A program made the translations under genes and the position numbers. A stretch of DNA of 61,944 nucleotides from a virus. Lineage: Duplodnaviria; Heunggongvirae; Uroviricota; Caudoviricetes. Where the stretch lies: the IMG/VR virus record IMGVR_UViG_3300031555_010392, positions 64,001-125,944 of that record; one strand, given 5' to 3'. The notes beneath the pieces are model-generated. The model worked only from the letters and a program-made list of their open reading frames with translations. It made no database searches and was not told where the DNA came from. This document shows, in pieces, positions 1 to 61,944 of the stretch. Positions within the stretch are counted from its first letter, which is position 1. Each line of letters begins with the position of its first letter.

Positions 1-3
1 TAT

Positions 4-1359
4 GTGACGGTCGTGATGGATCACAAAGCCCATTACAAATATATGTTTGAGAATGGGTTTGACATCAATGATAAGCACTATGTGCGATTGAGCTGCTCTG
101 CTGGACAAGCTCGTGTAAGCACTGTGGTGTTCTGTGCAGACGATATTGTTGAGGAGGTTGAAAGGCGCCTTAACAACGGACGAGATATGACTAAGAAGTT
201 GGCTCCTAGTAAGTTTAATGCATACTTTGGACTCGCTGGTAGTGCGACTTTTGAGGTGAGCGAACCTAAATTTATCGTTGTAAAGGACTATTCCAACTTC
301 TCCACCTTTATGGCCAACTTTGATACAGAGACAGATTGGGATATTGATGATGAAATTGAGCCTCGTGAAGTGACCGCTGAAATGAACCGCACTGATGGTA
401 TGGGGCTGATTTCTCCAAGGCAGGCTCAGAAGTGGGCTGAGGAGTTGGAGCTTGATTATGTTCCTAGCCAGTTTATTGTAAGGCAGAGTTTTCTGAAAGG
501 CATGGTATGCACTTTCCCAATTCATGAGTTCTGCGAGGAAGTAAATGACGGCAATTATCTGGTGGACACCATTTATCAGGATGAGAATGGGGAATACATC
601 AAAGCCGATCTCAGGGATTATGACCTGATTATTGGCGAGTCTCAGTTTAAGCTATGGGATAGCTGGTCAAGTATGGAAGCATATATCGATTGTTGTCACC
701 AGAATGGTCTCACCTGGGGGATCGCTCAGTATTCGCCTAAAGAAGCAAAGAACGTTTTAACGCTAAACTACCAGTTTATCCAGACGCTCGACTTAAAACA
801 ACGCGACATTGAAAAGCTGGCTTCGCTTTTTGTGGACTGGATTGAAGGAACCAGTATGGACAAACGCGAGTATATGCTGTTGTTCTTGCTGGGGGCTAAT
901 AATACGCAGGAAAGCATTGAATGGTTTTTGCGTAGCAGTGATAAAAATTGGATTAGAGCATTGGTTGTAAACCCAGAATGTGCAAAAGACCCTTACATCA
1001 GATTGAAGATTAGGGATTTAATCAGAAACAGGATCAAGAATGCGGCTATGGGTGAGTTGCCTATAAAGGGCAATTTTCAAACAATGGTTTCTGATCCGTA
1101 TGCTTATATGCAGCACGTGTGTGGCATGGAGCCCACTGGGTTGCTCAGAGAAGGTGAGTGCTACAGCAATTACTGGAATGAGCGTGGTGTTGAGAAGGTT
1201 AATTTGGCCAGGTCTCCTCAGACATATCGTTGCGAAAATGTAGTTACGCGGCTGGTGAAAAATGAGGAGACTGAGAAGTGGTATAGGTATTGTCATCTTG
1301 GAGTGATTTTTAATTGGTTTGGCCATGAGGTTGTGAACCTTGGCGGTGCCGACTTCGAT
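4..1359 (+). CDS. yonO: YonO-like phage single-subunit (RdRP-like, double-psi barrel) RNA polymerase, exon 1; true 5' end probably upstream of the window
   Basis: Motifs RTDGMGLI, QFIVRQSFLKGM, LARSP and GGADFD. The catalytic DFDGD motif is completed by exon 2 after removal of the intron. Confidence 0.85.
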
Positions 1360-2228
1360 AAACTTCTTTGTCGAAGTAAAACGTGGTGAACGCATAAAGG
1401 TGCGGTGTCATCTCAGCAATGCAGTCGCAGGAAATGGCGATGAGTGAGGTGGCTAACAGGGGAGCCTAAACCGTAAGGCATGGTAATCCTGTGCTTTTGA
1501 ATATGTGTATTTGTGGCCTATTAATAAATAAGGAGGTGTTTTATGGAGGAGTTCCGTGATGTGTACATAGAAAAATATGGATTAATTAAAATCAATCGAA
1601 CTGGTACTTGTGTTATTGGGAAAAAGGGCGTGCCTTTATCAATGCATTGGCGCAATGATGACGGCTACGTGCTCGTCAGGTTGTCGTATTTTGATGAAAA
1701 GACGGGGAAGAAAAAACGACTAAATAGGTTGGTGCATCGCTTGGTTGCATTAGCTTTTGTTGAAAATCCTAATGGTCTTCTCGAGGTTAATCATAAGGAT
1801 GGAGATAAAGAAAATAATGACGCCAGCAATTTGGAGTGGTGTTCTCGTCAGCAAAATATTCAGCATGCCTGGAGGACTGGTCTTTCAACATATAGTAATA
1901 TGGGTGTGAATAACGGAAGACATGTTTTAAACGAAAATTCTGTTATAGAAATAAGAGACGCTTATGCCAGAGGAGAAACAAGATATAGTATTGCCAAACG
2001 CTATGGTATAGGCTGGACTACAGTAGACCATGTTATTAAAGGCCACACATGGTCTTATGTAAATTGATCAAAAACATATTCAGAAGTCAAGAGACTATCC
2101 CGCAAGGGAGTACAGGTAAGGTGTAATTCCTTACTTGGAAGTGCCACGCCCCTGATAAAGGGTGAAGATATAGTCCAACCCGGCTACTTTGAGTGGCGTT
2201 AAAGTACCGTGAAAACGGCGGTAGAGTG
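1360..2228 (+). mobile_element. Group I intron in the RNAP catalytic motif, with HNH ORF
   Basis: P1 CTTCGAT(1353-1359)/GTCGAAG(1370-1376) has a U.G pair at the splice site. R element AAGAGACTATCC at 2089-2100, S element AAGATATAGTCC at 2165-2176, terminal G at 2228. Splicing gives DFD|GDIVAST in frame. Confidence 0.95.
1543..2067 (+). CDS. Intron-encoded HNH homing endonuclease
   Basis: VHRLVALAF...VNHKDGDKENNDASNLEW motif and a C-terminal HTH-like segment; RBS AGGAGGTG. The ORF is looped out by the helix TGAATATGT(1498-1506)/ACATATTCA(2074-2082). Confidence 0.92.
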   Translation: MEEFRDVYIEKYGLIKINRTGTCVIGKKGVPLSMHWRNDDGYVLVRLSYFDEKTGKKKRLNRLVHRLVALAFVENPNGLLEVNHKDGDKENNDASNLEWCSRQQNIQHAWRTGLSTYSNMGVNNGRHVLNENSVIEIRDAYARGETRYSIAKRYGIGWTTVDHVIKGHTWSYVN

Positions 2229-3332
2229 GGAGATATAGTAGCCTCAACTGACTGTGAGGCTATTATTAACAACGTATATAAAGATGAACTGACAGTAACC
2301 TATGATGCCCCTAAACCTTCTAAGAAGGTTTTTGATAAGCAGGATCTCTTTAATGCAGACCTTTTCTCCTTTGGCTCGATGATCGGCAGTATCACGAACA
2401 AGGGCACTAATGCTTATGCGCTGTTGCCATTACTTGAAGAGGAATATGGAAAGGATAGCAAAGAAGTCAAGCTTGTGCTTTCACGTCTGCAGCAGTGCTG
2501 TGTCGCACAGTCGAGAGCTATTGATAAAGCTAAGATAGGTCAGCCCGTTAAAGGTATTCCAGATATTTGGATCAGACGTCGCAGGATCACTGAGGAAGAT
2601 GATGAAGCAACTCGTGCTCACAAAGAACTTATGAATCGTTGCCTGATTGATAAGCGGCCTTATTTCTTCAAATATCGCTATGCCGACAGCAAACGCGAGC
2701 ATGATGCTTATAAGAAGAGCCGTGATGCTATTTGTAAATCGCTATTTGATCTTTCAATTGATGAGTTGATAGCCGCCCCTAGAAAAACTCAGGAGCAAAG
2801 AGATTGGCTGCGCAATTATCACGAATTTGCGCCACTCATTGAAAGCAACAGCCCCATGAACCTACTTTGCAAATATATCGAGCAGATTGATTTCCAGATT
2901 GTGAAAAAAATGAGGGCACCTGGGCAATTTGATCCGCATGTTTATATTGATCAGACTGTTGCTAATTGGGAAGAGCATTATGAAAGCATTGTAAAATGCT
3001 ATGATCGGCATTTACGAGATGTGGCTAATAATGCGGCTTGTGGTAATTTTGAAGAAGAAAGAATTATAGATAAATTGCGAGAGTCTATGTCTTTCATATG
3101 CACCAATCCAACTGTGGTGGTAAACTGTCTAGTGCAATATTTGCTTATTGATAAGCCGCGTAAAGATATAGAAATTTTGTGGCTGGCATATGGAAACCAA
3201 TTAGTTAGAAATGCAAGAAAGAACGATCAGGGGATAGTTGTTTTCCCTTTGCCTGACCCCAATGGCGAAATTGAATATTTGGGCGACAGGTTTCAAAATG
3301 TGGAGGTGACCGAGTATAAACTTGGCATTTAA
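2229..3332 (+). CDS. yonO: YonO-like RNA polymerase, exon 2
   Basis: Begins GDIVASTD, completing DFDGD; later SMIGSITN and IDKAK motifs typical of RdRP-like enzymes. Confidence 0.85.
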   Translation, partial: GDIVASTDCEAIINNVYKDELTVTYDAPKPSKKVFDKQDLFNADLFSFGSMIGSITNKGTNAYALLPLLEEEYGKDSKEVKLVLSRLQQCCVAQSRAIDKAKIGQPVKGIPDIWIRRRRITEEDDEATRAHKELMNRCLIDKRPYFFKYRYADSKREHDAYKKSRDAICKSLFDLSIDELIAAPRKTQEQRDWLRNYHEFAPLIESNSPMNLLCKYIEQIDFQIVKKMRAPGQFDPHVYIDQTVANWEEHYESIVKCYDRHLRDVANNAACGNFEEERIIDKLRESMSFICTNPTVVVNCLVQYLLIDKPRKDIEILWLAYGNQLVRNARKNDQGIVVFPLPDPNGEIEYLGDRFQNVEVTEYKLGI

Positions 3333-4200
3333 TTTGGATTCATACAGACAGAAAGAATTTGCCCAGCATGTTTTTGGCCATGGGCTTCAAGCAGAATCAT
3401 ATGGGAAACAGGGGTATGAGCTTAAGCTGCTTGCGGTATATCTTCGCGATGAATGCGGTATGTCAGATAAAGAAATCCGCGAATATCTAATAAAGTTTTG
3501 TGAAAAAGAGATAGAGGGTTATCACTTTAGAAGACATTATAAATTAATTGAAACAGCATGTAAGTACGCAAAGGATAAAAAGAATGTGTTAATACAAGTC
3601 GATTCATTGCCGGTTTATCAGGAAGAAGTGATGTATATCGATTCGCTTGATATTTCGTATGATGAAAAGAAACTTATGTTCTCTATTTTAATGCTCAAGA
3701 AATTGGACAGGGAATGCTTTGAGCAACGAAACGGTGGGGAATATAAAATGGCATATTTAGCAGCGGACGAGCAGAAATTGTGTTTCTTAAAAAAGACGGC
3801 TGGTGCGTCATCTAAGATGGACATCCCTAAAGATGTTTTTTATCATTGGCGTGAAAAGGGATACATTCGAGTGTCCTTTGCTGGCTTTATCTTAGATTTT
3901 ATGGACCAGATGGAGCACAACGGAATCGAGATCATGCAAATAAAGCATTATGATTGTTTTGGGGCTTATTGGGATCTGTTGTTTAATGGAGATAAGGTTA
4001 CCACTTGCAAGGTTTGTTCTAAGCCTATTAAGAAAACCAGCGCCAATAAGTGTTACTGTAAAGAGCACATGAAATTTACTGAACCAACTGTGGCACATAA
4101 AACGAAACAGATGGAATGCGGCAATTGTGGCAGGAAATTTTTTGTAAGTGCTCATGCGGTAAAAGCTAGAATTTGCCCCTCTTGCGCAAGGAAAGAATAA
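3322..4200 (+). CDS. Hypothetical protein with C-terminal Cys-rich zinc-binding motifs, overlapping the RNAP stop
   Basis: 292 aa ORF with CKVC..YCKEH and CGNC..CPSC. Confidence 0.7.
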   Translation: MAFNLDSYRQKEFAQHVFGHGLQAESYGKQGYELKLLAVYLRDECGMSDKEIREYLIKFCEKEIEGYHFRRHYKLIETACKYAKDKKNVLIQVDSLPVYQEEVMYIDSLDISYDEKKLMFSILMLKKLDRECFEQRNGGEYKMAYLAADEQKLCFLKKTAGASSKMDIPKDVFYHWREKGYIRVSFAGFILDFMDQMEHNGIEIMQIKHYDCFGAYWDLLFNGDKVTTCKVCSKPIKKTSANKCYCKEHMKFTEPTVAHKTKQMECGNCGRKFFVSAHAVKARICPSCARKE

Positions 4201-4227
4201 CAATATAGTTTTTCGGAAGCTCAAAGA

Positions 4228-4272
4228 GCCGGAAACCATTGAAACGTAAGGGTTTCCGGCCTTTTTGTTTTT
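4228..4272 (+). terminator. Intrinsic terminator
   Basis: GCCGGAAACC/GGTTTCCGGC stem followed by CTTTTTGTTTTT. Confidence 0.75.
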
Positions 4273-4319
4273 CCTATCTATTTGAAAGGAAGAGAGATAC
4301 TTCCGCCATATAGAAAGGA

Positions 4320-4547
4320 TTGAAAAAATTGATTAAAGTCAACAAAAATGAGGCCCTGATGATCCGTGAAGTTTTCCCCGTTGGCGTTACCCTTCACCGT
4401 ACTTGCAAGCAGAAGTCAGACCGGCACAATTATTATATGTCGAGTCAGGTGCCTGCAATTGCTGCAGTAGAAGAATATCGTAATGGCGCAACGGTGGAAG
4501 AACTCAAGGCAAAGTACAAGAATGCAAAAATCGGCCTGTATTTTTAA
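4320..4547 (+). CDS. Small hypothetical protein (start may be TTG 4329)
   Basis: 75 aa ORF with RBS GAAAGGA; first gene of the putative late operon. Confidence 0.65.
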   Translation: MKKLIKVNKNEALMIREVFPVGVTLHRTCKQKSDRHNYYMSSQVPAIAAVEEYRNGATVEELKAKYKNAKIGLYF

Positions 4548-4565
4548 TTGAAGGAGTGAAATAAT

Positions 4566-4793
4566 ATGGCAAAGCTTCAGAAAACGATGAGTTTTAATAA
4601 TGCGACAATTGATTTTGATGCGGGTGAGCTGATTGAATATTCCAAGGATGGCGATCCTATTGCTCGCTTTAAGCTGGGGGAAATTTTTCAGACTTGGGAC
4701 GGCGTTAGTGGAATTTCTCTGACGATTAAGCGCGTTAATGAAGTCTATCATTCTGATGAAGATGGCGAGGGTATCGCTGATGGTAATTACTGA
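4566..4793 (+). CDS. YonK-like protein
   Basis: Resembles SPbeta YonK (SF..A.ID...EY.KD...F..WDG..GISLTIK) and lies in the matching position before a YonJ-like gene. Confidence 0.6.
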   Translation: MAKLQKTMSFNNATIDFDAGELIEYSKDGDPIARFKLGEIFQTWDGVSGISLTIKRVNEVYHSDEDGEGIADGNY

Positions 4794-6000
4794 TTTTAAA
4801 TTAGATACAAATGATAATGAACTTCAAACGCTTTGGAAACTGGGAAAACTAAAAGACAAAGAATTGCTAGAAGCTTCTTGGCAGGAAATTGGTGATTTTA
4901 TGAATCGTCATTTCCGCTTGGACGAGACGGAATATAGGACAGAATCAGCATATCGTAAGATTTATAAAAATGGCAAGATGTTTTTTGAACAGGTATTTCA
5001 GATGAATGCTGATGACGTTGAAGGTTTAACTGAAATTCAAGAAGAGCGAGTTGCTCTTCAGAAAGAGCGCCAGCGTTTGCGTGACGAGCGTACTCAATAT
5101 GGTAAGTATGTGCGTGATGAGTCTCGTTTTGAACAGCGGTTAGATGCGATGGAAACTCTAATTATGGAACAGGGGAAAGTAAAATACAATTTCCCCGTGG
5201 TTGAGCTTCCTGTGACATTTGAGGCTAAAAAAGAGATGCTGGTTTTACTCAGTGACTGGCACATTGGTTTGGAATTTAAAAATGAATTTGGTTGCTTTAA
5301 TATTGATGAGGCTAAGATGCGGCTTGATGAGCTGCTAATGGCAATTCGCGAAAAGAAAAAGCTTCATGAGTGCGAAATATGCAATGTCGCAGTTATGGGT
5401 GATATGATTAGTGGAATTATTAAGCCTGGGATTTTGGTGGCGAACCGCGAGAGTGCCATGCATCAAGTAATGCTTGCTGCTGAAATGCTTAGCAAGTTTT
5501 TGGGTGAACTTTGTTCATACTTTGGTGAAGTGAGCTTCGTAAGCGTTGCTGGTAACCATAGCCGCATGGAAGCTAGTAAGGATAAAGCTATCAAAGATGA
5601 CCGCCTTGATGATGTGATCGCATGGTATGTAAAGGCGTCTCTCAAGCATCTCCCTAATTTCAAACCGAGAGATGAAGTGGATAATACCGTTACAGAGCTT
5701 GGCATTTGCGGCAAGCTTTATTTTTTTGCTCATGGTGATCATGATGAAATTACACAGGCTGGTATCTCGAAGCTGGCGTTCCTGCTTGGTGAGATACCCT
5801 ATGCGGTTTGTGTGGGACATAAACACTATCCTATGATGACTGAAGTCAATGGGGTAAAGGTAGTGCAGAATGGTTGTCTTCCTGGATCTGGTGATGACCA
5901 TACGATTGAAATGCGCCTGAGTGGAAAAGCCTCTCAAACGATTTTGATTTGTGATGAAGATGGTATTGACGCCTATTATCCTGTAAGACTAGAGGTGTGA
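4780..6000 (+). CDS. YonJ-like metallophosphoesterase with N-terminal coiled coil
   Basis: LSDWHIG, MGDMISG, GNHSR, HGDH and GHKH calcineurin-like motifs. ATG 4780 has a better RBS than ATG 4738. Confidence 0.8.
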   Translation: MVITDFKLDTNDNELQTLWKLGKLKDKELLEASWQEIGDFMNRHFRLDETEYRTESAYRKIYKNGKMFFEQVFQMNADDVEGLTEIQEERVALQKERQRLRDERTQYGKYVRDESRFEQRLDAMETLIMEQGKVKYNFPVVELPVTFEAKKEMLVLLSDWHIGLEFKNEFGCFNIDEAKMRLDELLMAIREKKKLHECEICNVAVMGDMISGIIKPGILVANRESAMHQVMLAAEMLSKFLGELCSYFGEVSFVSVAGNHSRMEASKDKAIKDDRLDDVIAWYVKASLKHLPNFKPRDEVDNTVTELGICGKLYFFAHGDHDEITQAGISKLAFLLGEIPYAVCVGHKHYPMMTEVNGVKVVQNGCLPGSGDDHTIEMRLSGKASQTILICDEDGIDAYYPVRLEV

Positions 6001-6002
6001 AA

Positions 6003-6134
6003 ATGCATTGGTTGATCGCTTGCAAAGACGGAGAAGTTGCGTCAATTGAGGCGGAAGATCTTATGAACGCAATTAAGCTGTCAGGCTTTGAGACATCTTG
6101 TATTATTGCCGCCTTGGCATCTAATTTTGAATGA
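6003..6134 (+). CDS. Small 43 aa ORF not in the ORF track
   Basis: RBS GAGGTG 5993-5998, ATG 6003, TGA 6132-6134 (MHWLIACKDG...). Confidence 0.5.
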   Translation: MHWLIACKDGEVASIEAEDLMNAIKLSGFETSCIIAALASNFE

Positions 6135-6189
6135 ATCGCAATAGCGTTTTATTGGTTGGCACATGAGGTCAATCTGAGTGATGAAACAA

Positions 6190-6470
6190 TATCCTGTTCC
6201 AGTATGTAGAGTATTGTGGAGCTCTCCGGGGGTTGTATGGGAACCACTAACTGGATAGGCTTTAAGCTGAAAGAAAACATATGGGCTGGTCGAAAGACCC
6301 TGGTCCACCGAGCGGCGGGGAATTTCCTTGCCATTTTTGTGCAACCGCGTGCAAACGCGTAACTCCTGGTTAATGAGTAGCGTTTAGGCGTTGCTCTGAT
6401 TTGAGGATTACCAAAGAGCCTTGTGCTCTTTGTTTTGCTTATATGGGTAGGCAAAGCTAAGAGCACAATG
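6190..6470 (+). ncRNA. Candidate structured non-coding RNA
   Basis: A run of hairpins with stable tetraloops (c-UCCG-g 6225-6228, GAAA 6292-6295, GCAA 6351-6354). Stems TCCAGT/ACTGGA and TTGTGCTCTT/AAGAGCACAA. No credible plus-strand ORF. Confidence 0.55.
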
Positions 6471-6504
6471 GATGAGAAAATTTAAATGTTAGGGGGACGA
6501 GCCT

Positions 6505-7704
6505 ATCCCTTATTTTTATGACACATGCACGTTGCTAAGACTACAGGAAAAAGTATTTGAGGAACCCTTTTATGTGAGCGGACAAACTTTCAAAGAGCTT
6601 GAGGAGATCAAGACAAGCAGTAGGAAAGATGCAGAAACTAAAGCAAAATCGAGAAGTCTTTTTAGATTGCTTGTTGAGAAAGAGAATTATACGATCATTC
6701 CTATTGACATGAAGATCTATGACGAGCTTATTGTGCTGAACCTGAGTGCCAGTCCTGACGAAATCATTATTGCTAGTGCTTCATTGGTAAATAGGAACAT
6801 TGAGAATATTGTTTTTGCAACAGATGATTTGGCATGTGGAATGATAGCAAAATCTTGCAAGCTGAAGGTGGAAATCAACCCAAAAGCCAAATATGAGGAA
6901 GAGTATAAAGGTTATAAGGAGTTCCGGGGAACTAGTGAAGAAATCAATAAATATATGGACAATCTGGATTATAAATCTTGGTATATAAACGAATATTTGA
7001 TTCTTCACAATTTGGACGACGGGAAAACAACCGAGATGCGGTATGACGGCCACCAGTTTGTGGCTTTAAAGTTGCCGCCATCTTCGTATATAAAAGCAAA
7101 AAACAGCTTACAGCGATGTGCGCTTGATTTGTTGATGAATAAAGACATTACTGCTATTGGTATTTTGGGTGGCTACGGCAGCGGTAAGACGATGCTGTCC
7201 ATGCTTATGGGTTTGTATCATGTAACTGAAAAGGGAAATCAAGATAAAGTTGTTGGCATCCGAGAGGCAAAAGGCGAAGGAGCAGAAATTGGTTTTCTTC
7301 CGGGGCGCTTTGAGGCAAAAACGGGGAATTTTTTTAAACCGTTGGAGCAGCAACTTAAAGGTGGTACTTTTGAGTTTGAATCTTTGATGCAGCGTGGCGT
7401 TTTAGAAACCCAGATTCCTTATTATCTTAAGGGCACGACATACAATGATAGTTTTATTGTTGTTGATGAAGCAGAAGATCTGTCTGAAAGCCAGTTAAAA
7501 TTGATTGGCACGCGCGTGGGTCAGAATAGTCGGATTGTTTTTGCAGGCGATTATAAGCAATCTTTGATTTGTAAGAATTTGAACAATCCTTTAGTAAAAA
7601 TGTGTTATGAGCTTCGTGGCAATCCAGCGTTTGGCTGTATCGTCCTTGATGAGGATGTGCGCAGTGAAACAAGCAAAATGTTTGCAGAGCTTTTTCAGAA
7701 TTGA
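6505..7704 (+). CDS. phoH: PIN domain + PhoH-like ATPase (PhoH2/YlaK type); probable ATC start
   Basis: The PIN motif YFYDTCTLL lies in frame upstream of the tracked TTG 6532; TDD, Walker A GGYGSGKT and Walker B IVVDEAED. Confidence 0.85.
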   Translation: MPYFYDTCTLLRLQEKVFEEPFYVSGQTFKELEEIKTSSRKDAETKAKSRSLFRLLVEKENYTIIPIDMKIYDELIVLNLSASPDEIIIASASLVNRNIENIVFATDDLACGMIAKSCKLKVEINPKAKYEEEYKGYKEFRGTSEEINKYMDNLDYKSWYINEYLILHNLDDGKTTEMRYDGHQFVALKLPPSSYIKAKNSLQRCALDLLMNKDITAIGILGGYGSGKTMLSMLMGLYHVTEKGNQDKVVGIREAKGEGAEIGFLPGRFEAKTGNFFKPLEQQLKGGTFEFESLMQRGVLETQIPYYLKGTTYNDSFIVVDEAEDLSESQLKLIGTRVGQNSRIVFAGDYKQSLICKNLNNPLVKMCYELRGNPAFGCIVLDEDVRSETSKMFAELFQN

Positions 7705-7726
7705 ATGATTTGATGGTGGTGATAGA

Positions 7727-9058
7727 TTGGCAGCAGCTAAAACAACAGCAACAAAAGCTGCGGCGCCTAAAAAGAAAATAGGCCGTCCATCAAAAGCCGA
7801 TCTTGCATTACAGGCTAAACGAGAGAAAAAAGCAGAGCGTGAACGCGCATCGGCTTTTCTTGAAGAAATGCCTCCTGTTTATAAATGCACTCGTTGCGGG
7901 AAAATGGCCTTTGAGGGAAAAGGCAACTTTTTTGCAGTTATTAATAATAGGGCTTTTGAGGGAAATGATAATAGGGCGTCTATTTGTTGCGAGTGCACAG
8001 AAAAATTTTTTAACGAATACATAGAGCGTTATAAGGATGAGAAGCTCGCCTTGATGCTGGTATGCATGCATCTGGGCGTTTTCTTTTCTGAGTCTTTATA
8101 TGACAATATGCACGAAAAAGAAACGCTTGAGCCTGAAAAGGAGAAATTTACGATTGGTAAATATCTTCGCCAGCTGTCTGGGCCTCAGTATAAAAAACAA
8201 ACTTTCTTGTCCTATATGCTGTCTATACTTCAAAAGAAGCAAGCATTTAGCACGCAAGAGGAATCGAGAGACAGGCTTGAGGAAAACTGGAAAGCTGAAG
8301 ATAGGCGCAATAAGCGCATGTGCATAGATGAGATTGGATATGACTGTTTTGATGATACGGTTTATTCTTCTGCTGATAGAAAGCAGATGTATAACTCATT
8401 AGCACAGTATTTGGGCATGGACGGTGTTTCTGAGGATAAGCATAAACGAGACGCCGCGGTTAGCATCGTGAAAACATCCATGCAGATGGAGTTCGTAGAT
8501 CGAGAGCTAAACCGTGAAAGCAGGAACCCAGATCCTGATTTTTCAAGAATTGATAAACTGATTACTGCTAAAAAGCAGTTAAGTGAAGTTATCAATAAAA
8601 TTGCAAAAGATAATGCCATTTCTGCAAGCGGTAGCGGGAAACGAGGAAAGTCTACTGTTGCTGTTACGGCGATCATGAAGGAAATGATTGATAATGGCGT
8701 TATTGAGATTAAGCCTAATTTGACAGAAGTAAAAATGTGCGAGGCTTTCACTTCGATTGCTGAAATTAGTTCCAAAGCTCTTGTAAATGAGATGAACATT
8801 ACAGGAGATGAATATGCCGTTATGGTCGGTCAGCAGTCAGATGTGATACGTGAGCAAGCCGAAAAGATCATGCAGCTTGAAGAAGAGAAGAGACTGCTTA
8901 CTATACGAGTTCATGACTTTGAGGCAAAGCGAAAGAGAAAAACCGTGAATCCAGTTACTCTTGATATTGGGGCTGCCGCGAGGGAGGCCTTAGAGGAAGA
9001 AGAGGTTGAACTGGAGTTTGAAGGGTTGGCGAGCTTGGATGGTGATATTGAATGCTAA
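7727..9058 (+). CDS. DNA-binding protein preceding the terminase (possible small terminase subunit, YonG-like position)
   Basis: KKKIGRPSK AT-hook-like motif, CTRC and CCEC pairs; overlaps the TerL start. Confidence 0.45.
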   Translation: MAAAKTTATKAAAPKKKIGRPSKADLALQAKREKKAERERASAFLEEMPPVYKCTRCGKMAFEGKGNFFAVINNRAFEGNDNRASICCECTEKFFNEYIERYKDEKLALMLVCMHLGVFFSESLYDNMHEKETLEPEKEKFTIGKYLRQLSGPQYKKQTFLSYMLSILQKKQAFSTQEESRDRLEENWKAEDRRNKRMCIDEIGYDCFDDTVYSSADRKQMYNSLAQYLGMDGVSEDKHKRDAAVSIVKTSMQMEFVDRELNRESRNPDPDFSRIDKLITAKKQLSEVINKIAKDNAISASGSGKRGKSTVAVTAIMKEMIDNGVIEIKPNLTEVKMCEAFTSIAEISSKALVNEMNITGDEYAVMVGQQSDVIREQAEKIMQLEEEKRLLTIRVHDFEAKRKRKTVNPVTLDIGAAAREALEEEEVELEFEGLASLDGDIEC

Positions 9059-10923
9059 CAACTATCACAGTGCCAACCACACGAGAAATATCACAAAGAA
9101 AGCTTGAGACATATGCGCGTTACTGTCAAGTAATACAATGGGGGAGAAAATACCCCATACAATTTGCCGAGCGTTTTATGGGGCTGGAATTGTTAGATTT
9201 TCAGAAGTATATCATGCTCGGATCTTGGACAAAGGAATTTTTAGGCTGGCTTGTTTGTCGTAATGGAGGTAAAACAACTGAGGCTGGTATTTATACGATG
9301 CTGAGAAGCTTACTTTTGCCCTTTCATGCTACATATTTTTTAGGCAACACTGGTGAGCAGGCAAAAGAAGTTTTTAATAAGATTGAAAAGATAGCTAAAA
9401 ATGAAATTGAGTCCTTTGCTGGTTCAACCGAGTTCTTCATGGGAGAGCTTAAGCGTACTTCACAAGGGCTCAACGATGGTTTTAGCCACAATCCAGCGTC
9501 GTATAAATGTGAGCTGTTTAATGGGTCAAGCATCAACACATTGAATAGCGATATTATTAATATTAAAGGTAAACGTGCTCATTTAGTCGTGTTCGATGAA
9601 TCTGGTTGGTTTTCAGATGAGCTATTTGTTCAGGCTGAACAGTTTACTAACCAGGATCAAAACTTCAAAATGGGCGGCGGTATTGACTTAACGGAAGAGC
9701 CCTTAAATTTTCCAAGACAGTTGTTGTATTGCAGTTCTGCTTCAGATACAGAAAGTAGCTTTTATAAAAAGTTGCGCAATTATACGATTGAGATGCTTAA
9801 GGGGGACAATCGATACTTCGTTTGTAATCTGGATGTTGATATCGTAAGAAACTGCACAAAGAACGGAGATCCTTACCCTTCTTTGATTGCTCAATCTAAG
9901 ATTGACAATGCTATGCGTGATGACCCAGAAAGAGCAATGCGTGAGCTATATAACCGTTTTTCGTCTGAAAGCCACGAGGGCCAAATCCTTACTCGCAGAC
10001 ATTTAATGCAATATACAAAGCCTTATTTGCCTGAATATAAGAATAAGGGAGATAAGCTCTATTTGCTTTCCTGGGACTCTGCGCGACTAAACGACGGAAG
10101 TATTGTTGAAGCTGCAGAGTTAATTAATGATCCAAAAATCGGGTGGCGCATGGAACTGAAAAATATCAATGCGTTTGTTGATCCAAGCACAAAGAATAAG
10201 ACACCTATGCGCATGCAGGATCAGGTGAAAGGCTTCCAAAAGCTATTGCTGGATTACAATGGATCGGAGTTTGGCAAGCTCGACTATGAAAACATTGCCG
10301 GGGTAATGATCGACGCTGGTGCTGGTGGTCAACCATACAGTATTTGCGATAACCTTGTCCCTGACTTTGTCGGATTTGATGGGCAAAACCATCGAGGGAT
10401 CATTGATTCTAAGCATAAACTTAATGAAGCAGCTGTAAGAGACTTCCCTGATTCAGTGGATATTGTAACGATGCTGGATCCTCGTGCTCACAGAAATGAT
10501 CTATATAGAGCAATAGAGGATATGGTGAAATTAGGCGTTGTTTCTTTCCCAATGGCCTACGAGGGGAAAGACCAATATACCGAGATACAGAAAATAAAAA
10601 AGAAGGACTCAGATGGGAAGTACTACGAGGAAGAGATTGAAGTCATTCATGCTTTTACGGATGATGAAAAGATTTCGTTGATGCAAATTGAGCTGCTAAA
10701 GACTGAGCTGATCACTATGTGTAAGTACACAAATGGACAGACGGTTACTTATAACTTCCCACCTGATAAACGAAATAAGATGCACGATGACCGAATCTAC
10801 GCATTCGGTCTTTTATGTTGGAAATTAGCTCAGTTGAGGAGAGGGCAAACTTTGACGGCTGAAAAGAAAGAAGTCGATATTGATTCTATGCCTCTTTTGG
10901 TTAGTGAGCTTGAGTTCAACTAA
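9052..10923 (+). CDS. Terminase large subunit
   Basis: RNGGKT Walker A, VVFDESG Walker B, SWDSAR and DDRIYAF nuclease acidic residues. Confidence 0.92.
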   Translation: MLTTITVPTTREISQRKLETYARYCQVIQWGRKYPIQFAERFMGLELLDFQKYIMLGSWTKEFLGWLVCRNGGKTTEAGIYTMLRSLLLPFHATYFLGNTGEQAKEVFNKIEKIAKNEIESFAGSTEFFMGELKRTSQGLNDGFSHNPASYKCELFNGSSINTLNSDIINIKGKRAHLVVFDESGWFSDELFVQAEQFTNQDQNFKMGGGIDLTEEPLNFPRQLLYCSSASDTESSFYKKLRNYTIEMLKGDNRYFVCNLDVDIVRNCTKNGDPYPSLIAQSKIDNAMRDDPERAMRELYNRFSSESHEGQILTRRHLMQYTKPYLPEYKNKGDKLYLLSWDSARLNDGSIVEAAELINDPKIGWRMELKNINAFVDPSTKNKTPMRMQDQVKGFQKLLLDYNGSEFGKLDYENIAGVMIDAGAGGQPYSICDNLVPDFVGFDGQNHRGIIDSKHKLNEAAVRDFPDSVDIVTMLDPRAHRNDLYRAIEDMVKLGVVSFPMAYEGKDQYTEIQKIKKKDSDGKYYEEEIEVIHAFTDDEKISLMQIELLKTELITMCKYTNGQTVTYNFPPDKRNKMHDDRIYAFGLLCWKLAQLRRGQTLTAEKKEVDIDSMPLLVSELEFN

Positions 10924-10933
10924 TGAGAGTGAG

Positions 10934-11182
10934 ATGAGAACAATGTATGAAAATGCGGTTATTCCAACCGTAGTAGAAAAAGAGAATAAACGTCCACGGT
11001 TGTATTACTGCAAGTCTAAGCGCTACGCAAATTTTATGATTTCACATGGCTCGCAGATTGTGCAGATTCAAAATGATAAATTTAGGCCAGGATTCTTGGT
11101 CTTTGTCTTTCTGTGGGATGATGTGTGTGACGCCAACGCTCAAATCTGGGAAAACGGAGAAAGAAATACCTATATTGGATAA
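10934..11182 (+). CDS. Small hypothetical protein (DUF5659-like)
   Basis: Short ORF with an S....ANFM..HG...F.VFVF pattern between terL and portal. Confidence 0.5.
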   Translation: MRTMYENAVIPTVVEKENKRPRLYYCKSKRYANFMISHGSQIVQIQNDKFRPGFLVFVFLWDDVCDANAQIWENGERNTYIG

Positions 11183-11211
11183 TTCAATTTTGAGGAGGGA
11201 GGTGGTTAGGC

Positions 11212-12876
11212 ATGCCAAGAAAGAAAAAGAACTCTGGTGAAGAATTTGAAGTTGTTGTGCCTATGGCCGCTGCCTCTAATTCAATAAGCAAGCCTGAAGA
11301 TGTGCGCCATATCGATATGGAGCATTGGGAGATTGCAGCTGCAAATGAATATGATCCGTCCAATCGTGCGCAGTCAACGGTGCTTAATGATAGCTCAACG
11401 TCTTCTACAATCTCGCAAGACGATATTGATGATTACGCGACTGCACCTCAGGCCGATAAGCAAAAAACGATGGAAATAATCAACCTGATCAGGCAGTATA
11501 AGAACAAAGACGATTTGATTGGCCTTGTTGTCGAGGCTATTGAAAACAATGTAAATGCTCGCTATCGTCTTCATTGGCGTGATGCTAGGCATAAAGATGT
11601 TGATAAGAAAGCAAATGAAGAAGTTAAGAAGGCAATTGCTGAGTTTAATGAAAAGATTAATTTAAAGCAGTTGATCAGAGATTCTACGGCTGCGACCTAT
11701 CAAGATGGCAATTATATCATGTGTTTGCGCTCATATGGCAAGTCTCCTTCCGGGACAGATCTTTTACCGGATTATGTGGTAGATACTTATCCAATTGGCG
11801 TTGCTGAAATTAGTCAATATACCGTTGGCGGCGATCCTTATGTTTTAATTGATATGAATACCCTGAAGAGCCAAATTCGTAAGTCTTATACTAAGACGAA
11901 AAAGAATAAGGCTCTTTTTTATGAAAACGAAACTAAGGAAATCGAAGCAACTTTCCCCAAAGAAGTGGTTGATGCTTATAAAGCCGGTGAAAGATATGCC
12001 AAGTTGGATATTAAGTATACAGGCGTAGAGCGTATCAATAATGATAAGTTGCAATATGGTCTGTCTCCAATTTTTAGGGCTTTTACACCTATGACCATGC
12101 TTGAATTGTGCCGTAAGGCTGATCGTATGGCCTTACAGACCAGATCAAAGAAAATTGTTGCTCAGTATCTGAACAAGGAAATTCTTGGCCCCAATTGGAA
12201 TGCGGATACATATCGCCAGCAGGCGTATGCTCATAAAACTCTTCTTGCGGCTTGGGCTAACAATATCGTATTGGTGACAGCTCCTGCCACAGTGAGAGAA
12301 ATCGCTTATGTGGAACCCAAAGGCGAATTAACCAATATTGAAGTTACGAGTGATTATCGTAATCAGATTATGAGCACACTCGGCATTTCCTTCCTTGCTG
12401 ATGGGAATTCCAAGTCGCTAACGATTGCTAATCTCAGTGTTAAGCAGCTGATGAAGAATATCAATAAGATCACCAAGCAGTTGGAGACTATTCTTCATAA
12501 ATGGTATAAGGTAGTGCTGCAGGAAGCTGGTATGGATCCATCTTTGGCGCCAACGATTACTGTTATTGACGCCGAGATGCTTGAAATGGACTTGAGAATG
12601 GAATTGGCTGATATCCTATTTAGCAAATTCAACGCAAGCTATGAAACGGTATTTGAACTTATTGGCTATAACGTTGAAGATGAAAAGGCCAAACGTGAAA
12701 TTGAAAATGATGAGGGTTATGATCAGATTTTCACCCCACGTCAGACGGTTTATACAACCAATGGCAATTCTGGTGATGACAGTGGTGGCGATGGCCGCCC
12801 CGCAGATAAAGATAGCAATGACCCCGATAAGCAGGCTGACGACCAGCAAAGAAATAAGTCTAAAAAGGAATTATAA
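11212..12876 (+). CDS. Portal protein (YonE-like)
   Basis: 554 aa, directly after terminase; YGLSPIFRA motif and acidic C-terminal tail. Confidence 0.8.
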   Translation: MPRKKKNSGEEFEVVVPMAAASNSISKPEDVRHIDMEHWEIAAANEYDPSNRAQSTVLNDSSTSSTISQDDIDDYATAPQADKQKTMEIINLIRQYKNKDDLIGLVVEAIENNVNARYRLHWRDARHKDVDKKANEEVKKAIAEFNEKINLKQLIRDSTAATYQDGNYIMCLRSYGKSPSGTDLLPDYVVDTYPIGVAEISQYTVGGDPYVLIDMNTLKSQIRKSYTKTKKNKALFYENETKEIEATFPKEVVDAYKAGERYAKLDIKYTGVERINNDKLQYGLSPIFRAFTPMTMLELCRKADRMALQTRSKKIVAQYLNKEILGPNWNADTYRQQAYAHKTLLAAWANNIVLVTAPATVREIAYVEPKGELTNIEVTSDYRNQIMSTLGISFLADGNSKSLTIANLSVKQLMKNINKITKQLETILHKWYKVVLQEAGMDPSLAPTITVIDAEMLEMDLRMELADILFSKFNASYETVFELIGYNVEDEKAKREIENDEGYDQIFTPRQTVYTTNGNSGDDSGGDGRPADKDSNDPDKQADDQQRNKSKKEL

Positions 12877-12914
12877 GATGAATATTAACCTTGCCCAGAG
12901 AGGGGGTGAAATGG

Positions 12915-14504
12915 ATGGATGAGAAGAAAATGTTTGTTGCTGGCTCATATATTGAGATTGCAGAACACAAGAATTACCTGGAGCTAGAGAATCTTGTGTG
13001 CTATTATGATTACCCAAATGCCAATGGCTCACAGGTAAACTACGGCACAACTGATGAAGAAAAGGCTGCGACGCTTGAACGCGCGAAGACCTTATGTCTG
13101 ATGCCCGTATATGCTAAGTGTGCCGTCAATCGTAATGGTGACCCTACTTTTAAGGGGCATGAGATCTCAAGAGGGCCTAAAGGTGAGCTAAAATTTGATA
13201 CAGTTCCCATTGGCACTCATTACAGCGTGAAAATTAAAAAGCATAACATTGTGGCAGCGGATGGTACAGCACATCGTCTGCCATGTTTATTTTCTAAGCA
13301 AAGGATTTGGAAACGCAACAAGAATGCAGTTGCTGCAATCCAACGTTTGTTTGGAGAAGGAAAGCTTTTTAATTCTTATGAGATGGACGTCAGCCAATAC
13401 ACTTTTAAAGATGGCATTAAGCATCTTGAAGATTATTCATTCCTGGGCAACGCCTTTCTTGGGTATGAATATGCCACTCCTGCTTATGGAACTGGTGGAG
13501 GGTCACAGGTATTATCTGTTGCAAGCACTGAAGATGGTTTTAGTAATGCAGAATTGATGATAGCCGAAGCTCTCTATCAGGATAATTTGGAAAATGAAGA
13601 TACTTATTGTGAGGTGAACGAGATGCCTAATGAAGAATTTGAAGTTGTTGTTGAAGCCGTAGATGAAGTAGAAACTTCTGAGGAGGTCATTGAACAGCAG
13701 CTTGAAGAAGAAACTGTTGTTTCTGAAGAAAAGCCTTCTGAAGAGGCGGTGGAAGAAGCAAACGAAACAAGCGAAGTCGAGACTCAGCAGTTCGAAGAGG
13801 AGGAAGCAGAAGTTTCTGAAACTGAAGATAAGACAGAGGAAGAGCCCGTTCAGGATCCTGAACTGTCTGCACTGACTGACTACGATATTCGCAGGAAGCT
13901 TGAAGAAGCTCTCTATGCTTCTACCAAGGAGTATGTGTATTGTCGCCACATTTTCCCCGCAGATAACTGCGCATGGGTGAAAATGGACGCTGATCGCGCG
14001 GTTGGCGAATTGAATATGACAGAAGTTACCTACATGGTTGAGGGTGACAATGTTTCTATCATTTCTATGACGCCCATTACTTTGACTGCTTCTCCTCGCG
14101 AAATGGCTACTGTTTTGTCTGAGCGCGAGAAGAAGCTTTCTGAACTGGAAAACGAGTTGAGCGAGTTGAAAAAGATCAAAGAGTCTTATGACAATCTCGT
14201 TCTGGAGCAGGCAGAAGCAAAACATAAGCAGGAAGTTGCTGAATTGCGTAAGTATGTTCAGAATGCTGGCTGCTTTACGGAAGAAGAGCTTGCGGAAGAA
14301 AAAATGGCTAGTATGATCGAAAATCTGCAGATTGCAGAAGTAAAGGTCTTGATTGCCGATAAATTGATCGCTGCCAAAGTTGAAAAGGAGTCTGCAATTG
14401 AGCAGGCCTCTACGCCTACACCCAAGGTTGACTTGGGCTTTGAGGCTGAAAACGTGAAAAAGTCTCGCTCACGCCAGTGGGCGGATTTTATCTCAAAAAA
14501 GTGA
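12915..14504 (+). CDS. Prohead protease/scaffold protein (YonD-like)
   Basis: Located between portal and capsid; globular N-terminus, long Glu-rich linker and C-terminal coiled coil. RBS AGGGGGTG favours ATG 12915. Confidence 0.65.
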   Translation: MDEKKMFVAGSYIEIAEHKNYLELENLVCYYDYPNANGSQVNYGTTDEEKAATLERAKTLCLMPVYAKCAVNRNGDPTFKGHEISRGPKGELKFDTVPIGTHYSVKIKKHNIVAADGTAHRLPCLFSKQRIWKRNKNAVAAIQRLFGEGKLFNSYEMDVSQYTFKDGIKHLEDYSFLGNAFLGYEYATPAYGTGGGSQVLSVASTEDGFSNAELMIAEALYQDNLENEDTYCEVNEMPNEEFEVVVEAVDEVETSEEVIEQQLEEETVVSEEKPSEEAVEEANETSEVETQQFEEEEAEVSETEDKTEEEPVQDPELSALTDYDIRRKLEEALYASTKEYVYCRHIFPADNCAWVKMDADRAVGELNMTEVTYMVEGDNVSIISMTPITLTASPREMATVLSEREKKLSELENELSELKKIKESYDNLVLEQAEAKHKQEVAELRKYVQNAGCFTEEELAEEKMASMIENLQIAEVKVLIADKLIAAKVEKESAIEQASTPTPKVDLGFEAENVKKSRSRQWADFISKK

Positions 14505-14527
14505 TTTATTAAGGAGGGAAAACGACT

Positions 14528-14920
14528 ATGTTGAAATATGCAATTGTTGACATGATGAAGGGCATTCCTCAGGCTGTCGCCGAGACGGAAATGACTCGTG
14601 GTGCTGTACTGAATGGTGGTCTGTTCCTGGCTGATAAGGAGCGCAATCATGACGGTCTGGCTGCTGCCTACAATCTGAAGGAGAAGGAATTCGAGACCAT
14701 TAAGGTTGGCGAGATTTACAATCGTGTGCCTACTCGCGTTGGTGAGGAGTATTACACCACCGAGATTGAGGGTGCTGCTGGCATGACTGCTGGTGATGCT
14801 CTGAGCGCTGATGGCGCTAAGTTTGTTGCTGGCGAAGGCGCTGTAACTGGTTGGGAGTTTGTTGGTGAGTATGTCAATCCTTACGATCTGCCCATGTATC
14901 AGGTTCGTCGCGTAAAGTAA
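14528..14920 (+). CDS. Capsid decoration/cement-like protein (YonC-like)
   Basis: 130 aa, highly biased codon usage, immediately before the major capsid gene. Confidence 0.55.
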   Translation: MLKYAIVDMMKGIPQAVAETEMTRGAVLNGGLFLADKERNHDGLAAAYNLKEKEFETIKVGEIYNRVPTRVGEEYYTTEIEGAAGMTAGDALSADGAKFVAGEGAVTGWEFVGEYVNPYDLPMYQVRRVK

Positions 14921-14937
14921 TTTTATTTTTTAAACAG

Positions 14938-14966
14938 AGCAGTTAGTTGATGCTAACTGCTTTTTT
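14938..14966 (+). terminator. Terminator-like hairpin before the major capsid gene
   Basis: AGCAGTTAG/CTAACTGCT stem followed by TTTTT. Confidence 0.55.
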
Positions 14967-14992
14967 ATTTTGTTTTTAAGGAGGGAATAATA

Positions 14993-15991
14993 ATGGCTAT
15001 CGAAATTTCTGAAAAGATGAGCAAGCCCGGTGTTCTGACTGAGTGGGCTTCTGCTGTTGTGTATAAAAATTCTTTGACTGATGACCAGAAGGAAATTTCT
15101 GAGGTTATCGACGAGGCTGTTCGCAAGATTGGTGAAACTGGTCATGATCCGAATCATGAGATCGCTTCTCTGATTCAGAAGACTTTCACTGAGGAGAGCG
15201 TAAATGCTCCTTCTGAGCTGATTGGTCGCATGTTTGATGAATCTTCTATTGGCGAGTTTGACGATTTCTATATCGAAACCGAGCCTAAGAACACCATGAT
15301 GGCTTATGAGGCTACCAATGGCGGCAACGTTCCTGCTTCTTATATTGAGCATAACTTCATGAAGCCCACTTGGATGAACCTTCAGGCTGAGACTTACATC
15401 AACATGTCTGACATGCGCCGTGGCGGCTATCATACTGTCGCTAAGCACATTGAGTTTATTAATGAGTGCTTTGAGAATCGTCGTGTGGCTGCTCTGATGA
15501 ACGTGATCAACAACGCTATTACTGCCGATATGCCCGGTTATGTTGCCGAGACTGAGGCTCTGCCTGGTGAAGCTGCCATGGATGAGCTGGCCCTTTATCT
15601 GCATGATAAGGTTGCCGATGGCGAAGTGTTTATGTTTATGCTGAACCGTTATCGTCAGGCTGCTTCTAAGCTGGCTCAGGCTCAGCGTTGGCCCACTGAA
15701 GGCGATAAGAATATGTACAACCGTGAAGGTTTCCTGAATGCTTATGCTGGCGTTCCCATGCTGGGCTTCTCCGGTCAGAAGCGTCTGGCTGATGGAACTC
15801 TGATCGTGCCTGATAAGACCATCTTTGGTGTTGCTGGTAAGGTCGGCTCTGCTGTGACCCGTGGCTCTGCTCGTGTTCTGGAAGAGGAAGATATCAATTC
15901 TGAGAAGATTCATGTGAAGGTGGCTGGTTTCACCTTTGGTTATGCAATCACTGATATTTCTAAGATCGGTAAGATCGTCATGGCGAAGTAA
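14993..15991 (+). CDS. Major capsid protein (YonB-like)
   Basis: 332 aa, strongest codon bias, position in the head module, HK97-like C-terminal pattern. Confidence 0.8.
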   Translation: MAIEISEKMSKPGVLTEWASAVVYKNSLTDDQKEISEVIDEAVRKIGETGHDPNHEIASLIQKTFTEESVNAPSELIGRMFDESSIGEFDDFYIETEPKNTMMAYEATNGGNVPASYIEHNFMKPTWMNLQAETYINMSDMRRGGYHTVAKHIEFINECFENRRVAALMNVINNAITADMPGYVAETEALPGEAAMDELALYLHDKVADGEVFMFMLNRYRQAASKLAQAQRWPTEGDKNMYNREGFLNAYAGVPMLGFSGQKRLADGTLIVPDKTIFGVAGKVGSAVTRGSARVLEEEDINSEKIHVKVAGFTFGYAITDISKIGKIVMAK

Positions 15992-16037
15992 GAAAGGCGA
16001 ATGTCCATTTGATTGGATGATGAGAAAATTGAAATTG

Positions 16038-16068
16038 GTGGCGGTTTAGTTTTATATTAAACCGCCAC
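16038..16068 (+). terminator. Hairpin after the capsid gene
   Basis: GTGGCGGTTTAG/TTAAACCGCCAC 12 bp stem. Confidence 0.55.
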
Positions 16069-16090
16069 TTATTAAAGGAGCAGATAATAT

Positions 16091-16807
16091 ATGAGTTTTG
16101 ATAAAGAAATGGTACGAGTGTTTAATTATGGTCTTTGCAGTATTGCTGTTAAGACCAACGAACGAAGCGTCTTGATTAAGGGCACTGATGACCCTAATTT
16201 CCCGACAATGGAGTCTTTCTCTTTGAAAGAATTGGAGTATGTTAATGCACATAGCCCTGTTCTTCGTAGCGGTATGCTTGAATTTGATGAAGAAGAGCGA
16301 ACTGATATTTACAAAGCTCTTCATATTAAGGATTGGGAGACCGCCTGCATTTTTGAAAGCGAAATTGATGAGATTCTTACGACTCCGACTATTGCTGCTA
16401 TGCAACGTGTTACAGAGGTCAAGGATTTGCCGACCATTGATCGCATTTTTGCGCATATGAAGAGGTTGATTAAAACAAATCAGGCTGATGTATCCAGCAG
16501 AGTCCAAAAAGTGGTTATGACCAGACGTGACGAGTTGCGCGAAAACATTCTTAATTCACGCATTCAGCTTGTCCCCAAGAAGGTTGATCCTGTTGATGCC
16601 ATTTCACAGGAAGCTCTTGATAAGATGGTTCAGGATAAGGTTGCGGCTGCTTTGGCTTCTATGGCAGCTCCAGTAACTACAAATACAGAAGCGGCTCCTG
16701 TTATTGAAGAGGTGCCGCCTGTTGTAGAAACGAAGCCTGTTCAGGAGACAAAGCCTGTTAAGCCCAAGAAGACCACTCGCACTAGTTCAAAAACCGCTCC
16801 TAAGTAA
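16091..16807 (+). CDS. Head morphogenesis hypothetical protein (YonA-like)
   Basis: 238 aa with a low-complexity Pro/Lys/Thr C-terminus; follows the capsid gene. Confidence 0.5.
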   Translation: MSFDKEMVRVFNYGLCSIAVKTNERSVLIKGTDDPNFPTMESFSLKELEYVNAHSPVLRSGMLEFDEEERTDIYKALHIKDWETACIFESEIDEILTTPTIAAMQRVTEVKDLPTIDRIFAHMKRLIKTNQADVSSRVQKVVMTRRDELRENILNSRIQLVPKKVDPVDAISQEALDKMVQDKVAAALASMAAPVTTNTEAAPVIEEVPPVVETKPVQETKPVKPKKTTRTSSKTAPK

Positions 16808-16829
16808 AAACGAACGGAGGTGATCGCGA

Positions 16830-17333
16830 GTGACGGATCGTTTAGCTGATGTCTACGAGGCGTTTTATGACAAAATCGAGTTGGACTCAGAATATTTTCA
16901 GTATTTTGATGTAGATGAGATCGAGGCAATGAAAATTGCCCAAGAGCGTGCGCGGTCGTATCTCCGAGAAGCGTGCAGTTATTTAAGACGTCATGTAACT
17001 TTAGATTTCAGTCTTAGAATTGAAAAAGATGAGACGGGTGAAGAACATTTTGCTGCATCTATAACTGATGACGAGGTGGATCTCTTGGCGGCAATTATGC
17101 TTGTGCCTTACTATGAAAGAGGTCTAGCAAAATTGCGGCCAAAGCTTAACACTTTTTCAGCTAGTGAGTTGAAATTGCTGCATTCACCGGCCAATGAACG
17201 CCAGACATATTTAGCTCTAATTGAGAATCAAAGGGCTAATATTAACTTTTTAATTGCTGACTATTACGCCAAAGATCGTTTGACAGGCGCAGAAAAAATG
17301 ATCAGTACAACTATACCGGAGGATTCAGAGTAG
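16830..17333 (+). CDS. Putative head-tail adaptor
   Basis: Size, helical composition and position. Confidence 0.45.
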   Translation: MTDRLADVYEAFYDKIELDSEYFQYFDVDEIEAMKIAQERARSYLREACSYLRRHVTLDFSLRIEKDETGEEHFAASITDDEVDLLAAIMLVPYYERGLAKLRPKLNTFSASELKLLHSPANERQTYLALIENQRANINFLIADYYAKDRLTGAEKMISTTIPEDSE

Positions 17334-18133
17334 TGAAGCATGATATCAGCTATTATAGAAAAATCCACGGTACATATGGCGTTTCAAGCGTTAAAGAAGC
17401 ACAAATTCGATCTATAAGGCAAAATGTAACCGGCTCATTTCAAAACACAATCAATTGGGAACAGGTTTTTGTAAATCACTCGACCGACGAGCAAGATTTA
17501 GAAATAATTCCTACCATTGATATTTATACTAAGAAATTTAAAACCAGACCAAGTGAAGTGATGCGTCTTGGGGATTTAATCGAATGGCGCGACGCTTTGT
17601 GGATTGTTAATACTTTAGATGCTGATAATCAAATCAATTATCAGGGAACTATGGTCCAATGCAATCTTTGTCTGCGCTGGCAGCTTGAAGACGGCACAAT
17701 CCATGAAGAATTTGGCTGGGATAAAGACGCAAGCAAATATTCTTATGGTGAAGACCGCGGTAATTATATGGATACTGCGCAATTCACAATGAAGGTGATT
17801 GTTCAGGTCAATGAACAGACACTTTCAATACGAAGAAATAAGAGATTTTTAATTGGTCCATTTGGTGTGGGCTTTACACCTCTTGCGGTAGAGGTATCTC
17901 GAATAAACGGAGTTACCAATACTTACAAATACAAAGAGGGTACAGAGCAATATGAATCTGGCTTGTTGGAGTTTACACTTCACGAAACACAGTTCTATCC
18001 AGATCGTGATAATGCTGAATTAGGTATTGCTGATTATTTTGTCATTGGGAAAGATAGTTCTGTCCCCGAGCCTGCTCCAGAGAAAACATCGCCTCCAAAA
18101 TCTGTTGTGAGTGAAGGGGGAGAGTGGTTTTAA
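17333..18133 (+). CDS. Putative head-closure protein
   Basis: Beta-rich (GDLIEWRDALWIV); position in the neck module. Confidence 0.45.
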   Translation: MKHDISYYRKIHGTYGVSSVKEAQIRSIRQNVTGSFQNTINWEQVFVNHSTDEQDLEIIPTIDIYTKKFKTRPSEVMRLGDLIEWRDALWIVNTLDADNQINYQGTMVQCNLCLRWQLEDGTIHEEFGWDKDASKYSYGEDRGNYMDTAQFTMKVIVQVNEQTLSIRRNKRFLIGPFGVGFTPLAVEVSRINGVTNTYKYKEGTEQYESGLLEFTLHETQFYPDRDNAELGIADYFVIGKDSSVPEPAPEKTSPPKSVVSEGGEWF

Positions 18134-18645
18134 TGGGCAATAATTTAAATGTAATTAGCGATATGAAACAGGTGATTTTACGCTCAATTTTATCTGATGA
18201 GGATGTCGTAAAGCTTCTTAGAGATAATTATGATGTTCAAACACCAGACATGGGCTTGCGTTACACTCAAGTGTTTCCTTGGATGCGAACGCTTGACACA
18301 GTTGAAGAAGCTAAAAGTTTTGTGACTTTTGAGGTCTCTGTAACCGGCATCCAAAATTGCGCAGTTCGAGAATTTGAATTGCGCATTTATATTATGACCC
18401 ATCAAAGCTTAATGCTTATTAACGGTGAGGTATGTGGGAATTTGGGCTTAGATCCGTCTGACTGCGGCACAAGAATTGATGTTTTGGCAGATAAAATTGA
18501 TTATTTGCTGAACGGAAGTGAAGAAATGGGATTTGGCAAAATGGAGCTTGTAACTTCGCCCCCATTTACCCCAGCAGAAAAATTTCTTGGGCGCATGTTG
18601 GTTTATCACGTTGAGGGATGGAATCGTTGGGGTGAAAAGTTGTAA
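18124..18645 (+). CDS. Putative tail terminator/neck protein
   Basis: Position; RIDVLADKIDYLLNG pattern. Confidence 0.45.
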   Translation: MVLMGNNLNVISDMKQVILRSILSDEDVVKLLRDNYDVQTPDMGLRYTQVFPWMRTLDTVEEAKSFVTFEVSVTGIQNCAVREFELRIYIMTHQSLMLINGEVCGNLGLDPSDCGTRIDVLADKIDYLLNGSEEMGFGKMELVTSPPFTPAEKFLGRMLVYHVEGWNRWGEKL

Positions 18646-19394
18646 TGGATCTTTTGAAGCTATATGAGATTGATCAGTTGCAACTTTACTTTGGCAACGA
18701 TTTTAAAATCAATGAGCATTTAATCATCCGCCAGCCGACAATTGGAGATATTGTTGATATGGGGGAGCGTAACTATTTTTCAATGGTGCATACATTGACT
18801 GCCATACCATCTGATCTGATTGCTCAGCTTTCTGTCATTGGTCTTGACTGGAACAAAGTCGAGGACTTTGAATTATTTTCGATGCTGATTACTTCAATGG
18901 ATATTGATGAAACTCGCGTTTTGTTTGGGAACTTGGATTTTTCAAAATTCCGTGTCGTACCAATAGAAGGTGAACGACGCCATATTCTTCATCATGAAGA
19001 ACTCGATTTTGATATGGACGAGCTTATGTATGGAGCTATGGCTCGATATCTTTGCATGATGCACGGAATTAAGAAAAAACCACAGTATGCCGGTAACGAA
19101 GCAACCAAACAAATGATGATTGAAATGGCTATTGAAGATATGGAACGCGCCAAAAAGAAGCCATACGTATCACAATTAAAATCGCTTATTTCTACAATGG
19201 TGAATAGTGCCGGATTTAAGTACAACATTGAACAAGTGCGGGATATGAAGTTATGCCAGTTTATGGACAGTGTGTCTAGAATTCAAATTATATCTTCAGC
19301 AACGGCATTGCTGCATGGCTGTTATTCCGGCATGATTGACACCAAGAAAATTGATAAAGACGGTTTAAACACCATGAAGGACATCGATGTGTAA
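18645..19394 (+). CDS. Conserved phage tail-module hypothetical protein
   Basis: 249 aa ORF translationally coupled to the previous gene. Confidence 0.5.
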   Translation: MDLLKLYEIDQLQLYFGNDFKINEHLIIRQPTIGDIVDMGERNYFSMVHTLTAIPSDLIAQLSVIGLDWNKVEDFELFSMLITSMDIDETRVLFGNLDFSKFRVVPIEGERRHILHHEELDFDMDELMYGAMARYLCMMHGIKKKPQYAGNEATKQMMIEMAIEDMERAKKKPYVSQLKSLISTMVNSAGFKYNIEQVRDMKLCQFMDSVSRIQIISSATALLHGCYSGMIDTKKIDKDGLNTMKDIDV

Positions 19395-19429
19395 TCGGTG
19401 TTTTTCTTTTTAATAAGGAGGAATGAATA

Positions 19430-20251
19430 ATGGATATTAACAATTTTGTTATCGAGCGCGTTCGTCGTGCAACTATGTTCTCCACTTCCACTGGTGAGGC
19501 CATGTGGAATATTAACCAGGTCGAAGAGCCTGCTCTGAATGTAACCACCGAGAAGGCTGAAGCTGTGGACGCTATGGGCGTTAAGATCGCTGAGTTTGAT
19601 CGCGCTAAGAACGCTGAATTCACTGCTCAGAACTCTCTGTTTGACTTCGGTCTGGCCGCTGCTCAGTTTGGCCGCGAAAAGGAAGTCGCCACCGAGACTG
19701 CTACTTTGGTTGTGCCTAAGTGGGAAGAGATCAAGGTGACTCAGGCTATGATCGATGAGGGCGCTGTTACTCTGCAGGAAGTTCCCGTTGGTGTTGCTGG
19801 TGCTGAAATTCCCTTCATTTATACTCTGAACGGTGATGGCTCTCTGAAGAATAAGTTTGCTATTGGCGCTGAAGCCAATGCTGCTGCTTTTGCTCTGGCT
19901 GCTGCCGATAAGAAGATTACTCTTCCCACTGGTCTGACTGCTGGCGTTCGTCTGTGGATCCCCTATGAGTTCGCCGCTGCTTCTGCCGTGGTTGTGTCTA
20001 ACACCGCCATCGACTTCCCCAAGGCTGGTAAGTTTGTTATGGAAGTCCTGGGTTCTGATGTGTGCGATCCTTCTAAGAAGTATTATGCCTACATCGAGTT
20101 CCCCAATGCTAAGCTGTCTGGCGACGTTGACTTTACCTTCACTACTGAAGGCAAGCATCCCTTCACCATTCAGGCTATGCAGCAGTATTGCGATGAAGAG
20201 AAGCGTCTCTTTAGCATTAAGATCCCCGAGGTGGCCACTACTGCGGCCTAA
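19430..20251 (+). CDS. Major tail (tube) protein
   Basis: 273 aa with strong codon bias, beta-rich, AYIEFPNAKLSGD pattern, position. Confidence 0.75.
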   Translation: MDINNFVIERVRRATMFSTSTGEAMWNINQVEEPALNVTTEKAEAVDAMGVKIAEFDRAKNAEFTAQNSLFDFGLAAAQFGREKEVATETATLVVPKWEEIKVTQAMIDEGAVTLQEVPVGVAGAEIPFIYTLNGDGSLKNKFAIGAEANAAAFALAAADKKITLPTGLTAGVRLWIPYEFAAASAVVVSNTAIDFPKAGKFVMEVLGSDVCDPSKKYYAYIEFPNAKLSGDVDFTFTTEGKHPFTIQAMQQYCDEEKRLFSIKIPEVATTAA

Positions 20252-20278
20252 TTTTGTTCTTTAAAGGGGTGATGCAAT

Positions 20279-20671
20279 ATGCAGAATAAGGGCCATAACC
20301 ATAATTGCATTATTTGCGGTGAAGGTTATTATTATTGCAATGATTGCGGAGCCATGAAATCTTTTACCCCTTGGCGTAGAGTCGCGTGTTCTATCGAATG
20401 CTATCAAACTTATCTTGCATTTATGGATTATCGTGATCATGATCATGATAGTGAAAAGTTCGCGAAGGCAATTGATCAGATTGGTATGGACGTTCGAAAG
20501 TTACCCGTGGCTCTAACCAAGGTGTATGAGAATGGAAAGCAAGCAATTGCTGAAAAGGAACGTCCTGCATCGCAGGATCTTTTTGTTTCTGAGGTTGAAC
20601 AGGAGCAAGCGCCTGTCCTTCCTCAATTTAATAAAACGGATTATTACAAACATACCCGTAAGAAGAAGTGA
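20279..20671 (+). CDS. Cys-rich hypothetical protein
   Basis: CIICG..YCNDC and CSIEC motifs. Confidence 0.6.
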   Translation: MQNKGHNHNCIICGEGYYYCNDCGAMKSFTPWRRVACSIECYQTYLAFMDYRDHDHDSEKFAKAIDQIGMDVRKLPVALTKVYENGKQAIAEKERPASQDLFVSEVEQEQAPVLPQFNKTDYYKHTRKKK

Positions 20672-20677
20672 TTTTAC

Positions 20678-20714
20678 GGGGCGTATCTTAGATCGATACG
20701 CCCCTTTTTTATTT
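20678..20714 (+). terminator. Intrinsic terminator
   Basis: GGGGCGTATC/GATACGCCCC followed by TTTTTTATTT. Confidence 0.75.
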
Positions 20715-20733
20715 GAGTTGGAGGAGTGGGAGG

Positions 20734-20940
20734 ATGAGAACAAGGTCTACTGTGACCGACAGGGTATATGAGCCTGACCTGATGTTTTATATTGTGAACC
20801 CTGTCCAGATTGCAAGATATTTGAAACATGGAGCAACGTTATACGATCTTTTTGAAAGTGGAGATAATCTTGTCGCAGTATTTTCGAAACGTGAGACAAG
20901 TGAATTATATAAATTATGGCAACGCCATGAGCTGAAGTAG
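20734..20940 (+). CDS. Small hypothetical protein (DUF5659-like)
   Basis: QIARYLKHG...VAVFSK...LYKLW pattern; RBS GAGGAG. Confidence 0.55.
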   Translation: MRTRSTVTDRVYEPDLMFYIVNPVQIARYLKHGATLYDLFESGDNLVAVFSKRETSELYKLWQRHELK

Positions 20941-20947
20941 GTGGTCA

Positions 20948-21460
20948 GTGTTGAAAATTTTAGCTTTCGACCAGGCGAGTCAGATGACCGGAGCTGCTTG
21001 GTTTGAGGATACAACTTTACTAGGTTATACGGTCATCAATTTTAAAAAAATCAAAGATGCTCGTGAACGAATGGGCGCGATGATTCAAGAAATGTATAAA
21101 CTGATTCAGGAAATAAAACCTGATGTGATTGTTTTTGAGGACGTGGTAATGCAACGTAATGCCGCTAGTCTTATTATTTTAGCCAGACTTCAGGGCGCCT
21201 TAATGGCTTATTGCTATGAACACGCAATTATTTGGGTGGTGTATAAGCCTTCTGAATGGCGTAGAATGCTACATTTCAAACAGGGGAGTAGGGTCAAGCG
21301 TGAGATTCTCAAGGCCCAAGCTAAGGCGTTTGTAAAGAAGTATTATGAAGTGGACGTTAATGAAGATGAAGCAGATGCTATTTGCATTGGCTGTGCTTTT
21401 GCTTGTGTACAAAATGCTTTAAGTATGGGTGATGAAGATGGCGGCAGAGCAATTAAATAA
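20948..21460 (+). CDS. RuvC-like Holliday junction resolvase
   Basis: ILAFDQAS, VFEDVV and EDEADAICI acidic triad. Confidence 0.8.
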   Translation: MLKILAFDQASQMTGAAWFEDTTLLGYTVINFKKIKDARERMGAMIQEMYKLIQEIKPDVIVFEDVVMQRNAASLIILARLQGALMAYCYEHAIIWVVYKPSEWRRMLHFKQGSRVKREILKAQAKAFVKKYYEVDVNEDEADAICIGCAFACVQNALSMGDEDGGRAIK

Positions 21461-21728
21461 TAAGGCGTTAGAAACGCTATGTAACGAAATACTCAAAGCG
21501 GTTGAGGTAAAGGCCAAAAGTGTTTATACACAAATGTCTAAAAAAACCACAAAAATTTCTGCTTTAAGCGCATACCCATTGGGTGCCTTATGCTTTTTAA
21601 AAGAAGGGATGAATCCCAATTTGATTTTTGGTGGCAAATGGGAGCAGTTGGCAGGAAATTTGTCGCTCAGCGGAAATGGTGAGACAGTTGAATTGAGCGG
21701 CGTTAAAGTATGGCAACGATTTGAATAA
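21429..21728 (+). CDS. Small structural protein with a baseplate Gp10-like C-terminal motif
   Basis: YPLGAL....GMNPNLIFGGKWEQL resembles the YPxGSIY...NP...FGGTW motif. Confidence 0.5.
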   Translation: MMKMAAEQLNNKALETLCNEILKAVEVKAKSVYTQMSKKTTKISALSAYPLGALCFLKEGMNPNLIFGGKWEQLAGNLSLSGNGETVELSGVKVWQRFE

Positions 21729-21742
21729 TGGAGGGCTAAATA

Positions 21743-22225
21743 ATGGAAGATATGAAAATTGTCGAGTGCAACGTGGATGGTAAACTGGTTAAGATTGAAG
21801 TGAAGAAAACGATACCTTATATTAAACGGGTGGCTGCCTCTAATGTAATTGCAGAAGCTATCATGTCGGAGAATGGGGAGTATCATCCTTGGGCATTTGA
21901 TATCCATTTTACAATTTTTATTCTTAGTGCGTATACTGATTTTATTTTCCCGGAGAGCTGGGACGATAATGAAGTTTATAAGTTTAGCCGCAGTGCTCAA
22001 TTTGAAGTAATCTTTGAAACCATTAACGACAACGAACGTAAAGAGGTTTGTGAGTGGGTGGAAAAGCTCGTTGAATATAGGAAGAAGTGTTTTGAAAAGA
22101 ACGCCGTGTCTCGTTTACTTGATACAGCTAAAGAGTTTTTCAAAGTGTTTCAAGAAATGCTTCTAAATAATCCCGATATTTTAGACGCATTTGGATCGCT
22201 ACCTGAGCTTAAGAATTTACAGTAA
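21743..22225 (+). CDS. Putative tail assembly chaperone
   Basis: Position between the tail tube and tape-measure genes; helical, 160 aa. Confidence 0.4.
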   Translation: MEDMKIVECNVDGKLVKIEVKKTIPYIKRVAASNVIAEAIMSENGEYHPWAFDIHFTIFILSAYTDFIFPESWDDNEVYKFSRSAQFEVIFETINDNERKEVCEWVEKLVEYRKKCFEKNAVSRLLDTAKEFFKVFQEMLLNNPDILDAFGSLPELKNLQ

Positions 22226-22237
22226 TTATGATATAAT
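22209..22237 (+). promoter_or_regulatory. Sigma-A type promoter for the 22271 gene
   Basis: TTAAGA-N17-TATAAT with an extended -10 TG. Confidence 0.6.
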
Positions 22238-22270
22238 ATTCATAAGCTAGTAACCTTATGGAGGGATAAC

Positions 22271-22759
22271 ATGTATTACGAAGAAAATGGGATTGTATTT
22301 GACCAAGAGTGGATTAAGGATCAAAATGGAGTGTGGACTATCCCTTGTTTGGTACTGGGCCATCGTGTGAATTTTCATATTAGATCTAAAGTTTCTGATG
22401 AAGAAAGAAGAAAATTTGTTGAGCAAATGGCGGTTGCTTTCTTTGTGCGTATGGGTTCTAGCATTGTTTTTGATACCAATGCTTATCAGTTATGGCGAGA
22501 CCAAGTAGAGCGAGGCCGCAGTTTTGAAAAATTCTTTTGCTATACTGATATGCACCAAACGCTGATGAAAGTAATAGAGGAGTATCATTTACAAGACCAA
22601 ATTTCTTTTCCAAAGATTTTTTTAATTGATAGCAATATGCTCCAGTATGCTATAGAGCATATTGTAGGTAAAAACGAATTGGAACAACTCACTTATGAAA
22701 TAGATTCTCTGGTTTGCGAAACGCGCCAGAGGCTGCAAAGTATAATTAAGGGAAAATAG
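22271..22759 (+). CDS. Hypothetical protein, probable moron
   Basis: Has its own promoter and RBS GGAGG; no structural features. Confidence 0.65.
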   Translation: MYYEENGIVFDQEWIKDQNGVWTIPCLVLGHRVNFHIRSKVSDEERRKFVEQMAVAFFVRMGSSIVFDTNAYQLWRDQVERGRSFEKFFCYTDMHQTLMKVIEEYHLQDQISFPKIFLIDSNMLQYAIEHIVGKNELEQLTYEIDSLVCETRQRLQSIIKGK

Positions 22760-22775
22760 GATCTGAGGTGGTGGC

Positions 22776-23231
22776 TTGCCGACATTTGATAGTATAGAAG
22801 CAGCTGTTAATTATGTGAAAGAGAGTATTACGGAAGCTCTCGGTGGAGGCGTTTTGCGAGCCGTTAAAAATGAAGAAGCTTCTCAGATTAAAGATGAGGT
22901 ATATAAAGCATATAAACCCAAATACTACAAACGTAGAAAAGATATGTATGCACCAGGCAATATTGTTGGATCAGTTGATGGGTTAACTTTAACTGTATAC
23001 AATATTACTCCTCCGAGTGACGAACATATGCCGCGTTTTAGGAAAAATACGCCTGCGCCAACTACTGATAAAGATTTGGCGTCAGTTATTGAAACGGGTG
23101 AGGGATATGATTGGTATAGCCCTGGGCCTAGACCGTTCACGCAATCAACCGTTGAAGCTCTCGCGATTTCAAAAGAGCATGTTATTGCGTTAAAAAAACA
23201 TTTGAGGTCAAAAGGAATTCGAGTAATTTAA
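22776..23231 (+). CDS. Putative tail-completion (HK97 gp10-like) protein
   Basis: Basic; GPRPFTQSTV motif; lies just before the tape-measure gene. Confidence 0.5.
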   Translation: MPTFDSIEAAVNYVKESITEALGGGVLRAVKNEEASQIKDEVYKAYKPKYYKRRKDMYAPGNIVGSVDGLTLTVYNITPPSDEHMPRFRKNTPAPTTDKDLASVIETGEGYDWYSPGPRPFTQSTVEALAISKEHVIALKKHLRSKGIRVI

Positions 23232-23251
23232 AAACTGAATAAATAATTTAT

Positions 23252-23277
23252 AAGCGGGGTTCATCCCGCTTTTTCTT
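23252..23277 (+). terminator. Terminator-like hairpin before the tape-measure gene
   Basis: AAGCGGG/CCCGCTT followed by TTT. Confidence 0.55.
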
Positions 23278-23296
23278 ATGCCTATGAAAAGGAGGG

Positions 23297-26200
23297 ATGA
23301 ACATGCCAGATGAATTAAGTGTAAAAATAGATGTTCTATTAGGCGTAAAGGAAGGCGAAGTAAAAAATATCAAGGCTCAGCTGGAAGACGAAAAAATAAA
23401 TGTCCCAGTTAATCTTGACGTGAAAGGGACAGATAAGGTAGATAAAAAACTTTCTCAGCTTCAGCAGCGTGCGCAAAAATATGCTGGTGAAATTCGAAAG
23501 ATTATAGCCAGTGTGCCTGAAATAGATAAGACTTTTAGAGGTTATACATTTTCTTCAGGAAAACTTAGGGATGCAAAATCTGAAATTCGTGGGCGCTTAG
23601 CTTTAGCAGAAAAAGAACTGACACCATATCTAAGACAATTAGAATCGCCCGATTTAACAGTTGATCAGCTTAAAGAAGCGCAAAAAGCCTCAAAGAAGGT
23701 TTTGGCAGATATATACCGCGCTCAAATGATGAGCGAAATGGCATCAGTCGGCAAAATGTTGACTCAAGGGGATAAGGCAGTTTCAAATGCTATTCTTCCT
23801 GATGAAGAAAGAAAGAAGCTTAAGAAAAATCTTTCCTTGTTGCGCAAAGACTACAATAAATTTTTTGATACCATCGATGAGAAGGCAAAGAAAATTGCGG
23901 TTGGCAAAGAGGATTTTTATGCTTTAAGAACAAGTGAGTTTGCTTCCATTGGCAAAATGGAGCGTGTACTTGAAAAAATTCCGCAGGAAATCGCTATTGC
24001 TGCAAATATTACCCCTGCTGTTGATCAAAAGGCAATTCAAACAGAAATTAATTCCGCGGTTGAAAACATAAAAATAACTAAGCCAGTTAAAGTGCCTATC
24101 GAGTTGATTGTTAAAGAGGATGTTAGCAGTGCCGATGATTCATCGGCGATTTCTAGTGTTGTTTCTTATAATGAAAAGAATTTTGGGAGCGCACTTAAGG
24201 CTGATGAGAAACTTCGTAATTTGTATGGAAAATTCCAGGATGATTATGAAGATCTTGTGCAACAGTTCCTCATGGGCGAGGAAGATGAAGAATATCGGCA
24301 AAAAGCTCAAAGTCTAATACAGGATGTAATTAACAATCGCAAAATGGAGCCTGGTAAGCTTCTGCAGGCGATTAGGGATAAATATAATAAAGACGGCAGC
24401 GAGTTTAATATTGGCAAGCGTGAAATTGGAAAAATACTTACTTTTGCTAATCATTTAGAGAATAAATTCGCCCCGGCTCTTGAAAAAACAATTGCGAAAA
24501 TTGAAACCGACCTATCTTCCAGAGTGCAGAAGTCAGCAATTGCTTTACAGCACACTATAGATCCTGAGAATCTCCTAAAAGCCTCAAAAACAAATGGCCT
24601 TATTGCCCCTAGTGGTGCCGTTTTTAATACGTCTCACGTGCCACAATTATATGGAAATGTTGGCCTATTTTTTGATGGCGCGACATTTGATCCTAGACTT
24701 CATCAAGATTCGCATTTGTTTGGAGCTGACGGCAATACACCGGTTGTAGGAAATTTAAAAACCAGAAAAATCAGGAAACAAGACGGGACTATTGAAACTC
24801 AATTATATAGTGAGTTAGAAAAAGCATGGTTGCCTTTTACTGCTGAAAATGCAGCGAATATCATGCGCAATGAATACCCGCTGGTCAATCTGCCCGGTCA
24901 TTTCGGGAAAAGTTTTGACGCTCCAGAAGATTTTGAAGAAGTCGGCGAGTCTCTGAAACAAGCATTTATAAAAAGGTATGCCAACTTTGATGAGCTGTTG
25001 GCAGATTCAGATCGTTTATTGGATGCTGTAAAAACCAATGGCGGTATAAAAGATGCTGGAAATATTGATGCGGATCAGCATAAGGCATACGCACAAAAAT
25101 ATAGAGAAATTCAAACTGATATTTTGAATGCTATGGGGAAAGATGCCATTGATAGCGTTGACCCACAAATTTTTAAGGCTGTTACAGATGCTATTGTTAG
25201 TGACACATCCCCGATGCTGGCAAATGAGAATGAATTTGTATCCTCTTTGCAAAAAAGCTTTGATGAAACGGGTATTCAACTAAATAACGAGATAATTCAG
25301 AAGTTGGTAAGCCTTAGAAACAGCATGGCGAACAATTTGGCCGATTATTTTGAAGCAAAAATTATGCGCGATGTCGGCATTGAAGAAGCTCGCGCAGCTG
25401 TTGTGCCGCGGAATGTTGATCCTGCGGTTCGCCAAGAACTTACAAAAAGAAATATCCCTATTTATGAATATGAATATACCGAACTCCCTAAAGCAAAAGA
25501 TTTTCAGGGAGATCAAAAAGCTTATAAAGAAGCCTTTGTTAGAATTAATGAGGCGAATGAAAGAGCTTATCTTGAAGCTGTTAACAGGGTAATTGCCGAT
25601 CATCCTGAGCTTAATTTAAGAAATTACAAGACAAAGTTGCCGCCAATTGCTGCGGATAGTAGCAAGAAAGAAGCTGAATTCCGTAAACAGGCAAATGACT
25701 TGATGGCTCGTTTTACACGTGCATCTTCTGAAGAGATTGTTCCTAAAGTAGACCCTTCTGAGATTGAGAATGCTGGCGCTGAGGCGAAACAACTCTCAAA
25801 TACTTTGGCAAATCTCGAGGGTGAAAGCACACATGTGCATGTTAATGCTGATGAGGTTAAAACAGCAACTAAAGAAGCGGAAAGGTTGCTTGCGCTTCCC
25901 GCGCCGCAATATGAGGAGCTATCTCCTTATCAAAAGCCTAGCGCAGAAGCGCTTCGCAATGTTGATGCTATTTATGATTGGACAACTTACGAGCGAGCGC
26001 TTGAACCGATTTGGAATAAAATGCGCGATGGGTTATCTCATCCTCAGTTTATCCCAATTGGCGGAAGGACCCTTCAGGATTTAGTTGATAATTATCGTAC
26101 TGGGCTACAGGGTGCCAATTTGTTGCCCGATGCGAGCGGCAGTATTGGCAGGTTTCCTGGGGTGGGTACTTCATCTGCTTCTATACCTGTTGATATAAAT

Positions 26201-28333
26201 GTGGATCCTGATATTCACGTAAATAATCCCGTAGAAGTAAAAGAAGAAGTCAAGAAGGTCGTAGAAAATGCAACCAAATCTAGTGGCTCCACAAAAGCAG
26301 AAGCAGATGTTGAAATAGAAACAAATGTTGAGATTGCCGATCCGCATGGCATGATGAATGACATCAAAGCAGAAATTGAAAAGAATAAAAAACTGGTTGA
26401 TGACATTAGCGAAATGCCTAGGTCGATAATGAGCAAACAACAGGCAGATAATCGTGTCAGTCAGTTGCAGCAAAATATAAAGCATCTTGAACATTTGCAA
26501 AATGTGCTGCAGCAAACGGGAAACATGCTGCCCGATAATTATGAGTCTATTTTTGCTCAGAGCAGGAAGCTTCAAGAGAAAGCTTTTAAAAATATCCATT
26601 TAGAAACCTTTGAGCAGCAGGGCGATAAGCTTAAAAATATGTTCTCTGAAATTACTCAGGCAATGGGCTCGTTACACGGCGATAAAGATTTCTCTAATCT
26701 GTTTGATGCCGCCTCTAATTCTTTGCAGGTTTACAGCGACCAGTATGCTAAAGTCCTTGAGCTTTCCAAGCAAGGCAACTTAACCGGTGAAGATATTGCT
26801 TCTTTAAATAAGGCATATGTTCAGGCTGCACACGATGTTGAGGCTTATGCGAAAGCGGTCAAAGACGCCTCGAAAGCTGAAGAAAAGCAAACCAACGCTG
26901 CTAAGAAAAATCAAGCGGCAATGGAGACTGCAAAAACAAAAATCCAAGAAATGCTTGAACTTCAGAAAAAATATGAAAAAGCATTCAAGGATCCTGCTTG
27001 GGCGCAGTCTTATAATAACATTTTAGCTGGCTATCAGGCCATTGGCCCCGATACAGAAAACGCCGCGGATAGGGTCGCAAGTCTTAACAAGCAACTTGCG
27101 GCATTAAAAGCCCAAGCTCGTGCGGCTGGCACCGCAACAACTACTTTTGGGACTTCACTTGAGAAAGCCTTTAGCCGTTTTGGCCGGTGGTTTAGCGCAT
27201 CTGAGATTTTCATGTTTATTGTCAATAAAACGAAAGAAATGATTGGCAATGTAAAAGCTATCGATTCTGCAATGACAGATCTCCGTAAGGTTACTGATGC
27301 GAGTGAAGGACAGTACGACAAATACTTAACTAGCGCAGCACAGCGTAGTGCTGATATGAGTGCAAGAATTACCGGCTATATTGGTGGGACAAATCAATTT
27401 GCGCGTCTTGGTTATGGTATTGAGGATGCACAAAAACTTGGTGAAGTCGCAACGATTTATGCCCAAGTTGGCGACGATATTCAAGGAATTGAGGATGCCT
27501 CTAGTAGTATTATTGCTACAATGAAGGCGTTTGATATTGAAGCAGACAACGCTATGTCCATTGTTGACAAATTTAACAGAGCTGGTAATGCTTACGCAGT
27601 TTCCAGCGGCAACATTGGCGCAATGCTTCAACGCTCTGCGGCCGCTATGGCATCTGCAGGAAACGATATTAATCAGACAATTGCCATGGGCACTGCTATG
27701 GCAGAAGTCAACCGCGACGCTGAAAAATCTGGCGCCGCGTTAAAAGTGCTTGCTCTTCGTCTAAGAGGTTCTAAAACTGAGCTTGAAGAGATGGGTGAGA
27801 GCACGGAAACCATGGCCACTTCAACTAGCAAACTTCGTGAGCAGATCCTAGCTCTTACGAACGTTGATGGTACTGGTGGCTTTGATATTATGGATGCAGA
27901 TGGTTTTAAGTCCACTTATGAAATGATCGATGGTATTGCCAACGCATTTAATAAGATGGATGATGGTAGCGAAAATGCCGCGGCTTTGTTGGAGCTTATT
28001 GCTGGTAAGAACCGTGCTTCTGATGTTGCCGGTATGATGAAAAACTGGGAAACGGCTAAAAATGTGTATAAAGATATGCTTAATGCCGAAGGCAGCGCAA
28101 TGGAAGAGTACGAAAAGTGGCAGAAATCCATTGAAGCTAAGTCTGAAAAGCTCGGTTCCAACTTTGAGCGTATGTCAGTTGCTGTTTTTGACACAGAAGT
28201 TCTCAGTGCATTCTATAATATTCTAAATAGCATTCTCTCTGTTTTCAGTGGAATTGCTGAAGTTGCGGGTGGCATTCCGACTATTGTTGGACTTGCTTTT
28301 GCTGCTTTGGCAAAAATTAAACCTGATTCTGGT
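23297..28333 (+). CDS. Tape measure protein, exon 1
   Basis: TP901-type TMP core at ~27250-28150 (IDSAMTDLRKVT...IVDKFN...LALRLRG); ends ...KPDSG at the group I 5' splice site. Confidence 0.88.
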
Positions 28334-28766
28334 ATTGTAAAAGTACAATATGCCCCGCTTATGAAGAACTCATTGGCGGCGTAAACTCGTATATGCTGGG
28401 AAAAAGATGATGAGATAGATCAGCTACAACATGGCCCGAAAGGGCGAGTGTGAATGCAGGTGGGGAAACCCTTCACGGGAGTGGGAAAGAAAATGGTCTA
28501 TTAAGTATATGGCGCGAGCCTACGTACAGGTGCTTCCATAATAAATAGCACACGTCTTTGGTCAGCAGGGGAATGATGAAAGTTGGAGCCTGATCAGCTC
28601 CGGCGATTGGATCAGCATTACCCTCACAGACTGCAAGGAGTTGGGGCGATAGAGATTCGCCTTTGATGGACAGTCGGACTGGTGGAGTGAAAATGGATAG
28701 CTCCACGCGTGAGTTTAAAGACTACACGCTGGCTAACGCTGGTGGCTGCGAAAGTGCCATAAGCTA

Positions 28767-28795
28767 TTGAAAAAAAGAAATAATAGGAGTACAAT
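28767..28795 (+). promoter_or_regulatory. Sigma-A promoter for the plus-strand cargo operon
   Basis: TTGAAA-N17-TACAAT, followed by RBS AAGGAGGTG. Confidence 0.75.
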
Positions 28796-28816
28796 GATTT
28801 AAAAGGAGGTGAGCTC

Positions 28817-29062
28817 ATGGCTTCTAAGCAACAGGAGGAAGACTTTCAGTGGTTTTTGAAAAATTATGCTTCATTGTCAGAGAAATATGCCCCCGCATAT
28901 TTGATTATCAAAAACGGCTCTGTACTTGGAGCTGAAGTGACTCCTGGTGACGCACTAAATAAAGCGCTTATTACAGAAGAAATGGGTAGTTTTATTATTC
29001 AAGAGTGTGATGGGACTGTTGAAGCATATACTAGTTATATTTCTTCTACATGTTTTTTATAA
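28817..29062 (+). CDS. DUF5678-like small protein (intron cargo)
   Basis: FQWFLKNYASLSEKY..YLIIKNGSVLG pattern. Confidence 0.6.
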   Translation: MASKQQEEDFQWFLKNYASLSEKYAPAYLIIKNGSVLGAEVTPGDALNKALITEEMGSFIIQECDGTVEAYTSYISSTCFL

Positions 29063-29094
29063 GATAAATTATACAAAAGACGGGATGAAACGCA

Positions 29095-29583
29095 ATGCTT
29101 TCTTCGCCAATTAGAGCATTTACTTCAACTTATCCTTCATTGAGCAAAAAGTTGATCAATGAAGCTGTGGTTGGTTACAATAAACAAGAGCTAACAGTGC
29201 GAGCTCAATGGGACACCGGTGCTACAACAACTTGTATTTCTAAAGATGTTGTTTCTCACTTAAATCTTATCCCTATTGGTTCTAGACAAATATCTACACC
29301 ATCTGGGAGCTCGGTTGTAAATACTTATATACTTGATATTAAATTGCTCAACAATGTGACGATTCCGCAATTAATCGTATGTGAAACGGAAATTGGGGAT
29401 CAAGGCATTGGGCTACTTGTTGGCATGGATATTATTGGGTTAGGTGATTTTGCTGTTAGCAATTGGGGCGGAAAAACAATTTTTACATTTAGAACCCCCT
29501 CTCAAAGAATAACCGATTATGCAAAACAACTATCCGTGCAAAATGTGATAGGCTCTCTTCATGGAAAGAAACATAGAAAATAA
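29095..29583 (+). CDS. Retropepsin-like aspartyl protease (intron cargo)
   Basis: WDTGATTTCIS catalytic DTG and C-terminal LLVGMDII motif. Confidence 0.85.
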   Translation: MLSSPIRAFTSTYPSLSKKLINEAVVGYNKQELTVRAQWDTGATTTCISKDVVSHLNLIPIGSRQISTPSGSSVVNTYILDIKLLNNVTIPQLIVCETEIGDQGIGLLVGMDIIGLGDFAVSNWGGKTIFTFRTPSQRITDYAKQLSVQNVIGSLHGKKHRK

Positions 29584-29607
29584 AAGAATATTTTGATTGT
29601 TTGTTGG

Positions 29608-29868
29608 CTATTCTCTCCCCAGAATTTCTATGATTTGTGGTCTAAAACCATCCACAAAACTTTGGGCGTCTTCACAGCAAAACACCAAAAACAACATTAA
29701 GGTCAATGCGCAACATCCATGTTCACCTTTTTCAATGGCAGCATAGGATCTGGGGTCAATCAACAAGATCTCAGCAAATTGTGCTTGAGTCATTTGATTA
29801 TCAAAACGCACTTTGGATAAACGTTCTATCAAATAAGTTTGAAGAGCGCATTTACACGCAGTTTTCAT
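29608..29868 (-). CDS. XRE-family HTH protein (intron cargo)
   Basis: MTQAQFAEILLIDPRSYAAIEKG; RBS AAGGAG. Confidence 0.8.
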   Translation of the reverse strand: MKTACKCALQTYLIERLSKVRFDNQMTQAQFAEILLIDPRSYAAIEKGEHGCCALTLMLFLVFCCEDAQSFVDGFRPQIIEILGRE

Positions 29869-29993
29869 TGGCTATTATCTCCTTTTTAGTGATGTGGAAG
29901 ATAATTTTAATGAAAAATGGTAGATGCTGCCATGAGGTATACATCATGAATTTTAAAGAAAAAAAGAAAAGACCGTTAATTTCGGTCTGTAGA

Positions 29994-30022
29994 TTGACTA
30001 TTGAATGAGGATATGATAGCAT
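29994..30022 (+). promoter_or_regulatory. Sigma-A promoter for a small RNA
   Basis: TTGACT-N17-TAGCAT with an extended -10 TG; no ORF downstream before the terminator. Confidence 0.65.
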
Positions 30023-30027
30023 AAGTA

Positions 30028-30138
30028 CGAAGTGAGGACTTCACTGTGCGTAAAGCACCCCATAACAGCTAATTATCAAATCTAATTAGCTAATCAAAAG
30101 TATCGTGCAAGCTGTCAACTGCACGGTACTTTTTGATT
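30028..30138 (+). ncRNA. Candidate antitoxin sRNA (~110 nt)
   Basis: Lies between the promoter and a terminator; hairpins GAAGT/ACTTC, GTGC/GCAC and AGCTAATTA/TAATTAGCT; convergent with a small hydrophobic ORF. Confidence 0.55.
30092..30138. terminator. Bidirectional terminator
   Basis: AATCAAAAGTATCGTGCA/TGCACGGTACTTTTTGATT, with an A-tract and a T-tract on the two sides. Confidence 0.75.
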
Positions 30139-30230
30139 TAGCCTGCGAAATGAGCGTACATTTGGAAGACTAAACGTAGAAAGTTGATGATAGTGATAAT
30201 AATATCACAGATAGAATTAGTCTTTCTCAT
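30138..30230 (-). CDS. Candidate type I toxin, 30 aa hydrophobic peptide MRKTNSICDIIITIINFLRLVFQMYAHFAG (not in the ORF track)
   Basis: RBS GAAAGGGGGTG, ATG 30230, TAA 30140-30138 abutting the terminator. Confidence 0.65.
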   Translation of the reverse strand: MRKTNSICDIIITIINFLRLVFQMYAHFAG

Positions 30231-30373
30231 CACAACACCCCCTTTCAGTATTACCTGTTAGGGATGTTGCCGCACAGTGCTTCGTGCTTATGCCATTATT
30301 TACTATACTACTGAGGGAATTATAGTGCAGAAGAACGGGTGTTCTTACTATTTATGTTTGTGTTTTGCAGCGC

Positions 30374-30868
30374 CTATTTCTTTATTGATAGTTGATGCTC
30401 AAACAGCTCATGGAACATAAGCTGCAATTGAATGTCTTCAAATTTGATTAGAAAGACATCGTTTGTTACATCAACAATTTTACCAGCACCAAGCTTTTTA
30501 TGAAGGATAGTAGCCCCAATAAAATTATTGTAAATAGAATTGGTGCGCACAGAAGCAGGGGTTCGCGTTTTCTTGGATTTGGTTGCTATGCGATTTTTCT
30601 TTTTCTCCTCTTGTTGGTGTAACCATGCCTCATTGGCCTTTCTGATTTTTTCCTGATCATATTCGATTTTGCGTCGCATGATCATAAGATTTCTTTGATC
30701 TTCTGTGTAGTATTTGCAATATGTAGAGGAAGAACAGGGCCCGTATTTGAAGAGGCAGTTTTTAGTTTCTTTATTATAGTAGGCGCAGCGTAATTTTGAT
30801 CTATTCTTATCGATCTTTTTTACGTATTCTATGTGCCAAGGAGTCCCCTGAAGTTGAGAAATGCTCAT
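30374..30868 (-). CDS. Cys4 domain + coiled coil + C-terminal Tudor/SH3-like domain (intron cargo)
   Basis: CAYY..C....C....C; C-terminal GATILHKKLGAGKIVDV. Confidence 0.6.
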   Translation of the reverse strand: MSISQLQGTPWHIEYVKKIDKNRSKLRCAYYNKETKNCLFKYGPCSSSTYCKYYTEDQRNLMIMRRKIEYDQEKIRKANEAWLHQQEEKKKNRIATKSKKTRTPASVRTNSIYNNFIGATILHKKLGAGKIVDVTNDVFLIKFEDIQLQLMFHELFEHQLSIKK

Positions 30869-30877
30869 AAGTATACC

Positions 30878-31330
30878 TCACCACATATGCCCACATTTCT
30901 TGCATCTTTTGGTTTTGCCAATCTTATTGCTTGCAAGCCCCCAGGCAGCTACAGAGAATGCACGACGGATTGTGGAGATTTCTTCGATGATCTGAGGTGG
31001 AGCTCCGCATTGGGGACAACATTTTGCTCGGAAAGCAGCTTGACGAGCGAGTGTTTCTCTATGAGAACGGGCATATTTTTGGGCCTCATCCATAATTTGC
31101 GTTACTTCTTTTTCACGCGCAGTAACAGACATCATTGATAATTCAGTCAGCGTATGGACTTCCCATCCCCAATGCTTTGGTGTAACGACATCAACTTTCC
31201 CGCCGCAATTTTTGTGTGTGGCTCTCATATTATCAAAAAGTTGCAGAGCGCTTTCTTCAATGTCAAGTGCTGGAGCCACAGCTCCGCACGTTTCACAATA
31301 CCAAAAATAATCATCATCCCATTTTGACAT
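30878..31330 (-). CDS. Zinc-ribbon protein (intron cargo)
   Basis: CETC/HKNC and CPQC...CKKC pairs flanking a short hydrophobic AFSVAAWGLAS segment; RBS AAGGAGG. Confidence 0.7.
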   Translation of the reverse strand: MSKWDDDYFWYCETCGAVAPALDIEESALQLFDNMRATHKNCGGKVDVVTPKHWGWEVHTLTELSMMSVTAREKEVTQIMDEAQKYARSHRETLARQAAFRAKCCPQCGAPPQIIEEISTIRRAFSVAAWGLASNKIGKTKRCKKCGHMW

Positions 31331-31355
31331 TTTTAAATACCTCCTTATATTTATT

Positions 31356-31384
31356 AGTATACCTATGCCTATTTATAGTGTCAA
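31356..31384 (-). promoter_or_regulatory. Near-consensus sigma-A promoter for the minus-strand cargo operon
   Basis: TTGACA-N17-TATACT on the minus strand, ~30 nt from the 3' splice site. Confidence 0.85.
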
Positions 31385-31413
31385 CATTGATCATGTAGAC
31401 ATTTAGCCACAAG

Positions 31414-34400
31414 TTGATTTTACCTTGGCAACAAATAATTGGTGCAGATGGTAATGCGTTTTTAGGTTCCATTTTTACTGCAAATAGAGACAGAAAAGCT
31501 GTTGCTTTGGAAGTACAAAAAAGAGATTTCGCATTTCTTGAGGAATATAATTCTGCCTCAAAATCACGTCGTGATGAAATCGAAAAATTAATTTCTCCTC
31601 AGACTGCGGGTTTTGTTAATTTTGATCTTTTGAAAGACAAAGCTGACGACGCAGATGAGCACATCAAAAGCGTTAAGAAAACATTAGAAGGAATCAACAA
31701 GATTGAATTCCAAGGCTGGGGCAAGAAAGCGGTTAACGCTCTCAAATCAGTCGGCCAAGCCTTTGTTGGTATTGCGGCTCAGGCTCTTACTGCTATGGCT
31801 GTTACTCTGGCTATTGAAGGCATTGTCACAGTTTTCGATAACATCATCAATGCTTCTCAGAAGGCCATTGACGCCGCAGACGAGACTAAAGCTGCGTGGG
31901 AGTCCTTAGACGCAACCCAGAAAACCGCCAGAGAGACAATTGACCAATATGGCGAACGTTATGATGAATTGTCTGAGAAAAGGGGTAAACCTTCTGGGTT
32001 GAGCACTTCCGAGTACGAAGAATATAAAGATATTTGCAACGAACTTGCTTCCGTATTTCCAGAGTTGGTAAGTGGCTGGGATGAGCAGGGAAATGCCATT
32101 CTTAGGGCTAATACAAGTATTAAAAAGCTGGAAGAGTCGTATCAGTCTTTACTTCGTTTAAATCGTGAAGCAAAGAGTGAAGATTTTGCGGAAACAGTCA
32201 TGGAAGGCGCTTATGCAAGATTGTATTCTGCTGATAAAGGTAGTTATACGGATTACCTCGAAATGCGTCGTGCAGCCGAAGAGTTGGCTAGGATGCAAGG
32301 CAGAGGTGAAAACGCAGAGGCCTATGAATTTGTTGCTCCCGGTGTAATTGGCGATTATGGCCAATACTGGTTTGGTAAAGATGGAATACTAAGCAGCAGT
32401 AACAAATTTATTGAACAAATCAATGGATTTATTAGCAGTGGCGACTTGAGCGCCATTGGGAAAATCCCAGGAGACCTTGCTGCATATTTTGGAACAGTAA
32501 CCGCTGCCGCTGGAGCTGCTGAATATGCCGCTGATGAGATCATTAAATTAAGTGACATTGATGCACTTGATTATATTACCGATCATACCGGAGCGCTAAA
32601 GCAAGGCACATCATTAGACGATGGTTTAAATCAGTTAGCTAATGCTGTGATTGGACAGATCATGTCTATAGAGCTTATAGTTGCTCAAAAAGCAGAGTCT
32701 TTGAGCTATCAGGCGGATCGTGATCTTGTCACTTTACAGGATGAATACCGTAATATGACTATTAACGCGTTTGATCGGTATTCAAACTATAAATATGGTG
32801 GCGGCATACTGGCCGAATCTGGATTTGAAGAAGATTTTAAAAATTATCTTGAAAGAGTGCCGTATGCTTTTGGACATGACTGGTTTGGTGAAATAGACGC
32901 CAAAGATCCGGCAGCTTTTGCTGATAAGTACAAAAATGAAGTACTGAACAAATTAAGAATTCCTACTGTTTCTGAAATGGTTGAGGGAATGTACCAATCT
33001 GTTACGGATTATTTCTCTGGAGATATGTCATATGGCGATCTTAAGAGAAAGTTGGATGGATACGGTAAAGATGGGCCATTCCAAAACGACCGTGTTTGGT
33101 CTGCATTTATTGAAGCCGCGTTTGGTGGTGAAGGTGTTCAGCAAGCGCAAGAAGATGCTTTTAAGCGAGCAAAAAACATCTTAAAATTTGGAGATGCTTC
33201 CTCGCTTGAGGATTTGACATTTGAACAATTGTCATTTCTTGCAGGATATAAAGGGGAAAGTATTTATTCACTTGACGAATTGAATGCTCTTATGAAAGAG
33301 GATGCAATAAAAAATCAAAGTGAATTAGAAGAAATTATTAAGTCCTACACCGACTTTAACGAGGCTCGCACCAAATCACTGTCCGCTCTTTCAGCCCTTA
33401 GCGAGCAAGGCCACCTTACTCCTGACGAATGGAAACAGCTTCAGGCGTCTGGCTATGATGCTGCAATTGCTGAAACACAGTATGGCTCCAAGTATGTCGA
33501 TTATCAGACGATGCGTGATATCGACGAAGCTAAAACTCAGGAAAAGATTGTAGAAAATCTTGAGGCGAAAGCTTTAAAGCAGGAAAAGCTTAATGAGCTA
33601 ACTGATGAGCACACCAAGCTCCTTGCTGAAAATTCCAAGGAAGCCGAGAAAAAGGCAGAAGAAATCAAAACTCTTGAAAATGAGATTGATTTGATTGATC
33701 TTATGAATGAGAGTCTTTTGGAGTCTACTTCTGCTCTTAATGCGTTTAAGCAGGCCTCCAGTATGGCCGAGCTTGGTGACAACTTCCGCTCTACCAAAGA
33801 AGCTCTTGATGCTATTAATGAGGGTCTTGAGTCTGGCCGTGTGGGCACCAACAAATTCAAAGCTGCGCTTGAACTGCTTGGTGGCAGAGGGATGCTTGAA
33901 CGGTTTGAATCCGGCGATTTCTCTCGTAAAGAGCTGAAGCAATACACTGAGCAACTTGGCAAATATTATGACGAAGATGGCAACATCAATCGTAGTAAGG
34001 CATTTGATACTTTTGTAAAAGAAGGTATAGGGCGCTATTTCAAAGGTGAAAACGGAGAAAAGCGTTTTGCATTTAATGCTGGGACTACGATGGCTCAGAT
34101 CCAAGAAAAGCTTGGCGGCATTACGGAAGAGATGGCTACATACTTCCTTGATGCTATTAATGAGTATGCTGTTGGTGCAAATGAAATCCTTGGGCCTGAT
34201 GGTTATGAGAGTTATCAGGAAAGAGCGAAAAAAGCCAGAGAAGAAGCTGAGGCAAAAGAGAGTGCAAGAATTGAACAGCTTAATGGAATTGCAGAAAATG
34301 CTTTAACGGCCTCTACTGAACAAATTGCGGCAGCTACTGAAACAAAGGCAGCGGCTACACTTATGAAAGAAGCTGCGGCTGCATGGCTGGCGTCTGCGCC

Positions 34401-37400
34401 CAAGGAAACTGAACCGTCTGCTACACCTATTGATTCTCAAATTGAATTAGAAAAAACAGCGATAGATAATCTCTTTAAAGAGCATATTGGAGCAACGCCT
34501 GTTCCAACTGAAGATACAGTTCAAGTGAATGGGGACATGTATGTGCAACCGCACGATTCAAGTGCCCCAATAGCGAAGCCATTCTTTAAAGACCCATTAG
34601 TGGGATTGGAAGGTACAGACAACTATCAGATTGAAGCACAGGCCATTGAGGCTGCTAGTGATATTTTAAAGGCGGCACTTCCTCAGCATTCTGATTTAGG
34701 CAGAGAGCCTGTTTCTCTCTCGGACGAAGTTTATAGCGAGAATAGAGCTGATGCTAATGCCCAAATTGATGCCAATGTATCTTATATCAAAGGCTTGTTC
34801 CAGGCTTTTGAAAGTGCAGGCGTGGATATGGCTCAAATTGATTTGGGGGCTTTGCAATCAAATGTCCAGAGTGTTGTAGATACACTTAAAGTGCTTGGGT
34901 ACAGTGGCGAAGCGCTTGACCAAGCAGACGCAATACTGCAAGGAATCAATACCAAATTGTTGGCATTGAAAGCGGCCGAAGCGGACTTGCCTTCTACGCC
35001 TCCTGTTCCGTCTGAAGTATCCTCAGTGATACCCAATAGAATTCCTGAAAAACTGCCAGAGAACGCTAGTGTATTTGAAAGCCTTGTGGGCGGTTTGACG
35101 GCTGTTACTCAGGAGACGAAGCAAGCATTAATCGATCATGCTATTCATCTAAAGGAAGCTTACGTTACCTTAGAAGATTACGAGAATTCTCAAATGGTAG
35201 AAAACGCCATTCAGAAAATCATGGATCTTCAAGTTGAGGGAATTACTCCTTATGTGCGTCCCGAACCTTCAGAGGTGCCGGAGGATGCAAAAGCGAGGAT
35301 ACCTGATAGCATCCCTGATATGCTCCCTGAAAGCGCGAGTGCATTTGAAAGTCTCGTGAGAGGGCTTACTGTCGTTACTGCGGAAGTGCAAGCAAGGCTT
35401 CTTGATCATGCTAACAGCTTGAAGGAAGCCTACACCAACATGCTCTCGATAACAGGAGATTATGAGGGTTTGGCTTTAATTGAGAATGCTCTCAGCCAAA
35501 TCGAGAGTCTTGAAATTGTAACTGATGCTCCTGTAGAAGTGGCTCCTGGTGCAGAAAATGCAGTTCCGTCTGCAACAATGAGCATTCATGAACAATTAAT
35601 GGCGCTGGGTGCTATGGGGCATGGTGCATTAGCATTTGCTGGATATAACGATGTAAACGCGATTAGAACTGAAAGAACAAAATCTTCAGAGACCACCCCT
35701 GCCGGGGAAGAGCAAGAGATTGAAAGTGAATTACATCTTGACAATGAAGCTGCTCTTGATGCGATTGATGAAGTAAAGGAGATAGCGGAAGAACCCTTAG
35801 AGGGTACTTTTGAGGTTGATCCTACATCTGCTGAGACTGCGGTAACGAATGTAGTTACAATGATTGAAACGATAACAACCAAGCCCGTTGATGCAAACAC
35901 AGAGCCTGCAGAGGGCAAGGTTGGAACGTTGGATTCTCGCATTCGCGCAACTGTTACCAAAGGTGTTGATACCAGTCAAATTGAAGGCGCTATCTCTTTA
36001 GCCGATGCGCTTCACAGCTCTCTTTCAAGGCCTGCTACAAAACGTGTTACAGTAGTTCAAAGTGGCGGATTAACGTCAGGTGGTTCAGTAACCGCTGTTG
36101 ATGGCGGTAAAATGGCCTCTTCTGGTGGGATCGCACGAGTTGATGGAGGGGCGGCATATGCTGGTGGTACAGCCCTTGTTGGCGAAATTGCTCCTGAAAT
36201 TATTGTTGACCGTAAGAGTGGTACATGGAGACTTGTTGATTATCCACAGCTTACCCATTTGAATCCTGGGGATATTGTTTTCAATGGTGAGCAAACTAAG
36301 GATATACTTGCTGGTAAGCGCACTGGTTTTAGTAAAGCTTTTGTAGATGGCAATGTTAAGGGTGGTTTGAGTTTTGCGAGTGGAGAAAAGCGGTACTTAA
36401 CAGCCGCTATGGGAGAATTTCAGGCTGGGAGTTTCGGCCTTAGCACTCCTTATAAAAGCCAAGCCATACCGGATGGTAAGAAAAAAAGCTCCGGCGGTGG
36501 TGGATCTTCTCGTGGAGGCTCCGGCGACGATGAAGAAAAAGACTGGAAAGACTGGATTGTCCGAGTTCTTGAAATTGCAAAAGAAGCTACAGAGAAAGCT
36601 ATTGACGATGTGGCTAAGAAAATTGGCTACCTCGCACAGAATGCTCAGTTGGATGTAGCTCTTAAAGCAAATCAGAACGAGATTGAAAAGAATGAGGCTG
36701 CTCAAAAGCGCTATATGGAACAGGCTGCGCAAATGCAAAGAGAGCATGGTTTAAGCGCTGACATTGTAAAAAGGATTCAAGAAGGCACGATTGATATTAC
36801 TAAGTATGATCAAGAAATGCTTGACAAGATTGATGATTATCAAACATGGTTTGAGAAAGCGGAAGATTGTCGAAAAGCTGTGGAAGAGCTGAAGGAGCAA
36901 GAGCTTGAGCTTCAGCGCCAAAAACTTGATAATATCGACAAATATTACAACCACAAGATTGACCGTCTTGAAGCCCAAATCAGTAAAAATGACTCCATGC
37001 TTGATCGGAAGGGCGCTTACGGCGAAGAGATTTTTCAACAAGATTATGTTGATGCCATTAAAGCAACCCAAGACAAGATTGCTCAACTGCAGGCTGAACG
37101 GAAGGCTTATGCAAAGCAGTTTGATGTACTTGTGAAGTCTGGGGCTCTTCAGCCTGATAGCAATGAGTGGCATGAGTACATATCTACTCTTGAAGAAGTG
37201 GATGAATCCATTATAGAAACGCAAACAGACCTCGCAGAGTTAAAAGATGCCATGGAGAACATAAAGCTTACTAATTTGCAGTATGCTCTTGATCGTCTTG
37301 AAGCTTTGCAGGATGCTTTAGAGAGTTTCTTGGATTTCCATGATTCTCAAGGCGTTGATAATAATGCTGATACCTATATTGATCTGATTCAGAATGCTTT

Positions 37401-37716
37401 CGACGAGATTGATAACCTTGAAATGCAAAATGAATTCCTCCGTGGGCAGCAAGAAGGACTGGATGTCCTGAGCGAGAAATGGCAGGAATTGCAGCAAGAG
37501 ATTGAAAGCAATGAACAGAGCATTTGGGAGATTAAGTCTGCGCAGGAGGATTGGAATGATACAATCGCTGACTTGCAGATTCAGATGCTTGAACGTGAAC
37601 GTGAAGAGCTTGAAAAGACCAATGACGCGCTGGAAAGACGCAAAGAAATGGAAGATGCTCTTGAAGACCTTGAAAAGGCTAAGAGCCAGAGAACGAAACT
37701 CATATACAGAGAGGGT
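31414..37716 (+). CDS. Tape measure protein, exon 2
   Basis: Long helical/coiled-coil ORF with no RBS at its start; ends ...IYREG at a group I 5' splice site. Confidence 0.85.
35010..35530 (+). repeat. Tandem ~270 nt (90 aa) duplication inside the TMP
   Basis: IPNRIPEKLPENASVFESLVGGLTAVT (from 35029) versus IPDSIPDMLPESASAFESLVRGLTVVT (from 35299). Confidence 0.8.
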
Positions 37717-38951
37717 AAACACCGATGCCCCTTTACGCAGTAATGTGTATTGCAACAGGTGAGTATATCGGTTAAAGCCTGAAGGAGACAGGTAAGACCG
37801 AGGTAAATATTGTTTATTGGCAAAATAGTAAGGAGTTATTTTGCCGCCATATAATCGGGTACCAGAGAAAGAAACAATAAAACTATGTAATAGTATAAAC
37901 TTGGAATATATTAATACGATTTATGAAAAGGTCGCGTATGTTGAATTTATATGTAAAAAGCATGACTACAAAGGGGTGCAAAGAATAAACCGCGAAGCTC
38001 TTTGTAGATGGGCTCAGAAAGGCACCTGTAATTGCGCACATATTAACAGAGACGCAGAAGATTTGCGTCGTGAACCAAATTTGGATAAAGATGTTATTGT
38101 ATTGGGTGAATATATAAAATCCAATATCCCCATTTTGTGCAAATGTAAAAGATGTCAAAGTGAATTCATGGCGACACCAAATAAACTTCAGCAAGGTCGC
38201 GGGTGCCCCAATTGTCGTTTTGAAAAAATAGGTGAACATAATCGCCTTGGTTTAGAAACCTATAAGCAACGCTTACAAAAGAATTTCCCTGACTTAGAAT
38301 TAGTCGGTGAGTATTCAGGGATGGAACATTCAATAACGTTTCGCTGTAAACGGTGCGGTAAAGTTCAGAAATGCTCTTCTGCATGGAGGGTGCTGTCTGG
38401 TGATCGCGGGTGTTCTAAATGCAATTCATCTAAAGGTGAAAGAAAAATTGCTAATTATTTGGATGCGCACAATATTTTTTATGAAGCACAAAAGCAATTT
38501 TTACAGTGTCACGCTAAGAAGCCTTTGCGATTTGATTTTTATATTCCCAGTTTGAATACCTGCATTGAATACCAAGGAGAACAACACTATAGACCAGTTG
38601 ATTTTGCTGGTAGGCATGATGGGAGCCATATAGTTAATCATTCATCTTTGCTGGAAAGAGATGATATTAAACGCTCTTTTTGCTCGCAAAATGCAATTAA
38701 TTTGGTCGAAATTCCATATTGGGAAATAGGAAACATCGAAGAAAAACTAAAAGATTTATTATGCTAATAAACAATATAACCGTAGAGACTGTAATGGTGG
38801 TTACAGCAATGTGACCACCTGACTCACCCTCCTCGAAAGAGGATGAAGATCCAGTCCGAACTCGCGCTATATCTCCAAAATAATAAAACGCGAGAGATGG
38901 GTTGAAAGACCTATCCGCCACACAAGTGGTTTATAAGTAACAGATTTATTG
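37717..38951 (+). mobile_element. Group I intron with endonuclease ORF in the TMP 3' region
   Basis: 5' exon ends GGT with P1 GCCC. R element CGTAGAGACTG and S element AAGATCCAGTCC. P10 CCGAT/ATCGG, terminal G at 38951. Splicing gives YREG|IGFVYEAD. Confidence 0.93.
37841..38767 (+). CDS. Intron-encoded homing endonuclease: Zn-ribbon repeats + Vsr/DUF559-like nuclease
   Basis: Repeated CxxC...GRGCPxC units; SKGERKI...FDFYI...IEYQGEQHY. Confidence 0.85.
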   Translation: MPPYNRVPEKETIKLCNSINLEYINTIYEKVAYVEFICKKHDYKGVQRINREALCRWAQKGTCNCAHINRDAEDLRREPNLDKDVIVLGEYIKSNIPILCKCKRCQSEFMATPNKLQQGRGCPNCRFEKIGEHNRLGLETYKQRLQKNFPDLELVGEYSGMEHSITFRCKRCGKVQKCSSAWRVLSGDRGCSKCNSSKGERKIANYLDAHNIFYEAQKQFLQCHAKKPLRFDFYIPSLNTCIEYQGEQHYRPVDFAGRHDGSHIVNHSSLLERDDIKRSFCSQNAINLVEIPYWEIGNIEEKLKDLLC

Positions 38952-39362
38952 ATCGGATTTGTATATGAGGCAGATCAAGAAGCTATCAAAGAAGCCCAAG
39001 ATCGCGTTGATGAACTCAGGCATAATGAAATGCTTGACAAAATTGACGAGGCTATTTCGGCTATCGAGGATAACAAGAAGAACGACAACATTTATGATTT
39101 CCAAGGTTCCAGCGTAATTAAGGACATCACAGATGAAGATGCTTTGAAGCTCTATAATTTGATTCATGGCTCTACGGATCTTGATGCCTTGCTTGCAGAT
39201 AAAGCATTTGCAGATTTGAAAAACGTTGGTGGAAACACCGCGTCTTCAACAGTCATTCAAATTGGCGATATCCGCCTTGAAGGCGTGCAAGACGCTAACT
39301 CGCTTGCGCAAAGCATAGTCAGTGAATTGCCAAATCGGCTTATCCAGGCAATTTATAAATAA
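38952..39362 (+). CDS. Tape measure protein, exon 3
   Basis: In-frame continuation IGFVYEADQEAIKEAQ... to the stop. Confidence 0.88.
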   Translation: MGFVYEADQEAIKEAQDRVDELRHNEMLDKIDEAISAIEDNKKNDNIYDFQGSSVIKDITDEDALKLYNLIHGSTDLDALLADKAFADLKNVGGNTASSTVIQIGDIRLEGVQDANSLAQSIVSELPNRLIQAIYK

Positions 39363-39366
39363 TACC

Positions 39367-39400
39367 AAGGGGGTTGTTGCTTTGGCGGCAGCCCCCTTTA
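39367..39400 (+). terminator. Hairpin after the TMP
   Basis: AAGGGGGTTGTTGC/GCGGCAGCCCCCTT stem. Confidence 0.55.
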
Positions 39401-39417
39401 AAAGGAGGTGAGAAGCC

Positions 39418-40131
39418 CTGAAAGTAACAAATGATTCATTACGCTGCGCAGTAAGGATTGAACATTCTGTTGAAGATGCCAGAGCATTTGTAGAAGATGC
39501 GTCTGTAATTACTTCTGTAAGTGTTCAGCGAAGGCCATCTACTTCAACAAATTGGGTTGAAATACATAGTGTATCAATTACTACTGAGAATGATTTGAAT
39601 TTTTGTTTGTTGGATTACTCGGCTCGGTCATGTCGGGAATATGAATATAGGAATGTTATTGTTTCCAATACTAATTATATTGGGCCAGCGGTGGCGGTCA
39701 CTACACGTTTTGATGGGGTTCTGATCGCTTCCAAGAAGAAATGCTATATATCATTACTTAATCCTGAGTATACACTACAAAGAGACTTTAATGTGGCTTA
39801 TGTAAAACCCTATAATAGTAAGTACCCACATGCTATTCATAATGGCTTGGCAAACTCTAATAAGGGTACAGTAAAGGGCATTTTCAACCCAATTTCACCA
39901 GATTGTATGATTGAAATGAAGTATGCAGATTACGCGGATGATTTCATAGACTTTTTATCCGACGGAACGCCTAAATTAATAAAAACCTTTGATGGGCATG
40001 CGTGGTATGCTGAAATAGATACGCCAGTAAAAAGAGAGTACGATAAAGTGATTGGTATAGTTAATATTAGTTTCTCTTGGACGGAAGTTGCAGAAGTACC
40101 TTCAAACTTTTGCAAAATGGTAACGGGGTGA
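39418..40131 (+). CDS. Distal tail-like protein; probable CTG start
   Basis: RBS AGGAGGTG 7 nt before CTG 39418; the frame is open to the tracked ORF at 39595. First gene after the TMP. Confidence 0.6.
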   Translation: MKVTNDSLRCAVRIEHSVEDARAFVEDASVITSVSVQRRPSTSTNWVEIHSVSITTENDLNFCLLDYSARSCREYEYRNVIVSNTNYIGPAVAVTTRFDGVLIASKKKCYISLLNPEYTLQRDFNVAYVKPYNSKYPHAIHNGLANSNKGTVKGIFNPISPDCMIEMKYADYADDFIDFLSDGTPKLIKTFDGHAWYAEIDTPVKREYDKVIGIVNISFSWTEVAEVPSNFCKMVTG

Positions 40132-40135
40132 TAGA

Positions 40136-41839
40136 ATGACTGATTTTGAATTGGTTGCTTACCCTGTAAAAAAGATTAAAGTTAAATTACAACTGGTTGG
40201 AGGAAGCCAATCATTTTTCCCAGGATTAAGGAAATATGTTTTATGGGATGAATACAATCAGACACTGTGGGAAGAAGTGGTTGAAAAAACATGGAAACAA
40301 TTTGGCGAACGAGAGCAAGGAGAAACTGAACTGTCTGTAATACAAGAAATGGATGGAGATGTTGTGTCTCTTTCCCAATCAATTGATGCCACGTCGGATG
40401 TTAGGCGCACAATGTCCGCTTCTATCCATCTCAATAACCCCAAATACTTTGAAGCCGCATTCAGTGCCATTTGGCTAAATCGTCTGATTCGTGTTCAGTT
40501 TGGTATTTATGATATAGACGAGGAGGATTATCGTTGGTTTCCAATAGGGGACTATATGGTTACTCTAAACGATTATATGTATAATGCACAAACTAATCAG
40601 CTAAATTTATCACTCGCTGATCTAATGGCATCTATTACGGAACATCGAGGAAATCAAATTGGGACAGAAGTCACGATTTATATGGATACTCCCATGAAAG
40701 AAGCTATTAATGGGACAATTGAGCGTTTCTTCCCTTTTACATTTAACAATGTAACAGATTTCGAAGAAGAAAAGATACCGTATGATTTGGAGTTTGAACG
40801 AGGAATTTACCCATATGATATTGTGAAAAAAATTGTAACGCTTTATCCGGGGTATGAACAATATTATACTGCAGACGGAGTTTATGCAGTACAATCAGTG
40901 CCAATGGGGATAAGCGAGGGGTTGGTTCTTGATGCAGACCAAATGGCACAGCTTGTAATTTCAGATAATGGAAGCTCAAATCCCCAAGATATCAAAAATA
41001 CAGTTGAAGTATGGGGGAGAGAACTGGATGCAGACCATACTGCTGAAACATGCGATAGTACATTGAGGGAAAAAACGTATTCTTTATATATTGACGAGTT
41101 GTTCGATGCACTGGTAGATGGTATGACCTTTTCTTTTACGCCAGATAAAACATCCCAAATTGGTCAAATGATCAAGATCCAAGATACACCCGCGTATCCA
41201 ATTGTTATAGAAAGTGGAGATGGAGATAAGGTTAATGTACAATGGGGAGATTTGAAAGAAGGTACGCAATACGTAGTGAAATACACGAATTTTACTTATG
41301 TATTGCAAGGGCCAAGTATTATTCACGCCATGTATTTCCTTTTCAGCGAGCGTCCTGACGACAAAATTATCGCAGCTTTAAAGAGTAAGTATGGCTGCCA
41401 AGACATTGGCATTATGATCCATCGTGATTCTCAATTTACTATTGATTGGATTGGTGAACGCGTATTGGTTTGTGATGGTGGAGAATATGAAGATATTTAT
41501 ACTACCAAATTGGCTTTAGAAAGAGCTTCCTATGAGACGTGGAAACGTGCTCGTGTTCAAGACACTATTCGTCTGGAAATGCTTTATGTTCCTTGGCTGG
41601 ATGTAAATCAAAAAGTAAGATACAAGTCTATTGTTACAGATGAAGAAGCAGATTATTTGGTACAAAGTATCCAGGTGAATGTTGAGACTTTTACCATGTA
41701 TGTATCGCTCACACGGTATTATCCGTACTATCCATGGTTAAGAGGAAGCACAAAATGGGAAGATTATGGAGAAACTAGCTGGAGCGAATTATCTGGTTTG
41801 TATTGGGACGAAATAATGTACCCTGTAAAAACAGAATGA
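40136..41839 (+). CDS. Tail tip/baseplate hub protein (YomG-like)
   Basis: DATSDVRRTMS, WFPIGDY and YVPWLDVN motifs; position. Confidence 0.65.
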   Translation: MTDFELVAYPVKKIKVKLQLVGGSQSFFPGLRKYVLWDEYNQTLWEEVVEKTWKQFGEREQGETELSVIQEMDGDVVSLSQSIDATSDVRRTMSASIHLNNPKYFEAAFSAIWLNRLIRVQFGIYDIDEEDYRWFPIGDYMVTLNDYMYNAQTNQLNLSLADLMASITEHRGNQIGTEVTIYMDTPMKEAINGTIERFFPFTFNNVTDFEEEKIPYDLEFERGIYPYDIVKKIVTLYPGYEQYYTADGVYAVQSVPMGISEGLVLDADQMAQLVISDNGSSNPQDIKNTVEVWGRELDADHTAETCDSTLREKTYSLYIDELFDALVDGMTFSFTPDKTSQIGQMIKIQDTPAYPIVIESGDGDKVNVQWGDLKEGTQYVVKYTNFTYVLQGPSIIHAMYFLFSERPDDKIIAALKSKYGCQDIGIMIHRDSQFTIDWIGERVLVCDGGEYEDIYTTKLALERASYETWKRARVQDTIRLEMLYVPWLDVNQKVRYKSIVTDEEADYLVQSIQVNVETFTMYVSLTRYYPYYPWLRGSTKWEDYGETSWSELSGLYWDEIMYPVKTE

Positions 41840-41854
41840 TGAGGAGGTGATGTT

Positions 41855-42469
41855 GTGCCTACAATTTCAGGAATTCTGGGAATGACGTTGCCAGAATCAT
41901 TTGATAAAGTTGACGTCAGCGTTCTAAGTAATAACTTCAACTTGATTGATTTAGCATTTGGCCAGAGGATTACTTTGGAGCAGATAGCAAATAATTTAGA
42001 AACAGAAAAAGAGGGAATGGTACTTGACGCTAGGCAAGGTAAGGCATTGTCTGATACGCTTGTATCCGTTGCAAAAGCAATCGATGAAACAAAAGTTAGC
42101 AAAACTGACATTGTAAATGACTTAAAAACTGATGACGGCACAAAGCCATTAAGCGCCGCTCAAGGTGTTGAATTAAACCGCACAAAAGCGTTTGGATTTA
42201 GCGCGTCTGTGCTATTACCAACTGAAGGTTGGACAGGAGATGGCCCGTATACCCGCGACATTGAACTGGCTGGTGTTTCTGAAAATAAAGACATTTGTCA
42301 TGTGGTGATGTCATTTGATCCAGCCTACGAGGAACCTTTTACGGATAGTGGAGTTGTTTTGGTCGCACAGAAGCAGGATGCATTGACTTTCAAGGTTGAG
42401 TTTATCCCGGAAGAAGCATTCCCCGTTAATGTTCTGGTAATGTTCACCGGTCAGGAGGTGGGCGGATGA
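41855..42469 (+). CDS. Tail fibre-associated protein
   Basis: NNFNLID, IVNDLKT...PLSAAQG and WTGDGPYT motifs. Confidence 0.55.
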   Translation: MPTISGILGMTLPESFDKVDVSVLSNNFNLIDLAFGQRITLEQIANNLETEKEGMVLDARQGKALSDTLVSVAKAIDETKVSKTDIVNDLKTDDGTKPLSAAQGVELNRTKAFGFSASVLLPTEGWTGDGPYTRDIELAGVSENKDICHVVMSFDPAYEEPFTDSGVVLVAQKQDALTFKVEFIPEEAFPVNVLVMFTGQEVGG

Positions 42470-43254
42470 TTTTTAACCTGATGGGTGGAACGGTTGGTGC
42501 AGTCAGGACAATACATGCAAACAGTGCTGAAACGCTTCCGACGAGCGTGGCGGAAGGAACGCTTGCAATTATCAGCCAAACGCGACCCGGCAAGGTGCTG
42601 GTTCAGAACACAGAGCCCACAGCACCTGCTTCTGGTGATGTATGGATCAGCACGGATGTGTCCAGCTCAGCACCGATCCAGACGGGGAACATCACGATTT
42701 ACCCGTCATCTGCAAAACAGTATGTAGCAGTTGCGTGGGTTACGGTGACAGCATATGTATTCAGCGGTGGTGCGTGGATTCCGCTTGAAACGTATTTGTT
42801 CAAAAACGGCGATCTATATGAGAGCATTACTGGCGGATGGGTAAGGATGTGGAGAGACAGAGAATGTGCAGAAATCACAGATACTGCGCTTGTAGCTGAC
42901 GCCAGTTATCAGTATCGTCGTGCAGCGTTTCGCACCAAAAACGCTGTTGATTTGACCTCATATAAAACGTTGAGAGCTGTATTTACTCCTATCACTAAGA
43001 CGTATGGCGGCGAATATTGTGTCGCACTCGGTGTAAATAACACGGCTTTGGCAGAGGGAGAGCAGACCAATAGCAACGCACCGGGATTGACAAACCCCAA
43101 CCACTGTATGACTGGGTATACGCAAACGACAATCAATCACACCGATCAATTCACGTTGGATTATGACATTTCAGATGTAATTGGCGAACAATACGTAACA
43201 ATCTATTTCCATACGCTCGACAGTTCATGCATCGAAGTACAGTTGCTTTCGTGA
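42466..43254 (+). CDS. Tail fibre/receptor-binding-like protein
   Basis: PTAPASGDVWI motif and a beta-rich C-terminal domain. Confidence 0.5.
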   Translation: MIFNLMGGTVGAVRTIHANSAETLPTSVAEGTLAIISQTRPGKVLVQNTEPTAPASGDVWISTDVSSSAPIQTGNITIYPSSAKQYVAVAWVTVTAYVFSGGAWIPLETYLFKNGDLYESITGGWVRMWRDRECAEITDTALVADASYQYRRAAFRTKNAVDLTSYKTLRAVFTPITKTYGGEYCVALGVNNTALAEGEQTNSNAPGLTNPNHCMTGYTQTTINHTDQFTLDYDISDVIGEQYVTIYFHTLDSSCIEVQLLS

Positions 43255-43269
43255 GGAGGGGTGTGACCG

Positions 43270-43575
43270 ATGATCTATTATCTTGACACAGATTATCGCC
43301 TGCATGTCGAGCAGGACGGGACACGCAAAGCGTGGGACGATGAAACTGGAATCTTTGACGGAAAGTGCAAAACTTACATTGAAGGCTTCCGTGTGATTCC
43401 AGAGGGTGAAAGCTGGAAACGCAACGACGGGACGGTATTCAAGGGCTTTATGATTTCTCATGTGGTGGACGCATCCATCTTGCATGCTGCGCAGGCTGAT
43501 GTTGAGGCAGCATACGCCGAAATGGAAGACATGCGATCCGCGCTGGAACTGTTGGGGGTGACTCCTATTGAGTAA
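43270..43575 (+). CDS. Small tail-fibre-associated protein
   Basis: YIEGFRVIPEGESW..DG.VFKGFMI pattern. Confidence 0.5.
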   Translation: MIYYLDTDYRLHVEQDGTRKAWDDETGIFDGKCKTYIEGFRVIPEGESWKRNDGTVFKGFMISHVVDASILHAAQADVEAAYAEMEDMRSALELLGVTPIE

Positions 43576-43978
43576 GTGGCATAACGGTGCGCTGCCGATT
43601 AGAAACGCAATGGATGAAGCGGGTAAAATGCTAACAGATGAGCAGGCAATGTTTATCCCTGTATTATATAGATCTTGGGAAAGCGATATCAATTACACAG
43701 TTGATGATCGCAGACTGTATAAAGGCGTGTTGTATAAATGTCTACAGCCGCATATAGCACAAGCTAACTGGAATCCTGCGGATACCCCTTCTTTATGGGC
43801 AAAAATGTTAACCAGCGAGACAGGAGAAATTCTGCCATGGGAGCAGCCGGACAGCACCAATGGATATAAATTAGGTGATAAAGTGACTCATAATGGAGAA
43901 ACGTGGGAATGCACAGGTGTTGATGCTGGCGGCAATAATATCTGGGAGCCTGGAGTGTATGGGTGGACGGTTATATAA
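43568..43978 (+). CDS. Protein with CBM5/12-like carbohydrate-binding motifs
   Basis: YTVDDRRLYKGVLYKCLQPH...WNP and YKLGDKVTHNGETW...WEPGVYGW. Confidence 0.65.
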   Translation: MSKWHNGALPIRNAMDEAGKMLTDEQAMFIPVLYRSWESDINYTVDDRRLYKGVLYKCLQPHIAQANWNPADTPSLWAKMLTSETGEILPWEQPDSTNGYKLGDKVTHNGETWECTGVDAGGNNIWEPGVYGWTVI

Positions 43979-44006
43979 CCTTATAAATCATTTATTAACA
44001 ATAATG

Positions 44007-44030
44007 AAAGGCCTAAACGGGTCTTTTTTA
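44007..44030 (+). terminator. Terminator-like hairpin
   Basis: AAAGGCCT/GGGTCTTT followed by TTT. Confidence 0.5.
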
Positions 44031-44062
44031 TTGTAATAAAACCAGAAAGGAGGTGACGGATA

Positions 44063-44803
44063 TTGCAACACTTGGTTAATGTTTTCTTTGGAGAAGCTGG
44101 GCAAAAAGGGACTTTTACTGTTCAGCAGGGCGAATACAACAGCCGTGAAATTATTTGTGCTCTCTGGCAAAAGATGCCGGGTGGTGGTCAGTTACCAATG
44201 CGTACAGACGAAATTACGGTAATGGTTGTGTTTAAACACGGTACAGTAACCACGCCTCCTTATGCTACAACAATTATTGGAGATAATGAGATTTCGTTTG
44301 TTTTGCCACAATCTGTGATGGCTGCTGCTGGTAAGGCTGAGATGCAGCTTAATGTTTATGGAGACGACAGTCTTCTTAACAGCGCAATTGTGCCATTTAA
44401 GGTTTTAGCATCAATTACTCCTGCAACTGTGGGTCAGCCTGATGTTGAACCTGGATTGCTTGGGATTTTACAGCAGGTGCGTACAGTTTTAAATAAGGCT
44501 GAGCGTGCTGAAAAGGCGCGTGAAGAAGCAGAACGAGATCGAGCGAAAACATTTGAAGAGTGGAAGAAAATCATTGAAGACCTAGGTGAAGGGACTGCCT
44601 CAGTATTTAATGCTGAAACGAGGTACGATTTCCCTTCTGTCGGGTCGCCTAATGTTATTTATAAAGCTGAGAGTGAGCGAAAAATTTATCAATGGAATAG
44701 CGATGAGCTTAAATACGAAGCTTTGAATTCTGCAGAAACGACAGAAGAGCTGAATATTAAGGTCATCTATGGAGGTGATGCAAGTGGAACAGTTGGTAAC
44801 TAG
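44063..44803 (+). CDS. BppU-like baseplate upper protein
   Basis: FTVQQGEYNSREI...GKAEMQLNVY N-terminal domain followed by a coiled coil. Confidence 0.6.
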   Translation: MQHLVNVFFGEAGQKGTFTVQQGEYNSREIICALWQKMPGGGQLPMRTDEITVMVVFKHGTVTTPPYATTIIGDNEISFVLPQSVMAAAGKAEMQLNVYGDDSLLNSAIVPFKVLASITPATVGQPDVEPGLLGILQQVRTVLNKAERAEKAREEAERDRAKTFEEWKKIIEDLGEGTASVFNAETRYDFPSVGSPNVIYKAESERKIYQWNSDELKYEALNSAETTEELNIKVIYGGDASGTVGN

Positions 44804-46049
44804 ATTTATACTCAGAAATGACGCGACCGTAAACTGGGCCGCAAACGTCGATAAGGTTCTCCTTAAGGGTGAGCCTGCGTTTGAATTCCTTGCAGATGGC
44901 ACAGTCAAGATGAAAGTTGGCGATGGTGTTAGCACCTGGGGGGAACTGCCTTATTTTGCTGGTGGGGAAAGCTACAGTGTTGAAGAGCTTGAAGCCGCTG
45001 TAAAGAAAGCGGAGCAGGATATTGCTACCCTGCAGGCGGTTGTAACTCCTGCAGAGGGCGTACCGCTTCTGACTCGACTGGAGTTTTTGGAGAATAAGGT
45101 CGGTGTAGAAGATGATACAACAATCGACGCCCAGATTGATGCCAAGATTAATGAGTTTGCAGCTCGTGTGTCTGATGATGGCACGATCAACACTATCAAA
45201 GAATTGATTGATTATGTAGCTGAGCATGGGGCAGAGTTTGCCAATGTTACTGCTGATGTAAAGTCTCTGAGAGATCTTATTGGCACTACGCCTGTTTCTG
45301 AACAGGTTATGGCTGCTATCAATGGCAGCGAAAGCAAGGCTAAGGCCCTGTTCGAGCATATGAAGTACGAAGTGACCAGCAAACCTGCGGGAGCACTTGT
45401 AAGCTATCGTGATCATGAAATTCGCGTGATGTGCCCTGCAGATACTGCGTGGGAACATCAGCAAGTTGGTGGTACTGGTAACGCCAACTTGTATTACATG
45501 GGCTTTAAGGCGTATGCTCCTGATGGCGCTGTGAGTTTCAAGGAAGATACTGCTGAAATTATCACGGACGAAACCATGTACCTGTTTGAAAACAATGATT
45601 TTGCTGGCGTTGACGCCTATGGTCGCAAGTATAGCATTGTGTGGCTGCCTCTCGCGTCCTATGATGAGACAGCTCAGACGTGGACATATTATGGCACCAA
45701 GTCTAGTAAAGAGCGCTATATTGGCTGGTATTACTCCGTGGAGTGGTACGATGCCAATGGTGTGATGATTGATTCTGATATGATTCGTATCAATCTGAGC
45801 AACGAAGAGTGCCACAATGCAGTTGAGCCTTATTACATGGGCAATGTGGTCAAGGAAGTCAGCGTTAATGGTGTAACGCTTGCGAAGGAAAACGGCAAGG
45901 TCAACATTGAAACTGACGATATGCTCAAGTCTTCTGAGGAAGTAATCGTTAACGAGGACGGCACTCTTGCGCTTGGTACGATTTCTCTTGCCAAGATCGC
46001 AACTAACGATGGCACTACGCTGGTACTCAATGGCGGTAACGCTGGTTAA
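44769..46049 (+). CDS. Tail fibre with Mtd-N/hyaluronidase-type N-terminus
   Basis: LRND...W....VLLKGE...MKVGDGV..W.ELPY. Confidence 0.65.
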   Translation: MEVMQVEQLVTRFILRNDATVNWAANVDKVLLKGEPAFEFLADGTVKMKVGDGVSTWGELPYFAGGESYSVEELEAAVKKAEQDIATLQAVVTPAEGVPLLTRLEFLENKVGVEDDTTIDAQIDAKINEFAARVSDDGTINTIKELIDYVAEHGAEFANVTADVKSLRDLIGTTPVSEQVMAAINGSESKAKALFEHMKYEVTSKPAGALVSYRDHEIRVMCPADTAWEHQQVGGTGNANLYYMGFKAYAPDGAVSFKEDTAEIITDETMYLFENNDFAGVDAYGRKYSIVWLPLASYDETAQTWTYYGTKSSKERYIGWYYSVEWYDANGVMIDSDMIRINLSNEECHNAVEPYYMGNVVKEVSVNGVTLAKENGKVNIETDDMLKSSEEVIVNEDGTLALGTISLAKIATNDGTTLVLNGGNAG

Positions 46050-46122
46050 TAAAACTAAATTACTTTGTCTGAAGCGGCTTAAAAGCCGTTTTTGTTTATT
46101 TATGAAAGGAAGTGCTTAAATT

Positions 46123-47778
46123 ATGGCTACTACTACTTTTAATAATATTCGTCTTCAGCTCAAGTATGATTCTTATGCCAATTGGCTTAACAGCTCTCTA
46201 ATCCTGAATCCTGGTGAAATTGGTATTTGCACTATTCCTGCTGAGACTAATGCTATTCGTCAGGAGCCTGCTGTTATTATCAAGGTTGGTGACGGTGAGC
46301 ATCTGTATAAGGATCTGCCGGTTTTGAGTGCAAAATCAGGAGATGTGGCATCCTGGGCCCTGGCCGAGAACAAGCCTGCTTACGAAGCTAAGGAAATCAC
46401 TGGTATTGACGCCTACATCGCTGGTTATGTTAATGAGCAGATGGGCATCTCTGTTGACACTGACACCCAGTACCAGATTGTGACCGTTGACGCTTACACC
46501 TGCAAGCTTCAGTCCAAGGGTAAGACCGATGAAGCTTGGGCCGATGTGTCTACTATCACCATGCCCAATGACACTGCTGCTATCGACGCTCTGAAGGCCC
46601 TTGTTGGTACCGAGAATGTTGCTAAGCAGATTGGTGATGCTATCACTGCCCTGGATCTGGCCAACACTTATGCCGCAAAGTCTCATACCCATGAGATGGG
46701 CGAGGTGAACGGTCTGACCGAGGCTCTGGCTGGCAAGCAGGCTGCTGGCGATTATGCCACCAAGGCCGAGGCTCAGGGCTATGCCGATGCCAAGGACGAA
46801 GCTATTGCTGCCGCTAAGAAGGCTGGCGACGATGCTCAGGGTGCCGTTGACGCTCTGGCTGGAAAGGTTGGCGAAGTGCCTGCCGACAAGACTGTTGTGC
46901 AGATGATCAACGAGGCCCAGACCGCTGCTACTTATGACGACACTCAGGTGAAGGCTGACATCAAGGCCAACGCTGATGCCATTGACGCCATTGAGGAAGA
47001 CTACCTGAAGAATACCGATAAGGAAGAGCTGCAGGGCGCTATCAACACCGAAAAGGGTCGTGTTGACACCCTGGTTGGCAACGACGCTAACAAATCCGTG
47101 CGTACTATTGCAGCCGAAGAGCTGGCTGCTCAGTTGATCGCTGAAAACGCTCAGGAAGCGCTGGACACTTTGGGCGAGATTGCCGCTTGGATTCAGGCGC
47201 ATCCCGGCGATGCCGCCGCCATGAACAGGGCCATCGATGACCTTGAAGCTCTGGTTGGCACTCTGCCTGAAGGCGCTACCGCCACTACCGTTGTGGACTA
47301 TGTGAATGAAATGATTGCTGGCCTGAAGATTGGTGATTATGCCAAGGCTGCTGATCTGACTGCCGCAGTTGGCCGCATTGCTGCTCTGGAAGCCAATGTC
47401 GATAAGTGGAATGCCGCTGAACAGAATGCCAAGGACTATGCTGATGGTCTGAATACCACCATGGATGGTCGTGTGCAGGCTGTTGAGGGCAAGGCCCACG
47501 AGCACGCCAACAAAGAACTGCTTGATACTTACACTCAGACTGAAACCAACCTTGCTGACGCTGTTGCTAAGAAGCATGAACACGAGAATGCTGGCGTTCT
47601 GAATGGCATTACTGCCGAGAAGGTAGCCGCTTGGGATGCCGCTGAACAGAATGCCAAAGATTACACTGATGAGCTGGAAGGCGAGCTTTCTGCCGTTGCG
47701 AAGAGCGGCAATGTTAATGATCTGATTCAGACCACTGGTGACGTCCTTATCCTTGACTGCGGAAACTCTGAGGCATAA
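46123..47778 (+). CDS. Long helical tail fibre with Mtd-N-type N-terminus
   Basis: LILNPGEIGI...IKVGDG..LY.DLP; internal repeats AAEQNAKDY and HEH.NK. Confidence 0.65.
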   Translation: MATTTFNNIRLQLKYDSYANWLNSSLILNPGEIGICTIPAETNAIRQEPAVIIKVGDGEHLYKDLPVLSAKSGDVASWALAENKPAYEAKEITGIDAYIAGYVNEQMGISVDTDTQYQIVTVDAYTCKLQSKGKTDEAWADVSTITMPNDTAAIDALKALVGTENVAKQIGDAITALDLANTYAAKSHTHEMGEVNGLTEALAGKQAAGDYATKAEAQGYADAKDEAIAAAKKAGDDAQGAVDALAGKVGEVPADKTVVQMINEAQTAATYDDTQVKADIKANADAIDAIEEDYLKNTDKEELQGAINTEKGRVDTLVGNDANKSVRTIAAEELAAQLIAENAQEALDTLGEIAAWIQAHPGDAAAMNRAIDDLEALVGTLPEGATATTVVDYVNEMIAGLKIGDYAKAADLTAAVGRIAALEANVDKWNAAEQNAKDYADGLNTTMDGRVQAVEGKAHEHANKELLDTYTQTETNLADAVAKKHEHENAGVLNGITAEKVAAWDAAEQNAKDYTDELEGELSAVAKSGNVNDLIQTTGDVLILDCGNSEA

Positions 47779-47807
47779 ACAAACTAATTAAACAGACGAT
47801 TACACAC

Positions 47808-47838
47808 GGGGTGATGGGTTAATTCCATCACCCCTTTA
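47808..47838 (+). terminator. Terminator-like hairpin
   Basis: GGGGTGATGG/CCATCACCCC followed by TTT. Confidence 0.55.
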
Positions 47839-47924
47839 ACTTTGCAAATAACGGGGCGGTTGAAATGGATACCGCCTCGCCCTCTTACGATTTGAAAATG
47901 AAAATTGGATTGGAGGAAATATAG

Positions 47925-48839
47925 ATGACTGAGAAAAGATTTCGCTCACGAGTAATCAATAAACACGATATAGAAGCAAATTGGAAGCTTGCGGTTAATT
48001 TTAAGCCGCTAATTGGAGAATGGATTGTGTATGATCCAGATGAAAACTATGATTACGCCCGATTTAAAATGGGCGATGGTGAGACATTTGTAAATGATTT
48101 GCCGTTTTGTAATGACGTAATTACTGAAGAGGATGTAGACCTGATGGTTGGTTATCCTGTTGGTAATTTGCCTGAGAACGATCAGGAATCCATCGTGCAG
48201 CAGGTCATTGCTGCGCTTGGTACGCCTGTGTTTGGTCGTGTGGAGGATGACAAGGATATCATCCTGACGGCAACTAATCTTGCTGCAGGGACGTATACCT
48301 ACTATTTCGAGGATGCAAACGGAGAGCGGAGACTCATTGGTACTGATGCCGTCGCAGAAGAGCCGAAGTACACCAACGTTATCCCGTTGTCCATCGCGGC
48401 AGATGGAACGCAGTTTGTGGGAGCAAATGGCGAAGACGGCTATAAAACAGGTACGCGCATAAATTCTTCGGGTGTCGAAGTAAGCGCAAATACGATTGTC
48501 ACGGGCTATATCCCTGCAACTGTAGCTGATAAGTTCTATTTTTACGATATTGATCTTTCTGCCGATTCCAATAAATACCACAAGATTGCTATATACGATG
48601 AAAATTTCACTTTTCTAAGTGGTTGGGATGTGATGAGCATGTATAACGCCAAAGATAGTGAACAAGTCATTGCGGAGGGTGTTTCTTTTGATGAAAATGG
48701 AATACTTGCCACATACAGTCCGCTGGCGTTTAGATATGCTGTCGGTTCAACTGTTGTGAATAAAACTGCTTATATTCGCGTGTGCGCGGGAACTATTAAC
48801 GAAAACTCTGTTATCACCAAAAATGAGCCGATTGTGTAA
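47925..48839 (+). CDS. Tail-associated protein with Mtd-N-type N-terminus
   Basis: KHDIEANW...GEWIVYD...FKMGDG..FVNDLPF. Confidence 0.6.
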   Translation: MTEKRFRSRVINKHDIEANWKLAVNFKPLIGEWIVYDPDENYDYARFKMGDGETFVNDLPFCNDVITEEDVDLMVGYPVGNLPENDQESIVQQVIAALGTPVFGRVEDDKDIILTATNLAAGTYTYYFEDANGERRLIGTDAVAEEPKYTNVIPLSIAADGTQFVGANGEDGYKTGTRINSSGVEVSANTIVTGYIPATVADKFYFYDIDLSADSNKYHKIAIYDENFTFLSGWDVMSMYNAKDSEQVIAEGVSFDENGILATYSPLAFRYAVGSTVVNKTAYIRVCAGTINENSVITKNEPIV

Positions 48840-48851
48840 GGTGGTGAAGTT

Positions 48852-49856
48852 ATGTCGTACAAACATTTTATACCACAAAATGTCGCGCCATTGGGAGTAA
48901 GACGTATCGGCATCTATAACGCACAGGGAAACCGAGTAGGGCAAATCCCGCTCGGCTCCCTTACACCACCGAATCCGCACAAAAAGCTGTACAGTTTCGG
49001 TGCTCTGTCTGATGTGCATGTTGTGTACGTTACGGCGGCTACGGATTTTGAAAGAGCGTTGGATTATATGAACGAAAACGAGGACGTGGCTTTTACCTGC
49101 ATTGCTGGCGATCTTACAGATGACGGAACGGCTGCACAGCTTGCCCAGTATAAAGCGGTTGTTGATGCTCATTCGCCTGATACGCCTGTATACGCCATTG
49201 CGGGAAACCATGAAAAGTATTCTGAACAACCGACGTTAATTCAACAGTACACAGGACAGCCCTTGTATTACAGTTTCGCGCATGGCGATGACGTGTTCCT
49301 GATGTGCGGATGCTATTCGTGGTCAAACGATGGTGTGTTCACAAAAGGCTATCTGCAATGGATTTACGAAACGCTTGAAGCCAACAGGAACAAGCGGTGC
49401 TTTATCTTTGAGCATGTGTTCCCTTGGGGTGACAGCGGAAATCCGGGCGAACTGTATCACTTCGATATGTTCACCGGAACGAAGGGGAGTGTATTTCAAT
49501 CGCTTCTCCGACACTATAAGAACACGGTGTTGTTTCACGGACATTCTCACACAAAGTTCGAGCTGCAAAGCGTGGATGATAAGGCGAATTACAGTGATGC
49601 ACTTGATTATCGGTCTGTACATATTCCGAGCCTTGCTGTTCCTCGCGATATTGGCGATGGCGAACTTGCGAATATCTACTCTGAATCCGAGGGCTATGTC
49701 GTAGATGTGTACAAAGACGGTATCCATCTTCGCGGCAGGGACTTTGTGAAGGGAGAGTTTCTCCCGATTGCGTCTTACTGGATTGATACCACGTTGCAGA
49801 CCGTTGAGGCAGGAACCTACACCGATCCCACAGGGGTCATCATGACACAACCCTAA
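48852..49856 (+). CDS. Calcineurin-like metallophosphoesterase
   Basis: LSDVH, AGDLTD, GNHE and FHGHSH. Confidence 0.85.
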   Translation: MSYKHFIPQNVAPLGVRRIGIYNAQGNRVGQIPLGSLTPPNPHKKLYSFGALSDVHVVYVTAATDFERALDYMNENEDVAFTCIAGDLTDDGTAAQLAQYKAVVDAHSPDTPVYAIAGNHEKYSEQPTLIQQYTGQPLYYSFAHGDDVFLMCGCYSWSNDGVFTKGYLQWIYETLEANRNKRCFIFEHVFPWGDSGNPGELYHFDMFTGTKGSVFQSLLRHYKNTVLFHGHSHTKFELQSVDDKANYSDALDYRSVHIPSLAVPRDIGDGELANIYSESEGYVVDVYKDGIHLRGRDFVKGEFLPIASYWIDTTLQTVEAGTYTDPTGVIMTQP

Positions 49857-49880
49857 ATTGAAGAAAGGCGAGTGAAATAA

Positions 49881-51677
49881 ATGGCTTTTTTAGGAAACGA
49901 AGCATTGCAACGACTTTGGGCGCACACGATCTCAAGGATCAGCTCGAAGGCCGATGAGATAAAAACATGGGTATCACAACAAAAAGTAAGCGCGTTTGAA
50001 AACGATGCTGGGTATCTGACTGAGCACCAGGACATCAGCGGCAAACTGGACGCGGACAAACTGCCAGAGGCTATCAACAACGCTCTTGCTCAGGCGGCGG
50101 AATCTGGGGAGTTTAATGGGGAACCGGGTTATTCGCCGGTGCGCGGAACGGACTACTGGACACCTGCCGATCAGGAAGCAATCACGGAGGAAGTCAGTAA
50201 TCAGCTATCTTTGGAGATTGGGGTCGTGCCAGAATACGTCAAGGCTGAAGCGGAATCTGTGATCGAGCGTGTGAGTGCCGCGCAGGCTGGCAGGACGTTC
50301 ACCTTTGCGGCAATCACTGATTTGCACTATGGCAACGGCGGTTATACGGACGGCGTACTGCATTCATGTCAGGCTCTCAAATACATTGACGAGCGGCTGA
50401 AACTGGATGCTGTGGCTGTGCTGGGTGACTACACTGACGGATATCCTGCGGACGGGCTGGCGAATGCGTTCGGTGATTTCCGTGCTGTAAATGCAGTGCT
50501 GAATGATCTGCGGTTTGCGCCGAATCTGCGCACTCAAGGCAATCATGACTACTATGCAGACAATGCGCCAAAAATCCGCAGGCACATCCAGGCGTACTCC
50601 GAGGATGTTGTATGGGGCGATATTGCTGGCGGCTACTACCACAAGGATTTCGATGCGTACAAGCTGCGTGTTATTGTCCTCAACACTACCGAGACAGGGA
50701 ATGCAAACATTGACTGCACGACCGCACAGTATCAGTGGTTTGCAGACACACTCGACCTGAGCGCCAAAGAAGACGCTGAAGAATGGCAAATCCTTGTTCT
50801 GTCCCATCATCCGCTGGACTGGTATCACATTGATGAAAGCTATGCGCTTGCCAGAATCGCCAACGCCTATCGTGAGGGAACAGCCTATTCCATCACCGGA
50901 GTTTCCTGCGATTTCTCCGACGGCAAAAATGCTGCTGTACTTATCGGCAACATTCACGGCCATATCCACAATCTGCTTGTGGACAAGGTGCATATCGGCA
51001 ATGTGGTAAACGGCGTTAAGAGCGAGGTAGACCGTATGGCAACGCCCGAATCCTGCATCAACCGTGCGAACCAGTACACGGGCGCATGGCAGGAAGAAAC
51101 GAGCTATCACAAGACCATCGGCACGGCAGAAGATACGTCATTTGTGATCTACTGCATTGACCTCGACACCTACACGATACAGGCTGTGTGCTATGGCGCA
51201 GGCTATGACAGGACACTGACGTATTATGTGGCTAAAAACGGATATACAAATCAGATCCCTATTTCCGTTGATTCCGCCGGTGCTGTGTATAACGGGACGG
51301 GATACAAGGCCGATTACCGTTTAAACTCATCGGGCACAGAAACGGAACTTGCTGGTACGGGTGTTACCGGCTTTATTCCGGTCAAGCGACTTGATGTAGT
51401 GCGGATGGAAAACATTTCCTACAAGCCCGGTGTCGATAGTACTGGCGACTATATTGCACTGTATGATTCCGACTTTACGAAAACGGTAACAATCAAGTCT
51501 CCATATGTTGCATCTCATGACTATGTACTCGGCTCCAGGGTGCTGGATGATGACGGCAACTTGATTCAGTTTACAATGTCCGACAGCGCAGACGCTGGCC
51601 ATGCGTATATGCGAGTATCTTGCGCTGGCCTTGGCGCTGAATCGATCATCACAGTGAACGAGGAGATCACAGAATAA
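49881..51677 (+). CDS. Tail-fibre N-terminus fused to a metallophosphoesterase and a C-terminal beta domain
   Basis: TEHQDISGK and GYSPVRGTDYWT fibre motifs; ITDLHY, LGDYTDG, GNHD, SHHP and GHIH. Confidence 0.8.
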   Translation: MAFLGNEALQRLWAHTISRISSKADEIKTWVSQQKVSAFENDAGYLTEHQDISGKLDADKLPEAINNALAQAAESGEFNGEPGYSPVRGTDYWTPADQEAITEEVSNQLSLEIGVVPEYVKAEAESVIERVSAAQAGRTFTFAAITDLHYGNGGYTDGVLHSCQALKYIDERLKLDAVAVLGDYTDGYPADGLANAFGDFRAVNAVLNDLRFAPNLRTQGNHDYYADNAPKIRRHIQAYSEDVVWGDIAGGYYHKDFDAYKLRVIVLNTTETGNANIDCTTAQYQWFADTLDLSAKEDAEEWQILVLSHHPLDWYHIDESYALARIANAYREGTAYSITGVSCDFSDGKNAAVLIGNIHGHIHNLLVDKVHIGNVVNGVKSEVDRMATPESCINRANQYTGAWQEETSYHKTIGTAEDTSFVIYCIDLDTYTIQAVCYGAGYDRTLTYYVAKNGYTNQIPISVDSAGAVYNGTGYKADYRLNSSGTETELAGTGVTGFIPVKRLDVVRMENISYKPGVDSTGDYIALYDSDFTKTVTIKSPYVASHDYVLGSRVLDDDGNLIQFTMSDSADAGHAYMRVSCAGLGAESIITVNEEITE

Positions 51678-51716
51678 CTATCAGGAATGATTGTGACGTA
51701 AGGAGGTACGCTTGTG

Positions 51717-51803
51717 ATGAGCTTATGGCATTTGGTGTGGATCATCCCGCTGTCGGGTGGTATTGGGTTATTCGCTGCGGCTATTTTAAAAATGAGCGAT
51801 TGA
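51717..51803 (+). CDS. Small 28 aa membrane peptide (not in the ORF track)
   Basis: RBS AAGGAGG; MSLWHLVWIIPLSGGIGLFAAAILKMSD. Confidence 0.45.
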   Translation: MSLWHLVWIIPLSGGIGLFAAAILKMSD

Positions 51804-51855
51804 ATTATATGTTTATTTTGGATTAACGATAACGCACGGTGAAAAGGGTGAGTGT

Positions 51856-52758
51856 ATGATAACAGGACAGCAATTGGCGCAAATGGGCGTCGAATTGGCG
51901 ACTGGCAAGCGTATTGATTATGATGATGTAGACTGCCAAGCTTTTGTGGAGTTGATATTTGACGAGTGCGGGAAGGACATTAGTTATTCTGGCAGCAATG
52001 ATATGTACCGCAATGCGTGCAGTTGGATAGGGACAATTGAAGAAGCAAAAAGAATTGGCTATCTCGTTCCAGGGGTAGCCCTTTTCATCCATTCTTTTAA
52101 CGGTGGTGAACCAGAGAAATATCGCAAGGATGGAAAGGGTAACGCAGAACATGTAGGCCTTTACGTTGGAGAAAATGCTCTGGAAGACACTGATAAAAAT
52201 GGGGAGTGGAGAATTTGCAATGTTGTTCATTCTTCTGCGTCTATGGATCGTGTTGCTGGGTCTACACTAAAAAATGGATGGACACATGTTGGATTATGGA
52301 AACAAATCGATTATGGTATCCAGATCCAAAACAGTGAAAATGGCATATTGGAGAATTCCATGATTGGAGATGAAAAAATGGCAATTGAAGAGAGTTTTAT
52401 TTATGCGACTGTAAAGACAGCAAATGGTAGCCCCTTGAATTTCCGCACCAAGAAAAGCACAAAAGCTGATTTAGTGGCGCGTGTGCCGGAAATCACCAAT
52501 GGAGCTCGTGTGAAAGTATTGCGCGATGACGGTGATTGGTGCAAAATTTCCTACAATGGCTATAACGGTTATGTTTTAAGCGAGTTCCTTAACTTTGCTA
52601 ATACTGTTAAGGAAGAGGCAGAGTGGGTAGATCAGACAATTGGCGATATGGATGATAAAGCAAAATTCTACCGCGTCTATGTTGATTTTACTACAAAGGA
52701 TGAGGCTCTTGTTTTCCAAAAAGCTATGCAAGGGTGCCAAGTAGGTTCAGTAAAATAA
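51856..52758 (+). CDS. Endolysin: NlpC/P60-like (papain-fold) catalytic domain + SH3b
   Basis: DCQAFVE...HVGLY catalytic Cys/His; LNFR...GARVKVL..DGDWCKISYNG..GYV. Confidence 0.8.
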   Translation: MITGQQLAQMGVELATGKRIDYDDVDCQAFVELIFDECGKDISYSGSNDMYRNACSWIGTIEEAKRIGYLVPGVALFIHSFNGGEPEKYRKDGKGNAEHVGLYVGENALEDTDKNGEWRICNVVHSSASMDRVAGSTLKNGWTHVGLWKQIDYGIQIQNSENGILENSMIGDEKMAIEESFIYATVKTANGSPLNFRTKKSTKADLVARVPEITNGARVKVLRDDGDWCKISYNGYNGYVLSEFLNFANTVKEEAEWVDQTIGDMDDKAKFYRVYVDFTTKDEALVFQKAMQGCQVGSVK

Positions 52759-52771
52759 GAAAGATGGGTGA

Positions 52772-53317
52772 GTGGGAGTGGAAGAGGTGGTTAAATGGTT
52801 ATCAGGCTGTACTGATACCATGAAAGTTATAATTGAACTTGTCAAAGAAATTGGAATTGTTCTTGGTTTTTTGGGCACAGCGGTGTTATCATTTCGTAAA
52901 TGGGTGATGAAGCCACTGGAGGCCGCTATTGAAGAGCAGAAAAAGGCAACAGTGGAGCTGAAAACAGATTATGAAAATAAAAGAGACGAAGTGCTTAAAG
53001 AGGTCGCTGTGCTTAATGGGCGCATTATTGAGAATGACAAGAAAAGCGAAGAGCGTCATGAAAAACTTCGTGGTGAATTTAAATCTATGCGCTTGGAAAT
53101 GGGTACAATGCAGGACGATGTTGCTGACGTATTGGGTAATGAGCTCGAAAATGGGCACCACAAATTCATGACACAGGGTTGGTGTTCGCCTGCTGAAAAG
53201 CAACATTATGTTGATCTTCACAAGAGGTATGCAGCTCGTGGGCATAATCATTTGGCTCAACGCTACGAAGAAGATCTTTTAGAATTGCCGGATCATCCTC
53301 CACAGTATAACGGGTAA
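52772..53317 (+). CDS. Lysis-cassette membrane protein (one TM + coiled coil)
   Basis: IGIVLGFLGTAVL TM segment; C-terminal Y..RGHNH motif. Confidence 0.55.
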   Translation: MGVEEVVKWLSGCTDTMKVIIELVKEIGIVLGFLGTAVLSFRKWVMKPLEAAIEEQKKATVELKTDYENKRDEVLKEVAVLNGRIIENDKKSEERHEKLRGEFKSMRLEMGTMQDDVADVLGNELENGHHKFMTQGWCSPAEKQHYVDLHKRYAARGHNHLAQRYEEDLLELPDHPPQYNG

Positions 53318-53326
53318 GGTGATTTC

Positions 53327-53626
53327 ATGGCTGAAAAAACTGAAAAAATTGAAAATGTGAGCTGGCCAAAGACATCTGACAGGGAGTTTTCCAAGCGGAT
53401 GTTTATTATTTTTATGTGGGCATTTTTTGCTCATGTTATTTTTACAATCATTGCTGAGTGGCTGTTTAATGTAGGTGGAAAAGCAGTAGAAGTATTCAAA
53501 ATTTCAGTGCCAGTTTACACGACGATCTTTGCGGCAGTCATTGTTAAGGGTGGCGTAGAGAACGTGTTTAAGGGTCAAAATTTGAAACAAACTACTGTGA
53601 CTTCAACAACTGCTAACAATGGCTGA
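53327..53626 (+). CDS. Putative holin (two TM)
   Basis: Two hydrophobic segments; lysis cassette. Confidence 0.55.
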   Translation: MAEKTEKIENVSWPKTSDREFSKRMFIIFMWAFFAHVIFTIIAEWLFNVGGKAVEVFKISVPVYTTIFAAVIVKGGVENVFKGQNLKQTTVTSTTANNG

Positions 53627-53643
53627 TGGGAGATGAATAGAAA

Positions 53644-54078
53644 ATGGAATGGTATTATGTTGTCGCAATTATTGCCGCTTTTGCGCTGTGTGTAGGTGGT
53701 TTTGTTTATCTGCGTAAGAAGGGTTATGTAAGTTCTGAACAGATGAACGGTCTTACAAATATTATTACTGGTCTTGCTACACTAGTTGGCGAATTAACTA
53801 AGAAAAATCAGAATGGCGCTACTGACATTCTTTACAATGTAGTAACACTTGTTCAGCAGGCTGTACTTGCGGCTGAGAATGACTGGTATAATAATAAAAT
53901 CAGCAAGGAAGAGCGCAGAGAGCGCTGTATGGATGAATTATATAAGTTGCTTGCTGCTTATGATATTGTACTGACAGATTCTCAGTGGAATGTAGTGGAT
54001 ATTTTGGTTCGAGCCGCTTGCGAAGCGATTGGGCATACCACTGAAATTGAAAACCTTGCTGAGGTAACGGCAGAATAA
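53644..54078 (+). CDS. LL-H-like holin
   Basis: N-terminal TM; AVLAAE...K...IDxLVxAAC-type pattern. Confidence 0.55.
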   Translation: MEWYYVVAIIAAFALCVGGFVYLRKKGYVSSEQMNGLTNIITGLATLVGELTKKNQNGATDILYNVVTLVQQAVLAAENDWYNNKISKEERRERCMDELYKLLAAYDIVLTDSQWNVVDILVRAACEAIGHTTEIENLAEVTAE

Positions 54079-54100
54079 GTTAGCATGAAAGCGTATTTTA

Positions 54101-54151
54101 ACCCTCCAGATGAGCATACTTTATGTATGAATTCAATGGAGGGTATTTTTT
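54101..54151 (+). terminator. Hairpin ending the late operon and overlapping the next RBS
   Basis: ACCCTCCA/TGGAGGGT followed by ATTTTTT. Confidence 0.6.
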
Positions 54152-54505
54152 ATGGAAAATAAACGCATGGGGAGAAAGCCAGATTCAGTAGTTGCTGCTG
54201 AACGCGGGATTTCTCTTGAAGAGCTTAGAGCTGAAAGAAGAGAGCGCCTAAGAGCGAAAAATGAAAAACATGAAGAGCTTCCAGATCACAAGAAGGATTT
54301 CTACGATTATTTTGACACAGAAATAAATGACATTGCATCAGCCATAGAAGAGTGTCGTGGCAAAATGGAACGATTGATTAAATGCCGCACTCATGAGCAA
54401 AAGCTAAACTATCTGTGCAAGCAATTCGTGGACGAAATCAAAAAGGTTGGGTTGGATCACGAGATCGCGCTTGGGAGAGCGAGAAGATTATTTGAAGAGA
54501 AATAA
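54152..54505 (+). CDS. Small charged helical hypothetical protein
   Basis: 117 aa; RBS GGAGG. Confidence 0.6.
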   Translation: MENKRMGRKPDSVVAAERGISLEELRAERRERLRAKNEKHEELPDHKKDFYDYFDTEINDIASAIEECRGKMERLIKCRTHEQKLNYLCKQFVDEIKKVGLDHEIALGRARRLFEEK

Positions 54506-54548
54506 AAAAGAGGATGATGTCCAAATAGCTGGGCACCATCCTCTTTTT
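54505..54548. terminator. Bidirectional terminator between converging arms
   Basis: AAAAAGAGGATG/CATCCTCTTTTT. Confidence 0.75.
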
Positions 54549-54601
54549 TATGGCAAAGAAAAAGGGCCATGCCATTTGGCACAGCCCTGTAAGTTAAGGA
54601 T

Positions 54602-55105
54602 CTACGTCGTCATCCTTTTCTCATCCTTTTCAATGTTGCTTGCAAGAAGATTTTTTGCACGGATGTATTTCTCCATGCGATTAAAATCTTTTGTGGTTAG
54701 TTCACGAGATAGGCGAGAGGTGTCAAGATTGTGAGCGAGATCTGCGTACTTGACCAATTTGGCCTCCAAACTATTGCTCTCGGCAATAGCGGAAATATAG
54801 TCCATATAGGGAATATGGCGCTTATGGGTGAGTAGCTTCAGTGCTACAATGACTTCATGTGAGAAGCCTTGCAATGTGAGATCCTTTAATGCGCATGGAG
54901 GATTATCCTCAAAGACGTCGTGCAGAAGAGCGACAATGATGGTATCTTCACGCTGTTTATCGCTGGTATAGCCAAGATGGTTACATGTGTGGGCTACAGT
55001 GAGAGGGTGAAGGATATAAGGATAACCACCCTTGTCGTACTGCCCGCGATGCGCAGCTTCTGCCATACACATGGCTTGCTTGATGAGAGGGGTATAGGGG
55101 AGCAA
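54602..55105 (-). CDS. HD-domain hydrolase of the RelA/SpoT hydrolase (SAH/Mesh1-like) type
   Basis: AH.GQ.DKGG.PYI.HP, ALLHDVFED and VKYADLAHN. Confidence 0.8.
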   Translation of the reverse strand: MLPYTPLIKQAMCMAEAAHRGQYDKGGYPYILHPLTVAHTCNHLGYTSDKQREDTIIVALLHDVFEDNPPCALKDLTLQGFSHEVIVALKLLTHKRHIPYMDYISAIAESNSLEAKLVKYADLAHNLDTSRLSRELTTKDFNRMEKYIRAKNLLASNIEKDEKRMTT

Positions 55106-55119
55106 AGAGTATTCCTCCT

Positions 55120-55572
55120 TTATGCTTTGCCAGTGGAGCCAAAGCCTCCTGTACGTTCGGTAGTTGTATCGTCGTCATCCATAATGAAGTAGGGGACAAT
55201 CATACCCTGAGCAATGCGATCACCTTGATTGATTAAAAAAGGTGCCAACCCATCATTGGCAAGCATGACGCCAATATTACCGTCATTTTTAGGGTTGGAA
55301 TAATAATCGGCATCAACCCACCCTTGAGTGTTTGCTAAGCAAATACGATGCTTGCCCATACTGCTACGTACATTGATAATCAAAGCGGCATTGTCAGGGA
55401 TTTTTGCTTTTACATCTGTCCAGATCATCTGCATTGTACCGGGTTCAATACAATATTCAGAGGGAGAATGAAAGTCATAAGCGCAGGCATTTTTGGTAGC
55501 TCGCTTGGGGAGTTTAATTTCTACATCTGGGTGCTTACGGTACTCGTCTGCAACAACTTCAAAACGTTTCAT
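55120..55572 (-). CDS. dut: dUTPase (trimeric)
   Basis: AYDF, RSSMG, GWVDADY, RIAQG and RTGGFGSTG. Confidence 0.95.
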   Translation of the reverse strand: MKRFEVVADEYRKHPDVEIKLPKRATKNACAYDFHSPSEYCIEPGTMQMIWTDVKAKIPDNAALIINVRSSMGKHRICLANTQGWVDADYYSNPKNDGNIGVMLANDGLAPFLINQGDRIAQGMIVPYFIMDDDDTTTERTGGFGSTGKA

Positions 55573-55817
55573 TCCTCATCGTCCTCCTCGTCATCTTCAT
55601 CCTCTTCATAGTCTTCACGGTACTCCACTTCTGCCATGCTGTCAACCTCTCCGGGGGTGTAAATTGATGTGCCGCAATTGTCACAATGGAAACTTTCACA
55701 GCAGAAGTTTTCGAGGTCGATTACACCTGTGGGTGCGTTCATATCCAGGACAGAACTGCCAATGATTAGGTGTCCACACTGAGGACATGTACATGCGAGA
55801 TGATATTCATTAGTCAT
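55569..55817 (-). CDS. Small Zn-ribbon protein with acidic tail
   Basis: CPQC and CDNC pairs. Confidence 0.55.
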   Translation of the reverse strand: MTNEYHLACTCPQCGHLIIGSSVLDMNAPTGVIDLENFCCESFHCDNCGTSIYTPGEVDSMAEVEYREDYEEDEDDEEDDEE

Positions 55818-56004
55818 TGCTTTGTTTGCTCCTCTTTAGATTATTGAATCCTTCTGTGATAAGCCTTAAAATGTAGCAGGCAAGCGCGATTCCATATGAA
55901 AAGTGGCTAATAGTTGGAGAAAGCAAGTTCATAATGGCGCATAACGTCCAACAACCGGCCAGAATAAGATCCATGCAAGCAAGCGTTTTATAATGTTTTT
56001 TCAT
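55810..56004 (-). CDS. Small two-TM membrane protein
   Basis: Two hydrophobic segments. Confidence 0.5.
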   Translation of the reverse strand: MKKHYKTLACMDLILAGCWTLCAIMNLLSPTISHFSYGIALACYILRLITEGFNNLKRSKQSND

Positions 56005-56204
56005 TCGTTTTCTTCCTCCGCTTCACAATCTTTATAATACAGCGCTTCACCACAGAAGCCACTTTCCTGTTTCTCTCTAAAGGCTTTACAGGGGCATTTC
56101 CATTCTTCCGTCTTAGGCATACCGAGGCAGAAGCCATTGTTTTTCTTGATCATTTTCTTTTTCTTTTTGAAGTATTCAGTATCGGGGTTGGGGCGAATAA
56201 TCAT
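56001..56204 (-). CDS. Ferredoxin-thioredoxin reductase catalytic-chain-like small protein (degenerate)
   Basis: NNGFC...KCPCKAFRE..SGFC..ALYYK. Confidence 0.6.
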   Translation of the reverse strand: MIIRPNPDTEYFKKKKKMIKKNNGFCLGMPKTEEWKCPCKAFREKQESGFCGEALYYKDCEAEEENE

Positions 56205-56216
56205 AGTAGGCTCCTC

Positions 56217-56537
56217 TCAATAAACGCGGTATAGAATATCGTTGTTATAGACTGCATTACACAAACGTTTAAGCAGTTTTTCCTTTTCTTCTACGGGGAG
56301 AGGAGTATGAGACACGATCATTCTCATGGCATTGGGCAAGCCCATCCAATCGTGATAATTGCTGGCTTCAAGATGATCTTCTAGGGTTTTCACATAGCCA
56401 GGGAAGCCTTCTTCTTGAAGTTCTGGGTCATCTTTTGCCCAACGTTCCCAGCCTTTTGCTAAATCAGGAAGCTTATCAGCGGGACATGGATCATTGGATT
56501 GGTCATATGGGAAATTGGAAGTAATGTTATCGGTCAT
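56217..56537 (-). CDS. Hypothetical protein
   Basis: 106 aa ORF coupled to nrdG. Confidence 0.55.
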   Translation of the reverse strand: MTDNITSNFPYDQSNDPCPADKLPDLAKGWERWAKDDPELQEEGFPGYVKTLEDHLEASNYHDWMGLPNAMRMIVSHTPLPVEEKEKLLKRLCNAVYNNDILYRVY

Positions 56538-57097
56538 GCTGGATTATCCTCCTGTGTGTGGTGAATTACGATCTCTCCTTTTTCAAGACTCTTTTGTACG
56601 TCGATAATTCTTTGGTTAGAACTGCCTCGGAAACGGAGGGTTTTATTTGCCATGGATTGAATAAAGGGCCCATCTACGAGCACATTGGTAAGAAGTAAAA
56701 TAGGGTGGATAAACAGATTTGAAGCATTGTATAGCTCTCCAAAAGTGGCTCCAGTATAGATCCATATATTATATTTTGTGCGGTTTTTGACACGGGCATG
56801 GATTTCTTCAAGGAGGTGTGTTAAGAAGAAGAAGGTTTTTTCAGGGCAAAAAAACGGGTCTCCACCAGATAGGGTAATTCCCTTTAAGAAGGGGCGTTTA
56901 ACGATTTCTTCTGCGATATTTTCAATTGTTTGTGTGGTAATTGGAACACCAAAATTGGGGTCGTGGGATTCAGGATTGTGGCAACCAGGGCAGTTGTGAG
57001 GGCAACCACTAAGATAGATAGTTGCCCTCACGCCCTCGCCATCTACCAGACTCTCATAATTGACCCCTGCTAAATAGGGGTATAGAGTAGTAGACAA
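56534..57097 (-). CDS. nrdG: Anaerobic ribonucleotide reductase activase (radical SAM)
   Basis: SLVDGEGVR, GCPHNCPGCHN, TLSGGDPF and FRGSSNQR. Confidence 0.95.
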   Translation of the reverse strand: MSTTLYPYLAGVNYESLVDGEGVRATIYLSGCPHNCPGCHNPESHDPNFGVPITTQTIENIAEEIVKRPFLKGITLSGGDPFFCPEKTFFFLTHLLEEIHARVKNRTKYNIWIYTGATFGELYNASNLFIHPILLLTNVLVDGPFIQSMANKTLRFRGSSNQRIIDVQKSLEKGEIVIHHTQEDNPA

Positions 57098-57112
57098 AGA
57101 GTATAAGCCTCC

Positions 57113-57592
57113 TTAAACAGGCGTGTATGCAGTATGTTTTACACGATCTTTAACTTCTGCCTGTTTGCCGTCATTAAAGCGACGATAATCTGAGCTAAGA
57201 TAGCCAGTTACACGGCGTAGCTGCGTGATATTCTGACTTTCACACTCAGGACATTCAGCATCAAATTCACTTTGATAGCCGCAGTCATTACAGGTGTCAA
57301 TAGGGAAGTTAAAAGCAAGATAGGGGATATCAAGATCCATGGCGTAATTGATGATTGCCTCAATTGCGTCAGGATTGTTCATAAAGGTAGATTCACATTC
57401 GATATATGTGATTGTGCCGCCAGTACAAAGCTTGGTGAAAGGCGCCTCGATACGAAGCTTTTCATAAATAGATACCTTTTCCCATACGGGTACATGGAAA
57501 GAGTTTGTAAGATATTCACGATCTGTTACATTGGGGATAACGCCATACTGATCACGGAGAACAGTTAGCGCAGTTCTGCAGAGATTCTCTGC
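57113..57592 (-). CDS. nrdD: Class III ribonucleotide reductase, exon 2
   Basis: Begins AENLC; Zn-site CNDC/CPEC and glycyl radical motif RRVTGYL. Confidence 0.93.
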   Translation of the reverse strand, partial: AENLCRTALTVLRDQYGVIPNVTDREYLTNSFHVPVWEKVSIYEKLRIEAPFTKLCTGGTITYIECESTFMNNPDAIEAIINYAMDLDIPYLAFNFPIDTCNDCGYQSEFDAECPECESQNITQLRRVTGYLSSDYRRFNDGKQAEVKDRVKHTAYTPV

Positions 57593-58450
57593 CACTTTGA
57601 CTATATTTTCATCCTTTTTATCAAAGGAGTCTGCTCTTTCGTCCAATAAAGGACTACTCTACTCACTCATTGGTTTTCGATAGTCGATTCACATTTACAA
57701 GACAAGTATTCTTCTTTAGTGCAATAACGGAAATAATAAGGCTTTCTAACGGGCCTTTTATATTTGCATTGACGGGAAATAGTTGTTTTTTCGATTCCAG
57801 TAGCCGAGTTAGCCTCGCAAATTGAACCCCAGATACCTAGAAGCTCATTTGTGTAACGGTCGAACATTTTGACTGGATGAGATTGAGAATCGTTAACTCC
57901 TTTGTCATTGATCATTAGACCGTCATCGACTGCTTTTTGTGTATTTTCTTGGGCGGTAGTCCAATATAAATTTTCCACCCTGTTATCACTTTTGATGTTG
58001 TTTTTATGTCCAACATAGGGAAGCTTATCTGGATTGGGGATAAAAGCTTCGGCGACAAGGCGATGAATTCTTCTGGAGACCAAACCCTTTTTGCCTTTAT
58101 ATTGAATACCGCAAGACATATACCCATAAACAGAGTTTAGAGCTTTTTTATAAAGGACTCTTGGATGATTGTTGCGATGCTCTATAGCATATACAGACCC
58201 GTCAATATCTATCCAATGCTCGTAAGCACCGCGAATTAGTTTTGCTGTTTTTGGTAGCTCTATATTTATTCACCTCTTTTTTTGTTTGTTTTACTTGTCT
58301 TGATTTAGCACAGGATTCCACAAAGGTTCCCTGTTAGCACTGCCGCAAGTCGCCATTTCCTGCGATTGACTTTCGCCCGGCAGCACACCCTTTAAGGTTA
58401 AGCAGATTTTTCATTGCATGTTACCATGCAAGCCCCCACAGAAAATTCTC
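57593..58450 (-). mobile_element. Group I intron in the nrdD finger loop, with HNH ORF
   Basis: P1 CCCCT/GGGGG with U.G. P10 intron GAGAATTTTCTGT pairs with exon GCAGAGAATCTC. R element AATCGACTATCG and S element AAAATATAGTC. Splicing gives YATP|AENLC. Confidence 0.95.
57667..58263 (-). CDS. Intron-encoded HNH homing endonuclease (NUMOD1-type C-terminus); probable ATA start
   Basis: IHRLVAEAF..VGHKNNIKSDNRVENLYW. The frame is open from ATA 58263, with RBS GAGGTG 7 nt upstream. Confidence 0.88.
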   Translation of the reverse strand: MELPKTAKLIRGAYEHWIDIDGSVYAIEHRNNHPRVLYKKALNSVYGYMSCGIQYKGKKGLVSRRIHRLVAEAFIPNPDKLPYVGHKNNIKSDNRVENLYWTTAQENTQKAVDDGLMINDKGVNDSQSHPVKMFDRYTNELLGIWGSICEANSATGIEKTTISRQCKYKRPVRKPYYFRYCTKEEYLSCKCESTIENQ

Positions 58451-60196
58451 AGGGGTAGCGTAACAGGAGAAATTCAGCCCATTCTTTTCACTTGCATGAG
58501 CCGCGAACTCGTTGATCGCTTGAACAACTTGATAAGCAAATTCACGGGCTTCAAGGCTATTTACATGGTTGGCGCCAAATAATGCTTCACACATTTCAGC
58601 TACCCCGATAAAGCCGATGGCAAATGTATTGTGCTTGAGCGCCTCATATACATTATCAACGCACTTATCAGCATCTTTAATGACGCCGTTTTCATACATA
58701 AAGGGCGCTGCAGCCGGAGACTGTTTGGCCATAATGGCAAAACGTTCAAGATGAGCTTTTTCTACAAGATCAAGGGTGGATTCAAAGGCTTCCCAGAATC
58801 CCGTAAGATTGGGTTTATCACGCTCACCAAGGCAAATACCATACTCGATACCAAGCTTGGGGAGAATGATAGTAATAGGAGTGTTATTACCACGTCCTAT
58901 GCGGTTGTAGCCATAACCATTGCGGTCATAGCCGATCATGGTCCTGCAGCCCATGGTACTAAAAATGGTATCAGGATCGTCAGGATCTTCATGAGCCTGA
59001 GACCAGTCGCCATTGCAAATATTGGGATATATGCGTTTGGACAACGACTTAATAGCGAGCTTTTTCAGGTCATAATTGGGATCGCCAGGAGCTCCATTAA
59101 CCCCCTTCTTGTGAGAAAAGATGCCGATGGGGAAGATGGAGGTGACATGATTCTTACCTACGCCGTCTAGACTGGTTTCAAGAATCCAACGAGTTACAAG
59201 ACGTCCTTCGGGAGAGGTGTCGCGTCCGTAGTTGATAGAGGTAAAGGGAACCTGCGACCCAGCTCTGGATTCGAGCGTATTAAGGTTATGGTACAAAGCC
59301 TGAGTGGCTTGCAAACCCTCACGTTCAAGCATTTCCATAGCATACTTCTTTGCTTTGGGGAAAAGATTGAACAGCTCGTCCTCAATGGAGAGATCATTTT
59401 CAATGCAGACTTTTTTGAAATCTTTATAAGAGCTTTCTTCAATTGTCTCGTTGTCAGGGTTTTCGAGGTATTTGATGCCATCGATAATATGAGAGTAAAA
59501 ACTGCGCTTCACATAGGGAGCGAGATCGTAGTCCAAGTGGACACTGCCCACACCGCCATATTGGCATTGGGATTGCAACTGAAATGCTACTGCTACCAAT
59601 TGGCATGCTGTGGAAAAACTAGACGGTGGGCGAACATCGCAGTTGCGGGTTTTAAAACCTTGAGTGAAAAGACGCTTGAAGTCTAGCATGAGGCAATTGT
59701 GGGCACCAATATTGTAATGATCCAGATCATGATGATAAATGCAACCATTTTTATGTCCATCGGCCACGTCTTTGCTCATGTTCTGGTCTAAGGCAATGCT
59801 TTTCTGGATTACAGTTGCGGCCTCATTTTTGCGACCGCCAAAAGAGCGTTCATCCACATTGGCATTAGCATTTTCTGTGGTCTCGCCCAAGGTTTTTTCT
59901 AAAACCTTTTTCATAATCTCGTTGCGGAGATTTCTCTGCTTTGTTCTTTCAGCTCTATATAGGATATAACTCTTGGCAACATCCTTGCGATCAGAAGCCA
60001 TGAGTTTTTCTTCAACCATATCCTGAATAGCTTCTACCGATAGACGGCTGGGAATCAAATCGATCTCTTCTGCAATTTGATTGGCAAGTCTGATATCAAC
60101 TGGGCCAGTTTCTTTCATTGCGGCTAAAACCGCGTCTACAATTTTTGATGGATCAAAATCAACGATTCGTCCATCGCGCTTTACTACTTGTTCCAT
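58451..60196 (-). CDS. nrdD: Class III ribonucleotide reductase, exon 1
   Basis: N-terminal ATP cone (VVKRDG...KI), HNCL, QYGG, AGSQVPFTSIN, MGCRT. Confidence 0.95.
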
Positions 60197-60199
60197 TTC

Positions 60200-60283
60200 T
60201 CAATCCTTTCTTTTGGTCGTATGAGGAATACAAACTGAGATAGGAACAAAAACCGGGGGTGCTCTTGGTGATAGAATTGGCAT
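60200..60283 (-). CDS. 27 aa upstream ORF of nrdD, MPILSPRAPPVFVPISVCIPHTTKRKD (not in the ORF track)
   Basis: AAGGAG 4 nt before ATG; its last codons overlap the nrdD RBS. Confidence 0.4.
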   Translation of the reverse strand: MPILSPRAPPVFVPISVCIPHTTKRKD

Positions 60284-60304
60284 CACTCTCCTTCGACGAA
60301 GATT

Positions 60305-60538
60305 TTAATTTAGTTTGAAATCTTTTTTATTAATTCTCCCGTGACGAGTACCATATTTTTCGATATTAAGATAATATATGTGTTTTTTTGACTCGAACCT
60401 TGCACAGAAAAACCAGCCGCTATCAAAATATTTACCTAAATGGATGTTATAAGTATGGGTTTCAAGGAAAAAGACATCCCATCCATGAGCCCTTTTTGTC
60501 CAGGGTGTATATGCTCTACGCAAAATTTTAAGTTGCAT
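60305..60538 (-). CDS. Small aromatic-rich hypothetical protein
   Basis: 77 aa; similar to the adjacent ORF. Confidence 0.5.
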   Translation of the reverse strand: MQLKILRRAYTPWTKRAHGWDVFFLETHTYNIHLGKYFDSGWFFCARFESKKHIYYLNIEKYGTRHGRINKKDFKLN

Positions 60539-60541
60539 GTG

Positions 60542-60775
60542 TTAATCCTTTTTATTGATATACTTCCCTTTCATAAAACCGACTCCAGAAAAACGAGCGA
60601 ACCAAACGGTTTCTTCCCATTGCCATTTCAAATAAATGAACCATTCTCCGCAGTCTGTGAACCAGTCAAAAAAGAAGTGCCAAGTACGGAAGCGAAGGAT
60701 ATCCCAGCCTTCCAGCTCACAATTATTATCAATGAGTGTGTAGTATCTATTTAAAAATTTAGGATAATGAGACAT
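60542..60775 (-). CDS. Small aromatic-rich hypothetical protein
   Basis: 77 aa; similar to the adjacent ORF. Confidence 0.5.
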   Translation of the reverse strand: MSHYPKFLNRYYTLIDNNCELEGWDILRFRTWHFFFDWFTDCGEWFIYLKWQWEETVWFARFSGVGFMKGKYINKKD

Positions 60776-61235
60776 CTTTCAGCCCTTCTTTGGCTTTCAT
60801 ATACTCAATGCAATCGTTGATATAAAAAGCGGCCTTTTTGGCATCCTCAACAGGCTTTCCTTTGCGTTTAAGGCGCCAACAATATTTGATAACATTGCCA
60901 ATGCAGAAGCCCTCGTAACCATCCAGATCCTTGAGAACTTCTTTGAGGACTTCCTTACATTCATATTTTTCCAATGCATAGTGGGAAGGATGATTAACCA
61001 TATCCACTACTTCAGGAGGCATGGGAAAGTCTTCCTGAATGGGATTGTCGCAGGGAATGTAGTCACCAAGACGATAACCTTTGGGAGCCGGTGCATTACT
61101 AGGGACTGCAGGATCTGTAAGCGTATTGGGTAAAATGGCACGGTCAGTATCTGTTGTTGTTCTATTAGAATACGTTAAATCCACTTCCTTTAATAAAGAA
61201 GGGCGCGGGACATAAGCAGCAATCATTTCACTCAT
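60759..61235 (-). CDS. DUF3310-like (SaV-like) phage protein
   Basis: DMVNHPSHY..GFCIGNVIKYCWRLKRKG.PVEDAKKAAFY. ATG 61235 overlaps the thyX stop. Confidence 0.75.
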   Translation of the reverse strand: MSEMIAAYVPRPSLLKEVDLTYSNRTTTDTDRAILPNTLTDPAVPSNAPAPKGYRLGDYIPCDNPIQEDFPMPPEVVDMVNHPSHYALEKYECKEVLKEVLKDLDGYEGFCIGNVIKYCWRLKRKGKPVEDAKKAAFYINDCIEYMKAKEGLKDVSLS

Positions 61236-61944
61236 TCGTGCTCGCCTCTTCCTTGTTGTCCATCCATGTAGGCCATTCTTTAGGCACGACTTTAGGCGTC
61301 CAAGATTTAGACACATGGTAGACATCATCAAGCCTAGGGTGCATACCACAGGTGTCCTTTTTGCTTTCAGTGCAATAGGGATGCTTTTTGTCTTTTTCGC
61401 ACTTTGGTACAAGCATGTCTTTAAAAGCATTGTCAGTTGCCATATTGAATTCATGAACCATTTGCCGGACTAGTTTGCGGATTTCCCATTGAGCGCGAGT
61501 ACAAAGGCGCTCATGGCAAAGGTGGATGAACTCGCGAAGGTTGAAAGTTGCAATGAGGCTGCAACAGGCTGCATTAGGAAGGACAAAACGAGCGTCTTCT
61601 TGGGGTACACCTAACAAACAAAGTTTGGTGTAATCGGCCAAAGCACGGGTCATAGAAGTTTGAAAAATTTGCCTAGCTTGTTCATTGTTTTCGATAGTGG
61701 GTGGTACAACAAACTGGAAGCCAGATTTGTAGGAAACATAGCGCTGACTTTCTACCGAGGGAGAAATAAGTCTATGTCTTGTCAATTGAGCCAATAGCAC
61801 TCGGCTGACGCCTTCAACACGGAAGGTAACAAAAACATGCTCTAAGATGCTATGATGACCACTGTTATAACAATGGCGTACAATGCGACCATCTAGGCTC
61901 GGGGTGGATTTGTAACACATAGAGGCCGCTTCTTCTGCAGCCAT
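61228..61944 (-). CDS. thyX: FAD-dependent thymidylate synthase (5' end probably outside the window)
   Basis: GHHSILEH, RHRLISPSVESQRYV signature, EDARFVLPNA, AQWEIR. Confidence 0.95.
   Translation of the reverse strand: MAAEEAASMCYKSTPSLDGRIVRHCYNSGHHSILEHVFVTFRVEGVSRVLLAQLTRHRLISPSVESQRYVSYKSGFQFVVPPTIENNEQARQIFQTSMTRALADYTKLCLLGVPQEDARFVLPNAACCSLIATFNLREFIHLCHERLCTRAQWEIRKLVRQMVHEFNMATDNAFKDMLVPKCEKDKKHPYCTESKKDTCGMHPRLDDVYHVSKSWTPKVVPKEWPTWMDNKEEASTNE

Follow-up and report, generated by a model that had tools for sequence, protein, structure and literature searches.

The giant tail tape-measure gene of an SPbeta-like prophage is probably a single gene interrupted at 28334-31416 by a cargo-carrying group I intron that would excise itself in cis. 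The prophage lies in a 61,944-nucleotide stretch of viral DNA (IMGVR_UViG_3300031555_010392:64001-125944, hereafter the window), classed in IMG/VR as a provirus of ~70% completeness. The ribozyme (P1-P9.2) occupies the first ~430 nt of the intron and a short tail its 3' end, and the DNA between the two forms a loop in the P9 region. In the mechanism that we propose, RNA polymerase would read through the entire 3.1 kb in the course of late transcription; long-range pairing would then return the tail to the core and the intron would excise, joining ...KPDSG to (L)ILPWQQ and giving a tape-measure protein (TMP) of ~3,900 aa. The looped-out DNA would act as a gene island, whose constant member is an antisense zinc-ribbon gene with its own strong promoter and whose variable accessory genes, likewise with their own promoters, could be active in the prophage state, when the late operon is not transcribed. 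We infer from the sequence that splicing takes place, that it proceeds in cis rather than in trans, and when the cargo is expressed and to what effect.

Two open reading frames and one tape-measure protein

ORF1 (23297-28384) ends at a stop codon that, in translation, lies 17 codons past ...KPDSG, close to where an earlier note on this DNA had placed the end of the TMP frame. The frame of ORF2 (31414-37743) is open from 31399, with LILPWQQ starting at 31414. No purine-rich Shine-Dalgarno sequence was found upstream of ORF2 and no in-frame ATG occurs for ~125 codons, which agrees with the claim that TMP coding resumes at 31414 without a ribosome-binding site. Related phages, where the same note had suggested looking for an uninterrupted TMP, provide one in L011, L004 and L006. 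Because both ORF2 and the last part of ORF1 are colinear with the 3418-aa TMP of L011, we take the two ORFs to be halves of a single tape-measure protein; they join in frame. Predicted exon 1 (23297..28333, + strand; 1679 codons) has a PhageMin_Tail-type core that matches phage TMPs and ends ...AKIKPDSG, with GGU at the splice site. Exon 2 (31417..37716, +), like exon 1, is colinear with the L011 TMP, and exon 3 (38952-39362, +) lies 3' of a second intron (37717..38951, +), in which R- and S-like elements are visible in the sequence. The ORF of this second intron (37841-38767) encodes a homing endonuclease (PHROG HNH / intron-encoded nuclease, 3e-53), and L013 carries an ORF-less homologue of ~255 nt.

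An intron-less allele of the window phage, sought in viral and metagenome contigs as the end of exon 1 followed after 0-18 nt by the start of exon 2, was not found. A related-locus search with the first 300 aa of ORF2 and a blastn search of the region against the phage collection likewise returned no match. The segment 29422-33445 was found again at ≥99.95% identity in contigs from at least seven samples, a recurrence that excludes an assembly artefact. This near-invariance across many samples also speaks against the ribozyme being a decayed relic, with two separate TMP proteins made from either side of ordinary accessory genes, or the whole prophage being defective. Such decay would fit the provirus class and partial completeness of the prophage, but we consider it unlikely, since ORF2 has neither a ribosome-binding site nor a usable start codon.

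Ribozyme core, splice sites and long-range pairing

Helices P1-P9.2, together with P-, Q-, R- and S-like elements, could be placed at 28331-28764 on the + strand. P1 (28331..28354) pairs exon GGU with the guide G28352-C-C and is 3 bp long in the window, consisting of the U28333.G28352 wobble and two G-C pairs; it encloses an internal hairpin (28334-39/28344-49). The P2 hairpin (CCGCU-UAUG / CUCAU-UGGCGG, 28355..28379) was read from the sequence and agrees with the fold. P3 is formed by AACUC (28384..28388) and GAGUU (28638-28642). The P4-P5 domain (28394..28567) comprises P4 (UGCUG, 28394-98 / CAGCA, 28563-67), P5 (28403-09 / 28553-59) and a P5 extension of ~140 nt with GNRA loops, and it contains the P-like UAUGCUGGGAAA and Q-like GUCAGCAGG elements. 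P6 (GGGGAAUG / CAUUACCC, 28568..28623), with an extended loop, follows from sequence and fold, whereas the segment holding P7, the 3' strand of P3, P8 and J8/7 (28629..28675) was placed by covariation, with P7 formed by GACUG (28629-33) and CAGUC (28671-75) and P8 by 28644-49 / 28657-62. Three P9-type hairpins complete the core (28682..28764, at 28682-87/28701-06, 28707-11/28725-29 and 28738-64). The core fold has a z-score of -3.2; R and J8/7 deviate from the consensus.

In a group I covariance-model search, which the earlier note had recommended, Rfam RF00028 left the window unmatched at the gathering threshold and at E<10; at gathering and E-value thresholds it found no group I match in L002-L009 or L036-L038, and it does not score L012. 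The window's P4-P5 motif, however, retrieves 14 IMG/VR viral loci, and RF00028 matches four of the six that were scanned (L017, L018, L024 and L025) with scores of 63-92 bits, located precisely at the motif. The window, L012, L036 and L037 each have a different P3 sequence, yet in all four it forms a perfect helix of 5 bp at the same offsets, and P7 and P8 also co-vary at fixed offsets. P7 reads GACUG/CAGUC in the window and L037, GACUA/UAGUC in L012 and L036, and GACUC/GAGUC in L041; in the alignment of the motif family, P5 and P5a show covariation as well. A model built from 12 family members, with the window excluded (R1), matches 28382-28570 (P3-P6) at 28 bits and E about 1e-3, a match that is partly circular because the family was retrieved with the window's own motif. 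A search of viral contigs with the window's R and S elements as a pattern gave no match, and a second metagenome scan, for the ATGCTGGGAAA subfamily, returned only L028, an ordinary family member.

On the strength of its homology to RF00028-scoring introns and of the P3, P7 and P8 covariation, we identify 28334-~28765 as a group I ribozyme core, and the proposal that the TMP gene contains a group I intron is upheld. A relic might be expected to escape the Rfam model as the window does, but its core helices are all intact and co-vary with those of relatives. Two other classes of element were considered for the intervening DNA and rejected: a group II intron, as domain V/VI matches are absent, and an intein, as the frame across the intervening DNA is discontinuous.

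The 5' splice site is well supported at U28333, to judge from comparison with relatives. Five related introns have an exon 1 that ends in GGU|, and an (A)UAUGCC guide motif after the first hairpin is common to the window, L036 and L003, with related guides in L037 and L038. An unguided P1/P10 scan discriminates poorly in the window; its top-scoring P1, a 5' splice site at 28306 with the guide at 28375, was rejected for its conflict with P2 and with the GGU| ends of the relatives. At the 3' end, the in-frame candidates for the terminal G are 31398, 31413 and 31416. G31416 is more likely than G31413 because the ...UUG|A 3' end that it gives is shared with L036 and L038; the intron would then measure 3083 nt, against 3080 nt with G31413. 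Joins at both positions are in frame, so the earlier choice of G31413 survives as a candidate 3 nt upstream of the favoured one, and the junction PDSG|LILPWQQ, although it keeps the frame, probably gives way to PDSG|ILPWQQ. The predicted exon join leads from ...CCUGAUUCUGGU to (UUG)AUUUUACCUUGG, with the junction ...CCTGATTCTGGT|ATTTTACCTTGG for G31416, ...GGT|TTGATTTTACC for G31413 and ...GGT|ACATTTAGCC for G31398, and a predicted junction peptide ...IKPDSG(L)ILPWQQIIGADGNAFLGSIFTANR.

The P10 pairing previously put forward (GUAAAA/UUUUAC) falls outside the guide position and is weak evidence, and P10 with the guide ..UACAAUAU[G]CC is weak at all three candidate sites (2+2 bp with a mismatch). 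Among relatives, L037, L036, L012 and L038 have textbook in-frame P10 pairings of 8, 7, 5 and 4 bp, respectively. A weak P1 and P10 are what a decaying ribozyme might show, but this arrangement is retained in seven other lineages, several of them with a strong in-frame P10, which again favours a functional intron.

The 3' tail (31331..31416, +) is predicted to pair with the post-P9 region through 31338-66 and 28783-28811, and with the P9 region through 31403-10 and either 28730-36 or 28742-47, where UGGCUAA and GUGGCU, respectively, are each able to form the helix. In cofolding, the interaction of the post-P9 region with the tail has z = -4.0 in the window (0/300 shuffles as strong) and z = -2.7 in L012. 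The 7-bp helix 28730-36/31403-09, cited earlier in support of the distant splice site, is present in the minimum-free-energy cofold but taken alone is no better than shuffled sequence, and a rival 6-bp pairing (28742-47/31405-10) competes with it.

The post-P9 region and the tail could also pair between two molecules, and splicing in trans is conceivable. One transcript would end in the cargo, and a second, begun at a + strand promoter-like site just upstream of the tail (31324-31351, 11/12 positions), would supply the tail and exon 2, the halves associating via 28783-28811 / 31338-31366 and 28730-36 / 31403-09; a hairpin and T-run at 30104-30140 in mid-intron could be counted in its favour. 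However, this site may match by chance, as it overlaps the region of the divergent antisense promoter. Terminator calling gave none on the + strand of the intron, in line with read-through, and relatives as short as 983-1138 nt could do without such a mechanism. We regard splicing in trans as highly improbable and favour excision in cis.

Cargo of the intron and of its relatives

Downstream of the ribozyme core and upstream of the 3' splice site, where the earlier note had located it, lies ~2.6 kb of cargo with five ORFs on both strands, of 81 and 162 aa on the + strand and 86, 164 and 150 aa on the - strand. A sigma-A-like promoter (TTGAAA-17-TACAAT, 28767..28795, +; 10/12 positions) precedes the sense operon, which consists of the 81-aa ORF (28817..29062, +), without a family match, and a 162-aa retropepsin-like aspartyl protease (29095..29583, +; Pfam Asp_protease_2, 8e-7) that is 32% identical to a protease in the L038 intron cargo and weakly matches PADLOC PDC-M08B. 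The antisense genes encode an 86-aa XRE-type helix-turn-helix protein (29608..29868, -; HTH_19, 3e-6, under the Pfam cutoff), also present in the intron of the P0011 relative; a 164-aa protein (30374..30868, -) with a Cys-rich N-terminus and a weakly PcrA/UvrD-tudor-like C-terminus, for which one sample has a nonsense variant (L029); and a conserved 150-aa zinc-ribbon protein (30878..31330, -), whose gene adjoins the 3' splice site. Their strong sigma-A-like promoter (TTGACA-17-TATACT, 31356..31384, -; 11/12 positions) lies inside the 3' tail. In mid-intron, a hairpin at 30104-30125 is followed by a T-rich run (to 30140) that could slow + strand transcription, and convergent antisense transcription could hamper read-through of the intron.

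The earlier note had described the cargo as free of endonucleases and transposases, and scans of the five ORFs against Pfam, PHROGs, PADLOC and NCBIfam concur. No homing endonuclease (LAGLIDADG, GIY-YIG, HNH, His-Cys or PD-(D/E)XK) was detected, nor any transposase or integrase beyond weak zinc-ribbon matches. Searches for tnpA, tnpB, omega-RNA and terminal repeats were also negative; the sole inverted repeat of the island is its pair of promoter/RBS modules.

The antisense zinc-ribbon gene, which the earlier note had not mentioned, is by homology the one constant passenger. It stands next to the 3' splice site in eight TMP-splitting elements, a recurrence newly reported here, and homologues keep both position and orientation in L012, L003, L036, L037, L038, L041 and the P0011 contig. 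An AlphaFold2 model of the protein (pLDDT 80) combines a long helix with two zinc ribbons and does not match any nuclease-like fold; atlas and fold searches with the 150-aa and 164-aa proteins returned only uncharacterised relatives.

All of the compared relatives at the TMP site carry this gene, and their other cargo varies. The introns of L012 (1138 nt) and L036 (983 nt) hold nothing further; the P0011 contig adds a helix-turn-helix gene and a 177-aa ORF; the 3000-nt L037 intron has four ORFs, including a DUF2513 gene, and the 2616-nt L038 intron five, including an Asp protease; L003 has a DUF3990 / PDC-M13-like gene; and L041 encodes AbiQ (3.5e-30) and an NsnA-like nuclease (1e-41). Some of these passengers are thus known genes of anti-phage defence. 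The shared intron lineage is established for L012, L036, L037 and L041; the group I cores of L038 and L003 look different, and P0011 is represented by gene calls only. The downstream ORF of L002 is unrelated to a TMP, so that this locus, a possible chimera, was left out, and a related-locus search with P0011 gave no match. The same intron with different cargo, a comparison that the earlier note had proposed, is therefore found in relatives, from L012 with none to L041 with AbiQ and the NsnA-like nuclease. The idea of a landing pad for accessory or defence genes draws support from these relatives, with different cargo at the same TMP site, but not as regards a defence role for the window's own cargo.

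Insertions in the loop would be harmless to the essential gene because the RNA is spliced, and the loop would therefore gather and exchange cargo. We tentatively suggest, as a possibility short of an even chance, that the intron lineage is a heritable 'socket' in SPbeta-like TMPs, with the core and the zinc-ribbon gene as fixed flanks between which defence and accessory genes are swapped by recombination, and that the zinc-ribbon protein is a new intron-associated factor that replaces the homing endonuclease and could serve maintenance or mobility, or TMP-linked superinfection exclusion. The zinc-ribbon gene might instead define a separate mobile island that targets the TMP site or the intron loop and that the intron merely tolerates. 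In L040, a chromosomal locus in a non-phage setting, the gene for ToxN is its neighbour, and the L003, L038 and window/L012 lineages have it in common despite rather different cores. An independent island seems very unlikely, given that searches of the intervening DNA for an integrase, a transposase or terminal repeats were negative, and it overlaps with a cargo-carrying intron in the TMP gene without excluding it.

Known systems and implications

Group I introns in TMP genes are known from prophages of the B. cereus group (PMC2504315) and from Vibrio phage ICP1, where TMP splicing was established by RNA-seq and RT-PCR (PMC10448857). The known phage TMP introns resemble that of the window in splitting a long TMP, in holding an ORF outside the catalytic core and in that several may occur per TMP, as with the second, ordinary intron of the window's TMP. 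The ICP1 introns are described as carrying one homing endonuclease gene, or two in one isolate (PMC10448857); by contrast, the window cargo has no recognisable endonuclease. Its genes, five or six in number and unrelated, occupy both strands, have promoters of their own and are accompanied by the conserved antisense zinc-ribbon gene. In corals and corallimorphs, a giant mitochondrial group I intron, ND5-717, holds many unrelated, independently functional genes in a peripheral loop (PMC6545197). Those are host housekeeping genes in P8 of a mitochondrial intron, whereas the window has variable, partly antisense accessory cargo in the P9 region of a phage intron.

IStrons, in which a group I intron is fused to an IS200/IS605 element (PMC10690162), also combine a 5' group I core with 3' non-endonuclease cargo, and splicing renders their insertion harmless. 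The window differs in having variable cargo rather than a transposon and in lacking omega-RNA; we rejected an IStron reading on the absence of tnpA and tnpB from the intron. Prophage morons and defence hotspots are alike in that related phages keep separately promoted accessory or defence genes (AbiQ and NsnA-like in L041) at a fixed variable locus, but the window's site is embedded in the coding region of a structural gene that is essential, where it would be tolerated only because the surrounding RNA is intron. No phage group I intron with several cargo genes and no endonuclease was found in the literature searched.

If splicing is confirmed, annotation is affected: gene calling divides a TMP of this kind into two or three genes, and no defence finder would expect systems within a tail gene. 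The zinc-ribbon gene, conserved and antisense, would likewise be a concrete candidate for a new function linked to introns. On the same condition, a ribozyme could make the interior of a very long essential structural gene safe for keeping and exchanging accessory genes, known anti-phage defence genes among them, which would constitute a new kind of variable phage hotspot and give group I introns a role beyond the carriage of homing endonucleases.

The interrupted tape-measure gene

The window is part of an IMG/VR provirus record totalling 125,944 bp, and, as a check against assembly artefact, at least seven JGI samples were found to have contigs that reproduce 29422-33445 at 99.95% identity or more. 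Near the C-terminus of ORF1 (23297-28384, 1695 aa) is a tape-measure protein (TMP) core of the TP901/SPbeta type; the ORF has matches among the TMPs of Brevibacillus, Enterocloster, Bacillus and other phages, and it stops only 17 codons beyond ...KPDSG. ORF2 (2109 aa), open from 31399 with its earliest possible start at a TTG at 31414, corresponds to the central part of YomI and other TMPs of the SPbeta type. Positions 28333 and 31414 are both in codon phase 0, no Shine-Dalgarno-like sequence precedes that TTG, and no in-frame ATG occurs for the first ~125 codons, so that the in-frame join and missing ribosome-binding site of the earlier note both hold.

Relatives with an intronless TMP, a comparison suggested in the earlier note, exist among the related loci from our database searches (L numbers). 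In a Clostridia MAG (L011), one ORF of 3418 aa runs colinear with ORF2 as well as with the end of ORF1, and the TMP is likewise uninterrupted in L004 and L006 (3395 aa) and L005 (2007 aa). At ~40% identity, these relatives settle the point at sequence level: ORF1 and ORF2 are predicted to be one gene, not two. The TMP is split at the window's site in L003 and L012, and elsewhere in L007, L013, L009 and L010. An intron-less allele of the window's phage, with the end of exon 1 joined to the start of exon 2, was not found in viral and metagenome contigs.

TMP genes with group I introns have been described in B. cereus-group prophages (PMC2504315) and in ICP1, with splicing demonstrated in the latter (PMC10448857). 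The window's TMP is split a second time, at 37717-38951, by a group I-like intron that encodes a homing endonuclease of the ordinary HNH type (PHROG, 3e-53). In its 5' part this intron is similar to one of ~255 nt without an ORF in L013 (1285-1574) and to one in L007 (1340-2551) with a DUF2726-like ORF, both of which occupy a different TMP site. At 7755-11185 of L009 / L010, the TMP core is broken into at least three pieces, which are in three frames and have a DUF4379 (treble-clef) ORF of 506 aa between them; this suggests several introns within 3.5 kb.

The ribozyme core

The Rfam group I model RF00028 gave no score on the window, even at E<10; the core proposed earlier stands on conserved elements, fold and covariation. 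All four classical elements are present, P (UAUGCUGGGAAA), Q (GUCAGCAGG), R (CACAGACUG) and S (GGACAGUCGG), and the core region folds better than shuffles (z = -3.2). The window and the L012 intervening sequence have ATGCTGGGAAA, CTACAACAT and GTGTGAATG in common, and a pattern made from these motifs retrieved 14 IMG/VR loci. Of six of these loci scanned with Rfam, four (L017, L018, L024 and L025) have RF00028 scores of 63-92 bits exactly over the motif, which forms P4-P5 there. In one viral contig (L024, 2789-4020), Rfam scores four group I introns at 63-82 bits within ~1.2 kb. A covariance model from 12 family members, with the window left out, matches 28382-28570 (28 bits, E ~1e-3), the sole match below E = 1 in 62 kb (next, E = 6.8), a result that is partly circular, the family having been retrieved with a motif from the window itself.

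Covariation within the window's sub-lineage is an independent argument for the predicted group I identity. At fixed offsets (5' strand 5 nt upstream of the UGC of P4, 3' strand 4 nt downstream of the P7 5' strand), four introns have a P3 of perfect 5-nt complementarity and different sequence: AACUC/GAGUU in the window, GAGGA/UCCUC in L012, AGAGG/CCUCU in L036 and AAACC/GGUUU in L037. P7 is GACUG/CAGUC in the window and L037, GACUA/UAGUC in L012 and L036, and of a third type, GACUC/GAGUC, in L041; the P8 hairpins of the four have unrelated sequences. Unlike the wider family, the sub-lineage lacks P7.1/P7.2, and the window's P5 carries a large extension, two differences that would explain the RF00028 miss. 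The sole gathering-level Rfam matches in the window are a drum RNA (88.5 bits) and, directly after it, a DUF3800-XI RNA (62.5 bits), at 6176-6329.

Splice sites and loop closure

The window, L036, L037, L038, L003 and apparently L041 have GGU at the end of exon 1; next come a hairpin and a guide sequence, which reads (A)UAUGCC in three of them (window, L036, L003). Because these common features give the window a P1 of the U28333.G28352 wobble plus two G-C pairs, the 5' splice site placed earlier after U28333 is well supported. In-frame P10 pairings are textbook in relatives (L037, 8 bp; L036, 7 bp; L012, 5 bp; L038, 4 bp); the window's is weak for each of three in-frame G candidates. The intron ends in UUG before A (arrow, splice site) in L036 (GAUUG↓AUAUUCC), L038 (GAUUUG↓ACAUCAC) and, at 31416, the window (AAGUUG↓AUUUUACC). 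We therefore favour G31416 (PDSG↓ILPWQQ) as the putative terminal G over the originally chosen G31413 (PDSG↓LILPWQQ), which is also in frame.

The 7-bp helix proposed between 28730-36 and 31403-09 is present in the cofold minimum-free-energy structure but alone is not above chance. Taken as a whole, the post-P9 region and the tail pair significantly, at z = -4.0 in the window (0/300 shuffles as strong) and -2.7 in L012; most of the window's pairing is due to the two cargo promoter/RBS modules, which form an imperfect inverted repeat (28783-28811 / 31338-66). Just inside the 3' tail, a promoter-like site on the TMP strand (31324-31351, +; 11/12 positions) stands back to back with the antisense promoter; it could yield an exon-2-only transcript and may leave room for trans-splicing.

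Cargo and its constant zinc-ribbon gene

Five cargo ORFs follow the core: an 81-aa ORF of no family (28817-29062, +), a 162-aa retropepsin-like aspartyl protease (29095-29583, +; Pfam 8e-7, weak PDC-M08B), an 86-aa XRE-type helix-turn-helix protein (29608-29868, -), a 164-aa Cys-rich ORF with a weak PcrA/UvrD-tudor-like tail (30374-30868, -) and a 150-aa double zinc-ribbon protein (30878-31330, -). As had been claimed, the five have no match in families of homing endonucleases or transposases. Promoter-like sites flank the cargo at 28767-28795 (+, 10/12) and 31384-31356 (-, TTGACA-17-TATACT, 11/12), and a terminator scan called none on the + strand inside the intron. At 30092-30240, the separate toxin-like locus of the earlier note, a hairpin (30104-30125) has T-runs on either side and a 31-aa - strand ORF occupies 30138-30233. 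Over 4 kb, JGI sample 3300024268 (L029) has one mismatch to the window, probably a nonsense variant, since the 164-aa gene is called there as a 103-aa ORF (2761-3072).

Our main new result is that the zinc-ribbon gene is a constant feature of the TMP-splitting elements. L012, L003, L036, L037, L038, L041 and the contig encoding P0011 (66% identical) each have a homologue in antisense orientation directly inside the 3' splice site. The TMP-splitting position holds for 8/11 family members with context examined, window included; L039 is ambiguous, and L040 and L042 are not within phage tail genes. At L040 (7001-8086), where the surroundings are those of an ordinary bacterial chromosome, a family gene is convergent with a ToxN_toxin gene, so the pairing with ToxN also occurs outside TMP introns. 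An AlphaFold2 model of the window's zinc-ribbon protein (pLDDT 80) has two ribbons linked by a long helix, with no fold match in the PDB.

The other passengers differ. L036 (983 nt intervening) and L012 (1138 nt) have the zinc-ribbon gene only. Besides it, L037 (3000 nt) carries 52-, 164- and 96-aa ORFs and DUF2513; L038 (2616 nt), four small ORFs and an Asp protease 32% identical to the window's; L003 (~2 kb), DUF3990 (PADLOC PDC-M13B, 3e-24) and a 93-aa ORF; the P0011 contig, by gene calls, an HTH gene and a 177-aa ORF, with no protease operon; and the TMP-splitting L041 (7001-10873), AbiQ/ToxN (3.5e-30) and an NsnA-like GmrSD_N protein (1e-41). Homologous introns with different cargo, a comparison asked for in the earlier note, do occur, with core homology to the window ribozyme shown for L012, L036, L037 and L041; the group I cores of L003 and L038 differ in appearance.

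The nearest analogues of a gene-filled group I intron are the mitochondrial ND5-717 intron (PMC6545197) and, in bacteria, IStrons. In the literature searched, including a 2014 review and incomplete in coverage, we found no account of a phage group I intron that lacks an endonuclease and carries a multi-gene, partly antisense cargo. A shared site and flanking zinc-ribbon gene with differing passengers, recognised defence genes among them, is what would be predicted if the intron served as a landing pad.

Follow-up and report, generated by a model that had tools for sequence, protein, structure and literature searches.

Does the short, structured stretch of DNA that lies between two long tape-measure reading frames of a phage encode a type I toxin-antitoxin (TA) module, and if not, what does it hold? 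The locus is part of a window of 61,944 nucleotides (one strand, positions 64,001 to 125,944 of the virus record IMGVR_UViG_3300031555_010392), which makes up the second half of this 125.9-kb provirus record from IMG/VR. A preliminary description had proposed a hidden type I TA-like arrangement, made up of a small hydrophobic open reading frame (ORF), a convergent RNA, a shared terminator and a bracketing inverted repeat. The features listed in that description are real and non-random, each of them better than chance. Judged from its sequence, the cassette of ~370 bases (about 29960-30330) may constitute an orphan, par-like module of the type I TA type, a reading that we hold tentatively and rate a little short of even.

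Genomic setting of the cassette

The tape-measure protein (TMP) is distantly related, at ~30% identity, to its counterparts in Brevibacillus phage Sundance and in ~100-kb Enterocloster bolteae phages, and the record also encodes an anaerobic ribonucleotide reductase of the NrdD type and a tyrosine integrase. Together these genes suggest that the source is a temperate phage infecting an anaerobic Firmicute, the integrase making lysogeny plausible. The cassette is located within a ~3-kb island (28385-31413) between long tape-measure ORFs at 23297-28384 and 31414-37743, and the island carries genes on both strands:

28385-31413, plus strand: an 81-aa ORF and a gene for a retropepsin-like aspartyl protease
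28385-31413, minus strand: an XRE-type HTH gene, a 150-aa zinc-ribbon gene and a 164-aa gene

It had been suggested that the cassette is cargo of an intron. Rfam lent this context no support, since no intron model matched at E<=10, a result to be read with the proviso that divergent introns can escape a model; searches of the sequences flanking the island for group I and group II introns were likewise negative at E<=5-10. When the TMP of Enterocloster phage CB473P1 was compared with the proposed junction, homology ended where the proposed exon 1 ends and did not resume in ORF2. Following the first TMP ORF there is a GC-richer, structured, non-coding segment (28334-28770, plus strand; -144 kcal/mol, z -3.35), for which Rfam returned no match, intron models at E<=10 included. 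The second TMP ORF has no Shine-Dalgarno (SD) sequence, and a near-consensus plus-strand promoter, TTGACA-16-TATATT (11/12), is located just upstream of it at 31324-31351. A second gap in the TMP reading frame holds an ORF for an HNH homing endonuclease (37841-38767, plus strand; phrog_559, E 3e-53), and an Rfam intron search around it (37600-39050) gave no match.

Among the neighbouring genes, the aspartyl protease (28817-29583, plus strand) matched Pfam Asp_protease_2 (E 8e-7) and, weakly, the PADLOC candidate defence protein PDC-M08B (E 8e-4), and together with the upstream 81-aa ORF it may form a two-gene defence-candidate pair. In the 150-aa protein (30878-31330, minus strand) the CxxC pairs are invariant and a WGLASxKIGK...CKxCxHxW block is conserved at the C-terminus; three metagenomic homologues were found, with 45-66% identity and no family assignment. 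The 164-aa protein was encountered only as identical copies, on 14 contigs, and a profile search of viral contigs returned nothing. Elsewhere in the window, an Rfam drum RNA (6176-6329, plus strand; 88.5 bits) is directly followed by a DUF3800-XI RNA (62.5 bits), both being described families.

The peptide reading frame and its leader

The elements of the cassette are as follows:

29960-29988, minus strand: second terminator (T2), a 6-bp GC stem followed by UUUUCUUUUUUUCUUU (-7.6 kcal/mol, z -2.6)
29994-30022, plus strand: promoter-like site for the plus-strand RNA, with a predicted start near 30027-30029
30013-30073, plus strand: left arm of an inverted duplication, which repeats the toxin leader in the same sense and extends from the -10 region to the hairpin loop
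30027-30138, plus strand: putative antitoxin-like RNA of ~110 nt, predicted from the 9/12 plus TG promoter match
30054-30061, plus strand: copy of the anti-SD arm, AGCACCCC, the predicted partner of the toxin SD at 30241-30234
30096-30138, both strands: bidirectional intrinsic terminator (T1), a stem-loop with U-runs on both sides
30138-30230, minus strand: ORF of 30 aa, MRKTNSICDIIITIINFLRLVFQMYAHFAG, encoding a candidate membrane-active peptide
30232-30270, minus strand: SD-sequestering stem-loop, in which the 5' arm 30270-30260 (GCAACAUCCCU) pairs with 30242-30232 (GGGGGUGUUGU)
30250-30299, minus strand: right arm of the inverted duplication, the toxin leader, as delimited by local alignment

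The 30-aa ORF first reported for this locus (30230-30138, minus strand) is present, the ORF list giving it from a GTG start as 30138..30233, and the strong ribosome binding site attributed to it was confirmed. The SD is the 11-nt sequence GAAAGGGGGUG (30246-30236), located 7 nt before the ATG, and its duplex with the 3' end of 16S rRNA was calculated at -18.6 kcal/mol. Among the 275 ATG ORFs of 25-60 aa in the window this duplex ranks first, the next best reaching -12.7 kcal/mol, and the ORF also ranks first across the whole 126-kb record.

The peptide was modelled by AlphaFold2 as one helix covering residues 3-29 (pLDDT 88.9). Its hydrophobic moment is 1.49, compared with 0.60 +/- 0.31 for permutations (p 0.005), and the polar residues D9, T13, N16, R19, Q23 and H27 share one face of the helix. 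On this model the peptide is an amphipathic single helix, and its amphipathic periodicity provides evidence of selection on the encoded peptide. Hydrophobicity is moderate (best 19-residue Kyte-Doolittle window 1.7, rank 25 of 275); in its size and its potential transmembrane helix the peptide falls within the range of type I toxins (<60 aa, hydrophobic). The charges R2 and K3 are N-terminal, and the C-terminus (...MYAHFAG) has no charged tail. In a feature search of the ESM Atlas the three nearest clusters were all type I toxins (DinQ at 0.84, TisB at 0.81 and 0.80), scores that lie below 0.9 and provide a lead only; an out-of-frame hydrophobic 30-aa ORF, included as a control, returned only unnamed 'hypothetical' clusters.

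These properties bear on the possibility that the region is non-coding and regulatory, with the ORF left untranslated, the repeats acting either as paired HTH operators in the DNA or as a long-range read-through stem in the RNA, and the two terminators merely insulating the HTH gene from convergent transcription. ORFs of 30 codons are common in this AT-rich DNA, a gene for an HTH_19/HTH_3 protein lies 150 nt away, a perfect 9-bp palindrome is present at 30067-30091, and the full 30015-30300 segment folds with z ~-8 on either strand, all of which would suit a regulatory spacer. However, an 11-nt SD at ideal spacing to an ATG, and the strongest of 275, is hard to obtain by chance, and amphipathic periodicity would be unexpected in a frame that is never translated. 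In addition, both repeat motifs are unique in the 126-kb record and absent from the HTH gene's own promoter. We consider a purely non-coding role to be quite improbable.

Other small membrane ORFs are present in the record. A very hydrophobic 28-aa ORF, MSLWHLVWIIPLSGGIGLFAAAILKMSD (51717-51803, plus strand), which has the second-best SD among the small ORFs, is located just upstream of a 300-aa ORF (51856-52758) and may encode a small membrane protein of a lysis region. Three clustered hydrophobic ORFs of 48-53 aa with good SDs are found just upstream of the window (record positions 61241-63155, plus strand).

The SD of the 30-aa ORF is predicted to be sequestered within its own leader. The hairpin has an 11-bp stem (-19.7 kcal/mol, z -5.0), 0/200 shuffled sequences folded as well, and the predicted probability that the SD is unpaired is ~0.01. 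The folding energy of the translation initiation region is -26, compared with -14.1 +/- 4.9 for 36 long genes with good SDs, making it more structured than 35 of the 36. The right arm of the duplication additionally contains a weak hairpin (GCAUA...UGUGC, -5.7 kcal/mol, not significant), which would be 5'-terminal if transcription starts near 30296.

No sigma-A-like toxin promoter was found from the end of the 164-aa gene to the leader (30373 to 30295), where only -10-like hexamers are present, yet a near-consensus minus-strand promoter is located upstream at 31384-31356. The 30-aa ORF may be the last cistron of an operon of the 150-aa and 164-aa genes that is driven from this site. One alternative to a TA module builds on this arrangement and proposes that the third product of the minus-strand operon (150 aa, 164 aa, 30 aa) is a gated small membrane peptide and not a TA toxin, for example a superinfection-exclusion or membrane-modulating moron. 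T1 would then merely be the terminator shared by two convergent operons, and the plus-strand 'sRNA' would be the 3' end of the 81-aa ORF/protease transcript, or would not be made. A terminator scan identified no plus-strand terminator between the protease gene and T1, so T1 and the 3' end of the 'plus RNA' would exist in any case. Furthermore, a strong SD, a hairpin over it and an amphipathic helix argue for a translated peptide and not specifically for a toxin, and the small membrane ORFs elsewhere in the record are in keeping with a peptide of this kind. We regard this alternative as somewhat unlikely.

The inverted duplication and the predicted plus-strand RNA

The inverted repeat that had been said to bracket the locus was recovered as two blocks, 30019-30032/30280-30293 (one mismatch) and 30042-30050/30271-30279, and this 14+9 bp repeat proved to be the core of ~60 nt of homology (30013-30073 versus 30299-30250). 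The local alignment score of the duplication is 42, compared with 15.3 +/- 2.4 in shuffled sequences, and 0/2000 shuffles reached it. Because the leader is duplicated in inverted orientation, the predicted plus-strand RNA is a same-sense partial copy of the toxin leader; it comprises the -10 region, the 5' hairpin and the anti-SD arm and continues into the hairpin loop, with the SD arm missing. Among the features of the cassette, only this inverted duplication was not found described for known systems.

It had also been proposed that a full-length toxin mRNA could pair its 5' and 3' ends through these repeats. The 14+9 helix was indeed closed in the predicted minus-strand fold (z -8.1), but such fold-back requires transcription to read through T1, which is possible because T2 lies at 29988-29960.

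Inverted arms might equally be the mark of a MITE-like relic, that is, a non-autonomous mobile element with terminal inverted repeats lying between convergent operons, the ORF and hairpins being by-products. The ~50-60 nt of inverted terminal homology around ~180 nt of structured DNA resembles such an element. Nevertheless, it is present as a single copy in the record and was found in none of the phage, plasmid, viral and metagenome collections, no target-site duplication was noted, and the arms carry promoter and leader features and do not end the unit. A mobile-element relic is, in our judgement, very hard to credit.

The extended -10 promoter ascribed to the plus strand was found at 29994-30022 as TTGACT-17-TGaTAGCAT. 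The TTGACT-17-TAGCAT site matches the consensus at 9/12 positions plus the TG, this being a consensus match only, and the chance of a TG-extended site occurring in the right ~140-nt zone and strand was estimated at ~0.01; promoter-like sites are enriched in the island (21 versus 9.5 +/- 3.2 expected). The RNA predicted from this site folds at -38.1 kcal/mol (z -5.1) into a 5' hairpin, a single-stranded stretch containing AGCACCCC, a 9-bp AU-rich hairpin (30067-30091) and the terminator, and within it the anti-SD copy is partly or wholly single-stranded. The palindrome underlying the AU-rich hairpin, AGCTAATTA-7-TAATTAGCT, sits between the anti-SD copy and T1 and could form a hairpin in either RNA or serve as a protein-binding site.

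The shared bidirectional terminator was also borne out, with arms at 30096-30109 and 30120-30133. T1 folds at -17.3 kcal/mol on the minus strand and -19.7 kcal/mol on the plus strand (z ~-6 on both), and its stem starts with the final base of the ORF's stop codon. A YUNR motif (UUGA) is present in the toxin-strand loop and is not significant on its own. In the TMP sense direction T1 is a good terminator as well (-19.7 kcal/mol, U5), so that reading through the island as one TMP pre-mRNA would need antitermination. T2, with its long U-run, is located directly upstream of the plus-strand promoter-like site and closes the cassette before the HTH gene's promoter; its position at 29988-29960 insulates the unit 29960-30330 on the minus strand. 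We rejected a leader-peptide attenuator acting on the HTH gene, since read-through of T1 only reaches T2 and hence would have no regulatory output.

It is these elements for which a gated peptide at the end of an operon has no ready account. That alternative leaves the 60-nt inverted duplication of the leader and the exposed anti-SD copy unexplained, and it does not address why an extended -10 should be located ~110 nt from T1, why T2 should insulate the unit, or why the translational lock should be so tight.

Cofolding was used to assess how the two predicted RNAs might meet. Their perfect complementarity is confined to the 43-nt T1 stretch, and the cofolded pair reached -144.8 kcal/mol, compared with -100.5 kcal/mol for the monomers. 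As long as the leader was intact, the SD remained in its own hairpin and the sRNA formed no pairs with it. When the 5' arm of the leader was removed (5' end at 30260 or 30256), AGCACCCC at 30054-30061 paired with the SD at 30241-30234, forming 8-11 bp with a ddG of -7 to -13 kcal/mol, and with the later start site three extra pairs reached the AUG. The duplex between the sRNA 5' domain and the initiation region was modestly better than with shuffled sRNAs (p ~0.03).

If the cassette is a par-like TA-type module, it could operate as follows. The toxin mRNA would be made from a weak promoter of its own or as the tail of the 150/164-aa operon, and it would be born silent by virtue of the SD hairpin. 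The plus-strand RNA, in excess, would, as in par, use the 43-nt terminator stem-loops to dock on the toxin mRNA, and we infer that such contact at the terminator loops is the most economical model. Should the leader be opened or trimmed, the exposed AGCACCCC of the plus-strand RNA would cover the SD in trans. Once the element was lost or host transcription shut off, the shorter-lived RNA would decay, peptide would be made and the membrane would be damaged, with post-segregational killing or abortive infection as the outcome. The hok-like alternative that follows from the preliminary description would instead have a transcript that reads through T1 to T2 fold back on itself. The biological roles proposed for the locus, stabilisation of the intron or prophage or abortive infection, are purely inferential.

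A more specific claim can be framed, in which the cassette is a functional type I TA system of a new family whose antitoxin originated when the toxin leader was duplicated in inverted orientation. The antitoxin would then be a spare anti-SD arm acting in trans, docked by the terminator and guarding against 5'-processed, translatable mRNA, and the whole would reside in a mobile island splitting a tape-measure gene. We judge this full version to be unlikely.

Relatives and known systems

A tblastn search with the peptide, which had been suggested as a check of whether the whole arrangement is conserved, returned no match in 50,697 phage records or in plasmids, and the same was true of blastn with the cassette DNA. 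Exact and degenerate DNA patterns of the cassette gave no genuine match in viral or metagenome contigs; metagenome matches to back-translated DIIITIINF were chance occurrences in unrelated frames in 19/19 cases. The sole phmmer match to the peptide among 1.84 billion representatives, a 415-aa protein, was spurious. For the peptide nothing was found in Pfam (E<=0.1), PHROGs, PADLOC or NCBIfam, and Rfam antitoxin and sRNA families gave nothing relevant for 29950-30350 at E<=10 or for the whole window at gathering threshold. A paralogous second cassette was sought in the whole record and rejected. With neither a homologue nor a paralogue found, the TA reading has no evolutionary support, which is its most serious gap.

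Were the par-like reading correct, the type I TAs of phages of gut Clostridia type would gain an orphan toxin family, and the cassette would illustrate a simple route to an RNA antitoxin, namely an inverted copy of the leader's anti-SD arm placed beside a shared terminator. It would also bear on how an island that interrupts an essential virion gene persists, if that island carries a cassette for killing or abortive infection. If the cassette is merely a gene for a gated small peptide, or a regulatory spacer, it is ordinary. Type I TAs of prophages are already well known, and the support presented here consists of in silico anatomy.

How far that anatomy is Firmicute type I TA-like, as first claimed, differs between its parts. 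The likeness holds for the SD hairpin, the amphipathic helix, the terminator stem at the stop codon, the anti-SD copy and T2, but it fails for the toxin promoter and for the charged tail, neither of which was found.

The resemblance to the Escherichia coli systems TisB/IstR-1 and DinQ/AgrB is one of peptide type only, a 27-30-aa amphipathic helix with a polar stripe. The primary toxin transcript of TisB and DinQ is translationally inert. Unlike the cassette, these systems are Gram-negative, SOS-controlled and divergent in gene layout, and the peptide did not match Pfam PF13939 (TisB) or PF28061 (DinQ).

In hok/sok, the fbi element mediates fold-back inhibition by pairing the ends of the toxin mRNA. 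A full-length transcript that reads through T1 to T2 and closes its ends with the 14+9 bp helix would resemble this element, whereas the cassette has neither a peptide of the Hok family nor a mok-like reading frame, and the read-through itself is required.

Type I TAs of Firmicute prophages combine small membrane peptides with convergent antisense RNAs and have been proposed to stabilise prophages; they are common in Clostridia and in Bacillus prophages, and a charged toxin C-terminus is typical (PMC6563280). Named counterparts are CD0956.2/RCd10 and CD0977.1/RCd11 of Clostridioides difficile and bsrG/SR4 and yonT/SR6 of Bacillus subtilis. In these toxins a hydrophobic N-terminal part is followed by a Lys-rich or charged C-terminus, whereas the cassette peptide has no charged tail; the stretch over which their antitoxins and toxin mRNAs overlap is also longer than in the cassette.

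The closest layout is that of par from Enterococcus faecalis pAD1 (Fst, RNA I/RNA II), together with SprA1/SprA1AS (PepA1) of Staphylococcus aureus. The latter likewise consists of convergent, 3'-overlapping genes and a 30-aa helical membrane peptide, and SprA1AS acts on translation via a 5' domain outside the 3' overlap (PMC4885055). There is no sequence similarity between SprA1/SprA1AS and the cassette, in which a short contact of 8-11 bp is predicted to form in trans only once the cis hairpin has been opened.

For par, convergent promoters, a shared terminator and a 5' stem-loop over the toxin SD have been described (PMC7472228). Par, and the cassette as predicted, consist of convergent units that share a bidirectional intrinsic terminator, at whose complementary stem-loops contact between the RNAs could begin, and both have an intramolecular 5' stem-loop over the toxin SD (in the cassette, in silico), a peptide of ~30 aa and a location on a mobile element. 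With respect to convergent promoters, the shared terminator of the cassette is strong on both strands and a promoter-like site is present on the antitoxin side, with none found on the toxin side. Membership of the Fst/Ldr (par-like) peptides was rejected, there being no Pfam Fst or NCBIfam match, no PXXXG, no proline and no charged tail, and the repeats being inverted. In par, the direct repeats DRa and DRb make the two 5' ends complementary, whereas no direct repeat links 30027-30095 with 30215-30260 in the cassette. Here the repeats are inverted, so that the two predicted RNAs have the same sense in their 5' regions, and it is solely the copying of the anti-SD arm that creates complementarity to the SD.
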